Source: Malacoraja senta
Taxonomy: Eukaryota
Reading direction: 5' to 3'
Assembly: GCA_038087875.1 (NCBI GenBank)
Contig: JAXLNO010003783.1
Location: forward strand, 1-64,000
DNA: 64,000 nucleotides
The position numbers and the translations under genes were made by a program. Numbering within the stretch: the first letter of the stretch is position 1; each line of letters opens with the position of its first letter. Below are positions 1 to 64,000 of the stretch, in pieces. Below the pieces are notes generated by a model. That model worked only from the letters and a program-made list of their open reading frames with translations. It did not search any database and was not told where the DNA came from.

Positions 1-233
1 AAAATAAAAATGAAAAGGTTATTAACGTATCATGTAGGCTAGCCGTATATGCAAAAACATTCAAATTGAGGATGTTTCATTCTAAATATATTTAATATAT
101 AATAATTATGAATAATTTAAAACACTATTAACATTTATGACAGAAATTGACATTGTTGCGGGAAATCAACTTTGAATCCAGATTACGTAGAGGTTGTTAG
201 TGTTGCAGAGTGCGGGGCAGCCAAGCTCCAGAA

Positions 234-346
234 TCACATCACTGGTTCTCCGTGGACACGGAACAGTAGAGGCAAGTGTATTCTGGATGGCCCCAGTTGT
301 TATTCACCCGCAGTTCAGTGAATTTGTAAACGGCAGCATCTTTATT
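234..346 (-). CDS. SUN-domain terminal exon (frameshifted)
   Basis: Acceptor ttgctttgtag, then NKDAAVYKFTELRVNNNWGHPEYTCLY. FRVHGEPVM* follows only after a frame change at about 264-265. The exon is 113 nt where 114 is needed. Confidence 0.92.
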
Positions 347-734
347 CTACAAAGCAAAAAAACATGATGACAGATCAGGGAACCTGTGCTTCAGTATGAA
401 AGTACTGTACGCTGGAGAGAAGATGGATTAGCTACAAACCAGACTTCAAACATCCTGCTGATCATGGATTTCAGGACATTCTATTCAATTACATACAGCA
501 TTGATACAAGCATTTTATCATGGAAAAGGTAGATGTTTTACAGAGGTAAAAGGGGAACATGGATCTCAAATGACAGCAGGAAATACTGGGAGCAACAGCT
601 TTACTCCATGTAGCATCGTGGATGAGGAGAGAACATGCTTACTTACACAGGCTTGCTTTGTGGAAACTGACAAATTGTGAATAAAGTGGCCATGAAAAAT
701 AAACTTCTATTCTGGAAAGATAAAATGCTGGAGT

Positions 735-1220
735 TCACAAGATTGATCCCTGGGATGGCGGGACTGTCATATGGGGAAAGATTGAAAAGACTAGGCTTGT
801 ATTCACTGGAGTTTAGAAGGATGAGAGGATATCTTATAGAAACATATTAAATTATACAAGGACTGGACAAGCTAGATGCAGGAAAAATGTTCCCAATGTT
901 GGGCGAGTCCAGAACCAGGGGCCACAGACTTAGAATAAAGGGGAGCTCATTTAAGAATGAGGTGAGAAAAAAAATATCACCCAGGGAGTTGTGAATTTAT
1001 GGAATTCCCTGCCACAGAGGGCAGTGGAGGCCAAGTCACTGGATGGATTTAAGAGAGAGTTAGATAGAGCTCTGGGGGCTGGTGGAATCAAGGGCTATGG
1101 GAAGAAGGCAGGCACGGGATATTGATAAGGGACGATCAGCCATGATCACAATGAATGGCGGTGCTGGCTCGAAGGGCTGAATGGCCTCCTCCTACACCTA
1201 TTTTCTATGTTTCTATGTAA
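735..1220 (+). mobile_element. CR1/HER1-type LINE 3' fragment
   Basis: RT C-terminal coding remnant (LGLYSLEFRRMRG-like) and a (TTCTATGT)n tail. Confidence 0.85.
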
Positions 1221-3659
1221 TAACTCAGTGGGTCGGCAGCATTCCTGGACCTGCCTGACCTGCTGAGTTACTCCAGCATTTTGTGTCTTTCCTCGGTAAA
1301 CCAGCATCTGCAGGTTCTTGTTTCTACAATCTGTAATCTGGATTGGTTCAGCAAGTTTGAAACTTGTAGATGCTTCAAGTAGATCAGCCACTGATCCAGC
1401 TCTCCTCAGTTTCCCTATCTCTGCATCTGAAAACATGTTTATCCTTGACCAGATTGTATGAATGGTCAATTAAATAAAGTATCTCTGCCCACCTGCTGCC
1501 TGACCCGAGTATTTCTAGCATTGTGTTTCAGTCCTCCATCACCTACAGATTTGCAATTTTCTATTTGTAACTTGTCATTTGTTCCAGTCAATCCGATATT
1601 TCCGATAATACGTGTCTGAAGAAGGGTCTCGACCTGAAATGCTTCCCATTCCTTCTCTCCAAAGATGCTGCCTGTCCCACTGAGTTACTCCTGCATTTTG
1701 TGTTCATCTTCGGTGTAAAGCATCTGCAGCATCAACATTTCCTTCTTACACACTGCGCTATTTGTAAATCACAAACTCCTGACATACTTGCCCAATATAT
1801 TTAATCTTCAGCAAAAGACACATGTGAGAGAACTTACTGACAGTCCATCTGATCCCTTGGGTCAGATCTTACAGTCAAGACCCATGAGTATTACTGAAGG
1901 GGGCTGCAAATCTGTTCAGTTGAGAAGGGATCAGCTGCAAGCAAGATTGGGGGAAGGGGGTTGGACAGGAATCTACAATAGGGCCTCCATTGTAAGTCTT
2001 AGCTGATCAGTGGTGCAGGAACAAGAAAGATTGGGGTTAGATCTAGGGGATCAAGAGGCCAGTACAGGGCCCACCTTAGGTTCCAACCAGTGTTGCATTG
2101 TGAATGGGGAAAGAAATTGTGGAGAACAATACATCCAGAATGAAGGAGCTTGGGGAAATTAGCATTAGTAAAACAAAAAAGCATTGGGGGAAATAAAGCA
2201 ACTAAAGATGATAAATCCCCATGGCTGGACAAACTGCATCTTAATATTTTGAAAGATGGCTATAGCAACAGTGGTTGTCATCTTTCAAAATTCCATAAAT
2301 GGTAGAACTTTCCCCACAAAACAGAAGGTAGCAAATTCCAGAAAGGAGGGAGATTAACAAAATGGAAAGTTTCAGATCAATCTGCCTTTTAGAGTTATGG
2401 AAAATAATGCAATCTATGAATACAGAAGTAGTAACATGTAGCTTCAAATAAATAGGCTGGGTAGGGTCAAATTGATTTTCAATGACAAATGTTTGACAAA
2501 TCCATTCAAGTTTTTTTTAAGGTTTAACAAGCAGGTGTAAGATGGTGTGTATTTAGACTTTCAGAAAGTGTCCAACTAAGTCCCATTAATAATTTGGACG
2601 AAGGGATCAAAATGTATGGAAGTTTGCTAACCAAAGCAGGGTGGCTGTGTGAGCTGAACAGGATTAGGAGAGGCTTCTTTGGATAATGACAGGTTAAATG
2701 AATGAGCAGGGACATGCAGATGAAATATCATGCAGAAAAATGGTTGGAAGAAACACAAAAAAGTATGTTCTTTATGACACAGTATCCTGGGCATGATCAA
2801 CTTGGTTGAACGGCTGTGGTAATGCCCCAAAAGAAGAAAGAAGGACAACACCCTGCAAAGACCAATGTGGAGACCACATCAGATGCACAACGGGGACAAT
2901 CACAGTAAATACTGCAGTTTCCAGAGTAAAAGGGATTTCAAGACACTGCATGAAAACATCACCGTGCCAGAATTGCAAGCTTTAGTTGCCTTCACTTGAG
3001 TTCATCCACATTCACTCACTGGTGGCTCCTGGATCATGTGATTGATCTTTGCCACCTTGATCTCCATTACTGGAATGAATCAGCTTGGCATTCTATAAAG
3101 CCTTTGCCTAAAGCAAATATGTTTTAAGTGAGAAAAGGGTGGCACGGAGGCGCAGCGGTAGAGTTGCTGCCTTACAACTCCGGGTTCCAGAGTTTGTATA
3201 TTCTCCCCATGGGTTTTATAGACAATAGATAATAGACAATAGGTGCACGAGTAGGCCATTCGGCCCTTCGAGCCAGCACCGCCATTCAATGTGATCATGG
3301 CTGATCATTTTCTCCGAGATCTTCGGTTTCCTTCCACACCAAATACTGGTTTGTAGGTTAATTGTGTTGGTATAAATGTCATTTGCCCTCGTGTGGGTCT
3401 TGTGAGTCTGTGGAATTCTCTGCCACAGAGGGCGCTTCTCTGGATACTTTCAAGAGAGAGCAAGATCGGGCTCTTGAAGATAGCGGAGTCAGGGGATATG
3501 GGGAGAAGGCAGGAGCAGGGTGCTCATTGTGGATGATCAGCCATGATCACATTGAATGGCGGTGCTGGCTTGAATGGCCATATGGCCTACTCCTGCACCT
3601 ATTGTCTATTGATAGTGTTAGTGTGCGGGGATTCCTGGTCGCTGGTCGGTGCGGACTAA

Positions 3660-4303
3660 GGGCCTGTCCCACTTGGGCCGTCACTTACGCAACAGGCCGG
3701 TAGTGAAGGTCGCGCGATGGTCCCGTGAGAGTCGCGCACGTCATCATGTGCCCGCACAGCCGTCTGGAGCACGTGACGTCATTTGTAAATGGGCACAAAA
3801 TGCAGGAGTAACTCAGCGGGACCGGCAGCATCACTGGAGAGAAGGAATAGATGATATTTTGGGTCGAGACCCTTCTTCAGTCTGAAAGAAGGGTCTTGAC
3901 ACGGAACGTCACTCATTCCTTCTCACCCAGAGATGCTGCCTGTCCCGCTGAGTTACTCCGGCATTTTATGTCTATCTTGAATCGTCTTGGCCCTGATCTG
4001 GGAGTAGAAGTGGGGGCGGATCTGGATCCGCAACGGCCGTGAGCCACAGGCTGAGTTTGACGATCGTTTGCTTGCTTCAGCTGCTGTTGGAGGTGAGACG
4101 TTGCGTCGCGCCAGGGTCTTGGGCCTAACCCACTTTGGCCATCAGTTACGTGACAGGCCGTTGGCGCGCGAAGATTTCGTGCAGGACGAAGTCCACAATC
4201 CTCCACACCACACCATGCGCCCGTCCCCGTGCTACCCACGTACTACCCACACGCTAGCAAGTCGCGTAAATGGCGCGCGAAAGACAGCCAGGTGGGACAA
4301 CCC
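3660..4303. mobile_element. MITE with (A)GGGCCTGTCCCAC terminal inverted repeats, inserted into an HE1 SINE tail
   Basis: Left end gggcctgtcccact, degenerate right end ggtgggacaaccc, followed by ttaa; contains a nested Penelope-derived palindrome. Confidence 0.65.
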
Positions 4304-4577
4304 TTAAGGGCCTGTTTCAGCACTGCATCTCTAAGCTAAACTAAAACATGGGTGAAGTCAGCACCAAAACTCAGAATCATAGTTCAAACACCAGTGAGCG
4401 AACTGTCAAATATTGGCACATGCCAGATTTTGGTTAACAGTTACTACATAGCAAAGTATATTTTTGTAAAAGATAGATAAATATTTGAGGCAAAGGAAAA
4501 TAAAAGCTTGCAGGAAAAGGCCAAGGTTATAGGATTGTTCCAGCAAAGAATCAATGATCCTTTATTCACTTCCATAC

Positions 4578-4670
4578 CTGCACCTCAAACGTCTGGATTG
4601 AATCCCCTTCCTCGTTGTACGTGTATTGTCCCAATAGGATCCCTTCGGCTTGATTTTCATCATCCAAGCC
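4578..4670 (-). CDS. SUN-domain exon GLDDENQAEGILLGQYTYNEEGDSIQTFEVQ
   Basis: 93 nt, phase 0/0, acceptor ttcacag, donor gtatgg; matches SUN1 GLENEYQEEGQLLGQFTYDQDGESLQMF. Confidence 0.93.
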
Positions 4671-5609
4671 CTGTGAACAAGTAGAAATTAGCAAGCTTTA
4701 CACACAGAAAATTACGCTCCAGTCACCCCAACTATTCTACCAGCTGACGAAAGCAGGACTTTCACCCTTGCCTGGAAGAAAGCTTCAAGATTCAAGATTC
4801 AAGTGAGTTTATTGTCATGTGTCCCTGATAGGACAATGAAATTCTTGCTTTGCTTCAGCACAACAGAACATAGTAGGCATTGACATAGTAGGCAAGACAT
4901 TGGTTGAATATATAAAGTCATTTCATTTCAAACAGTCAATTTGAAAAATGACATCACCTCATTTAGCACATGAAGTGAATCTGTACACAATCAAACAGAA
5001 TGAAACGATGCGTAGCATCAACTCTCATCTGTGGTAGAATCAGTGTGTCCCACCATAGGGGGCCTCGTCAGGCACCTCTATACCCACAGAACTAGAGTGG
5101 AAGCAAGTCATCCTCAATCCTGAGAGAATACCACTGAAGAATTGTTCACCCCCACTCAGGAAAGCACTTGGCATAAAAATTGTCCCTAGTATGTGTAGGG
5201 TAGTGTTAACTTTAATCTCATCTATTGGTTGTAAAGTTGCTTCATCACTGTATGAAGCTTTTGTGGTTAGCAGTGTTGAGGATTGTGCAATAAAGTGACA
5301 AAACTCAGTGAAGACAGTGAAAACCCAGAACCACAGTTCAAACACCAGTATGAGCAACTTGTGTAGCATGGAAGATTGAAGATTATATTAGAGGGCCTTC
5401 TATTTGAGGGATTATTGTTCTGGACTGTGAAATGGAATTTGCTCATTTTTAACAGAACTTGTTAATGTTATTGACGTGGATTGTGAGACCACTCAGGACC
5501 CTGAACATGGAATCCAATGTCCAAGAAAGCCATGCCATGTTCAGCAGCATGCTCCACACAAACACCATGGTTCCCAAACATTCACTCATATTCTATACGT
5601 TTCACTCAC

Positions 5610-5777
5610 ATACACAGAGAAGTCTTGACGGGCACTTCTAATTGATGCACTCGGAGAAATTGATCTTGGAATGTTATCTAGGGTAAAGGCTGTAGGCCTG
5701 ATCCGGACAGCAAGCTCGATGACAACAAAGCCTTGGGAGCCTTTAAATGGCCAACAGTTCCCAGGATGAACCTCCGG
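5610..5777 (-). CDS. SUN-domain exon PEVHPGNCWPFKGSQG...ARQDFSVY
   Basis: 168 nt, phase 0/0, donor gtgagt; contains the SUN PGNCW motif. Confidence 0.95.
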
Positions 5778-5820
5778 CTGCAAGAGAGAACAAGAACAAA
5801 ATAATTAGGAAAGATTCTTA

Positions 5821-6090
5821 GTTTTGTTTAGATATTCAGCGCAGAAACAGGAAATATTAACACTATCCTACCCACACTCGGGACAATTTTGTTTTACATT
5901 TACCAAGCCATATACCTACAAACCTGTACGTCTTTGGAGAGTTGAAGGAAACCAAAGATCTAGGAGAAAACCCACGCAGGTCACGGGGTGAACGTACAAA
6001 CTCCGTACAGACATCACCTATAGTTGGGATCGAACCGGGGTCTCTGGCGCTGCAAGCGCTGTAAGGCAACAATTCTACCACTGTGCTGCC
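5821..6090 (-). mobile_element. HE1-type tRNA-derived SINE
   Basis: Pol III A/B-box head and a (TTTAG)n tail; one of more than 15 copies in the window. Confidence 0.85.
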
Positions 6091-7775
6091 CACAATTCTC
6101 TACCCACAATTATCCCCCTTCCTTTCAACAGAACACTGATTTTTCCTACAGGGACAGCAAAGATTTGGATTTTTGGACACGATCCACATGAGGATATGAG
6201 GATACTTTCAGAATAATGAAAGGCATAGAGTGGATGTGGAAAAGATGTTTCCACTTGTGGGAGAGTCTTGGACCAGACGACATAGGCTCAGAATTAAAGG
6301 GTGCGCCTTTAGAAATGAGGTGAGGAGGAACTTCATTACCACAGAGGGCTGTGGAGGCCAAGTCAGTGGATATTTTTAAGGCAGAGATAGACCAATTCTT
6401 GATTAGAACGGGTGTCAATGGTATTTTGGGAACAGGGATGGGTTGTTGGGGTGGGGGTTGCTATGGCAGGAATCTGCAGTCTCGACCCCTCAATGCTTTC
6501 TGCCAATTTACGTCAACCCTGCACAATGAGAAAACGCGCTACAATTTTCCAGCAGAGCCCATTGCTGCTCTCTCACCATTTACAAAGTATCAGGACAAGT
6601 ACCTGAACCAGCAGGACCTCTGTCTCGGGTAGTGTGATCAAATGCAACCCAAAATATGCTTTCTCTGATTTCCTCTAAATCTTTCTTTGTTTTAAAACCT
6701 CAACCCTCTGGACTTAGGCACCTCTGTAAGCTACAGGCAAATGCTGGCAAATGGGATTAGTTGTATGGGTACCTGATGGTTGAAGTGGACGTGTTGGGCA
6801 CAAAGGGCCTGTTTCTGTGCTATATGCCTCCACAAGTGGATTTAAAAATCTGAACTCAATTGAAGATTTGACAAACACACTGGCAATCTACATCCAGGTG
6901 GGAGGAATGGGGAGCAGAAAGTGTCAGAGTTTGGTTAAAGCAGATGGAAGGAGCCCACTTTTCCTTAAGGAAGGATATTTTGCTATGGAGGGAACACATC
7001 AGAAGTGCAGCAGATTAACTGTAGGGATGGCAGAGCCGACGTATGAAGAACAATCTGGTCAATATTCACTGGAGTTTGGAAGGAATGATCATTTTATAGA
7101 AACCTACAACAAAGTTCTAACAGGACTGGAAAGATTCGAGGTAAGATGTTCCTGATGCTGGGGAGTTTCAGGACCAGGATCGCAGTGCGAGGATAAGGTG
7201 AGGTCATGTAGAACTCAGTGGGGGAGAAATCTCTTCATCCAGAGTGGTGAGCCAGAGGAATTCTCTATCATGGAATGCAATTGAAATCAGATCGTTGAAT
7301 ATACTCATGAGTTAAATATTGTTCTGGTAGCTAGAGGGACCAAGATGTATGGGGATAAAGGTATGGGGAGTCCCCCAACTGGGGACACAATTTGGATGAT
7401 CAGCCATTATCACACTGAGGGGTTGAGTGGGCGTGAAGGGCCACATTGCTTACTCCTGTTCATAATTTCCATGTTTCTATTCCATATCCCACAACTGTGG
7501 TACTGAACAAGCACGCATGGTGGACCATTGCATGATTTTTTTTACATATATATCAATACCTTGCATTTTTCTGACTGGGAAGAACTGTTATGCAGACAGA
7601 TTATGTTTCACATAAACCTGGGGAAAGCAGAAGACACACACTAGTTGTGGTGCCCCCAGCAGCAAATCTTGAAGCTGTGGACCTATAGCGTCCCTGTCCC
7701 TTGCTACCTCTAGGAGAGGATTCAAAGGTGACTGCTTTCAAGACAGAAGGGAGCAGCAGTACAAGGATTATATAC

Positions 7776-7891
7776 CATAATGACAGCTCTAGGTGAGTGA
7801 GATTGGTACAACAGTGGAAAGCCAAACAGAGTAAGAAGAGCAGTCTTGGTCTCTAACGTCTCTGTGCAGCGTGTGTGGATCACACTGCCAC
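7776..7891 (-). CDS. SUN-domain exon GGSVIHTRCTETLETKTALLTLFGFPLLYQSHSPRAVIM (KASH-lid region)
   Basis: 116 nt, phase 1/0, acceptor ttctcttgttag; matches SUN1 GGSILSTRCSETYETKTALMSLFGIPLWYFSQSPRVVIQ. Confidence 0.94.
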
Positions 7892-8201
7892 CTAACAAGA
7901 GAAAACAGAATCATTATCATATCACTGAATGGACAAAGTTAATCATGAATCCTTCAAGAAATATGCAGGTTTGCAGGGAACTGCAAAACTCTGGCAGAGG
8001 GATTGGAAAGTTTTTGCTTGAGTGCTGACCACTAAGAAGAACTTTCCAATTTGTCCAAGAACTCAACACATCCAGCACAACTGCAGAAATAATTTAATGT
8101 TACAATCACAATTGTTTAAGTAAACTTCAAAGCTAATTTTCATACAATGTCCAACAGGTTGGAGCACAGAATCCAGCTGAAACTTTCAATGCGCAGCTGA
8201 A

Positions 8202-8220
8202 TGGCCACCAGGTGGCAGTG
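8202..8220 (+). promoter_or_regulatory. CTCF-like motif
   Basis: TGGCCACCAGGTGGCAGTG is a close match to the CTCF consensus; it lies in non-repetitive SUN intron sequence. Confidence 0.35.
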
Positions 8221-10376
8221 GTTGGATAAGTACCCTCCCAAATCTCAACCATTTACTTGCTCTCATCATTTTTTCCATTCAATACAACTATAATAAACAA
8301 GGAGCTGTTTTTGCAAAAATTAAGCACAATGAGAAAGATTTCTGTAACATAAAATGGGAGTAAAACTTCTACCCGCTGACCAAGATATAAAAATATTGTT
8401 ATTTGTGGGCAGTTAGCTGGGAACGTGTGCAACCAACGACTGCTGTCTGCATAGGTTCTTTTTCTCAATTATATAAAGTCATTTAGCATTACATCTGACC
8501 TAGTTTAGAGACTAACCAGAAAGGACAATTTATCTTGTAGAACATATATTTTAAAAATATTGTAGAACATATATTTACATCGCAGGAACAGGCCCTTTTG
8601 TCCCACTGTGTCTGCCTAACTCATCCCATCTGACTGGACATGGTCTACATCCCTCTACTCCCTGTCTGTACATGTATCTGTCCAAATGCCTTTTAAAGAT
8701 TACTATTGTATCTGCTTCCACCACCTCCCGACAACACACCTACAGCTGTGCAAGAAAAACTTGCCTCACACATCTCCTTTAAACATCCCCCCTCTCACCT
8801 TAACTCTATGCCCTGGCGTATTTGACATTTCCACCTTGGGGAAAGACTGCCTCCTCCATCTATATATCTCTCATAATTTTATATACTTCTATCAGGTCTC
8901 GTCTCAGCCTCTGATGCTCCGTTTGTCCAACCTCCCCTTATAGCTAATATTCTATTCTAACATTCTGTCTAATCCAGGCAGCATCCTGGTCATTCTGCAG
9001 ACGGCTGAAACCTAAAGTAGATCTTCAGCTTTCTACACAATTCCAATTGTCCAATGTTAGCTTGAGAAGAACCAAGCTTCTATCCACATTTCAAACCATG
9101 AGCTTGTCTTCTTTTCTTGCACTTCTACAGGTGTTTAAGATTTCATTCGTCTACCACTAGTTGCATCTTCACCGATCCAGCTGGTATCGACATTCATCTC
9201 AAATGTCTCCTGGTCTCCAGTCTATCTACTTTGTTCTCACTTTCTCTGCAACTTAAACTTTGCTTCACGGAATAAAACTGGCCATCCAACAGTAGAGGGG
9301 AGCAATTAAATCAGGGCAGCACAGTGACGGATCGGTAGACCTCCTGCCTGACAGCACCAGAGACTTGGGTTTGATCCTGTCTACGGGTGCTGTCTGTACG
9401 GAGTTTGTACATTCTCCCTGTGACCACATGGGTTTTCTCCGGGTGCTCTTGTATCCTCCCACACTCCAAAGATGTACAGGTTTGTAGGTTAATTGTAAGT
9501 TGTAAAATTGGCCAGAGGGCAGAATAAGACCCATCTTTTCTTCATACACATTAAATGACTTGGAGTTTCAGATTTGCAGATGATACTGTGAACTGGGGAT
9601 ATTCATGGAATTGGAGGCAAATACAGAATATGGTTTGAACAGCTGTAATTCAAATGTGAAATATTTCATTTTGGGAGGAGGAATAAGGTAATGTAAACTA
9701 GAGGGCACAATTCTAAAAGGAGTGAAGAAACAACAGTGTCTCTGGAATGGGTGACGTTTCGGGTCGAGATCCTTCATCAGACCTTCACATCCTTCTTACA
9801 CACGAGGGTGATATATGTGCCTAATTTACTGAAAGAAGAAAGTTTAGGATGTTGTTTAAAAACGCCTGTACTTTATAAATAACGGCTCAGGGTACAAGAG
9901 CAAAGAAGTGATGGGGAACTTTGTAAAGCACAGGCTTGGCCACAGCTGGAGTAGTGCATCCAGTCCTGGCTGCCTTGCCCTCAGAAAGGCATGAAGCTTC
10001 GGAGAGAGTGTACACGAGAGTAACCAATGTGTTTGAAGGGATGGTGGAGCAGTGGACAGAATAAAGATGGCCGATGGTGCCCCAGGGCAAGGCCATCCCA
10101 CCGATGGCTCGGCCTTTAAATGAGTTGTGGCTGGCGCAACATCAAGCAGTTACAAGTTAAATTAACATTCAGCAGTGTGAACCTCAGCAGCTCTGGGGAA
10201 ACCTGTACTGTCAACATAGATCTGTACTTGCCTATTCAGGACATATTGCCCAGTGTGAAAGAGACCCCATTCCACAGGAGCAAGTCAAACATGACTAAAG
10301 TGCCTGCCCACACAACACCCTTTCAGTCTGTTACATTCAGAGTTTTACTTGGCCCGGGCTTTTGTCTGATACTTAC

Positions 10377-10461
10377 CAGCAGATTCCAGTGCATAATCCA
10401 CCAATCCAACCCTGTCAGCGCTGTACAGTTTCAGGGCTTGCTCCACAATGCTTTTCACTTC
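10377..10461 (-). CDS. SUN exon EVKSIVEQALKLYSADRVGLVDYALESA
   Basis: 85 nt, phase 0/1, donor gtaagt; contains the DYALES motif at the start of the SUN domain. Confidence 0.93.
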
Positions 10462-11559
10462 CTACCAAAGGATAAAATAACAATAATCTGGGATAAGAAG
10501 GGGGCAGTAGAGTGTAATAGAGTGCAGAGCCCACACACATACAGAAACCAGACGGGCAATGCTCCCTTCAACAGGTCCCACAAAATGATCCCTCTTATCC
10601 ATTCCCATAATCTGGAATTAGCAAGGTGTAATAAAAGTGAGCGATGGAGAGCCCAAGTTTGCTGCATAGAAGGCTGCAGGATTATGTGATCAGGTCAATA
10701 ATTATTACAATACATTGACATGGATACGACAGGTTTGGAGGGATATGGGGCAAACGCAGGCAGGTGGGACTAGTGTAGCTGGGACATGTTGGCCGGTGTT
10801 GACTTATGCAATGTTCCATTCAGTTTGACATTGCCTTACTATCTGTCCTTCACAGAAAGGTTCCTGAAGAAAACTACCTGTGACCACGTGATCAAGGTAG
10901 AACGAGTTACAGGCACTGTGGGAGAAGGACTCGATGGATCCCATCAGATGGCTCCCCAATCAGACAGAGGAACTCGCCAACAGTAGTGTGAGGAGCCCTC
11001 CCAGTCAGACCCTGCCTGCTCTGTCAGAAAAGCACCCCACTGCACGCTGCCATTGAGATGGTTGTGGTGTGGACAACATTCACCTCCTTATGCACTGGGT
11101 GTTTGACAGGAAGGTCAGAAGGAGAATGCAAGGGCTCTTGTCATGGTTCATCCTGTGCAGTTGTGCATCAGTGATCTAGGAACTGTTTACAGGGACACAC
11201 AACAAGATAAATTTCAACTGCAGCTGGAAGATCATTATCTCAGCGGAAGACTCACTTTGGTCTGCCCAAAAATTGATCTTCCCGCATAAGATGTGGGTAA
11301 ATGAATTGCTGCCGACTGGCACATTCCAGGGTGCGAGAGTATGTGGTGTGAGGGACACACTGAAGCTCAGTGCAGTGACCACAGAGGCTGTGGGGGAGTG
11401 GCCTTGGTCTAAGGTCCGGCCACCACTAGACACTGAGGGACTCTCAGACACTTCATAGGAGCACTGTTTAAGGATGTGGTGTTCATTGACACATTGCAAG
11501 CGAAAGTGCTGAATTGATGGAACGTAGAGCAAGACATGCCCCAATTTCATTACTATATA

Positions 11560-12376
11560 TCTATATAATTAAAAGTCTCATCTTGACCACTTCCTGTTTG
11601 CACTGCATATTGATTTTAGAAAAAACGCTACCACTTACGGTTGTGATTTTTAGTCATCTTACTCAGAGTCCCCTTCCGCTGCACAGGGCAAGAGGATTTT
11701 TCCCATCGATGAAAAATAAAAGAGTTATTTGTGTTTAAAAAATGTTGAGATTCTCTCTCCTGTCAATCACTGCCATGAAGGCCACGCCCCTTCTGGTGTG
11801 AGGGGGAGGGACTATAAAACTCGGAACTGTGGGAATGGCTCAGTCTCTGCAAGATGGGGGAGGGAGAGGTCACCTTGGTTGCCTTGCACCCTGCTTGAAA
11901 TGGTAACCATATAACCATAACAGCACGGAAACAGGCCATCTTGGCCCTAGGAAACTGCTTTTCAATTTGGTGGCCTTGCACCCTGCTTGAAATGGTAGGA
12001 AACTGCATTTGAATTTGGTGGCCTTGCTCTCTGCTTGAAATAGTAGGAAACTTCATTTGAATTTGGTGGCCTGCACTCTGCTTGAAATGGAATTTAAAGG
12101 AATAGCCTCGAGTCAACTGCCAGTCCACCAGCCGTGAGTGAGTGAGCTGCCAGCACACCAGGCTTGAGTGACTGAGCTGCCAGCCCAATAATCCATTCGG
12201 CCCACAATGTCCATACTAGCCCTTTGGAAACCAGTCCCTTCAGCCCACAACACCCAGAAAGCCCCTCCCCCTCCCACCGGCCACCAATATTAGAATTGGT
12301 GGAGAGGTGGAATATTGCATTGGTGGACCAGCCCTCCCGTGTGAACATGGGACCCAACGGGACCCACTTAGTCTAG
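11560..12376 (+). mobile_element. Non-autonomous Helitron
   Basis: 5' TC, 3' CTAG, inserted between A and T, subterminal hairpin tgggaccc-aac-gggaccca, no TSD; contains about four 48-nt internal tandem units (11880-12090). Confidence 0.8.
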
Positions 12377-12454
12377 TATTATCAATAAATTACATTTCTG
12401 AAATACAATGATGTGTTCCAGAGTTAGAGCCACTGGCTGCTTGCATGCTTGTAC

Positions 12455-12667
12455 CTTAATAATCCCTGCTCTGACAGCTGCCGAGTGTGTCTCCATTGCC
12501 GGACGAGGATAAAGTGATGCATCTGAGAGGATCTTCTTCTCCAAGCCAGCGAGGAGGGCCTCGAGTTCCTTGTGATGCACCAGCTGTTCTGTCAGTGGTT
12601 CCCCTGTGCTGTCTTGTGATGAACTGAAGAGCAGCTTGTGGACAAGTGGGAGCAATGCCGTCTCCTT
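12455..12667 (-). CDS. SUN luminal coiled-coil exon KETALLPLVHKLLFSSSQ...ELEALLAGLEKKIL...AGIIK
   Basis: 213 nt, open, phase 0/0, acceptor gtgtgtttag, donor gtacaa; resembles SUN1 VKLLFSEDQQ and SUN2 LRELESKIL. Confidence 0.85.
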
Positions 12668-15286
12668 CTAAACACACAAGAGCTGGATAGTCAGTGTTCC
12701 TCCTTGTAGACATTGAAATCAATGCAAAGCAGTATCTTTGTCATCTTAAAAAATATATTATTTTACAATTGTTGATCCTTTGGCGAGGGAGACAAGGCAA
12801 GGGAATACATTATAGCTGAAAGGATACTGAACTGTGGTGGGGAACAGAAAGATCTTGGAGAGCTTGTTGTGTAGGAAGGAAATGCAGATGCTGGTTTACA
12901 CTGAAGATAGACACAAAATGCTGGAGTTACTCAGCGGACCAGGCAGCATCTAATGCTCCAGAGATCCTGTCCATCCCGCTGAGTTACTCCAGCATTTTGT
13001 GTCTATCTTGTTGTGGGATCTTTGAAGGTAGTGGGACAGTCATCTTGGAACTGTGGAAAATGTTAGCTCAGCCGTACCTGTAACATTGTGTGGATTCTGG
13101 TTGCCTCCCTACAGGATTGATGGAAGTTCACTAGAGAGGCACAAGAAAGGTTTACGACATTGGCAGGACTGGAGAAGAAAGGTTGCAAGGAGAGAGTCGT
13201 CAGGAATTGCAGCAGGTAGATTGTTTGAGTGGTTATAATATTATAGAAAAAAAGACAAAATGCTGGAGTAACTCAGCGGGACAGGCAGCATCTCTGGAGA
13301 GAAAGAATGGATCATGTTTAGGATTGAGACCCTTCTTCAGACGTCTCGACCCAAAATGTCATCCATCCCCCCCCTCCCCCAGAGATGCTGCCTGTCTCGC
13401 TGATGTCTATCTGCGGTGTAAACCAGCATCTGCAGTTCCTTCCTACACATAAGGTTATGATATTCTGACTAGTCCATTTAGAGTAAACAAGGTAACCATC
13501 TTTCCTGCACAAAGTTGGAAATGTCATTCAATTAGCACAAGGGTTTGATGCAATTAGTACAGTGGGCCAAGGGTTCACTGCCTGAATGGTTGTTGGAAGC
13601 AGAACTCACATTTACTGGGCACCTGGACCAGCAGTAGAAGAGGCTGTGAGTGAGATTCACCTGGCCTCCCAGCATATAAAACAGAAGGTGGGAACTAGAG
13701 GTCAATTGACAGGTACATGGATAGGACAGGTTTGGAGGGATATGGACCAAACGCAGGCAGGTGGGACTAGTGTAGCTGGGACATGTTGGTGGGTGTGGGC
13801 GAGTTGGGCCGAAGCGTCTGTTTCCACACTGTATCACTCTATGATTATAATTCATCCAGCACTCATAGTTCACAAGAGGAAATAACTAATCATTTGGTAA
13901 GCTGCATCTAATCAAACGTAGCCGACATGGTTTAATGAAAATCATGTGTGACAAAACTTGACAGGATGTGATAGGGAGTTGATAAGGGAAACCTGTAAAT
14001 GTAGGAGGAAGGAACTGCAAATGCTGGTTTAAACCAAAGATAGACACAATAAGCTGGAGTAACTTAGCGGCTCAGATAGCATCTCTGGAAAAAGGACTTT
14101 TCTATTTGTTTTCTCCAGAGATGCTGTCTGACCCGTTGAGTTACTCCAGCTTTTTGTGTTGATCTCCTGTAAATGTAATGTGTATTTAGATCTCCAAAAG
14201 GCATTTGCCACATATGAGGGCACATGTGCTAACATGGACTGAAAGGTGGCAGTCATATAGAAAAACAAGTTAGAATAAATGCGTGAAAGCTGCAGATGGA
14301 ATAAATCTGAAAAACAAAATGCTGGGAGACTCGGGTCAGGCTGCATCTGTAGCCAGAGAAACAGAATTCATGTTTCAAGTCAAAGACCCTTCGTCAGAAC
14401 TGGGGAGGTGACAAAAGAAACTTGTAAAGCTGCACAGGTGGGTGGATGGCTCTGATAGTGTCAAACCAGGTGACCATGGGGATAAGCTGCACACAAAGTT
14501 ATCTGGTCAAGGAGTGAATAGGAGCGGTAAGGTGATGAGACAAATAGACAAAGATCGTAGCAGTTGCAAAATGCAGAGCAAGAAGACATGTCTAGGAAGG
14601 AATGGCAGATGCTGTTTAAACCGAAGATAGACAATGGGACAGGCTGCATCTCTGGAGAGAAGGAATGGGTGACGTTTCTGGTGGAGACGCTTTTCAGACA
14701 AGACATGTCTGGCAGGTCAGCATGGACATGCCCTCCACATTTGGATAGAGATTTAAAAAAACAAACCAACGCAATTATCACAAATGGACAACTGATACTA
14801 ACAGAGGAATCAAGTTACCCAAGATTATCAAATTCCGTTCAAGCCCAGAGGACTGCGATGAGCCCAAATGGAAGGTGAGATGCCATTCCTCAAGATTGCT
14901 TTGAGCCTCATTGCAACAGTGCAGGAAGTCACAGACTGTTCAGTCACTCCCACATCCAAGAGTCAGAATGAGATAACAGGAAGCTCAGGAGTGCCCCTTG
15001 GATTGAACCCAGTGCCTGTTTGGTATCTCCAATGTTGAGGACACCACGTCGTGAACACAGGGAAAGGAGCAGAGGGGGGAAAGGAGAGACAGTGAGAGAA
15101 AGGGAAGAACACAGTAGAGAGGGAGGGAGAGAGTGAGAGTTGGGTGTTAAAGAAGGGGAGGAAAGAGGGCAAGATACTTTCCACACTTTCCTCTTCACCT
15201 CAATCTCTTTGATCATCTCCAAGGCAGAAGAAGTGCTAAATTTTGGCCTTTTACAGTTAAATAAAAAACTATTTGGGAAAACTTAC

Positions 15287-15443
15287 ATCAGTCATACTTT
15301 TAAGTCTGCTTTCCAAAGCTTGCATGCTGGAGTCCATGTCCTTCTGTGCCGCACGTACAGCCTGCAGCTCCAGCCGTGTCTGGCTAAGCTGCTCCTCCAG
15401 CAGCACCAGTGCAGTCAGTAGCTGCTTCTGCTCATCTGTCAAC
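15287..15443 (-). CDS. SUN coiled-coil exon LTDEQKQLLTALVLLEEQLSQTRLELQAV...RLKSMTD
   Basis: 157 nt, open, phase 2/0, donor gtaagt; heptad-like L/Q/E-rich sequence in phase with the next exon. Confidence 0.75.
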
Positions 15444-16171
15444 CTATAATAATAATAATCAATATAATTTTATTAGCCAAGTATGCATACATACAAGAAC
15501 TTGCCTTGATGCTTTGCTTGCAAGGATAAAAACAAGATATACAGTGGACATTTAAAAATAAAACATTATAATTTAAACATGTGGAAATAAAGTACCAGAT
15601 TAAAAGAGGCTACAGACTTTTGGCTGTTGAGTCGAGCTACTGCTTGTGGAAAAATACTGTTTTTATGTCTGGCTGTGGCCCAGACAAAATCTGTCCTATA
15701 CAGGACAAAGCAAGTCATCAGGGTGCAGGAGCAGAGGCAGCATGGTGGTGCAGAGTAGAGCTACGGCCTTACAGCGCCAGAGACCTGGGTTCAATCCTGA
15801 CTACCGGTGTAAGGGTGATCGTTGGTCTGCACGGACTCGGTGGGCCGAAGGGCGTGTTTCCACGCTGTACCTCTAAACTAAAAACAACGTTGACCGGTTT
15901 CACGCAGCAACCGACGAAGCCCCCCTCCCCAGGTCTACTGCTACTCCACTCATGGCTGTAAACACACAGCATCAGCGTTATACTGCACACAGCTCAGCCA
16001 CAGGCAAACCTGCTGCTGTGCCACACCCCAGGGGCATCTTGATGCATCTGCAGATATTGTGGCCGACAACATCAACACCAAAACATTTGTGGTGTGATGA
16101 CACTGATATGACGCCGGCAGTCACCGAAAAAATTGCCTAGTGGGACAGGCCCTTAAATGAGTTATTTATCT

Positions 16172-16300
16172 CTATCGTTGTGAGCAGCTGATGCAGTCTG
16201 GAAACTGCTGCAGCGCAGCTCTGCAGTTTCCAGACTGCATCAGCTGCTCACAACTGATTTCCACAGCAGATTCAATTTCCTTCACCTTCTGCAGCAACAT
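16172..16300 (-). pseudogene. Probable damaged SUN coiled-coil exon MLLQKVKEIESAVEISCEQLMQSGNCR...*
   Basis: A strong acceptor (gtgtgtttcatttctattcctag) lies on the far side of an inserted CR1. The frame runs through an inverted duplication to TAG, and I found no in-phase donor. Confidence 0.55.
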
Positions 16301-16302
16301 CT

Positions 16303-17255
16303 GTGGATAAATGTGAGGTTATCCACTTTGGTGGCAAAAAGAGGAAAGCAGACTATTATCTAAATGGTGGCCGATTGGGAAAAGGAGAGATGCAGCGAGA
16401 CCTGGGTGTCATGGTACACCAGTCATTGAAAGTAGGCATGCAGGTGCAGCAGGCAGTGAAGAAAGCGAATGGTATGTTAGCTTTCATAGTAAAAGGATTT
16501 GAGTATAGGAGCAGGGAGGTTCTACTGCAGTTGTACAGGGTCTTGGTGAGACCACACCTGGAGTATTGCGTACAGTTTTGGTCTCCAAATCTGAGGAAGG
16601 ACATTATAGCCATAGAGGGAGTGCAGAGAAGGTTCACCAGAATGATTCCTGGGACGTCAGGACTTTCATATGAAGAAAGACTGGATAGACTCGGCTTGTA
16701 CTCGCTAGAATTTAGGAGATTGAGAGGGGATCTTATAGAAACGTACAAAATTCTTATGGGGTTGGACAGGCTAGATGCAGGAAGATTGTTCCCGATGTTG
16801 GGGAAGTCCAGGACAATGTTTGGATGTTTATGTAAACTGTGTTAAGTGTGGGTCTTGTGATTTTTTGTAATGTAAAACAAAACTGTAGGAATGAAATTTC
16901 GTTCAAGCCTAGGCTTGAATGACAATAAACAGCATTCAATTCAATTCAATTCAAGGGGTCACAGCTTAAGGATAAGGGGGAAATCCTTTAAGACCGAGAT
17001 GAGAAAAAACTTTTTCACACAGAGAGTGGTGAATCTCTGGAACTCTCTGCCACAGAGGGTAGTTGAGGCCAGTTCATTGGCTGTATTTAAGAGGGAGTTA
17101 GATGTGGCCCTTGTGGCTAAAGGGATCAGGTGGTATGGAGAGAAGGCAGGTACGGGATACTGAGTTGGATGATCAGCCATGATCATATTGAATGGCGGTG
17201 CAGGCTCGAAGGGCCGAATGGCCTACTCCTGTACCTATTTTCTATGTTTCTATGT
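16303..17255 (+). mobile_element. 5'-truncated CR1 LINE with 4-bp ATCT target duplication
   Basis: RT ORF (LVRPHLEYCVQFWSP), tail ttctatgtttctatgt, ATCT at 16299-16302 and 17256-17259. An unrelated LINE tail with (ATTCA)n is nested at about 16816-16955. Confidence 0.92.
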
Positions 17256-17846
17256 ATCTAGGAATAGAAATGAAACACACAAGTTTATTTTTAAGTTCGG
17301 AGGCTTTTTAATTCTACTCGCAGCTACTTATTTCACAACATAAACGTCAAATTTACAAATATGTAATGCAGAAAAGTCACTTTTCCATATTTCATATTTC
17401 CTTATGACATAGGCCATTTCAGCCCATCAAATCAATGCCAGTTCTCAGAGAATCCCAGTCCTTCACAAATACTCCTTGAAACTAGTTCCTCACAAATTCC
17501 CATCAATTGCCCGCAGAATCCACCATTCAATTGAAAGCAAACTTCACTGAACTGTAGCAGCTTAACACCCAGAGGATGGGAAATGCAGGGAATTCTCTGC
17601 CCAAGCGGCTACGGAGACCAGACTTGAGACCAGTTCAACACCGAGATGACTGGCCTTAATATTACGGAATTGAGAGTATGGCCTTAAATGGTGCCGAGAT
17701 AAATGGTCTGACTGAAAGGCAGAGCAGCTGAGGGGCAGCATGGTGGAACTAGAGGCCCAGGTTCGATCCCGACTACAGGTGCTATCTGTACGGAGTTTGT
17801 ACATTCTCCCCGTGACCTGCGTGGACATTCTCCAGGTGCTCCGGCT

Positions 17847-18208
17847 TTGGTATGAAAACGCTAAAGCCGCCTTTGGTTTGAAAACGCTAAAGTTGCCTTT
17901 GGTTTGAAAACGTTAAGCCGCCTTTGGTTTGAAAATGCTAAAGCCGCTTTTAGTTTGAAAACAGCTAAAGCTGCCTTTGGTTTGAAAACGCTAAAGCTGT
18001 CTCGTTTGAAAACGCTAATGCTGCCTATGGTTTGAAAACGCTAAAGTTGCCTAAGGTTTGAAAACGCTATGTAGACAAAAGTGCTGGAGAAACTCAGCGG
18101 GTGCAGCAGCATCTATGGAGTGAAGGAAATGGGCAATGTTCCAAAACGCTATCGTTGCCTAAGATTTGAAAATGCTAAAGTTGCCTTTGGTTTCGAAATG
18201 CTAAAGCC
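17847..18208. repeat. About 26-bp minisatellite (TTGGTTTGAAAACGCTAAAGCCGCCT)n
   Basis: About 11 degenerate adjacent units, interrupted by a SINE-like fragment (18071-18140); the array resumes at 19658-19691 after an L1. Confidence 0.9.
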
Positions 18209-19655
18209 TTTTCTATTACTGGGCGACTAATATCAAAAACTTAATCTACTGGATGGATGACACATGCCAACAGGTAAACTGGTTAAAAATGGAGAGGGAA
18301 GATTGTTTGCCTTTTAATATAGGCGCAATTCTTCTTTCTCCAACACATCTGAATAAATCAATGTTTGAGCAAAATCCGATAATACACAGTACCCTACGCA
18401 TTTGGAAACAGTTGAAATCAAACCTCAAACTGAGAAATTTCTCTCTCCTTTTACCAATCGCTAATAAACCCTTGTTTAAACCGTCTACTTTAGATAAGGC
18501 GTTTGCACAATGGAAAAACTCAGGAATTAAAACGGTGGAAGATCTTTACGAGAAGGGGGTTTTCCTCTCGTTTCAAGAATTACAGGAGAAATATCACGAA
18601 AGCAAGTAATTCTTTCAGATATCTTCAAATCCGAGACTATGTGAAAACATATACACAAGACTGTCACTCTTTGGGTCCAGATATACTAGATGACTGCATG
18701 AAAAGACATGTTGATACAAGCAAGTTAATATCCTACATTTACAATACTCTTTTAACTGCATACATCCCATCTTCTTAGAGGCATAGGCGAACATGGGAAG
18801 ACAAATTGGGTTTATTAATTTCAAAAGATAGCTGGGAGGAAAGCCTTCTATACATACACTACTGCTCTCTCAATGTTCGGCACTCCCTGATACAATTTAA
18901 AATACTGCATAGACTCTACTATTCAAAGACCAAATTAAACAAGATCTTCCCAAATGTCTCTCCTATTTGTGATAAATGTCTCCTCCAAAACGCGACTATA
19001 ACCCATTCATTTGCCTCCTGTATAAAGTTACAAAACTTCTGGAGGGGAATATTTGATATCTTCTCCAAAATACTTAACATTAAATTGGAACCAGATATAA
19101 AACGGATCACTTTAGGTATGTCAGATACCTGCTCTAAATTAACGATATTCCAAAGACGTTTCCTCAACTATGGCCTAATAACGGCGAAAAAATTAATACT
19201 CAAATTCTGGAAACAGATAACAGTCCCTACAGTGAAGATGTGGAATACTGATAAGTCCGATACACTACATTTGGAAAATATTAGGCTTTCTTGGCGGGAA
19301 AAGCAGATCAATTTCTTAAGACATGGTTCCCTTTTACTGAATTTCTGCAACAACAGAATGGTTAAACACAAATTTAAACCTGATGTCAGGGATAGGTGAG
19401 GGGGGAAGGTATATTTCCATCTTTTTTTTTCTTATTTCTTTTCTTTTCTCTTGCACTTCTTTGGTACCTTAGGGTCTATTTTCTAGCTTGTTCTTATTTT
19501 ACTTCTCTTTCGTCATTCTTTCCTTTTTCTCTCTTTTTTTCCGATTTAGGTTCTAACGTTAAAAATGAAGCTGTACAATAATTGTATAAGTGTTATGTCG
19601 ATCGCCTTATCCTTGTACAATCGCTTCTAATAAAAGAAATTCAAAAATAAAAAAA
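18209..19655 (+). mobile_element. 5'-truncated L1-clade LINE (ORF2 C-terminus)
   Basis: Broken ORFs with QFKILHRLYY and CDKC...HSFASC (L1 zinc-knuckle region), pyrimidine-rich 3' UTR, AATAAA and poly(A). Confidence 0.88.
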
Positions 19656-19690
19656 CCCGCTAAAGCTGCCTTTGGTTTCAAAACGCTAAA

Positions 19691-20990
19691 GACAATAGAC
19701 AAGAGACAATAGGTGCAGGAGTAGGCCATTTGGCCCTTCGAGCCAGCACCGCCATTCAATGTGATCATGGCTGATCATCCCCAATCAGTACACCGTTCCT
19801 GCCTTCTCCCCATATCCCCTGACTCCGCTATCTTTAAACCCTATCTAGCTCTCTCTTGAAAGTATCCAGAGAACCTGCCTCCACCGCCCTCTGAGTCAGA
19901 GAATTCCACAGGCTCACCACTCTGTGAGAAATAGTGTTTCCTCGTCTCCGTTCAAATGGCTAACTCCTTATTCTTAAACTGTGGCTTCTGGACTCCCCCA
20001 ACATTGGGAACATGTTTCCTGCCTCTAGCATGTCCAAGCCCTTAACAAGCCCTTATATGTTTCAATGAGATTCCCTCTCATCCTTCTAAACTCCAGAGTG
20101 TACAAGCCCAGCTGCTCCATTCTCTCAGCATATGACAGTCCGGCCATCCCGGGAATTAACTTTGTAAACCAACGCTGCACTCCCTCAATAGCAAGAATGT
20201 CCTTCCTCAAATTAGGGGACCAAAACTGCACACAATACTCCAGGTGTGGTCTCACTAGGGCTCTGTACAACTGCAGAATGCTGAGCGCTCAGCATCGCCA
20301 AGGAGCGCTCAGCATTGCCAAGGACTGTTCTCACCCCAACCACAGACTGTTTACCCTCCTACCATCCGGGAGGCGCTACAGGTCTCTCCGTTGCCGGACC
20401 AGCAGGTCCAGGAACAGCTTCTTCCCTGCGGCGGTTACATTACTCAACACTGTACCTCGGTGACTGCCAATCACCCCCCCCCCCCCCAGACACTCCTCCC
20501 ACCAGGATTTATTAGATTTATTTATTTACTGCTCATAATTATGTCGCTCTTCTAGGGAGATGCTAACTGCATTTCGTTGTCTCTGTACTGTACACTGCAC
20601 AATGACAATTAAGTTGAATCTGAATCTGAATCTGAATCTGAGAAGGACCTCTTTGCTCCTATATTTGATTCCTCTTGTTATAAAGGCCAACATGCCATTC
20701 GCTTTCTTCACTGCCTGCTGTACCTGCATGCATACTTTCATAGACTGATGTACAAGGACCCCCAGATCCGGTTGTACTTCCTTTTCCCAACTTGACGCCA
20801 TTTAGATAGTAATCTGCTTTCCTGTTTTTGCTACCAAAGTGGGTAACCTCACATTTATCCGCATTAAACTTAATCTGCCATGCATCTGCCCACTCCCCCA
20901 ACCTGTCTAAGTCACCCTGCATTCTCATAAAATCCTCCTCACAGTTCACACTGCCACCCATCTTTGTGTCATCTGCAAATTTGCTAATGT
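19691..20990 (-). mobile_element. CR1 LINE fragment, interrupted at 20279-20640 by another LINE 3' end with a (GAATCT)n tail
   Basis: CR1 RT peptides on both sides of the insert join at ctgcagaa/agaaggacc. Confidence 0.85.
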
Positions 20991-23031
20991 TAGAAACATA
21001 GAAACATCAAAAATAGGTACAGGAGGAGGCCATTCGGTCCTTCGAGCCAGCACCGCCATTCATTGTGATCATGTCCCCTATCAATAACCCGTGCCTGGCT
21101 TCTCCCCATATCCCTTGACTCCACTAGCCCCTAGAGCTCTATCTAACTCTCTCTTAAATCAATCTAGTGACTTGGCCTCCACTGCCCTCTGTGGCAGGGA
21201 ATTCCATAAATTCACAACTCTCTGGGTGAAAACGTTTTTCTCACCTCAGTCTTAAATGACCTCCCCTTTATTCTAAGACTGTGGCCCCTGTTTCTGGACT
21301 CGCCCAACATTGGGAATATTTTTCCTGCATCTTGCTTGTCCAGTCCTTTTATAATTTTATATGTTTCTATAAGATTCCCCCTCATCCTTCTAAACTCTAG
21401 TGAATACAAGCCTAGTCTTTTCAATCTTTCCTCATATGACAACCCGCCATCCCAGGGATCAATCTCTTGAACCTACGCTGCACTGCCTCAATCACAAGGA
21501 TGTCCTTCCTCAAATTAGGAGAACAAAACTGTACACAATACTCCAGATGTGGTCTTACCAGAGCCCTATACAACTGCAGAAGAACCTCTCTACTCCTATA
21601 CTGCAATCCTCTTGTTATGAAGGCCAACATTACATTAGTTTTCTTCACTGCCTGTTGTACCTGTAAGCCAACTTTCAGTGACCGGTGTACAAGGACGCCC
21701 AGGTCTCGCTGCAGCTCCCCCTTACCTAACCTAACCCCATTGAGATAATAATCTGCCCCCTTGTTTTTGCTGTCAAAGTGGATAACCGCACATTTATCTA
21801 TATTATACTGCATCTGCCACGCATCTGCCCACTCACTCAACCTGTCCAGGTCACCCTGCAACCTCCTAACATCCTCTTCACAGTTCACACTGCCACCCAG
21901 CTATGTGTCATCCGCAAACTTGCTAGTGTTGCTCCTAATTCCCTCTTCCAAATCATTAATATATATGGTAAACAATTGCGGCCCCAACACCGAGCCTTGC
22001 GGCCAGTGGCGGACTGGCCAGGATGTCAGCTTGCCCGATGGCAAGTGGGCCCCCCCCATATCAAATAAAAATGCAATGTAGAACCAAACACAGATAACTG
22101 TTTTAGTAATGAAAAGGAATAAGATGTATCTGGCAGCTAGAATTACACTGAAAGTTTAATTTAAAAAAATATCCACGGTATCAACAGGGACGAACTACTT
22201 TTGAGTTAAAATTAGTCACAAAAATTTACATTCATTCAATCTCACAGGACTTATCTTATAATAATTACTTACAATATTCTCAGATTTTACCGCTCCAGTG
22301 TGATTTTTAATTCTTTGAAAAGGTTCTCCCAATACTTAAAAGACACCAAATAATAATATACTCCCAAAAAATTTCGGTTGGCAAGTGAGAAAATTTTGTA
22401 TCAAAGATTTGTCCGTATTTTTGTCACACACACTTGAAAAGCCTCAGCCTGCCCCCCCCCCCCCCTTATTGAAGAGATGTTTTTAATTTTTAGTTTTTGT
22501 ATATGTATAAAAGATCATTGTTGCATATAACTTCTTGTTGCATCATTCACCAGGCGGCCAGACGTGGCGTGGCTCCTTTACCATTCTTTTTATATAGTTT
22601 TTCAAGGATCGTAAAAAAAAATTATCGGTAAACAATATCCAAATTCAGCTACATGTGAGTTCAAATTTAGATATTAGAAAAACGTAATTGTTACACCAGG
22701 GTAGGCTCCAGTTATCCATAGTAATTATCTGGTTATCAGTGACTGCATTGAAAATATTATATGAAAAGTTAATGAAGCCTGTTCTTCAGCATATGTGCTT
22801 AAACATAAGTTATTGTTAAAGCTATGTGAGAGGTATTATCAATATTCAGGATTTTTTCATGTATATATTCTTGTGAATCATTGTTCTCAGTGATGAACAT
22901 TAAGTATCGTAAAAGTAATAGCCTTACAGATGAAACTAGTAGTGCTTGCATATCTCTCAAGGTTAACAAATATAAACCGGATATAAAATATGTGTCATCA
23001 GCGATGCAGCAGCAGGACTCATTGATGCTAA

Positions 23032-26000
23032 ATGTATAAAACGTCCACAATTATTATTCGGTATGTGCTTAAAGGTATTATCTGTGAGCGACTACTTTCA
23101 GTTGTGCCAAGTAATGATGGTACAGGACAGGGACTTTTTGATCTATTGATTGAAACATTACAGCATCTTAAAATTGACCCCCAAAAATGTTTATCTGTAT
23201 TATGTTTAACTATATTACAAAGTTAGAAACTAGTATTCCAAATCTATTAAATCTAATAACACAATTTGGTCAGTTCTCAGGATATAGGATTAATTGGAAT
23301 AAAAGTGAAATTATGCCAATAACAAAATTCAACTTAAATACAATACAACAATCCCCTTTTAAAATAGTTAAAGATAAACTTAAATATTTAGGAATCTATG
23401 TAACTAAGACATATACCTCTTTATTTAAACAAAATTTTCCATCCTTACTTAATAAATTACACAAACATATTCAGTACTGGAAAACACTTCCTATTTCAAT
23501 GCTTGGTAGAATTAATGCTATAAAAATGATTTTCTTACCGCAACTACTATATTTATTTCAATTAATTCCGATATATATTCCAAAAAACATTTTCAAAAAA
23601 GTCGACTCCATTGTTTCAAGCTTTATTTGGGATTATATGAATCATAGAATAAGTAAAAAACATTTATGGAAGTCAAAGAGCAACGGAGGTTTGGCCTTGC
23701 CAAATTTATTATTTTATTTTTGGGCAGTCCATATTAAAAACATGAATTTCTGGCTGGAAGAAATGGACCAACAACCAGAATGGTTAAGGATGGAAAAGGA
23801 AGACTGTTTACCTTTTGAAATAGGTTCGATTATATTTGCTACCACAAAATTGCATAAAAAAACCTATAAGGAAAACCCTATAATACATAGTGGAATACGA
23901 ATTTGGAAACAATTAAAAAAGGCTTTAAAACTGAATAATATACCACTATGCCTTCCCATTGTAAATAATCCTCTATTCAAGCCATCCATATTGGATAGAG
24001 GTTTTATACAATGGAAAAATCAGGGAATTAAAAGGATTGGACATCTTTATAGGGAAGGCATCTTTCTGTCATTTCAAGAGTTACAACAGAATCATGGACT
24101 ACACTCAAATAACTTTTTCAGATATTTACAAATTAGAGATTATGTTAAATCCAATACACAAGTTTATAGGACTAGGGAACCAGAAATTCTTGATGAATGT
24201 TTGAATACGCATCCTAACACTGAAAAATTAATAGCTTATATTTATAACATTCTCCTAAATAATGAGGAACCACCGATGGAACTATATATACATAAATGAG
24301 AAAATGAGTTAGGTTATCCTATTACGAAAGATATTTGGGACGAAAGTTTACAACATATACATCAATGTTCGTTAAATGCCAGACATGCTTTAATACAATT
24401 TAAAGTCTTACACAGATTACATTATTCCAAAATAAAACTAAATAGAATTTTCCCACATATTTCTCCTATATGTGATAAATGCCTGCACCTAGAGGCCAAT
24501 TTAACACATACCTTTGCAAATTGTATAAAAATTAAAAATTACTGGACTGATATTTTTCAAATAATCTCTGAAGTTGTTAATACCAAATTGGCTCCAGACT
24601 CAAAATTAATAATACTTGGGATATCAGAACAAAGTTTAACACTCACAACAAGCCAAAGAAACTTCCTTGACTACAGTATAATAACTGGGAAAAAATTAAT
24701 ATTAAAATTCTGGAAAGGCCCTACAACCCCCACAATTAAAATGTGGATTGTGGAAATGTCGGAGACCCTACATCTAGAAAGAATTAGACTTGTCTTAATG
24801 GACAAGCAAGAACTTTTTGTTAAAATATGGGCTCCATTCATTGCCTATTTGAAGGGATAGAGTGGCCCAGCGCGAAAGCCCGACTGAAGCTTGAACTCAG
24901 GATTAGATGTAATTATATTTCATAACCTACGAACTTATCTCCTATGACGTATTATAAGTTATTCATTCCACCTCTTTTTCTTTTTTGATATTGTAATTCT
25001 TCTTTCTCTCTTTTCTTTCTTCTTTCTCTCTATTTTTCTTTTTCTATCTATATAAAAAAAAAACACTAGAAGCAGAAATAACTGACAATTGACAAATTTA
25101 ATAATGTATGAGTGATTGATGTATATGAAAAGTTTTTTCTTCTATTATAATATGTTACTCTACATTGTAATATGTTTGCTTCTAATAAAAATTTATATCA
25201 CAAAAAAAAAATGTTTATCTGATAGCACAGATGGCGCTGCAAGCTACTATGGCCAGTATAATGGTTTACAAAGTAAAATTGCTGATGTGGCTGATCAACA
25301 TGTTCATATACAATACAATACAATACGGTTTTATTCGTCACATTGCACATAAAGTGCAAGTGAAATGGTGCTATGCCCATGTCTTGAATTTGGTGATAAC
25401 TGAAACAACAAATGTTGTGAGCCTGCAGTTTCTTTTTTCAATTTGCTCCAGAATAGAGCAACTTTTGTGAAAGCATCATACAAGAGAATGGCTGTATGGA
25501 TAGAAGTTGTTGGAAAACATCTAGGATAAGAAAAAAATGAAACGATTAAAGCTAATTGGTGAGACCAGATGGTCAGGAAAATCCAATGCAGCAACAACTA
25601 TATTTGGAAGTTTTGATGATGCCGCTGCCAGTACTTTCGTAAATCTATTGACATGATTATCAATGATACAAGATTCAGAAAAGTTTGATGCAAAAACAAA
25701 ACATGAAGCAAATGTTTTACTTCAAAGTCTTCTAAAGTTTGAAACCATATTGACAGCATTTCTTTACTTGTATATATTTGAAACTACAACTCCGTTATCA
25801 AGTTATCTACAGACAAGTGGGTTAGATATGTTTACTGCATGGAGTTTGGTAGATTCAGCTACAACAAAGTTGAAGGAACAGACAAGAACATTTAATAACG
25901 TTCACAGCAAGGCTTTGGAATTTGTAAATAAATGTAATGACAGGATTTCACAGATGAATATGGATGAAAATCAAACATTGGAAATTATTGCGTTGGAAAC

Positions 26001-26700
26001 AGCATTGCCAGTTAAGAGGCAGAGGAAGAAGAAAAGAATGGCAGATGAGCTTATTGATGATAAAAGAAATTCCTCAGATTCTCTAGCTGATTTTTGAGTA
26101 AATGTGTTTAACCCAATAATGGATCGCATTGTCCAGTCACTAGAATCACGCTTTGTACAACACAAACAGTTGTATAAAGATTTGTCCTGCTTGGACCCAG
26201 CAAAGTTTAAAACTATTGCAGAGAAGGGCCTTGAAGATGAAGCATTGGAAGGTATTATTAAGCTGTTTCCACAAATCAGCAAAGATCAAGTAATATTGGA
26301 ATTGTTTTCTTTTGCTTCAAACTTTGATGTATTAAAGTTGCTTAATGATGTTGAGAATATGGATTCCAGTTGCAACAATTGTAAAATGTGCAGCACTTGC
26401 CCATCGAGTGTACTAAACATTCTGGCATCCAACAGACTTCATGACAAGGCATATGATAACCTTTATCAACTTTATAAAGTCATCTGCACACTATCAGTTA
26501 CTCAAGTCCAATGTGAGAGGACATTTTCAAAGCTAAAGATCATAAAGACAAGGTTAAGAAATTCGCTGTCTGAGGAGAATTTGGAATCATACATGTTGCT
26601 AACCATTGAAAAGGAATTGTTAGATGAATTGGATGCAGAAGCAATTATTGGCAGATTCGCACAATCATCTAGCGAACACAAACGATTGCTCTTAATATAG
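23032..26700 (+). pseudogene. hAT transposase remnant
   Basis: KCLS|DSTDGAASYYGQYNG rejoined across the L1; WCYAHVLNLVI; C-terminal dimerisation motif CERTFSKLKIIKTRLRNSL. Several stops, frameshifts and a small LINE-tail insert near 25311-25364. Confidence 0.88.
23198..25206 (+). mobile_element. 5'-truncated L1-clade LINE nested in the hAT transposase
   Basis: 370-aa ORF2 fragment (FSGYRINWNKS, KYLGI, GGLALPN), poly(A) tail, 15-bp TSD AAAAATGTTTATCTG at 23183-23197 and 25207-25221. Confidence 0.94.
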
Positions 26701-29026
26701 TGGACTGCATGCAATGCTCTATTGTGCTTTTCAACTATCTGTTAATGTGTAAATTGTGCAGTAAATTATTTTAAAATATCAATCAATTACTTAAAATTAA
26801 AAAAAAAATTATTATAACATTCTGTATTTACATTCGGTATCTACTGCCAGTAATATGTACAGTACATGTACACTGTAATTACTAAGAACCATTTTTTTCA
26901 CAAAAATTTTAAATTGTACCCTTTTTTCCATATGTATTTTTTGAAAATATTATTTATTCGTTATGAAAATTAAATGATAGCATTGTAGTTGTGGGTGGGC
27001 CCCCTTTGTCTCCTGGCAACCAATATTTTTAGACCCAGTCCGCCACTGCTTGCGGCACTCCACTCGCCACTTACTGCCATTCTGAAAAGGACCCGTTCAC
27101 TCCTACTCTTTGCTTCCGGTCTGCCAACCAATTTTCTATCCATGTCAACACCTTACCCCCAATACCATGAGCTCTAATTTTAGTCACCAGTGTCCCGTGC
27201 GGGACCTTATCAAATGCTTTCTGAAAGTCCAGGTACACTACATCCACTGGCACCCCTTCATCCATTTTACTTGTCACATCCTCAAAAAATTCCAGAAGAT
27301 TAGTCAAGCATGATTTCCCTTTCATAAATCCATGTTGACGGACTAATCCTTTTACTGCTATCCAAATGCCCCATTATTACCTCTTTAATAATTGACTCCA
27401 GCATCTTTCCCACCACCGAAGTCAGGCTAACTGGTCTGTAATTCCCTGTTTTCTCTCTCGCTCCTTTCTTGAAAAGTGGGATAACATTAGCTATCCTCCA
27501 ATCCACAGGAACTGATCCTGAATCTATTGAACATTGGAAAATGATCACCAATGCATCCACTATTTCTAGAGCCACCTCCCTGAGGACCCTGGGATGCAGA
27601 CCATCAGGTCCAGGGGATTTATCATCCTTCAGTCCCATTAGCCTACCCAATACTATTTCTCGCCTAATGAAAATTTCTTTCAGTTCCTCTACCCCCTTAG
27701 ATCCTCTGTCCTCCAGTACAGCTGGGAGATTGTTTGTGTCTTCCTTAGTGAAGACAGATCCGAAGTACCTATTCAACTCTTCTGCCATTTCCTTGTTGCC
27801 CATAATAATTTCACCCGTGTCTGCCTTCAAGGGACCCACATTTGACTTTGCTACTCTTTTTCCCTTAACATCTTTAAGCTTCTTTACTCAATGCTCTGAC
27901 TGATGAAGGACAAAGTGCCAAAATATTTTTTGACCACCTAATATACCAGCGACTCAACCTTCAAGGAACCATGCAACCATCAACCATTCCTCTGCCCACC
28001 TGGCTAATTGATCGAGATCCTGCTGCAATCTTTCACAACCATTTTCACTATTTGCAAATCCACTCACTTCTGTATCATCAGCAAACTTGCTAATCTTGCC
28101 CTGTTCTGTGACGTTTCACAGAGTGCTGGAGTAACTGAGTGCTGGAGTAATATTGCGAGGTCAGGCTGAGTACAGAAGTTGGGAGGTCATGTTGCAGTTG
28201 TATAAGAAGTTGATGAGGCCGCATTTAGAGTATTGTATTCAGTTCTGGGCACCATGTAATAGGAAAGATGTCATTAAACTGGAAAGGGTACAGTGAAGAT
28301 TTACGAGGATGTTGCCTCAGGACTAGAGGGCCAAGCTATAGGGAGAGGTTGAGTAGGCTGGTACTCTATTTCATGGAGCACAGGAGGATGAGGGATGATC
28401 TAATAGAGGTGTATACAATCATGATTTGAATAGATATGGTTGAGTCTTTTGCGCAGAGTAGGTGAATCGGGGAGCAGAGGACATAAGTTCAAGGTGAAGG
28501 GCTAAAGCTTTAATAGGAATCTGACAGGTATATTTTTCACACAAAGGGTGGTAGGTGTATGGAACAAGCTGCCAGAGGAGGTACAGACAGGGACTATCGC
28601 AAAATTTAAGAAACACTTAAACAGGTATATGGATAGGACATGTTCGGAGAGATATGGATCAAATGTGGACAGGAGGGACTAGTGTAGATGGGACATGCTG
28701 GGCCGAAGGGCCTGTTTCCACACTGTATCTCTCTATGACTATCTATCTTTCCCTCTCAAACCCATTCTCCTGCCTTCTCCCCATTACCTCTGACACCTGT
28801 ATCAATCAAGAATCTATCAATCTCCTCCTGAAAAGTGTCCATTGACTTGACCTCCACAGCTGTCTGTGGCAATGAATTCCACAGTTCACCACCTTCTGAC
28901 TTAAGAAATTCCTGCTCATCTTCTTCCTAAAGGAATGTATTTTAATTCTGAGGCTGTGGCCACTGGTCCTAGACTCTCCCACTAGTGGAAACATCCTCTC
29001 CACATCCACTCCATCCAGGTTTTTAC

Positions 29027-29172
29027 CAGGCTGGGACAGACGGCAACAGCTTCACACCGTGTCCCAAAGCTTGTGTCCTGTCCTGCTTCACCCAGGCAGC
29101 AGAGACGTTATAGGAGAGGGCAAGCACCGTCACAAAGTAGCTCACGATGGTTTGGGTAACATTCAGGAATGT
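29027..29172 (-). CDS. Candidate upstream exon of the SUN-like gene (hydrophobic stretch TFLNVTQTIVSYFVTVLALSYNVSAAW...)
   Basis: Non-repetitive island between repeats, 48 open codons, flanked by AG and GTAAAA. No recognisable homology; linkage to the SUN exons is not shown. Confidence 0.3.
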
Positions 29173-29240
29173 CTATGCATGTCACATCATGAATATAACT
29201 GAAGAAGGGTCTTGACCCGAAATATAATCTATACCTTTTC

Positions 29241-29485
29241 TCCAGAGATGCTGCCTGACCCAGTGATTTGCTCCAGCACTCTGTGAAATGTCACCTATCC
29301 ATGTTCTCCGCAGATGCTGCCTGACTCACTGAGTTACTCCAGCGCTCTGTGACATGTCACCTATCCATGTTCTCCAGAGATGCTGCCTGACGCACTGAGT
29401 TACTCCAGCACTCTGTGACATGTCACCTATCCATGTTCTCCACAGTTGCTGCCTGACCCGCTGAGTTACTCCAGCACTTTGTGTC
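29241..29485. repeat. Four tandem 66-bp units derived from the Penelope-type 3' repeat
   Basis: Unit starts at 29241, 29307, 29373 and 29439. Confidence 0.88.
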
Positions 29486-30419
29486 TATTTTCCCTTCAGC
29501 CATGTGCCCAAGCCCACTCTCCCCTCTCCTTTCCTATGTTCCTTTCCACCCATAAACCTATCTCTACCTTTACATTTCACTCCTCTTTCAAATCTGCTCT
29601 ACTTATCTACATGCATTTTTCTTCTTAACTTTTTAGTCATAGAATGATGCAGTGTGGAAACAGGCCCTTCAGCCCAACTTGCCCACACCGACCAACATGT
29701 CCCATCTAAACTAGTCCCACTCACACGCGTCTGGCCCATATCCATGTAAACCTCTCCTATCCATGTACGTGTCCAAATGTCTCTTAAACATTAGGATAGT
29801 CCCAGCCTTAACTACCTCCTCTGGCAGCTTGTTCCATATACCCACCACCCTTTGTGTGAAAAAGCTACCTCTCAGATTCCTGTTAATTTCTGAAATATTG
29901 GTCATGAATTTGATGCAAAAATGCTCCAAAATAAGGCTCAGAATGCATCAGAGAGCATCTAAAACCCCTGGACCCTGGCATCGAGGGACTTCACACTTCA
30001 CGCTCGTGATGTGCACAGCGCGCACATTATTTCACATTACAATCATGCACAGCGCGCACATTATTTCACATTACAATCTTTTTGTGATCCTGTCATGCCA
30101 CCCCCCTTTTTGAAAAGCTTCGTACGGGACTGAGTTAGGAAGGCATGTTGGTGCTTTACAGGTCATCAGCCACTGTGTAGCACTGGGAGATGGTACTGAT
30201 GAGTACAGTTTAGTCCTGGCACAGCAGTGTGTACTGATAGGGACAGATCTATCACTGCATAACAGAGAATGCTGGAGAAACTCAAGAGGTCAGGCAGCAT
30301 CTGTGGAGGGAATGGACAGACAACATTTTTAGTTGGGACTATTCTTCACACTGATTGTAGTATGGGGGAAGAAAGCTGGAAAAGAAAGCTGCCGTCCAAA
30401 AACGAAAACTTGAATAAGC

Positions 30420-30935
30420 CCTTGATATAAGCCTGGCCGATTGTTTCACTGAACACCTTCACTCATTCCGCCTGGACCTACCTGATCTCCCGGTTCCCAA
30501 ACACTTTACTTCCCCTTCCCATTCCCACACTGACCTTTCAGTCCTGGGCCTCCTCTTTTGTCAGAGTGAGGCCAAACGCAAATTAGAGGAACAGCATCTC
30601 ATATTTCACTTGGGCAGCTTACAACCAGTGGTATGAATATTGAGTTCTCTGACTTCGTAATCCCTGCATTCCCTCTCTCTCCATCCCTCCCCCACCCAAG
30701 TCGTACCAGCTTCAAAGTCCCTTCTCACCTAACAAACAGCTAACAATGGCCTGTTTTCTTTATCATCATTACTTTTGTGCAAATCTTTCATTGATTTGAT
30801 CTATAGCTCTCTACATCACCGTCTATATCTCCCTTCCCTTTCCGCAGTCTGAAGAAGGGTCTCAAACCGAAATGTCACCTTTACTCCAGAGATGCTATCT
30901 GACCAGGTGAGTTACTCCAGCTTTTTGTGTCTATC
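30420..30935 (+). mobile_element. Penelope-like element 3' fragment (GIY-YIG endonuclease C-terminus + terminal repeat)
   Basis: Decayed F.EHL...LPV..HF...LSVLGLL...RKLEEQHLIF peptide followed by ctgaagaagggtctc..ccgaaa. Confidence 0.8.
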
Positions 30936-31109
30936 TTCAGTGTAAGCTATAGCTTGCAAAAGGGTGGTTAATAAATATTATGTGAATGCTGCAGTGGGAT
31001 TAAACAATGTCGACAATTGATGCGTAACTGACAGGAAGCACAACTTTTTGTAAAATATCTCCTTTGTTCTGGAGGTGCATAACAATGTTGTCACTGCCCC
31101 TGTAGCATC

Positions 31110-31128
31110 TGGTGCCCTCTTGTGGTCA
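31110..31128 (-). promoter_or_regulatory. CTCF-like motif
   Basis: Minus strand reads TGACCACAAGAGGGCACCA; lies in a unique island between the two genes. Confidence 0.3.
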
Positions 31129-31704
31129 AAGTGACAGTAATCTGGCGGTTGCTGTCCACAGATATTTTATTACAAATTTGGAACAACAAAATTGATGCTG
31201 AGTCTCATCCCGGAATGTCAATAATTTCCTCCCTCCCCACAGATGCTGCTCGACCGCTGAGTTCCCCTAGGCTCCAGCAGTTTGTTTGTTGCTCCAGATT
31301 ATGAGAGGCGTAGACAGTCAGAACCATTTCACCAGTTTGGAAATGCTCAACTTTAGAGGCCAGAGCTAGAAAGTGAAAAGGGGAAGGTTTAATGGAGAAG
31401 TAGAGGGCGTGTTTCTTTATACAGTGGGCGGGCGGGGGGGGGGGGGGGGCTGGAACGCACTGTATGGGTGGTGGTAGTGCAGATATGATAGTAGGATTTA
31501 AGAGACTTTCAGATAGGCACATGGAAGTGCGGGGAATAATAATGAATTTTATTTATGGGCGCCTTATACCGAGGTCTCAAGGACACCTTACAGAGATTTA
31601 TGGTTAACATATAATCAGAATTAAAAAAATAAGTTATAAAGGCCAATACACAAATCAGGGACAGAATTCCTTCCAAAAACACAAAAAAGAAAATCAGACC
31701 ATTT

Positions 31705-32010
31705 TGTTTAGTTTTAGAGATACAGCGCTGAAATAGTCCCTTCATCCTACTGAGTCCGCGCCGACCAGCGATCCCCATAAACCAGCACCATCCGACACAG
31801 GTGAGACAATTTACCATTGTTTTTACCGAAGGACAATAACTTACAAACCTGTATGTCTTTGGAGTGTGGGAGGAAATCAGAGCTCCCGGAGAAATCCCAT
31901 GTGATCACGGGGAGAACGTACAAACACCTTACTGACAGCACCCGTTGTCAGGATCGAACCCGGGTCTCTGGCGCTGTAAGACAGCAGCTCCACCGCTGCG
32001 CCATTGTGCC
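31705..32010 (-). mobile_element. HE1-type SINE
   Basis: Full-length copy of the same family as 5821-6090. Confidence 0.85.
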
Positions 32011-34840
32011 ACCCCTAAATATGTTCACTATTCTATTGCAGAATCTCCAATCTCTCCCTCAATGTCAGCAAGGTGAATTTGAAGGAGCTAGTTATCGACT
32101 GCTGGAAGGAAGATGGTGTACAAGCCATAAGCTTCTGGGATGCACCGCAGCGGCAGAAGCAAATGACCACGGATCGCCCCACGGAACCCAACACGAATCG
32201 ACCAGGCGGCCGCCGAGAACGAAGATGGACTCGGCCGGTCGCCTGCAGCCATATGTGGCGGCAGGTTTGGTTCGCCGGTGTGAAGAGCAACCCGGTGGAA
32301 GCTGCTGAGCTTGGCCCCGAAACCCGGAGAGTCGTGGAGGAGGGAGCCGCTGCCGCCTACGGACGCAAGGAATGGGCCGCTAAGAGAGGGACTGAGGTAT
32401 TACCTCCAGGAGAGGAGTTGCCTCCCGGGACACAGAGCCAGTTGGGCGAGGAGAGGGACGTCTGTTGGCTGGCCGAGCTGGTCGAGGGTGACGGAGGAGG
32501 CCCCCCTGGCAATAGCCTGGGGTTTAACTGAGCTTACGTGGATCGGGGGCGCTCTAGTAAATCCAACATACGGACCGGACATTGGACTTTTTATTTTTCT
32601 TTTGTAAATACTGCCAAATTACGGCGACGGGAGCAAGAATTTCACTGTGCAGTGCATAAGTGACAATAAAGAATCATTGAAACATTGAAGTCAGAATCAA
32701 TACTGTAGAAGTGCGAGTGCTGAAGTGGGAATGGTGAAGAACTTCAAATTCCTCGGCATGAACAACCTGTTGCATTTTAGTCACTGGGGCAGAACTTTTA
32801 AAAGAATGGACGTTTAACAATCCATCTGCAGCAATATAGAAACAGAGAAAGCAGGTGCAGGAGTAGAAAATTATGGCCTTCAAGCCAGCACCGTCATTCA
32901 ATATGATCATGGCTGAGCATCCAGAATCAATACCCTGTTCCTGCTTTCTCCCCATATCCCTTGATTATGTAGCCCTAAGATCTAACTCTCTCTTGAAGAC
33001 ATCGAGTGAATTGGCCTCCACTGCCTTCTGTGGCAGAGAATTCCACAGATTCACAACTATCTGGGTGAAAGCGTTTTTCTTCATCTCATTCCTAAATGGC
33101 CTACCCTTTACTCGTAAACTGTGACTCCTGGTTCTGGACTCCCCCCAATATCGGGAACATTTTTCCTGCATCTAACTGTCCAATCCCTTAAGAATTTTAT
33201 ATGCGTCTATAAGATCCCATCTCATCCTAAATTCCAGTGAATATAAGCCCAGTCAGTCCATTCTTTCATCATATGTTAGTCCCGCCATACCGGGAAAAGA
33301 AATATTTTACTTTTTTATTGAACAATATCCTTGATTTTTTTGCTTTAAAAAAAAACATTCTGTTCCAGTCCCACCACAGAGATTTTTTGCTATATAATTC
33401 TTTGGCTCCTTTCCGCCTTCAATCAATTGAAAGCCAGAGTGGTAAAGACACTATTCATAGCATTGAGTATAAGAGTCAGGAAGTCATATGCTGCTTTATG
33501 GAACTTCAAAGATAGACACAAAATGCTGGAGTAACTCAGTGGGACAGGCAGCATCTCTGGATAGAAGGAATGGCTGACATTTCTGGTTGTGTCCCTTCAG
33601 GCTGAAGAGGAAAGGGAGACATGGAGATAAGGAAGTGTAAGGTATGAAAGAATGACATCAAATGAGATGTAGTTCAAGGAAAATGTAGAATAGATCATTA
33701 TTAGCCAGGAGTAGGTGTGAACGAAGCATACATAGATAATTTTTAATCAGGGGGACAGTCAGACTGGTCGGAGAATAGAACTTCAGATAGGCCACTTTTA
33801 GAATATTATCGGCATTTCTGGTTGCCCCAATGCAGGATGAATTTGAAAGCATGGAATTTGTGCAGAGGTGGTTTGCCAGAATGATGCACAGATTAGATAT
33901 TAGCTGGAAGGAGAGGTTGGACAGACTTAGATTGTAATCGCTAGAATGCTGGAGGTTGATAAAAGTATATAAAACTATGAGAGGCATAGATGGGATGGAG
34001 AGTCAGAATCTTTTCCACAGGGTGTAAATATAAAGTAATGGAGAGCATAGTTTTCAGGTGAGTGGGACATGGTGTAAAGGGCCATGTATTAACAGAAGGC
34101 TCAATGAGAGATTTCTGCACTGATGTTGAGACTGAGCTGCACATTTACACCTAGACACAACTTTAAACTGAGCTCATGTCTCTCCTCCCAGCTGAAAAAA
34201 AAGACGCATGGTATTACCTCAAATAAGGGCTGGGAAATTATTACACATGCATTGTCCAATTTTTATTACTTAAGCAATAACAGTAAAGTGGACTAAAGAC
34301 AGACACAAAAATGTTAGATAGAGCTCTAGAGGCTGGTGGAATCAAGGGATATGGGGAGAAGGCAGGCATTGATTGGGGACGATCAGCCATGATCACCATG
34401 AATGGCAGTGCTGGCTCGAAGGGCCGAAGGGCCTCCTCATGCACCTATTTTCTATGCTTATAAAAAGATGGAGTAACTCAGCAGGTCAGGCAGCACTTCT
34501 GGGAAAAAGGAAAAGGTGACGATTTGTGTTGAGACCCTTCCCGAAATGTCACCTATTCCTTTCCCCCAGAAATGCTGCCTGACCCGCTGAGTTACTCCAG
34601 CTTTTTGCATCTGCCTACAGTAAAACAAGCATCTGCAGTTCCTTCCTACACAGTAAAGTAGACTATCTGGTTTATCTAACACTGCAGTTTGTGGAATTGA
34701 CTGCATTCTGAATTGTAAAATCATTATACTTTGATAAACATCTATTCGGCTGTAAGATGCTATGTGAAATATGATTTTGTAATTGTTGTCCTTAAAACAC
34801 CAATATAATCCCTACCATAAAACCCAATCCGTAAACTGTA

Positions 34841-34886
34841 TTCACTGGTAATTAGTGACGAGAACAAGTGGTCTCATTCCCATTGG
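34841..34886 (+). promoter_or_regulatory. Candidate MHC SXY module (X2/CRE half-site TGACG + Y box ATTGG)
   Basis: TGACG at 34856-34860 and ATTGG at 34882-34886 are 21 nt apart (about 20 nt in HLA class I promoters), about 140 nt upstream of the leader ATG. Confidence 0.5.
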
Positions 34887-35024
34887 ATCTGGTTATCAGG
34901 TTTGTGTATACATGGACCAATAATTACCTTCACACCAGAGTTCTGTTAAAAACGTACAAGAGATTATGTTACTGTTGCTGCATTTACTCTGCTGGTTAAA
35001 TAGTGCTGTGGGCGGCTGTTAAAC

Positions 35025-35076
35025 ATGCTGCTTTTTACCTTACTGAACACTTACGGTGTGGCCACTGTCTCCTCTG
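35025..35076 (+). CDS. MHC class I leader exon MLLFTLLNTYGVATVSS
   Basis: ATG followed by a hydrophobic 17-aa peptide ending in small residues, then a phase-1 donor G|gtaagc that fits the alpha1 exon. Confidence 0.75.
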
Positions 35077-38000
35077 GTAAGCAATACTGCTTCAACCTGT
35101 GAACTTTGAGGAAACAACAAAACTGATTATATTTACTGTTGCACAGTGCCTGTGTTTGCCCTGGGTTCATTGTCTTGGATGTATTAATTGAATGATTGAA
35201 TTGAATGTATTAATAATTTTGGGTAACGGTCTTTCCTTAGTTGTAAAGGCTCCTGTGGGAAGTTATATATACTATGGTTACCTTGGCAATCCATTGAACA
35301 GAAGAACTGAATACATGTAAATAATGAACATAGAACATAGTACAATACAGCACAGGAGCAGGTCCTTCAGTCCTTCAGTCTGAAGAAGGGTCTCGACCCG
35401 AAACGTCACCCGTTCCTTTTCTCCAGAGATGCTGCCTGACCCGCTGTTAGCTCAGCATTTTGTCTACCTTCGGCCCACAATGTCTGTGCCGAACAAACTA
35501 AACTAATCTCCTCTACCTGTATGTGATCTGTATCCGGCCATTCCCTGCCTATCTATGTACCTATCTAAAAGCCTCTGAAATGTAACTGTTATATCTGCCA
35601 CCATCACCACAACCACCACTGGCAGCGCGTTACAGATGTCCACCACCCTCCACATAAAACAACTTGCTCCGCTCATCTCCTTTGAACATTGCTTCTCCAA
35701 CCTTAAAGTGATGTTCTCTGGTCTTCAACATTTCCACCCTGGGAAAAAGGTTCTGGCTGTCCACTCTGTCTGTGCCTCTCACCATGTTGTGCACTTTCAT
35801 CAGGTCTCCCTTCAACCTCCAGTATACAAGAGAAAACAATCCATGTTTGTCCAATCTGTCCTTGCACTAATGCCTCAGACAGAATTCAGGTGATGTGCAC
35901 TTTCAATAAAGAAGTGACTTCTGCATTAGTAGGTGTTCCACCTCTCCAAGATTTCCTCAGCTGGTGTTAGACACCCACATGATGGTAAAATTCAGCCTGC
36001 ATTAAATGACCAATCAATGTTGTGTTAATGTTGTTGCCATCTTGTTGTTTGTTGCATGCTTCCTGTCCTGCAGACCCTATCCATTACCCCATCACCACTT
36101 CCCCAGAAGACGATAATGAGATTTAAGAAGCTTGAGGATAGGCACGTAGATATGCAGGGAATTGAGGGATATGAATCATCTACAAGCATGAAGAGTTTAG
36201 TTGAACTTGACATCATGTTCGGCACAGACATTGTGGCCGAACTCCAGCCCATTACACCCTTAATGAACAAAAATCTATCAATCTCAATCTGGAAATTTTC
36301 AAGTGGGCAACATATTCAACAGATTACAGAATCGAGAACCAGAGGACATAGGTTTAAATTGAGGGGGGAAAGATTGAATGGGAATCTGATGAGCAATTTC
36401 TTCCCACACAATGGTACCTTTCTAACTATTCTGACATTCATCAAGGCTTGGAGATTACAAACCTACTCGTCCTGAAAGTTTCATCCCATTGTTATCAAAT
36501 GAAAGTAAATATAATGGTGTTAAAGAAGGAACTGCAGATGCTGGAAAATCGAAGGTACACAAAAATGCTGGAGAAACTCAGCGGGTGCAGCAGCATCTAT
36601 GGAGCGAAGGAAATAGGCAACGTTTCGGGCCGAAACCATATAATGGTGATGGCCATGTTGAAATAATAACATATAAAACAAAAATCCTCGGCTGTGGAGT
36701 GTTTTGGGAAGCCACATGGATTTTATCGTTACTGTATTCCACTCTTAGCCATCTTATGTTTCTCCTGGTAACACTGAAACAGACACTTCTAACTCTGCCC
36801 TCGGGGCCCCTTCTCACTTCACTTAAACACATGAACTTTGACACTGTCTGGTGTGCTGCATGTAATCTTTATCACAGAACAAATACTGCTTATGCATGTG
36901 GAAACAAGAAACTGCACATGCTGGTTAATACACATAAAATACTGGAGTAATTCAGCAGGTCAGGCAGTATGTCTGGAGAACATGGTTAGGTGATGTTTCA
37001 GTTGACACAAGTGTAGGAAGGAAGTGCAGATGTGTAAGAAGGAACTGCAGAAGCTGATTTAAACCGAAGATAGACAATAAAGCTGGAGTAACTCAGCGGC
37101 ACAGGCAGCATCCCTAGAGAGAAGGTATGGGTGACGTTTCGGGTCGAGACCCTTCTTCTGACTGCTGATGCAGATGCTGGTTTACACCGAAGATAGATAC
37201 AAAAGGCTGGAGTAACTCAGCAAGTCACGCAGCATCGCTGGAGAAAAGGAATAGGTGGAGTTTCAGGTCAAGACACTGCATCAGACAGAGTCGGGGGTGC
37301 ATATATTTCCTTGTACTTTGTCATATCTCTCGGTTCTCTGTCCCCTGACTCTCATTCTGAAGAAGGGTCTCGACACGAAACGTCACCTTTTCCTTTTCTC
37401 CGGAGATGCTGCCTGACCCACTGAGTTACTCCAGTATTTTGTGTCGAGTTTCAATTTAGGCCCTGTTTATCTCAGTCTCCACCACCCCCCCCCCCCCCAT
37501 CTCTATGAGCTGTGTTGCAGCTGCCTATGAGGACCTGGACTCAATCCTGATCTCTTACAACCTGGCTTTTTTTTCCCCCTGCAAACGTGTGTTTGCTATG
37601 GTTATTCCAGTTTCCCCGCACGTCCCCAAAATGCCGGGCTGAAAGGTAAATTGGCCAGTGTGAATTGGTCATGCATATGTATTAGAATTGGTGGAGGGGA
37701 TGAGGGAGGTGTTAATGGGAGATTGGCAAATATTAAAAGGGTTAGCGTACCACAGGTATAAATAGGTGTTTGATGGTCACCACGAACTTGGTGGGCTAAA
37801 GGGCCTTTTATGTGCTGTACCCAGTGGACATAAGTTTAAGATGAGGGGGGAATGATTTAATAGGAACCTGAGGCATAGCATTGTTACACAAAGGGTGGTG
37901 GGTGTACTGAATGAACTGCCGGAGAAGGTAGTTCAGGTGCGTACTATCACGACATTTAAGAATCATTTAATCAGGTACATGGATAGGATAGGCTTATAAG

Positions 38001-38514
38001 GATATGGGCCTCAGTCAGCTGTAGAGCCCACATCAATGGATATTTCTCAGGTGGAGATTAACAGATTCTTGATCAGTATGGGTTTCAAGGGTTATGGGGT
38101 GCAGGCAGGAGAATGTGGTTGATAGGGAGAGATAGCTCAGCCATGATTGAATGGCCGATGGGCTGAATGGCCTAATTATTCTCCTAGAACTTATGTACTG
38201 ATGAAATACAGGCAGTGTAGATGAGGCATGTTGGTTGGTGTGGCAAGTTGAGCCATAGGCCCTGATTCCCTGCTGTATGACTCTTTGACTTTACCTCTCT
38301 ATGATTCTATAAAGTCTCCTTGACATTGTCCAGTTTCTTAATATAATAAAATATTCTTCAAATTTTGGAATATTGTAACTAGTAGAACCTATCGACATGA
38401 TAGACAATAATAGATCTTCGAAGATGGGAAACAATCCAGTAGGATCATTCAATACCTCGACCATAATTGGTGGAGTAGGTATCAGAGCCCATCATGCCAA
38501 CTCTTGAAGAAGGC

Positions 38515-38815
38515 TCAGTGGTGCAGCGGTAGACTTACTCGATTACAGCACCATAGACCCAGGTTGGATCCTGATTACGGATGCTGTCTGTACGGAGTTT
38601 GTCCATTCTCCCCATTACCGTGTGGGTTTTTCCCGAGATGTTCGGATTCTTCCCACATTCCAAAGACGTATAGGTTTGTAGGTTAATTGGCTTGGTCTAG
38701 AATGTAAATTGTCCCTAGTGTGTGTAGGATAGTGTTATTGTGTGGGGGTTGCTGGTCAGTGTGGACTCGCACGAAGGGCCTGTTTCCGTGCTGTATCTCT
38801 AAGCTAAAAACTAAA
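38515..38815 (+). mobile_element. HE1-type SINE
   Basis: tRNA-like head and ctaaactaaa tail, in class I intron 1. Confidence 0.8.
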
Positions 38816-39010
38816 CTAAAGGCTCCTGACCCAAATTGTCACCTGATCATTGATGCTGCCTGCCCCACTGAGTTCATCCAGCACTTGCATCTGCAGGTCC
38901 TTGTGACTCCCTTATTCAAAGTTATTGTATTGTTATCAGTTTTAGCATTAATAACTTAGTTATTTTCAGTGAATGATACAATCATACTTATTTTTGTTTA
39001 TGCATTGCAG

Positions 39011-39271
39011 ATTTACACCATCTTGCATTTTACTACCTGTTGAACCATGGATTGAATGAGCTGCCTGAGTACAGTATGGTAGCAATGCTGGATGACGTCC
39101 AGATAGCATATTTTGACAGCACACTAGAGCGGGCTGTTCCCAGACAGCGATGGATGGCCCAGTCTTTCCCGCAGGATCACTGGGATTCAATGGCCATCAC
39201 AGTTGCAGGTTTTCATGGGATTGTCAGAGGAAATGCTGAGATAGTCTACCAACAGCAACATGGTATCTCGA
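39011..39271 (+). CDS. MHC class I alpha1 exon (DLHHLAFYYLL...LDDVQIAYFDS...VPRQRWM...HWDS...)
   Basis: 261 nt, acceptor tgcattgcag, donor A|gtaagt; DDxQ..FDS, PRxxW and WD motifs of class I alpha1. Confidence 0.95.
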
Positions 39272-41015
39272 GTAAGTGTCGTGAGCGGACCTGGGGTAGA
39301 CACCCAGTGATGACACAGATGGATTTTGTTTTACTTTTATTGTTGACACATGATTCTCTGATACACTTTTTTTGCGTTAGTCAATCACATCAAAGAAAAC
39401 TATTCATAAATACAATCAAACCAAACTCGTACAATAGGTAGAGCAAAGAGTGCAGAATGTAGTTCTCAGCATTGTAATGTACCAGTGCCAGAGACAAAGT
39501 CCAGTGTCTACAATGGGGTTGAGGTGAACCCTAGCATAAGGGAGGACTGTTCAGAAACCTGATAACATAGGGGAGGAAACAGTTACTGAGTCTGGTGGTG
39601 CACGCTTTAATGCTTACGTACCTTCTGCAGGAAGAAGGAGTGACCAGAACGGGACAAATCTTTGATTATGTTGTCTGCTTTCCTGAACCAGTTGAAATAC
39701 AGATGGATTCACTGGTGGGGAATCATGTTTGTGTGATCGATTGTGCTACATCTCCACCTCTCTGCAATTTCCAGCGGTCTTGGGCAGAACTCTTTCCAAA
39801 CTAAGTTGTGATGCAACCTGTCAGTATGCTTTCTATGGCACATTTGTAGAAGTTTGTAAGAGTCATTGGAGATGCCGCATTTCCTTAGTCTCCTGAGGCA
39901 GTAGGGGAACCAGAAACTCTCAACCTTTTTCACTTCAGCACCATTGATGCTGTTTCAGACATTTACTCCATAACATTTTGATAGAGACACGGCCCATCGT
40001 CTATATTTAATGTGTCCTAACTGCTGAACACACAGTCATAACAGTTGGCTGGTGATAGTCTCTTTATGGGTTAAGCATTTGATATTCAACACCAGTAATA
40101 AGTGGATGGATTGGATCATCTGTTTTGTTGGGCTGGAATGAGGGAGAAACCATTAGTTTATTTATAGCCTGATCATCTAGAGATGGGATCTTGATTTAAG
40201 CTGGTTGATGGTGACTATGAGGTATTCCCTCAGTAATAATATTGTGTTAATCCAGCATCCCCTCAATATTGGCAACAATCCTCAGAGGGTGTAGCAATCC
40301 CACACAGTGCAACAGCCTTGATGTACTTCCCATCTGCATTGCCTTAACCTTCAGACTGACCTGTTGGCTCTGTAGCATTGCCCATCTGACAATGCACTTC
40401 TTCCTCTGTTCTTTATGTACGACAGTGCAGAATCTGAGTTCCACCCTTCTGACACAGCAGAACTCCTTTAGTGTTACATCCGCAACAGTAAAGCTCCCCC
40501 CCATAACACTTGAGGTTAGTCCATGCCCTCAGTATATAGACCATGGGTCATTGAGTCACACATCATGGAAACCGGCCCTTCTGCTCACTGAATCCACATT
40601 GATCATCCATTGTGCTAAGATGGAGTCACAGCAAACTGCAGATGCTGCCAATCTGAATTTAAAACAAACAGGAGGAACTCAACGAGTCAGGCAGCATGCT
40701 GTGGAAAAATGGACAGAAAACATATGAGACCAGGACCATTTAGAGTGATGGGGTAGAGTGGAGAAAGCTGGAAAAGAAAAGTAGTCTGTGTAGGATAGTG
40801 TTAATATGCGGGGACCACTGGTCGGTGCGGACTCGGTGGGCCGAAGGGCCTGTTTCCGCGCTGTATCTCTGAGCTAAACCTGCTCCTGTGCTGTACAGCT
40901 CCATGTTGTGTTCTGTTATGCCTGTTTGTACCATGCTGAGAACTGATTTGTAAATTGCCTCTCCCTTCCATCCACTCTCCCCAACACAAATCCTCCACCC
41001 CTACCTCAGCCCCAG

Positions 41016-41291
41016 CTGTTTGCTTTGTGCAGGGTTTCTGCGGCTGTGAAGTGGACAGTGACAATTCCACTGATGGGTTTGTCAGACTGGGTTATGATGG
41101 GGAGGATGCCTGTGCTTTTGACAAGGACAGAATGCGCTGGATTGCACTACGTCCAGATTTCCAGATGCTAGCAGATCGGTGGAACGTCAACACCTTCATG
41201 AACAAGTATTTCAAAGATCTCCTGGAGAAGGACTGTGTGAAATGGCTGCTGATATATCTGGAGTGTGGACAAGAAGCACTACAGAGGAGAG
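41016..41291 (+). CDS. MHC class I alpha2 exon (VCFVQGFCGCEV...GYDGED...RW...DCVKWLLIYLECGQEALQRR)
   Basis: 276 nt, phase 1/1; GC, YDGxD, W147, C164, W167 and Y171 equivalents present. Confidence 0.95.
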
Positions 41292-41394
41292 GTACACGAC
41301 GTAGGCACTCTGACTGATGGGCCAGAGGATATCCTCTGGATAGATCAGGTGGGAAATATCATGCACTTCAGGCTGTCACTTGAGTAATTATTTA

Positions 41395-41680
41395 GTTTAG
41401 TTTAGAGATACAGCGCGGAAACCCACCGAGACCGCACCGAGCAGCCATGCCCGCACACTAACACTATCCTACACACACTAGGGACAATTTGCATTTATAC
41501 CAATCCAATTAACCTACAAATTTGTACGTCTTTCGAGTGTGAGGGGAAACCGAAGATCTCGGATAAAACCCACGCAGGTCACAGGGAGAACGTACAAACT
41601 CTGTAAAGACAAGCACCCGTAGTTAGTAACAAACCCAGGTCTCTGGCGCTGTAAGGCAGTAGCTCGACCGCTTCGCCACC
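41395..41680 (-). mobile_element. HE1-type SINE
   Basis: Same family, in class I intron 3. Confidence 0.85.
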
Positions 41681-42495
41681 CTGTTCTACAACGTGGGTAT
41701 CAGTAAATTGTCTGGCAACGTGCCTCTTAGATGGAACCAGTGGGTAGGAAGTGCAAGTGAAAGATAAATATTGTATCAGTGTCCTTTATCCACAGTCATA
41801 TAGATATTCAGGAAATGGAGGAATATGTATCTTGGTCTTATGTTTAGCACCGACCTTGTGGCCTGAAGGGTCTGTTGCTGAACTGATCAGAAACCCAATC
41901 AGATTCTCTATTTGCCTCTATTACTCCTTGGGATGGTGACATTCAATTTCCAACAGTTCTCTATTTGAAGAACTTCTTCCTCCCATTCCCTCTTGGAATA
42001 TTTAGTGTTATTATTCAGCAGAGATTCATGAACAGGTAGAAGCAATCATGTCTACAGTATCAATCCCAATGGTGAGTTATACTCCTCCATTGGGCCTGCA
42101 TTCCCCTTTCATCTGTGCTGTCAGTTAAAGTCTGGAGCTAAGATAAGGAGCATGTCAGTGATATTAAAGCTAAATGTTTTGTTGTTTTGCCAGAAATGCA
42201 AAATGAAAAGAGAAAAGGCTGTAAACTTTGTGCAAGATAGAACTGCAGATGATGGTTTACACTGAAGATAGAAGATGTTGGAGTAACTCAGTGGGTCAGA
42301 TAGCATCTCTGGGCATTCCTTCTCTCCAGAATGCTGCCTGACCTGCTGAGTTATTCCAGCATTTTGGGTCTAGGCTGAAAACTTAGTTCAGCCAGAGAAA
42401 AAACTCTGATTGGGAAAGTGGTGAGTTGCAGTGATCTTACAATTGAAGGCTTTTGTTCATGTCTTCACTGATTCTGACTCTTCTTACACTTGCAG

Positions 42496-42768
42496 AAACC
42501 CCTGAGGTGTTTATTGGGATTAAACGTGATGGGTCGCAATCACTGAGACTCTCCTGCCTTGTCACAGGCTTCTAGCCACGGGCCATCGATGTAACGTGGC
42601 TGAGAGGTGGTGAGGGGGTCCATGAGTCTGAATCCAGTGATCTGTTGCCCAATTGGGATGGGACTTACCAGCTGAAGAATACAATTCAACTGAATAGAGA
42701 AGATGTGGCAAAATTCTCCTGTTACATCGAACATGCAACTCTGCTGCAGGGAGTCAATGTTCCACAGG
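42496..42768 (+). CDS. MHC class I alpha3 (Ig C1) exon with in-frame stop
   Basis: 273 nt: TPEVF...LSCLVTGF*PRAIDVTW...LLPNWDGTYQL...FSCYIEHATL; donor G|gtaagt. Confidence 0.95.
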
Positions 42769-42859
42769 GTAAGTGGCAAGTCAATGAGGCTGATCACTTG
42801 AGACCATAAACCTCCTGGACTGAGATAACAGTCTCAACTCACACTCTTAACTAAGCTGT

Positions 42860-43500
42860 GGATTTAGACTTTAGGCTTTAGAGATATGCTGCAGATACAG
42901 GCCCCTCAGCTCACTGAGTCCTCGCTGAATAGTGATCAACCCATACATTTACACTAACCTACACAGTACGGACAATTTACAATTTTACCTAAGCCAAGTA
43001 ACCTACAAACCTGTATGTCTTTGTAGTGTGGGAGGAAACCCACGCAGTCACAGGGAGAACATACAATGTCCTTGCAGACAGCACCTGTAGTCAGGATCAA
43101 ACCCAGGTCTCTGGTGCAGTAAGGCAGCAGCTCTACCGCTACGCCACTGTGCCACCCATTATTAATTTGTGGTTATCTAATTGCTCATAATTATTGATTG
43201 TCAATGGAATGTGGTTTTAGTTTAAGAGATACAGCGCAGAAACCGGCCCTTCAGCCCACCGAGTCTGCGTCAACCAGCGATCCCTGCACACTTACATTAT
43301 CTTACTTATTAGGGGACAATTTACAATTATACCAAGCCAATTAACCTACAAACCTGTATGTCTTTGGACTGAGTGAGGAAACCGGAGATCCAGGCAAAAC
43401 CCACGCAAGTCCCGGGGAGAAGGTACAAAACTCTGTACAGACGGGACCCGTAGTCAGAATTGAACCGGGTCTCTGGCGCTGTAAGGCAGCAGTTCCACCG
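42860..43500 (-). mobile_element. Two adjacent HE1-type SINEs
   Basis: Copies at about 42860-43155 and 43215-43500. Confidence 0.8.
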
Positions 43501-43962
43501 AGTGGGCAAAGCAGAGCCAAATGGAATACAGTGTAGCAAGTGTCTGGTTTTACATTTTGGCAGTCGGAATAAAGACATAGACTATTTTCTAAATGGGGAG
43601 AGAATTGAGAAACCTGAGCTACAAAGTGGGAGTACTAGTGCAGGATTCCCAAATAGTTCATTTGCAGATTGAGTCAGTGGTAAGTAAGGCAAATGCAATG
43701 CCAGCATTCATTTCGGGGGGCGTAGAATATAAAAACAATGATATAATGCTGAGGATTTATCGGGCACTGGTGAAGACACATTTGGAATATTGTGAGCAGT
43801 TTTGGGCTCCATATTAGAAAGGATGTGCTGGCTTTGGAGAGGGTCGAGAGGATGTATGTCCTGGGGATGATTGATTTAACGTATGAGGAGTGTTTGAAGT
43901 CTCTGTGCCTGTGCTCATGGGATTTAGAAGGATGAGGTGGGAATCTCATTGAAACCTACCAG

Positions 43963-46900
43963 CAGGGCCGGATTTAGATGAAGAGAGGCCCTAAGCTGTT
44001 CCACTTGTGAGGCCCCCCCCCAATCCCCCACCCCCACGACCAGAGGAAGATGGTCCACCGATTGACACCGATTTGCAGCCGAGCGTGGCCAATGAGATAA
44101 GGGGCTGGAAAGCTGGGCTTTATTTATTTATTTATTGCCACTGCTAGTGTCGAGTTATTGGCTTAAAACACTATTATTCTGAAATGGAGGGCAAGGAAAA
44201 TTACTGAAGTGTTGTTTAGAGACTACAGTGCGTTGTGACAGCATATGTAAGAAAGGCCTATGACAGTGTCAAAAATATTATACACCTTGCAGGGCTCTCA
44301 CTTAATTTTTTTTCTCTGTTGTCAGCCGGGCAACCTTGGTAGCTTTTTAAGTTGCCAAATGACAGTTTAGGTGGTTATTTAAGATGGCTTGCATGACACG
44401 TGCGATAATGTGCTCGGACGACCAGTCAGAATTATGCTCAATGAAGCATTCACATATTATTTCTGCTTCAAATAAAGCCACAAATTAAACATATTCACCA
44501 ATCAGGACATGATATATACCACAATGACATGCAGCACAATTATAATACTGTATCTTAACTCTTTTTACACGTTGCAATGAATGCAATTTCTATTATTTCT
44601 TTCCACTTCCAAAAAAAAATGTGGTTGGCTTATTCAGCGTATGATCAACCTCGGTGAGACCAAGTGCAGGCTTGGCGATCGCTTCGCACAACACCTCCAC
44701 TCAGTTCGCAATAACCAACCTGATCTCCCGGTGGCTCAGCACTTCAACTCCCCCTCCCATTCCGAATCTGACCTTTCTGTCCTGGGCCTCCTCCATGGCC
44801 AGAGTGAGGCCCACCGCATATTGGAGGGGCAGCACCTCATATTTGCTTGGGTAGTTTACACCCCAGCGCTATGCACATAGGCTTCTCTAATTTCAGGTAG
44901 TCCTTGCTTTCTCCCTCCTTCCCCTCCCATTCCCAGCTCTCCCACAGCCTACTGTCTCCGTCTCTTCCTTTATTTTTCATGTCATTCCCCCCCCCCCCCG
45001 ACATCAATCTGAAGAAGGGTCTCGACCCGAAACATCGTCTATTCCTTCGCTCCACAGGTGCTGCCTCACCCGCTGATTTTCTACAGCTTTTTTGTCTACC
45101 AATGGGATCCCACAACTGGCCACATCTTCCCATCTCCTCCCCTGTTGGCTTTCCATAGAGACCGCTCCCTCCGTAACTCCCTGGTCAATTCGTCCCTTCC
45201 CACCCAAACCACCCCCTCTCCTGGCACTTTCCATTGCAACTGCAGGAAATGCTACACTTGGCGTTTTAATTAAGTTCAAGACAATGGGGCTGTACATTGG
45301 CCATAAGGTTGCTGCCTAAAAGTGCCAGAGACCTGGAATTGATCCTGAATATGGGTGTTGTCTGTTTGGAGTTTGCTCCTTTTCACTTTGATCGCATGGG
45401 TTTTCTTCGGGTGCTCTTGTTTCCTTCCACATTCCAAAGGTGTGCAGGAACCTATTTCAGAACCAACCCTAAACGTAATATTTCCCTTTTGTCCAGAGAT
45501 TCTGTCTGACCTGTTGAGTTACTCCAGCTTTGTGTGTCTATCTTCAGTTTAAACCAGCATCTGCAGTTCCTTCCTACACACACGATACTATATGATAGAA
45601 CTTTATTAATCCCAGGAGGGAAATTGTGTGTGTGTGCGTGTGGGTATATATACTATGCACACACACACACACACATATATATATACAATACAATTACAAT
45701 ACAATTTTATTTGTCTTTTGGACAAATTTGTCATTTGGACCCCGTTGAGGTCCAAACGAAATGTCGTTTCTGCAGCCATACATTACAAAACGAAGAAGAC
45801 CCGAGACACAACACAATTTACACATACATCCATCACAGCGCTGTGATGGAAGGCAAAAAAACGTATCTCTCCACTGCACTCCCCCCCCCCCACCCCCCCG
45901 ATGTCAGAGTCAAAGTGAAAGCCCCCGGCGGGCGATGGTGATTATCCCACGGCCATTAAAGCCACGCCGGTTAATGCAGGGTCGCGCACCGCGTCTTGGT
46001 GTTAGAGCCCCGGCGCGCGCTCGCAAAGTCCGGCGGCCATTCCAAGCCGCGCGGGGCGGTGATGTAAAGCCCCCCTCCAGGTGCTCTTCAACCCCGCAAC
46101 TCGGGCGGGAGAAGTCGCCGCTGCGGATGCCCCGAAAAGCGGTGTCCCACCAGGGGACCCACGGGCTTCCGGTGTTGCCGTCCGCCAGACCCGCGGTTGT
46201 AGCCTCCGAATCTCCGGGGGTCGGGTAGCAGCTGCGATTGTCTCCACCACAGCTATAAATATACACCGTTTTGTTTTCTCGTTTATAACATTGTTTACAG
46301 AGTACTATGTTTACATATTCTGTTGTGCTGCTGCAAGTAAGGATTTCATTGTTCTAACTGGGACGTGAGAGAATAAACTCTTGACTCTTGACTTACTTCG
46401 CTAATGTGTGGGAAAGAACTAGTGTACGGGTGATAAATAGTCGGCGTGGACTCGGAGGGCTGAAGGGCCTGTTTCCACGCTGTATCTTCAAATTAAGCTA
46501 AAGACACTAAAACCAGAGGGAGTCTAAAGAAGTGTTTCTACCCGAAACGTCACCCAATTTCTTCTATCCTGAGTTGCTGGCTGCTCCATGGAGTTCCCCC
46601 GCACAATTAAAGCATGGAATAGTCTTCACCCTACCATAGTTACCCAACCAGACGCAACTAAATTTAAGGTACCTCTTTTTTCCCCAAGAACCCTTTTTTG
46701 CTTAAGTCCAAGTCAAGAATCAAGAGAGTTTTATTGTCATGTGTCCCAGATAGGACAATGAAATTCTTGCTTGCTGCAGCACAACATAATATGTGAACAT
46801 AATACAGAACAGGAGATAAAAGTTCAGTGTGTTTATATACCATAGACCATATATATACACAATAAATAAACAGATAAAATGCAATAGGCTGTTATTGTTC

Positions 46901-47478
46901 AGCCCTCTACCACCTCCAGTTTAAATTCCTTTTAGAATATTTATGGAGGATCAGGAAACCAGAAGCGAGAGTTACTCCAGGGAGATACTCCTGATCCAGG
47001 GTCAGGGAGTGATTCTGTGTTAGTTTTCAGCGGTTGCGGCGAGGCAGCAATGGCGGACAAATCTCCCACAATTCAAAGCGAGGGAGAAAGTGCCCAGCGC
47101 CGACCAGTTGCCGTGGCAGTGCGCATGCGCAGGGCGGCCGATGACGTGCGGGCTGTGGTTGTGCGCATGTGCAGGGGAGGACGTGCTGGCCGTAGCAGTG
47201 TGCATGTGCAAGGCGGCCGGCCGTGCCGGCGGATGAGGAGCGAGCGGAGAACGGAGACCCGGACACGGAGAGTGACAGACGGAGATAGAGATAGAGAGGG
47301 GGGCCGCCCCGCCCAGAGTTGAACGGCTGGTGTCCTGCCTTGGCCGGAGGCCCCCTATATTTCAGGGCCCCAGGCTTCAGCCTATGAAGCCTAGTGGTAA
47401 ATCCGGCTCTGCGAGCCCCTCCTAGATCTCCAGGCCCTAAACTGAAGCTTGTCCATCTTATATGTAAATCCGGCCCTG
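43963..47478. mobile_element. Non-autonomous hAT element with nested cargo, inserted in a CR1
   Basis: 14-bp TIR CAGGGCCGGATTTA; perfect 8-bp TSD CCTACCAG at 43955-43962 and 47479-47486. CR1 sequence continues on both sides (about 43500-43962 and 47479-47850). Confidence 0.9.
44645..45260 (+). mobile_element. Penelope-like element fragments in partial tandem
   Basis: GETKCRLGDRFAQHLHSVRNNQPDLPVAQHFNSPSH (GIY-YIG region), the terminal repeat, then the linker AFHRDRSLRNSLV...CNCRKC. Confidence 0.88.
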
Positions 47479-48841
47479 CCTACCAGATAATGAAATGCCT
47501 GGTTAGTTGATGGGAAAGGAAGTTTTCAGTAATGGGAGAGTCTAGCACAGCCTCACAATAAAAATACCTACCTTCAATATGGAGATGAGGAGGAATCTCT
47601 TTAGTCACAGGGTGGTGAATCTGTGGAATTCATTGATACAAACAGCTGTGTGGGTCAAGTCATTGCATATTTTTCAAGCAGAGATTGATAGGTTCTTGAT
47701 GAGTACGGGTGACAAAGGTTACAGGGAGAAGGCTAGAGAATGGGATTTAGCGGTAAAAAATCGATCTGCTATGACTGAATGGTGGAGTAGACTCAATGGA
47801 CTTGAAAGGCATAATTCCGCTCCAATATCTTATGGTCAAAATTATTCTTATGTCACCCTTAACTCACCCATCCAAATGTAGGAACAGTGGAAGCAAGATA
47901 GGCTGATCCTGGACAAGGTCTCTTATCTTCTTCCTTGGGCATCTAGCTAATTTTCTGATAGTAGTTAGTTACACAAAAGACCAACAGTGGTGCCATATTA
48001 TCAGGCTGAAGTAGCAGCACCTGTTCTGTAGCTGACTTATTTGTTCCAGACAAGACCTCTGCAAAGATCTTCACACCAGGGCCAAGCTGACATGGTTAAG
48101 ATTGCTGGTCAGTACAAATAGACAGTAGTGTTAATGTCTGTGTGTGCCTATGTGTGTGTGTGTGGGCTCATGTGTGTGAGACAGTGAGGGGGAGAGAGAG
48201 AGAAAGAGAGAGCATGTGTATGTGAGAAAATTAAACTCAGATATCATTGAAATATCAGCAAAGATTAAAACCTTTGAAGTTTTATCAACTATAAATGGGT
48301 TCACTTTTATTTGCTATAATAACAATCATCAACATAAGAAAATGGCCTTGTTGACCTCTACACTGTAAATAGTCATATATTTCTGACGTACTTGATTCTT
48401 TAAATTCTTAATTAAATGCTGCAGATAAAATCTCAATACCTCAATGCTAATATGAACTTAATGATTTTTCATTGATCATTTTAAGCACATCCATCCTCTG
48501 TATAAATACTTAAATCTAAAACGTTATTACTTTTTAATTAGATATGAACAGTGCTACTTTAATTTAGATAATAAAATCATTACAATGTTGTTATTGATCA
48601 CTAAATGTTTAAAATGCACTATACAGTGGCTTGCAAAAGTTTTCATACCCCTTGAACTTTTCCACATTTTGTCACGTTACAACCACAAACGTAAATGTAT
48701 TTTATTGGGATTTTATGTGATAGACCAACACAAAGTGGTGCATAATTGTGAAGTGGAAGGAAAATGATACATGGTTTTCAAATTTTGTTACAAATAAAAA
48801 ACTGAAAAGTGTCGCGTGCAAAAGTATTCAGCCCCCCTGAG

Positions 48842-49863
48842 TCAATACTTTGTAGAACCACCTTTCGCTGCAATTACAGCTGCAAGTCTTTTGGGGTATA
48901 TCTCTACCAGCTTTGCACATCTAGAGACTGAAATTTTTGCCCATTCTTCTTTGCAAAATAGCTCAAGCTCAGTCAGATTGGATGGAGAGCATCTGTGAAC
49001 AGCAATTTTCAAGTCTTGCCAGAGATTCTCAATTGGATTTAGGTCTGGACTTTGACTGGGCCATTCTAACACATGAATACGCTTTGATCTAAACCATTCC
49101 ATTGTAGCTCTGGCTGTATGTTTAGGGTCGTTGTCCTGCTGGAAGGTGAACTTCCGCCCCGGTCTCAAGTCTTTTGCAGACTCTAACAGGTTTTCTTCCA
49201 AGATTGCCCTGTATTTGGCTCCATCCATCTTCCCCCATCAACTCTGACCAGCTTCCCTGTCCCTGCTGAAGAAAAGCATCCCCACAGCATAATGCTGCCA
49301 CCACCATGTTTCACAGTGGGGATGGTGTGTTCAGGGTGATGTGCAGTGTTAGGTTTCCGCCACACATAGCGTTTTGCATTTAGGCCAAAAACTTCAATTT
49401 TGGTCTCATCTGACCAGAGCACCTTCCTCCACATGTTTGCTGTGTCCCCCACATGGCTTGTGGCAAACTGCAAACGGGACTTCTTATGGGCTTTTATCAA
49501 CAATGGCTTTCTTCTTGCCACTCTTCCATAAAGGCCCGATTTGTGGAGTGCACGACTAATAGTTTTCCTGTGGACAGATTCTCCCACCTGAGCTGTGGAT
49601 CTCTGCAGCTCCTGCAGAGTTACCATGGGCCTCTTGGCTGCTTCTCTGATCAATGCTCTCCTTGCCCGGCCTGTCAGTTTAGGTGGACGGCCATGTCTTG
49701 GTAGGTTTGCAGTTGTGCCATACTCTTTCCATGTTCGGATGATGGATTGAACAGTGCTCCGTGAGATGTTCAAAGCTTGGGATATTTATTTATAACCTAA
49801 CCCTGTTTTAAACTTCTCCACAACTTTATCCCTGACCTGTCTGGTGTGTTCCTTTGGCTTCAT
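48842..49863 (-). pseudogene. Tc1 DD34E transposase with one nonsense codon and one frameshift
   Basis: MKPKEHTRQVRDKVV...GYK*ISQ (TAA at 49786-49788), [28 protein letters not shown] (34 residues between D and E). A 2-nt G insertion near 49230 gives a span of 1022 nt against 1020 expected. Confidence 0.95.
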
Positions 49864-49944
49864 GATGTTGTTTGTTCACTAATGTTCTCTAACAAACCTC
49901 TGAGGCCTTCACAGAACAGCTGTATTTATACTGAGATTAGATTA

Positions 49945-50297
49945 ATAATAATAATAATAATAATGGATGGGATTTATATAGCGCCTTTCTAATACTCGGC
50001 GCTTTACATCGCATTATTCATTCACTCCTCAGTCACACTCGGTGGTGGTGAGCTACTTCTGTAGCCACAGCTGCCCTGGGGCAGACTGACGGAAGCGTGG
50101 CTGCTAATCTGCGCCTACGGCCCCTCCGACCACCACCAATCACTCACACACATTCACACACATTCACACGCAGGCAAAGGTGGGTGAAGTGTCTTGCCCA
50201 AGGACACAACGACAGTATGCACTCCAAGCGGGATTCGAACCGGCTACCTTCCGGTTGCCAGCCGAACACTTAGCCCATTGCGCCATCTGTCGTCCCG
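49945..50297 (-). mobile_element. tRNA-derived CORE-like SINE with an L2-type tail, nested in the Tc1
   Basis: A/B boxes, GTCCTTGGGCAAGACACTT core, AAAGCGC...GCGCTATATAAA stem and (ATT)n tail; AGATTA duplication at 49939-49944 and 50298-50303. Confidence 0.88.
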
Positions 50298-50614
50298 AGA
50301 TTACACACAAGTGGACTCTATTTACTAATAAGGTGACTTCTGAAGGCAATTGGTTGCACTGGATTTTATTTAGGGGTATCAGAGTAAAGGGGGCTGAATA
50401 TTTTCGCACGCGACACTTTTCAGTTTTTTATTTGTAAAAAAATTTGAAAACCATGTATAATTTTCCTTCCACTTCACAATTATGTGCCACTTTATGTTGG
50501 TCTATCACATAAAATCCCAATAAAATACATTTACGCTTGTGGTTGTAACGTGACAAAATGTGGAAAAGTTCAAGGGGTATGAATAATTTTGCAAGCCACT
50601 GTATATGCCAACAG

Positions 50615-50835
50615 AGAGGGCAGTGAAAGAAGATATGAAGATTAGGATCGTGACTGGAGCTGTAATTGTTCCTCTTATTCTCCTGGGGATCATCCTTGGA
50701 ATTGGTTGCTGGAAGAAGAGGAAAAAGAGAAAACCTTTCAATGAACAGGTACCAGCTGACAACAGCAGAGACCAGGAGAGGACCATGAAGCACAATCAGC
50801 TTCCTTTGGGATGCAGAGGAGGTCTACCGGAATGA
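50615..50835 (+). CDS. MHC class I connecting peptide/TM/cytoplasmic exon
   Basis: Phase-1 start after ccaacag: ERAVKEDMKIR, a hydrophobic IVTGAVIVPLILLGIILGIGCW segment, then basic KKRKKRK. The 3' end is uncertain (possible donor at 50749; last codons are CR1-derived). Confidence 0.85.
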
Positions 50836-51290
50836 CGCCTGGATTAGTGGGGTATTAGCCACAGGGAGAAGTTGGACAGACTGGACAGTTGGATTGTTTT
50901 CTCTGGAATGTCGGGGATTGAGGGGAGACCTGACAGTAATATATCAAACTGGGAGGAGTAGAGATAGGGTAGACCATCAGACTTTTTACCCAGGAAGGAA
51001 ATATCAAATAAGAGCAGGTATTGCTTTGCAATGAGTGGCAAAGTTAAAAAAAGATGTGCAGGACAAGTGTTTTACGCCAAGGGTGGTGAGTGACTGGAAT
51101 GTGCTGCTGGAGGTGGTGGTGGAAGCAGATATGATAGTGGCATTTAAGAGACTTTTAGATAGGCACATGTATATGCAGGGAATGGATGGATATGGATTAT
51201 GTGCAAGCAGATAACAATTGGTCTTGGCATCATGTTCGGCACAAACATTGTGGGTCAAAGGGCCTGTTCTTGTGCTGTACTGTTCTATGC
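50808..51290 (+). mobile_element. Decayed CR1 3' fragment abutting the class I TM exon
   Basis: tgcagaggaggtctaccggaatgacgcctggattag matches the CR1 VQRRFTRMLPGL coding segment; a CR1 tail follows. Confidence 0.75.
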
Positions 51291-51566
51291 TCTTTATTGT
51301 ATCAATGCTGACTGATGACTTTACATTCAGCCATTAATTTTTCAAATGCTGTCTTCACTGCAGTTACCCTGTGATTCCAAAGTCATACATTGCGCCACAT
51401 TTTGGAATAAAAGGTCGCCTATTTGATTGATTGATACTTTATTATCACATGTGACATGTCACAGTGAAATTCTTTGCTTTGCATAACATACACAAGGTAG
51501 ACATACACAAGTCACCATGTATAGGGTGTCGACACAGTTACAAAGTAATCATTACAGTCCCCAATG

Positions 51567-51780
51567 GTCCCTCTTTGTTCTCGGCAGCCCCTCCATGTTG
51601 GGTTCACCTGTGTTATCCGCAGCCCCAGCCCCCCCCCCCCCCAACTCCAGGACCCTCTTTGTTCTCGGCAGCCCCTCCATGTTGGGTTCACCTGTGTTAT
51701 CCGCGCCCCCTCCCCCCCCAACCCCGGGACCCTCTTTGTTATCTTTGTTCTCGGCAGTCCTCCCATGTTGGGTCCCTCTT
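51567..51780. repeat. Three tandem units of about 80 bp with poly-C linkers
   Basis: ccctctttgttctcggcagcccctccatgttggg recurs at 51567, 51651 and 51728. Confidence 0.85.
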
Positions 51781-54709
51781 TAAAATAGTTACGAAGAAGA
51801 TTTATTTTCCAGGAGGTGTATGATTTGCCTGAACTTTCTATTCCAGCTGTGAAGACAAGGTGAATGAATATTTTCTAGGTTGAGATATAGAGAATTTTAG
51901 ATCAGAAATGAATCAAAAATTGCAGGAATTATGCAGTAAACTGATCAAAATCAGATTGGACATAATGTTATTGAATGATGCAGTCTGTTCAAGGGGGCTT
52001 ACAGCTGATTACTAATCTTATTTTATATAAAACATAAAAATGTTCATCTCAGGAAGAGGCCCTTTGGCCCACAATGTCTGTGGTGAACATGATGAGATGC
52101 TAAACTGATCCCATCCAACTGCAACATGATCCATATCCCTCTATTTCCTGCAGATCAGTTTGTCGATCTAAAAGCCTCTCAAACATCATATACATATTTT
52201 GCCAGAGATAGACACAAAAAGTTGGAGAAACTCACCGGGTCAGTCAGCATCTCTGGATACAAGGCATAGGTGACATTTCGGGATGAGACCCTTGTTCAGA
52301 CTCCAGAAATGCTGTTTGACCCGCTGAGTCACTCCAGCTTTTTGAGCCTATCTTCGGGTTAAACCTGCATCTGCAGTTCGTTCCTAGTTATTTTGCCACT
52401 TCTCTTTGTCACATACTGTAACCTGCATTCCTTGTTCACATACCTGATGGTGTAGTGGAGAAGTAATTGCCTTTGCATTTAATGCTTCACTCAGTGCTTC
52501 AAGTATTTGATGGGCCAGTCAACAAGGATCTTTGTTTTCAATACGAACCACGCTCTACACCACAGCTTAGATAATATTGCTTAGTTTAGTTGAGTGATAC
52601 AGCATGGATGCAGAGCCTTCAGCTCATCGAGTTGATACCAACCATCCAACACACCAGTTCTATGTTATCCCTCTTTCACATCCTCTTTCGATACACTAGG
52701 GCAATTTTACAAAGGCCAACTCACCTACAAACCTGTACATCACTGAGATGTGCGAGGAAACCGGAGCACCGGGAGAAATCCCACGTGGTCACAGGGAGAA
52801 CATGCAAACTCCACATAGACAACATCCCAGTACCATGTCATGTGAATATTTATGGAACATGGTAACGTATGGGGGCTGTGTTTTGTTGACCTGACAGATC
52901 ACTGGTAACAATACTCATTATCAAAGCTGTGGTGTAATAGCTCTGGAAGTGTTTTATGTGCAACAGACTGAGAATTTCATTGTTCATCCACCAGTGTCAT
53001 TTCTGAATTATGAGCATTTAATAAAATACTTTTGAACAAGTTTTACCAAGACGTTAGCATGCTACACTGACCTATATACTTGTTTTGTCATTGTTAATAC
53101 TACAGACAGCTATTTACTCAATCATAAGTTCATAAGATCATAAGTGATAGGAACAGAATTAGGCCATTCGTCCCATCAATCATGGCTGATCTATCCTATC
53201 CTCCAAACCACATTTTCCTACCTTCTCCCCATAACCCCCGACACCCGTTCTATTCAAGAATCTATCTATCTCTGCCATAAAAAAATATCCATTGACGGCC
53301 TCCACAGCCTTCTGTGGCAGAATTCCACAGATTCACCACCCTCTGAATAAAGAAATTCCTCCTCATCTCCTTCCTAAAGGAGTGTACTTTAATTGTGAGG
53401 CTTTGCCCTCTGGTGAGATGCTGACACTAGTGGAAACATCCTCTCAACATCCACTCTATCCAGGCCTTTCACTATCAGGTAAGTTTCAATGAGGTTTCCC
53501 TCATCCTTCTAAACTCCAGCGAGTAGAGGCCTAGTGCCGTCAAATGCTCATTTGAACAGAATAACAACAACTTTACTCTTCATATAACCAATTGTCAAAA
53601 CTCACACCTCCACATTCAGGGACAGTCTCTTCCCAATTGTTATCAGGTAACTGAAACCATCCTACCTACAACCAGGGTGCAGTCTTGAACTACTGTCTCC
53701 TGCATTGGAGATCCTTGGACAATCTTTGATCGGACTTTACTGCCTTTATCTTGCACCAAACGTTATTGACGTTATTCCCTTTATCATATATCTGTACACT
53801 ATGGATGGCTCGATTGTAATCATGTATTGTCTTTCCACTGACTGGTTAGCACATTTAGTTTAGTTTAGTTTAGAGATACAGGGTGGAAACAGGGTCCGCA
53901 CCAATTCCCGCACACTAACACTATCCTACACACACTTGGAACAGGTTTACATTTATACCAACCCAATTAACCTACATACCCATAGTCAAGATCAAACCCG
54001 GCTGTGTGGCACATAAGGCAGCAACTCCAGTGTTGCATCACCATGTTGCCCTTATTGTTGTAGGATGTGCAGGGAATGGAGGTATATTATGTGCCGGCAG
54101 ATAGGAGTTGGTCTTGGCATCATGTTCAACACAGACATTGTGGGCCAAAGGGCCTGTTCCTGTGTTGTACTGATCTATTGTGGTGATTGTGAAAACACAT
54201 AATAATTACTTGATTGCTGATATCTTAAGTGTATTTACTAGGTACATTAAATATTCAGACAAAACTAAATTCCATTCCCGAGTCATCTAATTCCCACACC
54301 CTAGTCAGCATGAAACATCAACTTTGTTGATGTACTGATATTTATTTTCTGTTAATATTTAACTGTGAGTTTAATGTTACACCAAATGATAATTGGCTTG
54401 TTTCCATCAGTGTTTGCAATCTGGATGACCCTGAATTTATTGCTTAGGTGTGAGATTCATCGCAAGGACTGAGATGAGGCAGAAACCTGACTGTTACAGA
54501 CTTTTTGGAGGGGTTTGCAAGATTTTGACCCAACACCTCTGAAGGCAAGACAATATATTTACAAGCAGCCTCAACCGCACCTCAGACAGTGCCATCCAGG
54601 CACTCGTCACTGTCTGTGAAAAAACATGCCCTGCACATTTCCTTTAAACATTCATCTTAAAGCTATGCCCTCTTGTATTTAATGTTTCCATCCATGTTGA
54701 GTTTAGTTT

Positions 54710-55015
54710 ATTTTAGTTTAGAGATACAGCGTGGAAACAGGCCCTTCGGCCCACCGAGTCCGCACCGACTAGTGATCCCTGGGCATTAGCACTATCCTAC
54801 ACACACTCGGGACGATTTACACATACACCAAGCCAATTAATCTACATACCTGTACATCTTTGGAGTGTGGGAGGAAACTGAAGATCTCGGAGAAAACCCA
54901 TGCTGTCATGGAGAGAACGTACAAACTCCACACGTACAGCACCCGTGGTCGGGATCGAACCTGGGTCTCCCACGCTGCAAGCGCTGTAAAGCAGCAACTC
55001 TACCGCTGCGCCACA
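54710..55015 (-). mobile_element. HE1-type SINE, near full length
   Basis: Best-preserved copy of the family in the window. Confidence 0.88.
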
Positions 55016-55789
55016 GTGACTGCCCCTGTTCTGACTATCTATCCTATCTATACCTCTCATAGTTTTATGTACTTCTATCCGGTGTCCCATCAAACTCCGG
55101 CATTGTAGCGGAAGCAATCCATGTCTGTCCATATGTTTCATGTAGCCAACACACCCTAGTTGAGGCATCATTCTTGTAAACCTCTGCACCCTTTCCAATG
55201 CCTCTACATCCTTTATGTAATGGGTCAACAAAAACTACACATAATACTCCAAATGTGGACTACCCAGCCCTATAAAACTGTATTATGACTTCCTGTCTCT
55301 AGAAACCCAAGATTCAACCCCAAGATCTCTCTGTAGATTAATGCTGTTAAGGGTCTTGCCAATAACTGTATACTTTTCCTTTACATTTGACCACTCAAAG
55401 TGTAACATACTTGCTCAAAATGAACTCCATTTGCAATTTTCTGCCCATTTCTGTATCTGATGTATTTCCCATTGTACACTTGGGCAGCCTTCTTCACTGT
55501 TCGCAACTCCATCAATGTTGGTGGCACCTGCAAACTAACTAACCAACCCAACCACTGGGTGGCGCCAGCAATGGCTGTCTCGCCAACAGTCTGTCTGTCC
55601 CTTCCTTCTTTGTGTTTTAACAGTTTGTGTTAAATCAGGGGTTGGCAACCTACGGCCCAGATCCGGTCTGTAACTCGAAATCATCCGGCACGCAGGCGTA
55701 ACACAAAACACACACAACACTTATCCGAGAGTAGTTCTCACACACACACACACACAGCCAATTCCATATCACAATACCTGTCGACTCAA

Positions 55790-56103
55790 GGGCCTGTCCC
55801 ACTGTACGAGCTAATTCAAGAGTTCTCCCGAGTTTCCCATGATTCGAACTCGGAGAATTACAGTAATAGCCGCTCGTAGGTACTCGGGGCTCTCGTGGAC
55901 ATTTTTCAACACGTTTAAAAATCTTCACGAGTCTTCACGAGCTTACCGCGTTTCCTGAGTACATGCCGTTAGCATTACGAGCCACTAAGAGACGTCCCGA
56001 GCTCCGACGTACCCGCTACGTACATTCTACGTACTTACCACGAGTTTGATTTTTTTAAAACTCGGGAGAGCTCTTGAATTACCTCGTACAGTGGGACAGG
56101 CCC
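55790..56103. mobile_element. 314-bp MITE, GGGCCTGTCCCACT TIR family
   Basis: Perfect terminal GGGCCTGTCCCACTGTACGAG inverted repeat that extends imperfectly to about 45 bp; followed by ttaa. Confidence 0.85.
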
Positions 56104-58849
56104 TTAAATCTTTCTCCCCGTCCCTACCCTTCCACCCCCTCTTCCATCCTCCCGACCACCCGAAGTGAAAGCGCCCCCCCCCCCCACCTCGGTGCTGCGG
56201 CTTGTGTGAAACTGCAGCGGGATGAGAGCGACTTCGACAACGCTGTGCTGGAGCGGTTTCTTCGGGAGCCCAGCGGTGGACGGGCTGGAGGAAAACAAAG
56301 CATCAGCGAGGTCGGTGAGCAATTCCGCTCCGGCCACAGTGTTGCACTTTAGTCGTATTTGTCCCGGGGGTAATTGTCTTTTTGTTACGATTTTTTAAAA
56401 CTATAATGAATTAATTATTAACTATGGTGACAGATGTGGCCCTCCATCCACTCCTATGCAGAACAAGGATGCTGACCCATGTGTTAAATGTATGTTTTTA
56501 GTGTTCTTTAGCTTGTTTTACGTGGGGTGGGGTGTGGGGTTGGGGGAAACCTTTTCTAATATCTTACCTCGATGGAGATGCGATTTTTTTCTGTATCGTA
56601 TCTCGGTCCGCACTGCAGCCTAACATCCAGGAGTTGCCGTCCTTTGGTGGAGGCCGACTTTTGACAGCTCCACCACGGGAGCCTGCGGAGTTACCATCAC
56701 GCAGCTCACAATCTCTTTGCCAGGGATCGACCTCGGAGCTCCAACTGTGGGTGCTTGCGGACTTAACATCACGGAGCTCGCGGTCTCTGGTCAGAGACCG
56801 ACCTCGGGAGCTCCAAGCCGCAGGTGCTTTGACCACCCCAACACAGGAGCTTCTATCGCCCTGACACAGGTGCTTCAACTGCCCCGACCGCGGGAGAATA
56901 AAAAGAAAGAAGATTGGACTTTTTTGCCTTCCATCACAGTGAGTAATGTGGGAATCTGCCGTGGTGGATGTTTATGTTAACTTTTATGTCATTGTGTCTT
57001 GTTGCTTGTCTTGGGCCAGGGGTGGGATCCAGTACAGGCAACGCCAACAACTTTAATGACAATCAAAATAAGAATGCAAGGAAACAACAAGAGATCCAAT
57101 CAGAACATAGACACAAAATGCTGGAGTAACTCGTCGGGACAGGCAGCATTTCTGAAGAGAAGGAATGGGTGACATTTTGGGTCGAGACCCTTCTTCAGGC
57201 TGATGTCAGGGGAATGGGAGGTCGATAGATAAGGAAGTGTATAGATAAGGACGTGTAAGATGTGAAAACAGGACAAAGGGAATGGAGATCAAGGAAAATG
57301 TAGCAGCAAAGGAAAGAGATAAAGAAGGGAGACTCTCGGAAAAGATTGACAAGGGGGGAGATCTGCTACATAGTGAGAAGCTGTGGTAAATATATCACCT
57401 TTATTTAACAGCAAGCTGCTTCGATAAACAAATAAGTAACAAGCCAACAGATGGTTACACTGATAAAGTTATACCAACAAGGGTGTTTGCAGGTTCAAGT
57501 GCAACATAAACTCTGGCCTTGAAGTATGATACTGTTTGGTTGGTTTCTGTGTGCGTACACAATGAGATTCTTTACAATGTAAATCAGAATATGAAAAATG
57601 GAGAAAAAAGTAAAATATATAGATTCATTCTTGTAAAACCTTTCACAACATTTTAAAAACATTTAGAACCACTGAGTATTTCTTGAAATGTAAACACTAT
57701 TGAATGAATAAACAGAGAACATTGAGCAGGATCACACAGGGATAAGCCCTAGCATCACAACGTCTGTGCTGGCTATGTTGCCTTTACAAACTAATCCCAT
57801 CTTCCTGCACATTGTCTATCCAGACTGAAGAAGGGCATCGATCCAAAACATCACCCAGTCCTTCTCTCCTGAGATGCTGCCTTTCCCGCTGAGTTACTCA
57901 AGATTTTTGTGTCTACCTTTGGTTTAAACCGGCATCTGCTGTTCCTTTCCACACACCCCTTCATTTCCTCTCTGTTCACATGTCACGACCCAAGAGAGAC
58001 AAGAGAAAGCTTCTTTAATGAAATGTCTAATTAAATGTTCCAACAACAGAACAATTACATTATTACATGCAGCAGCCTAACAGGCCCATAAACAGAGTAT
58101 AAATAGATAAACAAGATAATAATAAAAATAAAAAATAAAAGAGCCACTGTGTGGCGCGACAGTCAAAATCAATTTATTAGTTAACATAAAACATAGAGCA
58201 GTACCACATACATGCCTGTTTAAATGCCTTTAAACATTGCTATCATATCTGTTTCCACTACTTCCTCTGAATGCACGCTCCAAGCACCCACCACTCTCTG
58301 TGTAAAACATCCTTTAAGATTTACTCCTCTCTACTCTGTGTCTCTCATAATTATATATACTTCCATCAGGTGTCCCCCACCCCCCTCATATTCCAACTCC
58401 ACAAGAGCAAATGATCTAAGTTTGTCCAACCTGTCCTCACAGCTGACACTCTCAAACACTGCTTTCAATTTTCATTCAAAGGGAAATGTGATGAGCGACA
58501 GATGATCTGTGTTCTTCGGTGGTATCAACTGCAAGATAAATATCAATGAGGATTCTGGGATTAACCTGTATTCCTTAAATAACGTTTTGGGATTATTTTT
58601 TAGAGGGCTGAAATATATATCAGTCCATTCAGCCCAGCGAATCCACACCAGTCATTGACCATCCGTTCACACCAGTTCAGAGTTATCACATTTATGCATC
58701 ACATTTTGACTTCACGGAGGCCAATTAAGCAACAAGCCAGCATGTGGTGTACGAGGAAGCTGGACCACCTGGAGGTAGCCAGCGCAGTCACAGGGGGAAG
58801 GTGCAAACTCCACACGGACAGTACTTGAGGGCAGGATCAAGGCCAGGTC

Positions 58850-59390
58850 ATAAGGAATGGGTGTAGAATTAGGCCATTCGGCCCATCTAGTTCACTCCAC
58901 CATTCAATCATTACTGATCTATCTCTCCCTCCTCACCCCAATTCTCCTGCCTTCTCCCCATAACCTCGGACACTTGTACCAATCAAGAATCTATCTATCT
59001 TCGACTTAAAAATATCCAGACGGCCTCCACAGCCTTCTGTGGCAACAAATTCCATGGATTTGCCACCCTCTGCCTTAAGAAATTTCTCCTCATCTTCCTA
59101 AAAGAACGTCCTTTAAATCTGAGGCTATGGCCTCCAGTCCTAGACTCTCTCACTAGTGGATACATCCTCTCCACATCCACTCTATCCAAACCATTCACTA
59201 TTCTGTAGGTTTTAATGAGGTCCCCCCTCATTCTTCTAAACTCCAGAGAGTACAGACCCAGTGCTAACAAATGTTCATGATAGGTTAATCTACTCATTTC
59301 TGGGATCATTGTTGTAAACCTCCTCTGGACCCTCTCCAGAGCCAGGACATCCTTTCTCAGATATAGTGCCCAAAATTGCTCACAATATTC
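58850..59390 (-). mobile_element. CR1 LINE 3' fragment
   Basis: YCEQFWALYLRKD...LGLYSLEFRRMRGDL peptide. Confidence 0.85.
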
Positions 59391-61544
59391 TCTAGCACTG
59401 AGGGAGCAGCTCTGCCAGTTGTGCCATTGTGCCGGCCTGGTAGTATTTTGTTTTAACATGTGGTTGTAAAATTGCATCACAAACTCTGCAGAACGTCCCG
59501 TATAGCACTAGATTCCACTGGTGTTTCTTTGGTGGGATATTGACCCGTGGCTCTCTGACTGAGAATGGAGATATGCTGTGGCTGACACCGCATGAAAAAA
59601 ATGTTTTGCACACAACTCACAGTTACTTCTTGCCTGGGTGGATGGAGCCCGCAGCGGGGGCTTGGGTCAGTGCCACAAAGGTGTCCGGAGAGGACCCGGC
59701 AGCGTTAATGAAAAGGCCAGTGTGGCGGTCGATGATGGCGCCGACCAATGGACGAGAACGGACTCGTGGAATTGAGGACGCCGCTGCTGAGGGAAGGAGC
59801 AAAGGAGGACCCGGCGTGGGGGACGGAGATTTGTAACTTTGTAAACGCCCTTTATGAGCAAATATTTCCATACCTTGTGTGTGCAAGCAAAGAATGTCAC
59901 TGAGACTTGTCACATGTGACAATAAAGTATTCAATTCAATTCAATCAACAGCCACCTCTCATAATCTATTGATAACAGGCCTTTTGTTACAAGATGGCAT
60001 TCTCTGGAAAGGCGTAGGTTATTTAAAAATGTTTTAATCAATTTCTCTGATACAAGTGCACTGACCTCTTGTTCTGCTTTAGCTGTAAGTAGACACACTC
60101 TCTACAATACCTTTCTCACACGACCGAACTTTGAGGATCAGTTTGCACATGGTATGTTTGAGAGCTATTTCCATTTACTGGGAGACATCACAGCCTAGCC
60201 TGAACTAGACTGCATGCTACTCTATAGTTAATGGTGAGATCAAGGCTTTTTGTCTGTCAGTCTGATATTGATTACAGTTGAATTCAGGAAACCCAATACC
60301 AAACACAGCCTTTCACAAGGAAAAGCAAACAAATTGTGGCATTTACTTCAAGAAATACTCACACTCCCTATTGGACAATGTTAATGAATTCTGCTTTCAA
60401 ACAATGAGTTCAAACCATGCTAAACAAGTCCAAGGAATTCTTAATGTAAACAAAGGAACTGCAGATGCTGGTTTAAGCTGAAGATAGACACAAAATGTTG
60501 TAGTAACTCAGAGGCACAGGCAGCAGCTCTGGATAGAAGGAATGGGTGATGTTTTGGGTTGAGATCCTTTGGGGAAAAAATCATCCTGGCCTATGTGTAA
60601 ATCGCATGTCAATGAGAATGGAGATGTTGACTGAAATGTGAGTCAGTGGGATTTGGATGGAAATGTGAATGCACAGAATTTAAAAGTAGTCTATTGGATC
60701 TGAACACATCTTGGTCTGAAGTAGGGTCTCGACCCACAATGTCACCCATTCCTTCTCTCTAGAGATGCTGCCTGTGAGTTACTCCAGCATTTTGTGTCTG
60801 TCTCCCGTGTAAACTGGCATCTGCAGTTCCTTCCTACACATTTGGTATGTGAATCAGTATTGTGTGAATGGATAATTTTTTGAATGGGTATAAGCTTCAG
60901 AATGGTGTTGGTGGGGGCATTTTTGAATGGGGTATGTGATTCAGAATGGTGTGAATGGAGGAATTTTTGAACGGGGCATGTGATTCAAAATGGTGTGAAC
61001 AGATCAAGTTTATCAATGACAGATACATTTATGCAATTAATCTATATTTATCATATCTAATTTTATAACATAAATATGAACCAAATTGAATTAATTACGT
61101 TCCACCCTGTTACTTGATCTTTTAGATAGTTGAGAAGGTATTGAAAGAGTGCCTTGTTCACTCAAGAACCCAGGCAATAGTGGACAGTTTATCAGCAAAC
61201 ACTTGGCCCAGTGCCCGAGGTGCTCCAGTCACTAAGTGATGGAAATGTATTTGTCATTCCACAAATCTCACATTGTGTAAGAGGTTGGGGTTGGAGTCTC
61301 AGCCCAACAGATCAGTCAGAAGAGGTACAGGAACAGAGGCAGGGTGAATGTGTGATTTGTAGACTATCAGATACAGAATATTACAGGTCAGGAACTCACC
61401 CTTTGGCCCACAATGTATATGCCGAATGTAATGCCAAGATAAACTGACCTAGTCGAATGCAAACAGAAATTTTACATTCGATGAACACTTTCACATCATA
61501 CAACCCATCTCCAATGAAAATTATCTCCTTCCTTCCATGACTTT

Positions 61545-62790
61545 TAGTTATGGAGTCATAGAGTGATACAGTTTGGGAACAGGCCCTTCAGCCCAACTTG
61601 TCCACACTGGGCAACATGTCCCAGCTACACTAGTCCCACCTGCCTGCCTTTGGTCCATATCCCTCCAAACCTGTCATATCCATGTACATGTCTAATTGTT
61701 TCTTAAACGAGGGGATTGTCCCAGCCTCAATTACCTCCTCTGGGAGCTTGTTCCATACACCCACCACACTTTGTGTGAAAACGTTACCCTTCGGATTCCT
61801 ATTAAATCTTATCCCATTGACCTTGAAACTATGTCATCTGGTCCTCGATTCCCCTACTCTGGGCAAAAGACTCTGTGCATCTACCCGAACTATTCCTCTG
61901 ATGGTATTGTATACCTCTTACAAGATCACCCCTCATCCTCCTGCGCTCCAAGGAATAGAGACCCAGCCTACTCAACCTCTCCCTATAACTCACACCCTCT
62001 AGTCCTGGCAACATCCTTGTAAATCTTTTCTGACCAGTTTCAAGCTTGACAATATCTTTCCTATAACATGGTGCCCAGAACTGAACACAATATTCTAAAT
62101 GCGGTCTCACCAACATCTTATACAACTGCAACATGACCTCCCAACTTCTGTACTCATTATTCTGACTGATGAAGGCCAATGTGCCAAAAGCCTTTTTGAC
62201 CACCTTATCTACCTATGACTCGACCTTTAAGGAACCTTGCACTTGTACTCCTAGATCCCTCTCCTCTCAACACTCCCCAGAGACCGACCATTTACTGTGT
62301 TAGACGTCCCAAAAAGCAACACCTCACACTTCTCTGTATTAAATTCCATCAACCATTCCTCGGCCCACTGGCCAATCGATCCAGATCCTGCTGCAATCGT
62401 TCACAACCATTGTCTACCTGCAACCGTTCACAACCATCTTCACTATCTGCAAAACCACTCCCTTTTGTATCATCAGCAACCTTGCTAATCTTGCCCCGTA
62501 TTATATCATCCAAATCAATTATGTAGATGACAAACAGTAACGGGCCCAGCACCGAACCCTGAGTCACACCACTAGTCACACGCCTCCAATCAGTGAAGCA
62601 ACCTTCCACCATCACCCTCTGCTTCCTTCCATGGAGCCATTTGCTATCCATTCAGCTATCTCTCCTTGGATCTCATGTGATCAAATCTTCCAGAGCAGCC
62701 TACCATGCGGAGCCTTTTCGAATACCTTTCTGAAATCCATGTACACAACATCTACAGCTCTGTAGAGCTTCCACAGCTTGAGTTGTGCAA
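61545..62790 (-). mobile_element. CR1 LINE fragment
   Basis: VTSGVTQGSVLGPLLF and LVRPHLEYCVQFW RT peptides plus the tail. Confidence 0.88.
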
Positions 62791-64000
62791 AGTCATGGAG
62801 AACACATCTCCGGTCAGTCAGCTAATTTCCATTGTGTTCAGTGTGTTGGACTGAGGGAAAAAATGGGATTAAAGGATGAGATTCTTTCTCCAGTTGCTGT
62901 GATACATTGTAAATGGATCGATTGTAATGTGTACGAAGGAACTGCAGATACTGGTTTAAACAGAAGATAGTCATAAAAAAGCTGGAGTAACTCAGCGGGG
63001 CAGGCAGCATCTCTGGAGAGAAGAATTGAAGAAAGTCTCAACCTGAAACGTCACCCATTCCTTCTCTCCAGAGATGCTGCCTGTCCTGCTGAGTTACTCC
63101 AGCTTTATGTGTCTATCTTCAGATCGATTACAATCATGTATTGACTTTCTGCTGACTGGTTAGCACACAACAAAAGCTTTTCACTGTAAACAGCTTTCAC
63201 TATTTCACAATAAACTAAACTGAACTGAGACTATTAATACTTCATACCTGTGCATAAACCTGGGCAAATGAATTTTAAAATAATTCTTGTCTATAACCTG
63301 CTTATGTATTCAAGTGACAGTGGGTGCATTGATTCAATGGTTCAATGGTACTTTATTGTCACATATACCTGGGTTCAGTGAAATTACTTTTTGCCTACAG
63401 TTCTGTCAAACATTTACAATACACAAGGACAATCATACTTTAGTACAAGACTACAGGAAATATAGATTACATTGAGACAATACACAATTTGTATTGATTT
63501 CCACTAACATTTTGCATAAATCAAAACTCCAAAGTTATAAACAATGTAGAGATTTAACTTGACCTGATAACCTATTGCTTTGGTGGCAGCACCGGTTTGG
63601 AGCTGCAGGGTTTAGCCCACAATGTTTGGTATTAGTGTAAAGTTCATAATATCAGGATTATTCTTGCATGGAACAGACACTGGTCCACAACCCCAACTTG
63701 AATCTGATTTCATGAATTAATTGGCCATTGTACACTTGGCCAGACATTCCTTATCAAGATTACCATAAGGGACAACCTGCCCTGCCAATGTTACCTCAAA
63801 GTGACTATGAGTGTGGTGAACATGGATTGACTTGGAAAGTTTCCTGAAAGATCAGCACACATTGAAATGATAACGCAATCAACTGTTATTCGATGCACAG
63901 AGACTTTGCCCAGAGTAGGGGAATCGAGGACCAGAGGACATAGGTTCAAGGTGAAGGGGAAAAAGATTTAATAGGAATCCGAGGGTCAACATTTTCACAC

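Follow-up and report, generated by a model that had tools for sequence, protein, structure and literature searches.

The single-copy lineages of nonclassical class I genes (MHC-Ib) in elasmobranchs have been named UDA, UFA and UGA (PMC12562908). The last two are called CD1-like and are said to be single- or low-copy in sharks and rays, and crystal structures and mass spectrometry, quoted as a personal communication in the same 2025 review, indicate lipids in both (PMC12562908). The survey of Verissimo et al. 2023 lists UDA as single copy, UEA as multicopy and an unpublished UFA as CD1-like, and assigns every MHC-Ib gene of elasmobranchs to the MHC (PMC10751288). Two structures have been deposited: 9CH4, released 2026-03-18 under the title "Crystal structure of shark nonclassical MHC CLASS I, UGA", and 8GM8, a shark UFA structure released 2024-11-27. 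Our literature searches found no primary paper on 9CH4, 8GM8 or UFA/UGA.

We analysed a stretch of 64,000 nt (the window) from contig JAXLNO010003783.1 of the skate Malacoraja senta. It contains a class I-like gene on the forward strand, whose five exons span positions 35025-50836 and whose start codon and splice sites are all intact. Scanning the window by tblastn with the exons of this gene and with UGA, UFA, UAA and shark multicopy proteins found no further class I exons or genes. The features of the gene are as follows.

Exon 1, 35025..35076, + strand: leader; encodes the peptide MLLFTLLNTYGVATVSS and the first base of a codon completed in exon 2; donor G/GTAAGC.
Exon 2, 39011..39271, + strand: alpha1 domain; 261 nt, phase 1-1; acceptor cag/AT at 39010/39011; GTAAGT after 39271.
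Exon 3, 41010..41291 (or from 41016), + strand: alpha2 domain; 282 or 276 nt; donor G/GTACAC after 41291.
Exon 4, 42496..42768, + strand: alpha3 domain, Ig C1-set; 273 nt, phase 1-1; contains a stop codon.
In-frame TAG in exon 4, 42573-42575, + strand: replaces the Tyr of TGFYP.
Exon 5, 50615..50836, + strand: connecting peptide, transmembrane helix (IVTGAVIVPLILLGIILGIGCW), basic stop-transfer segment, cytoplasmic tail lacking tyrosine, TGA.

The leader exon was recognized by inspection of a segment that is also conserved in Leucoraja. Its identity to the corresponding part of the L. erinacea locus (L001:100-151) is 94%, its peptide is similar to the Heptranchias leader (MLLVTLLNVYCVPNVSS/DFHILAFYY), and its last base joins the AT at 39011 to form an Asp codon. 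A leader at 34966 suggested by a hydrophobicity scan was rejected in favour of this conserved ATG exon with its G/GTAAGC donor. Exon 2 scores 25 bits with Pfam MHC_I, under the curated cut-off of 28.3 bits; its best match in the PDB is 9ch4_A (2.4e-22), followed by UFA 8GM8 (2.6e-12). Exon 3 scores 59 bits with MHC_I, and its best PDB matches are MR1 (2e-16) and 9ch4 (7e-13). The nucleotide identities of these two exons with L. erinacea L001 are 97.3% and 97.1%. The C1-set domain of exon 4 is recognized by Pfam (34 bits) on the portion past the stop, and the best PDB match is again 9ch4_A (9e-15). Exon 5 was located by tblastn with the homologous proteins of L. erinacea (P0001) and Pristis (P0151). 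It is 88% identical to L001, with an in-frame gap of 9 nt, and has a possible internal donor at 50748/50749. The MHC_I platform, the C1-set alpha3, the phase-1 exons, the leader and the transmembrane segment are together those of an MHC class I superfamily gene. The product would be an MHC class I-like heavy chain with type I membrane topology, with its alpha1 and alpha2 domains encoded by the segment 39011-41291 to which attention had first been drawn.

The start of alpha1 at 39011 and the end of alpha2 at 41291 had been placed exactly by the sequence-only reading. The acceptor of alpha2 is one of an in-frame tandem pair at 41009 and 41015 (cag/ccccag/), and the range ends before the TAG of alpha3. 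The cag at 41033 looks stronger but reads into an immediate stop and was rejected; batoid RefSeq models take the upstream acceptor of the pair (TPA...).

An exhaustive HMMER search with alpha1 retrieved a single near-identical protein, P0001 of L. erinacea. The ectodomains are 87% identical by blastp and 92% identical over the 268 aligned columns used for the tree, which exclude a 12-residue intron-derived insert of P0001. The two loci are collinear from leader to tail; their introns are 87-92% identical and their alpha-domain exons 94-97%. We considered whether the window gene could be a paralogue of L001 within one genome. This was rejected, as two public read sets from the same organism (X1 and X2, which may represent one animal) contain no L001-type alpha1 variants at a threshold of 95%, the exons being 97% identical. 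Thus the window gene is the orthologue in a different skate species. On the L. erinacea contig JAMYXN010000384.1 the gene of P0001 is accompanied by a UGA-type gene (P0241) in the same orientation, approximately 42 kb downstream, and this adjacency is consistent with an old tandem duplication. A second, truncated copy (L002), consisting of alpha2 and alpha3 only, is also present in L. erinacea.

Searches with P0001 and cluster look-ups showed that at least 18 species of sharks and rays have annotated members of the lineage, mostly one gene per species, under the automatic NCBI name "MR1-like". It was observed in Pristis, Mobula (two species), Hypanus, Hemitrygon, Pristiophorus, Heptranchias, Scyliorhinus (two), Mustelus, Cetorhinus, Carcharodon, Stegostoma, Hemiscyllium and Chiloscyllium (two). 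The identity of the window ectodomain is 72-78% with other batoids, 58-70% with sharks, 37-42% with UGA-type proteins, and at most 33-38% with all other class I proteins. In the IQ-TREE phylogeny of 43 rows, the window gene groups with P0001 (support 100/100) within a batoid clade (100/96), and the lineage as a whole is supported at 100/100. That the host is a batoid, as had been supposed, is borne out by this position and by L. erinacea as the nearest relative. The lineage in turn groups with the UGA clade (95/96), which is itself supported at 100/100 and does not include the window gene. A quick tree of 137 rows agrees with this topology. Certain genes of Callorhinchus may correspond, in holocephalans, to the pair formed by UGA and its sister, with weak support (71/49).

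The UGA clade is tied to the crystal structure through protein P0007, which matches 9ch4 at 1e-138; the corresponding value for the orthologue of the window gene in Stegostoma is only 3e-62. Similarly, the model of P0021 has 8gm8 (UFA) as its top structural match, at 51% identity, and P0021 forms a clade of its own with P0077. This UFA clade is separate (100/100). Forcing the window lineage and UFA into one clade costs 4.2 log-likelihood units and is not rejected (p-AU 0.30). The window lineage resembles UFA in being a nonclassical, MHC-linked elasmobranch class I lineage in which the peptide anchors are lost and G97 is present, and a UFA-type protein of Cetorhinus is about 30% identical to P0001. 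Given the 100/100 clade, the invariant groove residues in common and the collinear locus, these comparisons place the window gene as the skate orthologue of a conserved shark-and-ray MHC-Ib lineage, and this lineage as the sister and, judging by the L. erinacea contig, the tandem neighbour of UGA.

We consider it probable, at roughly three in four, that the window holds a recently disabled skate orthologue in this UGA-sister lineage, and that the intact orthologues most likely pair with beta2m and show a hydrophobic ligand. The first part of this reading depends on alpha3, which reads ...LSCLVTGF(stop)PRAIDVTW..., the stop being the TAG at 42573-42575. The GFYP motif of alpha3 is nearly universal, and L. 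erinacea has TAC (Tyr) at this position, so that a single C>G change at 42575 accounts for the stop. The reading frame expected of a functional gene is interrupted here. The TAG is also present in the contigs of X1 and X2. In those contigs that span the alpha3 exon, the only listed difference from the assembly is 42607 G>A, which turns Gly into Asp; the Asp of WLRDGE, which is conserved otherwise, is Gly in the assembly. Fixed differences between X1/X2 and the assembly are seen at several sites, among them 39741, 39972, 41776, 41250 and 42607, and the change 41250 T>G replaces Leu by Arg in WLLIYLE. Since X1 and X2 differ at fixed sites and yet carry the TAG, they represent another haplotype with the same stop.

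The last exon junction is 193 nt downstream of the stop, and thus, by the 50-55 nt rule, nonsense-mediated decay of the mRNA is predicted. Any protein made from the disabled copy would be devoid of most of alpha3 and of the membrane anchor. The rest of the gene looks intact. The dN/dS values against L. erinacea are 0.52 for alpha1, 0.25 for alpha2 and 0.87 for alpha3, and at sites invariant in other batoids the window gene has two private changes versus four in P0001. With the gene otherwise intact and private substitutions not in excess, the window copy is read as a recently disabled gene or a null allele.

It is also conceivable, if improbable, that the gene is still used. The TAG could be a null allele segregating beside an intact allele or copy. 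Alternatively, skipping of the alpha3 exon could produce an in-frame alpha1-alpha2-transmembrane protein with a layout similar to that of EPCR and ULBP. Exon 4, with its 273 nt and phase 1-1, could indeed be skipped with the frame preserved, but symmetric phase-1 exons are generic to class I genes, so this is no evidence of skipping. The intact splice sites, start codon, leader, transmembrane segment and invariant groove residues, the alpha2 dN/dS of 0.25 and the lack of an excess of private changes all agree with continued use. However, the TAG is found on at least two haplotypes, that of the assembly and that of X1/X2, and each of them carries a further derived change (Gly in WLRDGE and Arg in WLLIYLE, respectively). 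Moreover, at an identity of 95% or above no contig that resembles L001 or carries TAC was seen in X1 and X2, and no exon reads were found in the scanned 6% of one RNA-seq run of a related skate (tissue not known). We retain recent disablement, or a null allele, as the preferred reading of the window copy.

The second part of the main reading concerns the groove. The numbering was checked with two alignments. The phmmer alignment to the nurse-shark UAA structure 6LUP placed F at Y7 and H at Y59. In the MAFFT alignment of 137 rows, Y7, Y59, R84, T143, K146, W147, Y159 and Y171 are found in the classical rows (UAA and teleost). Both alignments agree with the initial proposal of a nonclassical class I molecule that has lost the anchors of the peptide termini: the window gene has F7, H59, Q84, A123, L143, R146 and L159, and only W147 and Y171 of the anchoring set are retained. 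Six of the eight anchors are therefore replaced, as is Y123 (A123), and the gene does not have the residues of a classical UAA-type peptide presenter. The remaining assignments of the sequence-only reading also stood in the alignment. The apolar groove residues M24, M63, V67, F70, I73, V74, I80, V81, V114, L116, M152, F156, L159 and L160 were each recovered at the proposed position, and so were the small floor residues G97, C99 and A123. The beta2m contacts Q32, R48, Q96 and D122 are kept, and alpha3 contains LPNWDGTYQ. The N86 glycan sequon is indeed lost, and the sole sequon is N104-S-T in the alpha2 loop, which is conserved throughout the lineage. The C101-C164 disulfide is retained.

The apolar character of the groove, also asserted at the outset, was estimated over 44 groove-lining positions of our own choosing. 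Of these, 28 are apolar in the window gene and 29-30 in the lineage consensus, as against 21 in the classical shark and teleost rows; the counts for UGA and UFA are 22 and 23. Across 17 species, 24 of the 44 groove positions are invariant, compared with 50 of the 135 other positions of alpha1-alpha2 (Fisher p = 0.05), and the window gene has kept all 24 invariant groove residues. The floor residue Cys99 is invariant in the lineage and unpaired.

UGA is the best PDB match for alpha1, for alpha3 and for the whole model. The two lineages have in common the AGFHG motif in the alpha1 helix and the residues T66, F70, G97, A123, W147, M152, Y155, F156, L159, L160, D163 and Y171. On the other hand, the window lineage has F7, H59, C99, L143, R146 and W167 where UGA has Y7, Y59, F99, F143, K146 and L167, and its groove is more apolar (28-30 versus 22 positions). 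It also differs from UGA in lacking the N86 sequon, with a sequon in the alpha2 loop instead, and in having a cytoplasmic tail without tyrosine. For P0001, the orthologue with 92% identity, AF2 gives a model with the class I fold at pLDDT 88. The closest structure to this model is UGA (Z 28.0), and the next is lipid-loaded chicken YF1*7.1 (Z 27.3-27.4), about equal to peptide-binding chicken BF2.

A consistent function may be proposed for the intact orthologues. With the class I platform, the beta2m contacts, the C101-C164 bond and a standard C1-set alpha3 all kept, the heavy chain should pair with beta2m at the membrane. The replacement of the peptide-terminus clamps (Y7F, Y59H, Y/R84Q, T143L, K146R, Y159L and Y123A) would leave peptide ends without their usual partners, and apolar side chains above the small floor residues G97, C99 and A123 may form a groove for a hydrophobic ligand. 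Thus the intact orthologues most likely display a conserved hydrophobic, probably lipid-like ligand and not peptides. That the ligand is hydrophobic and not a peptide is the best inference from the nearest crystallised relative, UGA; its reading as a lipid rests on residue chemistry and on this sister lineage, at only 39-42% identity. The tendency of groove positions to be better conserved than the rest suggests one conserved class of ligand. A tail devoid of a tyrosine sorting motif would make the secretory pathway or the cell surface a likelier site of loading than endosomes.

The apolar residues could instead pack against each other. In that case the lineage would be a non-presenter with a closed or narrow groove and another task, as in FcRn, HFE or ZAG, or would serve as a chaperone or as the ligand of a receptor. 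Presentation has been lost in many nonclassical class I-like proteins, and the AGFHG segment, with its two glycines in the alpha1 helix, together with the bulky F70, Y155 and F156 could let the helices close. However, the tendency of groove positions to be better conserved argues against this, and so does the model, which aligns best with UGA and then with lipid-loaded YF1*7.1, the latter to about the same degree as with BF2. Finally, G97 and A123 are common to UGA, and G97 to UFA, both of which are reported to hold lipids (PMC12562908). We regard loss of presentation as unlikely, on a par with continued use of the window copy, and keep display of a hydrophobic ligand as the preferred function of the intact orthologues.

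The name "MR1-like" calls for a separate comment. The alpha2 domain is of the same length as in MR1 and aligns without gaps, and the overall identity is about 30%. The functional hallmark of MR1 is Lys43, which forms a Schiff base with the ligand. In the window gene, K43 (4lcw) aligns to the Ala of "LERAVPRQRW", and sharks of the lineage have Ile, Cys or Thr at this position by our position mapping. The TM-scores are 0.74-0.76 for MR1 versus 0.87-0.88 for chicken BF2. An MR1-type function was rejected in the absence of the Schiff-base lysine, and the resemblance to MR1 is general class I similarity.

The likeness to lipid presenters stressed by the sequence-only reading held in part. The nearest crystallised relative, UGA, is called CD1-like and lipid-binding; orthology with CD1 did not emerge. 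CD1 molecules have a tail with a tyrosine-based endosomal sorting motif, and the tail here contains no tyrosine. On alpha2 the CD1-type Pfam model MHC_I_3 reaches 22.7 bits, short of the 35 required. The only CD1 protein in our set is 25% identical to the L. erinacea orthologue and sits on a very long, distant branch. What CD1 and chicken YF1*7.1 have in common with the window lineage is the expected principle of an apolar groove with lost anchors, at 25-29% identity and with no sign of orthology.

The gene had also been put forward as the best candidate for an undescribed lineage, and this did not hold, as it nests in a clade of at least 18 species with the same 24 invariant groove residues. 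The Pristis member of the clade appears to be already listed: the supplement of Verissimo et al. 2023 includes Pristis "MR1-like" LOC127585976 as MHC-Ib (PMC10751288), and this gene corresponds to P0151 by species and product name (accessions not compared). The database and cluster records searched for a curated U-name of the clade gave automatic names alone. As the lineage is neither UFA nor UGA, UDA is by elimination the obvious candidate name. Thus both an undescribed lineage and true orthology with CD1 are highly doubtful: no curated U-name could be matched to the clade, all its database names being the automatic "MR1-like", and it is neither UFA nor UGA, but it is annotated across sharks and rays and listed in Pristis as MHC-Ib, UDA remains as a candidate among the three published single-copy names (PMC12562908), and the CD1 identity and MHC_I_3 score are low.

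A bolder version of the main reading is a long shot. In it, the UGA-sister lineage would be a third presenter of hydrophobic ligands, with a groove nearly frozen since the split of sharks and rays. Cys99 could hold the ligand covalently, as Lys43 does in MR1, and the stop would be segregating or bypassed by alpha3 skipping. If this were true, the stop as a null allele, or the skipped alpha3, would provide a natural knockout or an alpha3-less variant for study.

For the family as a whole, the "MR1-like" label of the clade is misleading. The locus contributes evidence that the window lineage and UGA are tandem sisters, a corrected five-exon gene model including the leader exon that is absent from the L. 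erinacea RefSeq model, and an example of recent loss, or of a null allele, in one skate. The window gene itself adds little to the case for antiquity, as the lineage was already annotated and its nearest relatives crystallised. If UFA, UGA and the sister lineage had already diversified in the ancestor of sharks and rays, non-peptide presentation would be about as old as the classical MHC.

The M. senta assembly differs from runs X1 and X2, public read sets of the same species, by two nonsynonymous changes, one on either side of the in-frame TAG of the alpha3 exon (42573-42575). At window position 41250, within WLLIYLE, the assembly has leucine and both runs have arginine; at 42607, within WLRGGE, glycine in the assembly corresponds to aspartate in both. 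One of the two derived states is found in each haplotype, while the TAG is common to both. In a related skate, organism D (run X5), a 2-base deletion at window position 42739, in the alpha3 exon, is seen in one of two contigs covering alpha3 and would shift the reading frame of one allele or copy in that species.

The RefSeq protein of the orthologous Leucoraja erinacea locus (L001, on JAMYXN010000384.1), P0001, is labelled partial. The leader exon is missing from this model, yet it is present and conserved at L001:100-151, 9.8 kb upstream of alpha1. The model also contains a 12-residue insert, GTRPRHSDWWNG, which is intron sequence translated past the alpha2 donor (L001:12984-13030).

The introns of the window gene contain repeats, and transposon remnants lie both upstream and within intron 4, which is 7.8 kb long in the window gene versus 2.7 kb in L. 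erinacea:

23187-24299, forward strand, open reading frame of 370 residues
26104-26700, forward strand, hAT dimerisation-domain remnant, upstream of the class I gene
38510-38815, forward strand, intronic short interspersed repeat copy
40776-40909, intronic short interspersed repeat copy
41391-41690, reverse strand, intronic short interspersed repeat copy
42250-42383, intronic short interspersed repeat copy
42880-43140, intronic short interspersed repeat copy
43215-43500, intronic short interspersed repeat copy
48842-49773, reverse strand, Tc1/mariner transposase remnant (Pfam HTH_Tnp_Tc3_2, 8e-25), within intron 4

One kind of the short interspersed repeats has a tRNA-like head. Their summed word depth is 1e5-6e6 in each skate run compared, that of the unique flanking sequence being about 150-300 (run X1). 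The 370-residue frame matched no Pfam family at E <= 0.001 and is probably what remains of a transposable element.

L. erinacea has a truncated second copy of the lineage, retaining alpha2 and alpha3 only:

JAMYXN010000412.1, 11723-14216 (locus L002), alpha2 94% and alpha3 92% identical to the window

The N-terminus of P0164, the NCBI-predicted protein for this locus, is made of intron sequence. The copy is probably a pseudogene fragment.

The tree also contains a large, multicopy class I clade of 54 rows, from sharks only (e.g. P0165, P0179). It lacks both cysteines of the alpha2 disulfide, with valine at 101 and leucine, phenylalanine or tyrosine at 164. Presumably, this clade corresponds to UEA or UBA, expanded Ib families that already have names.
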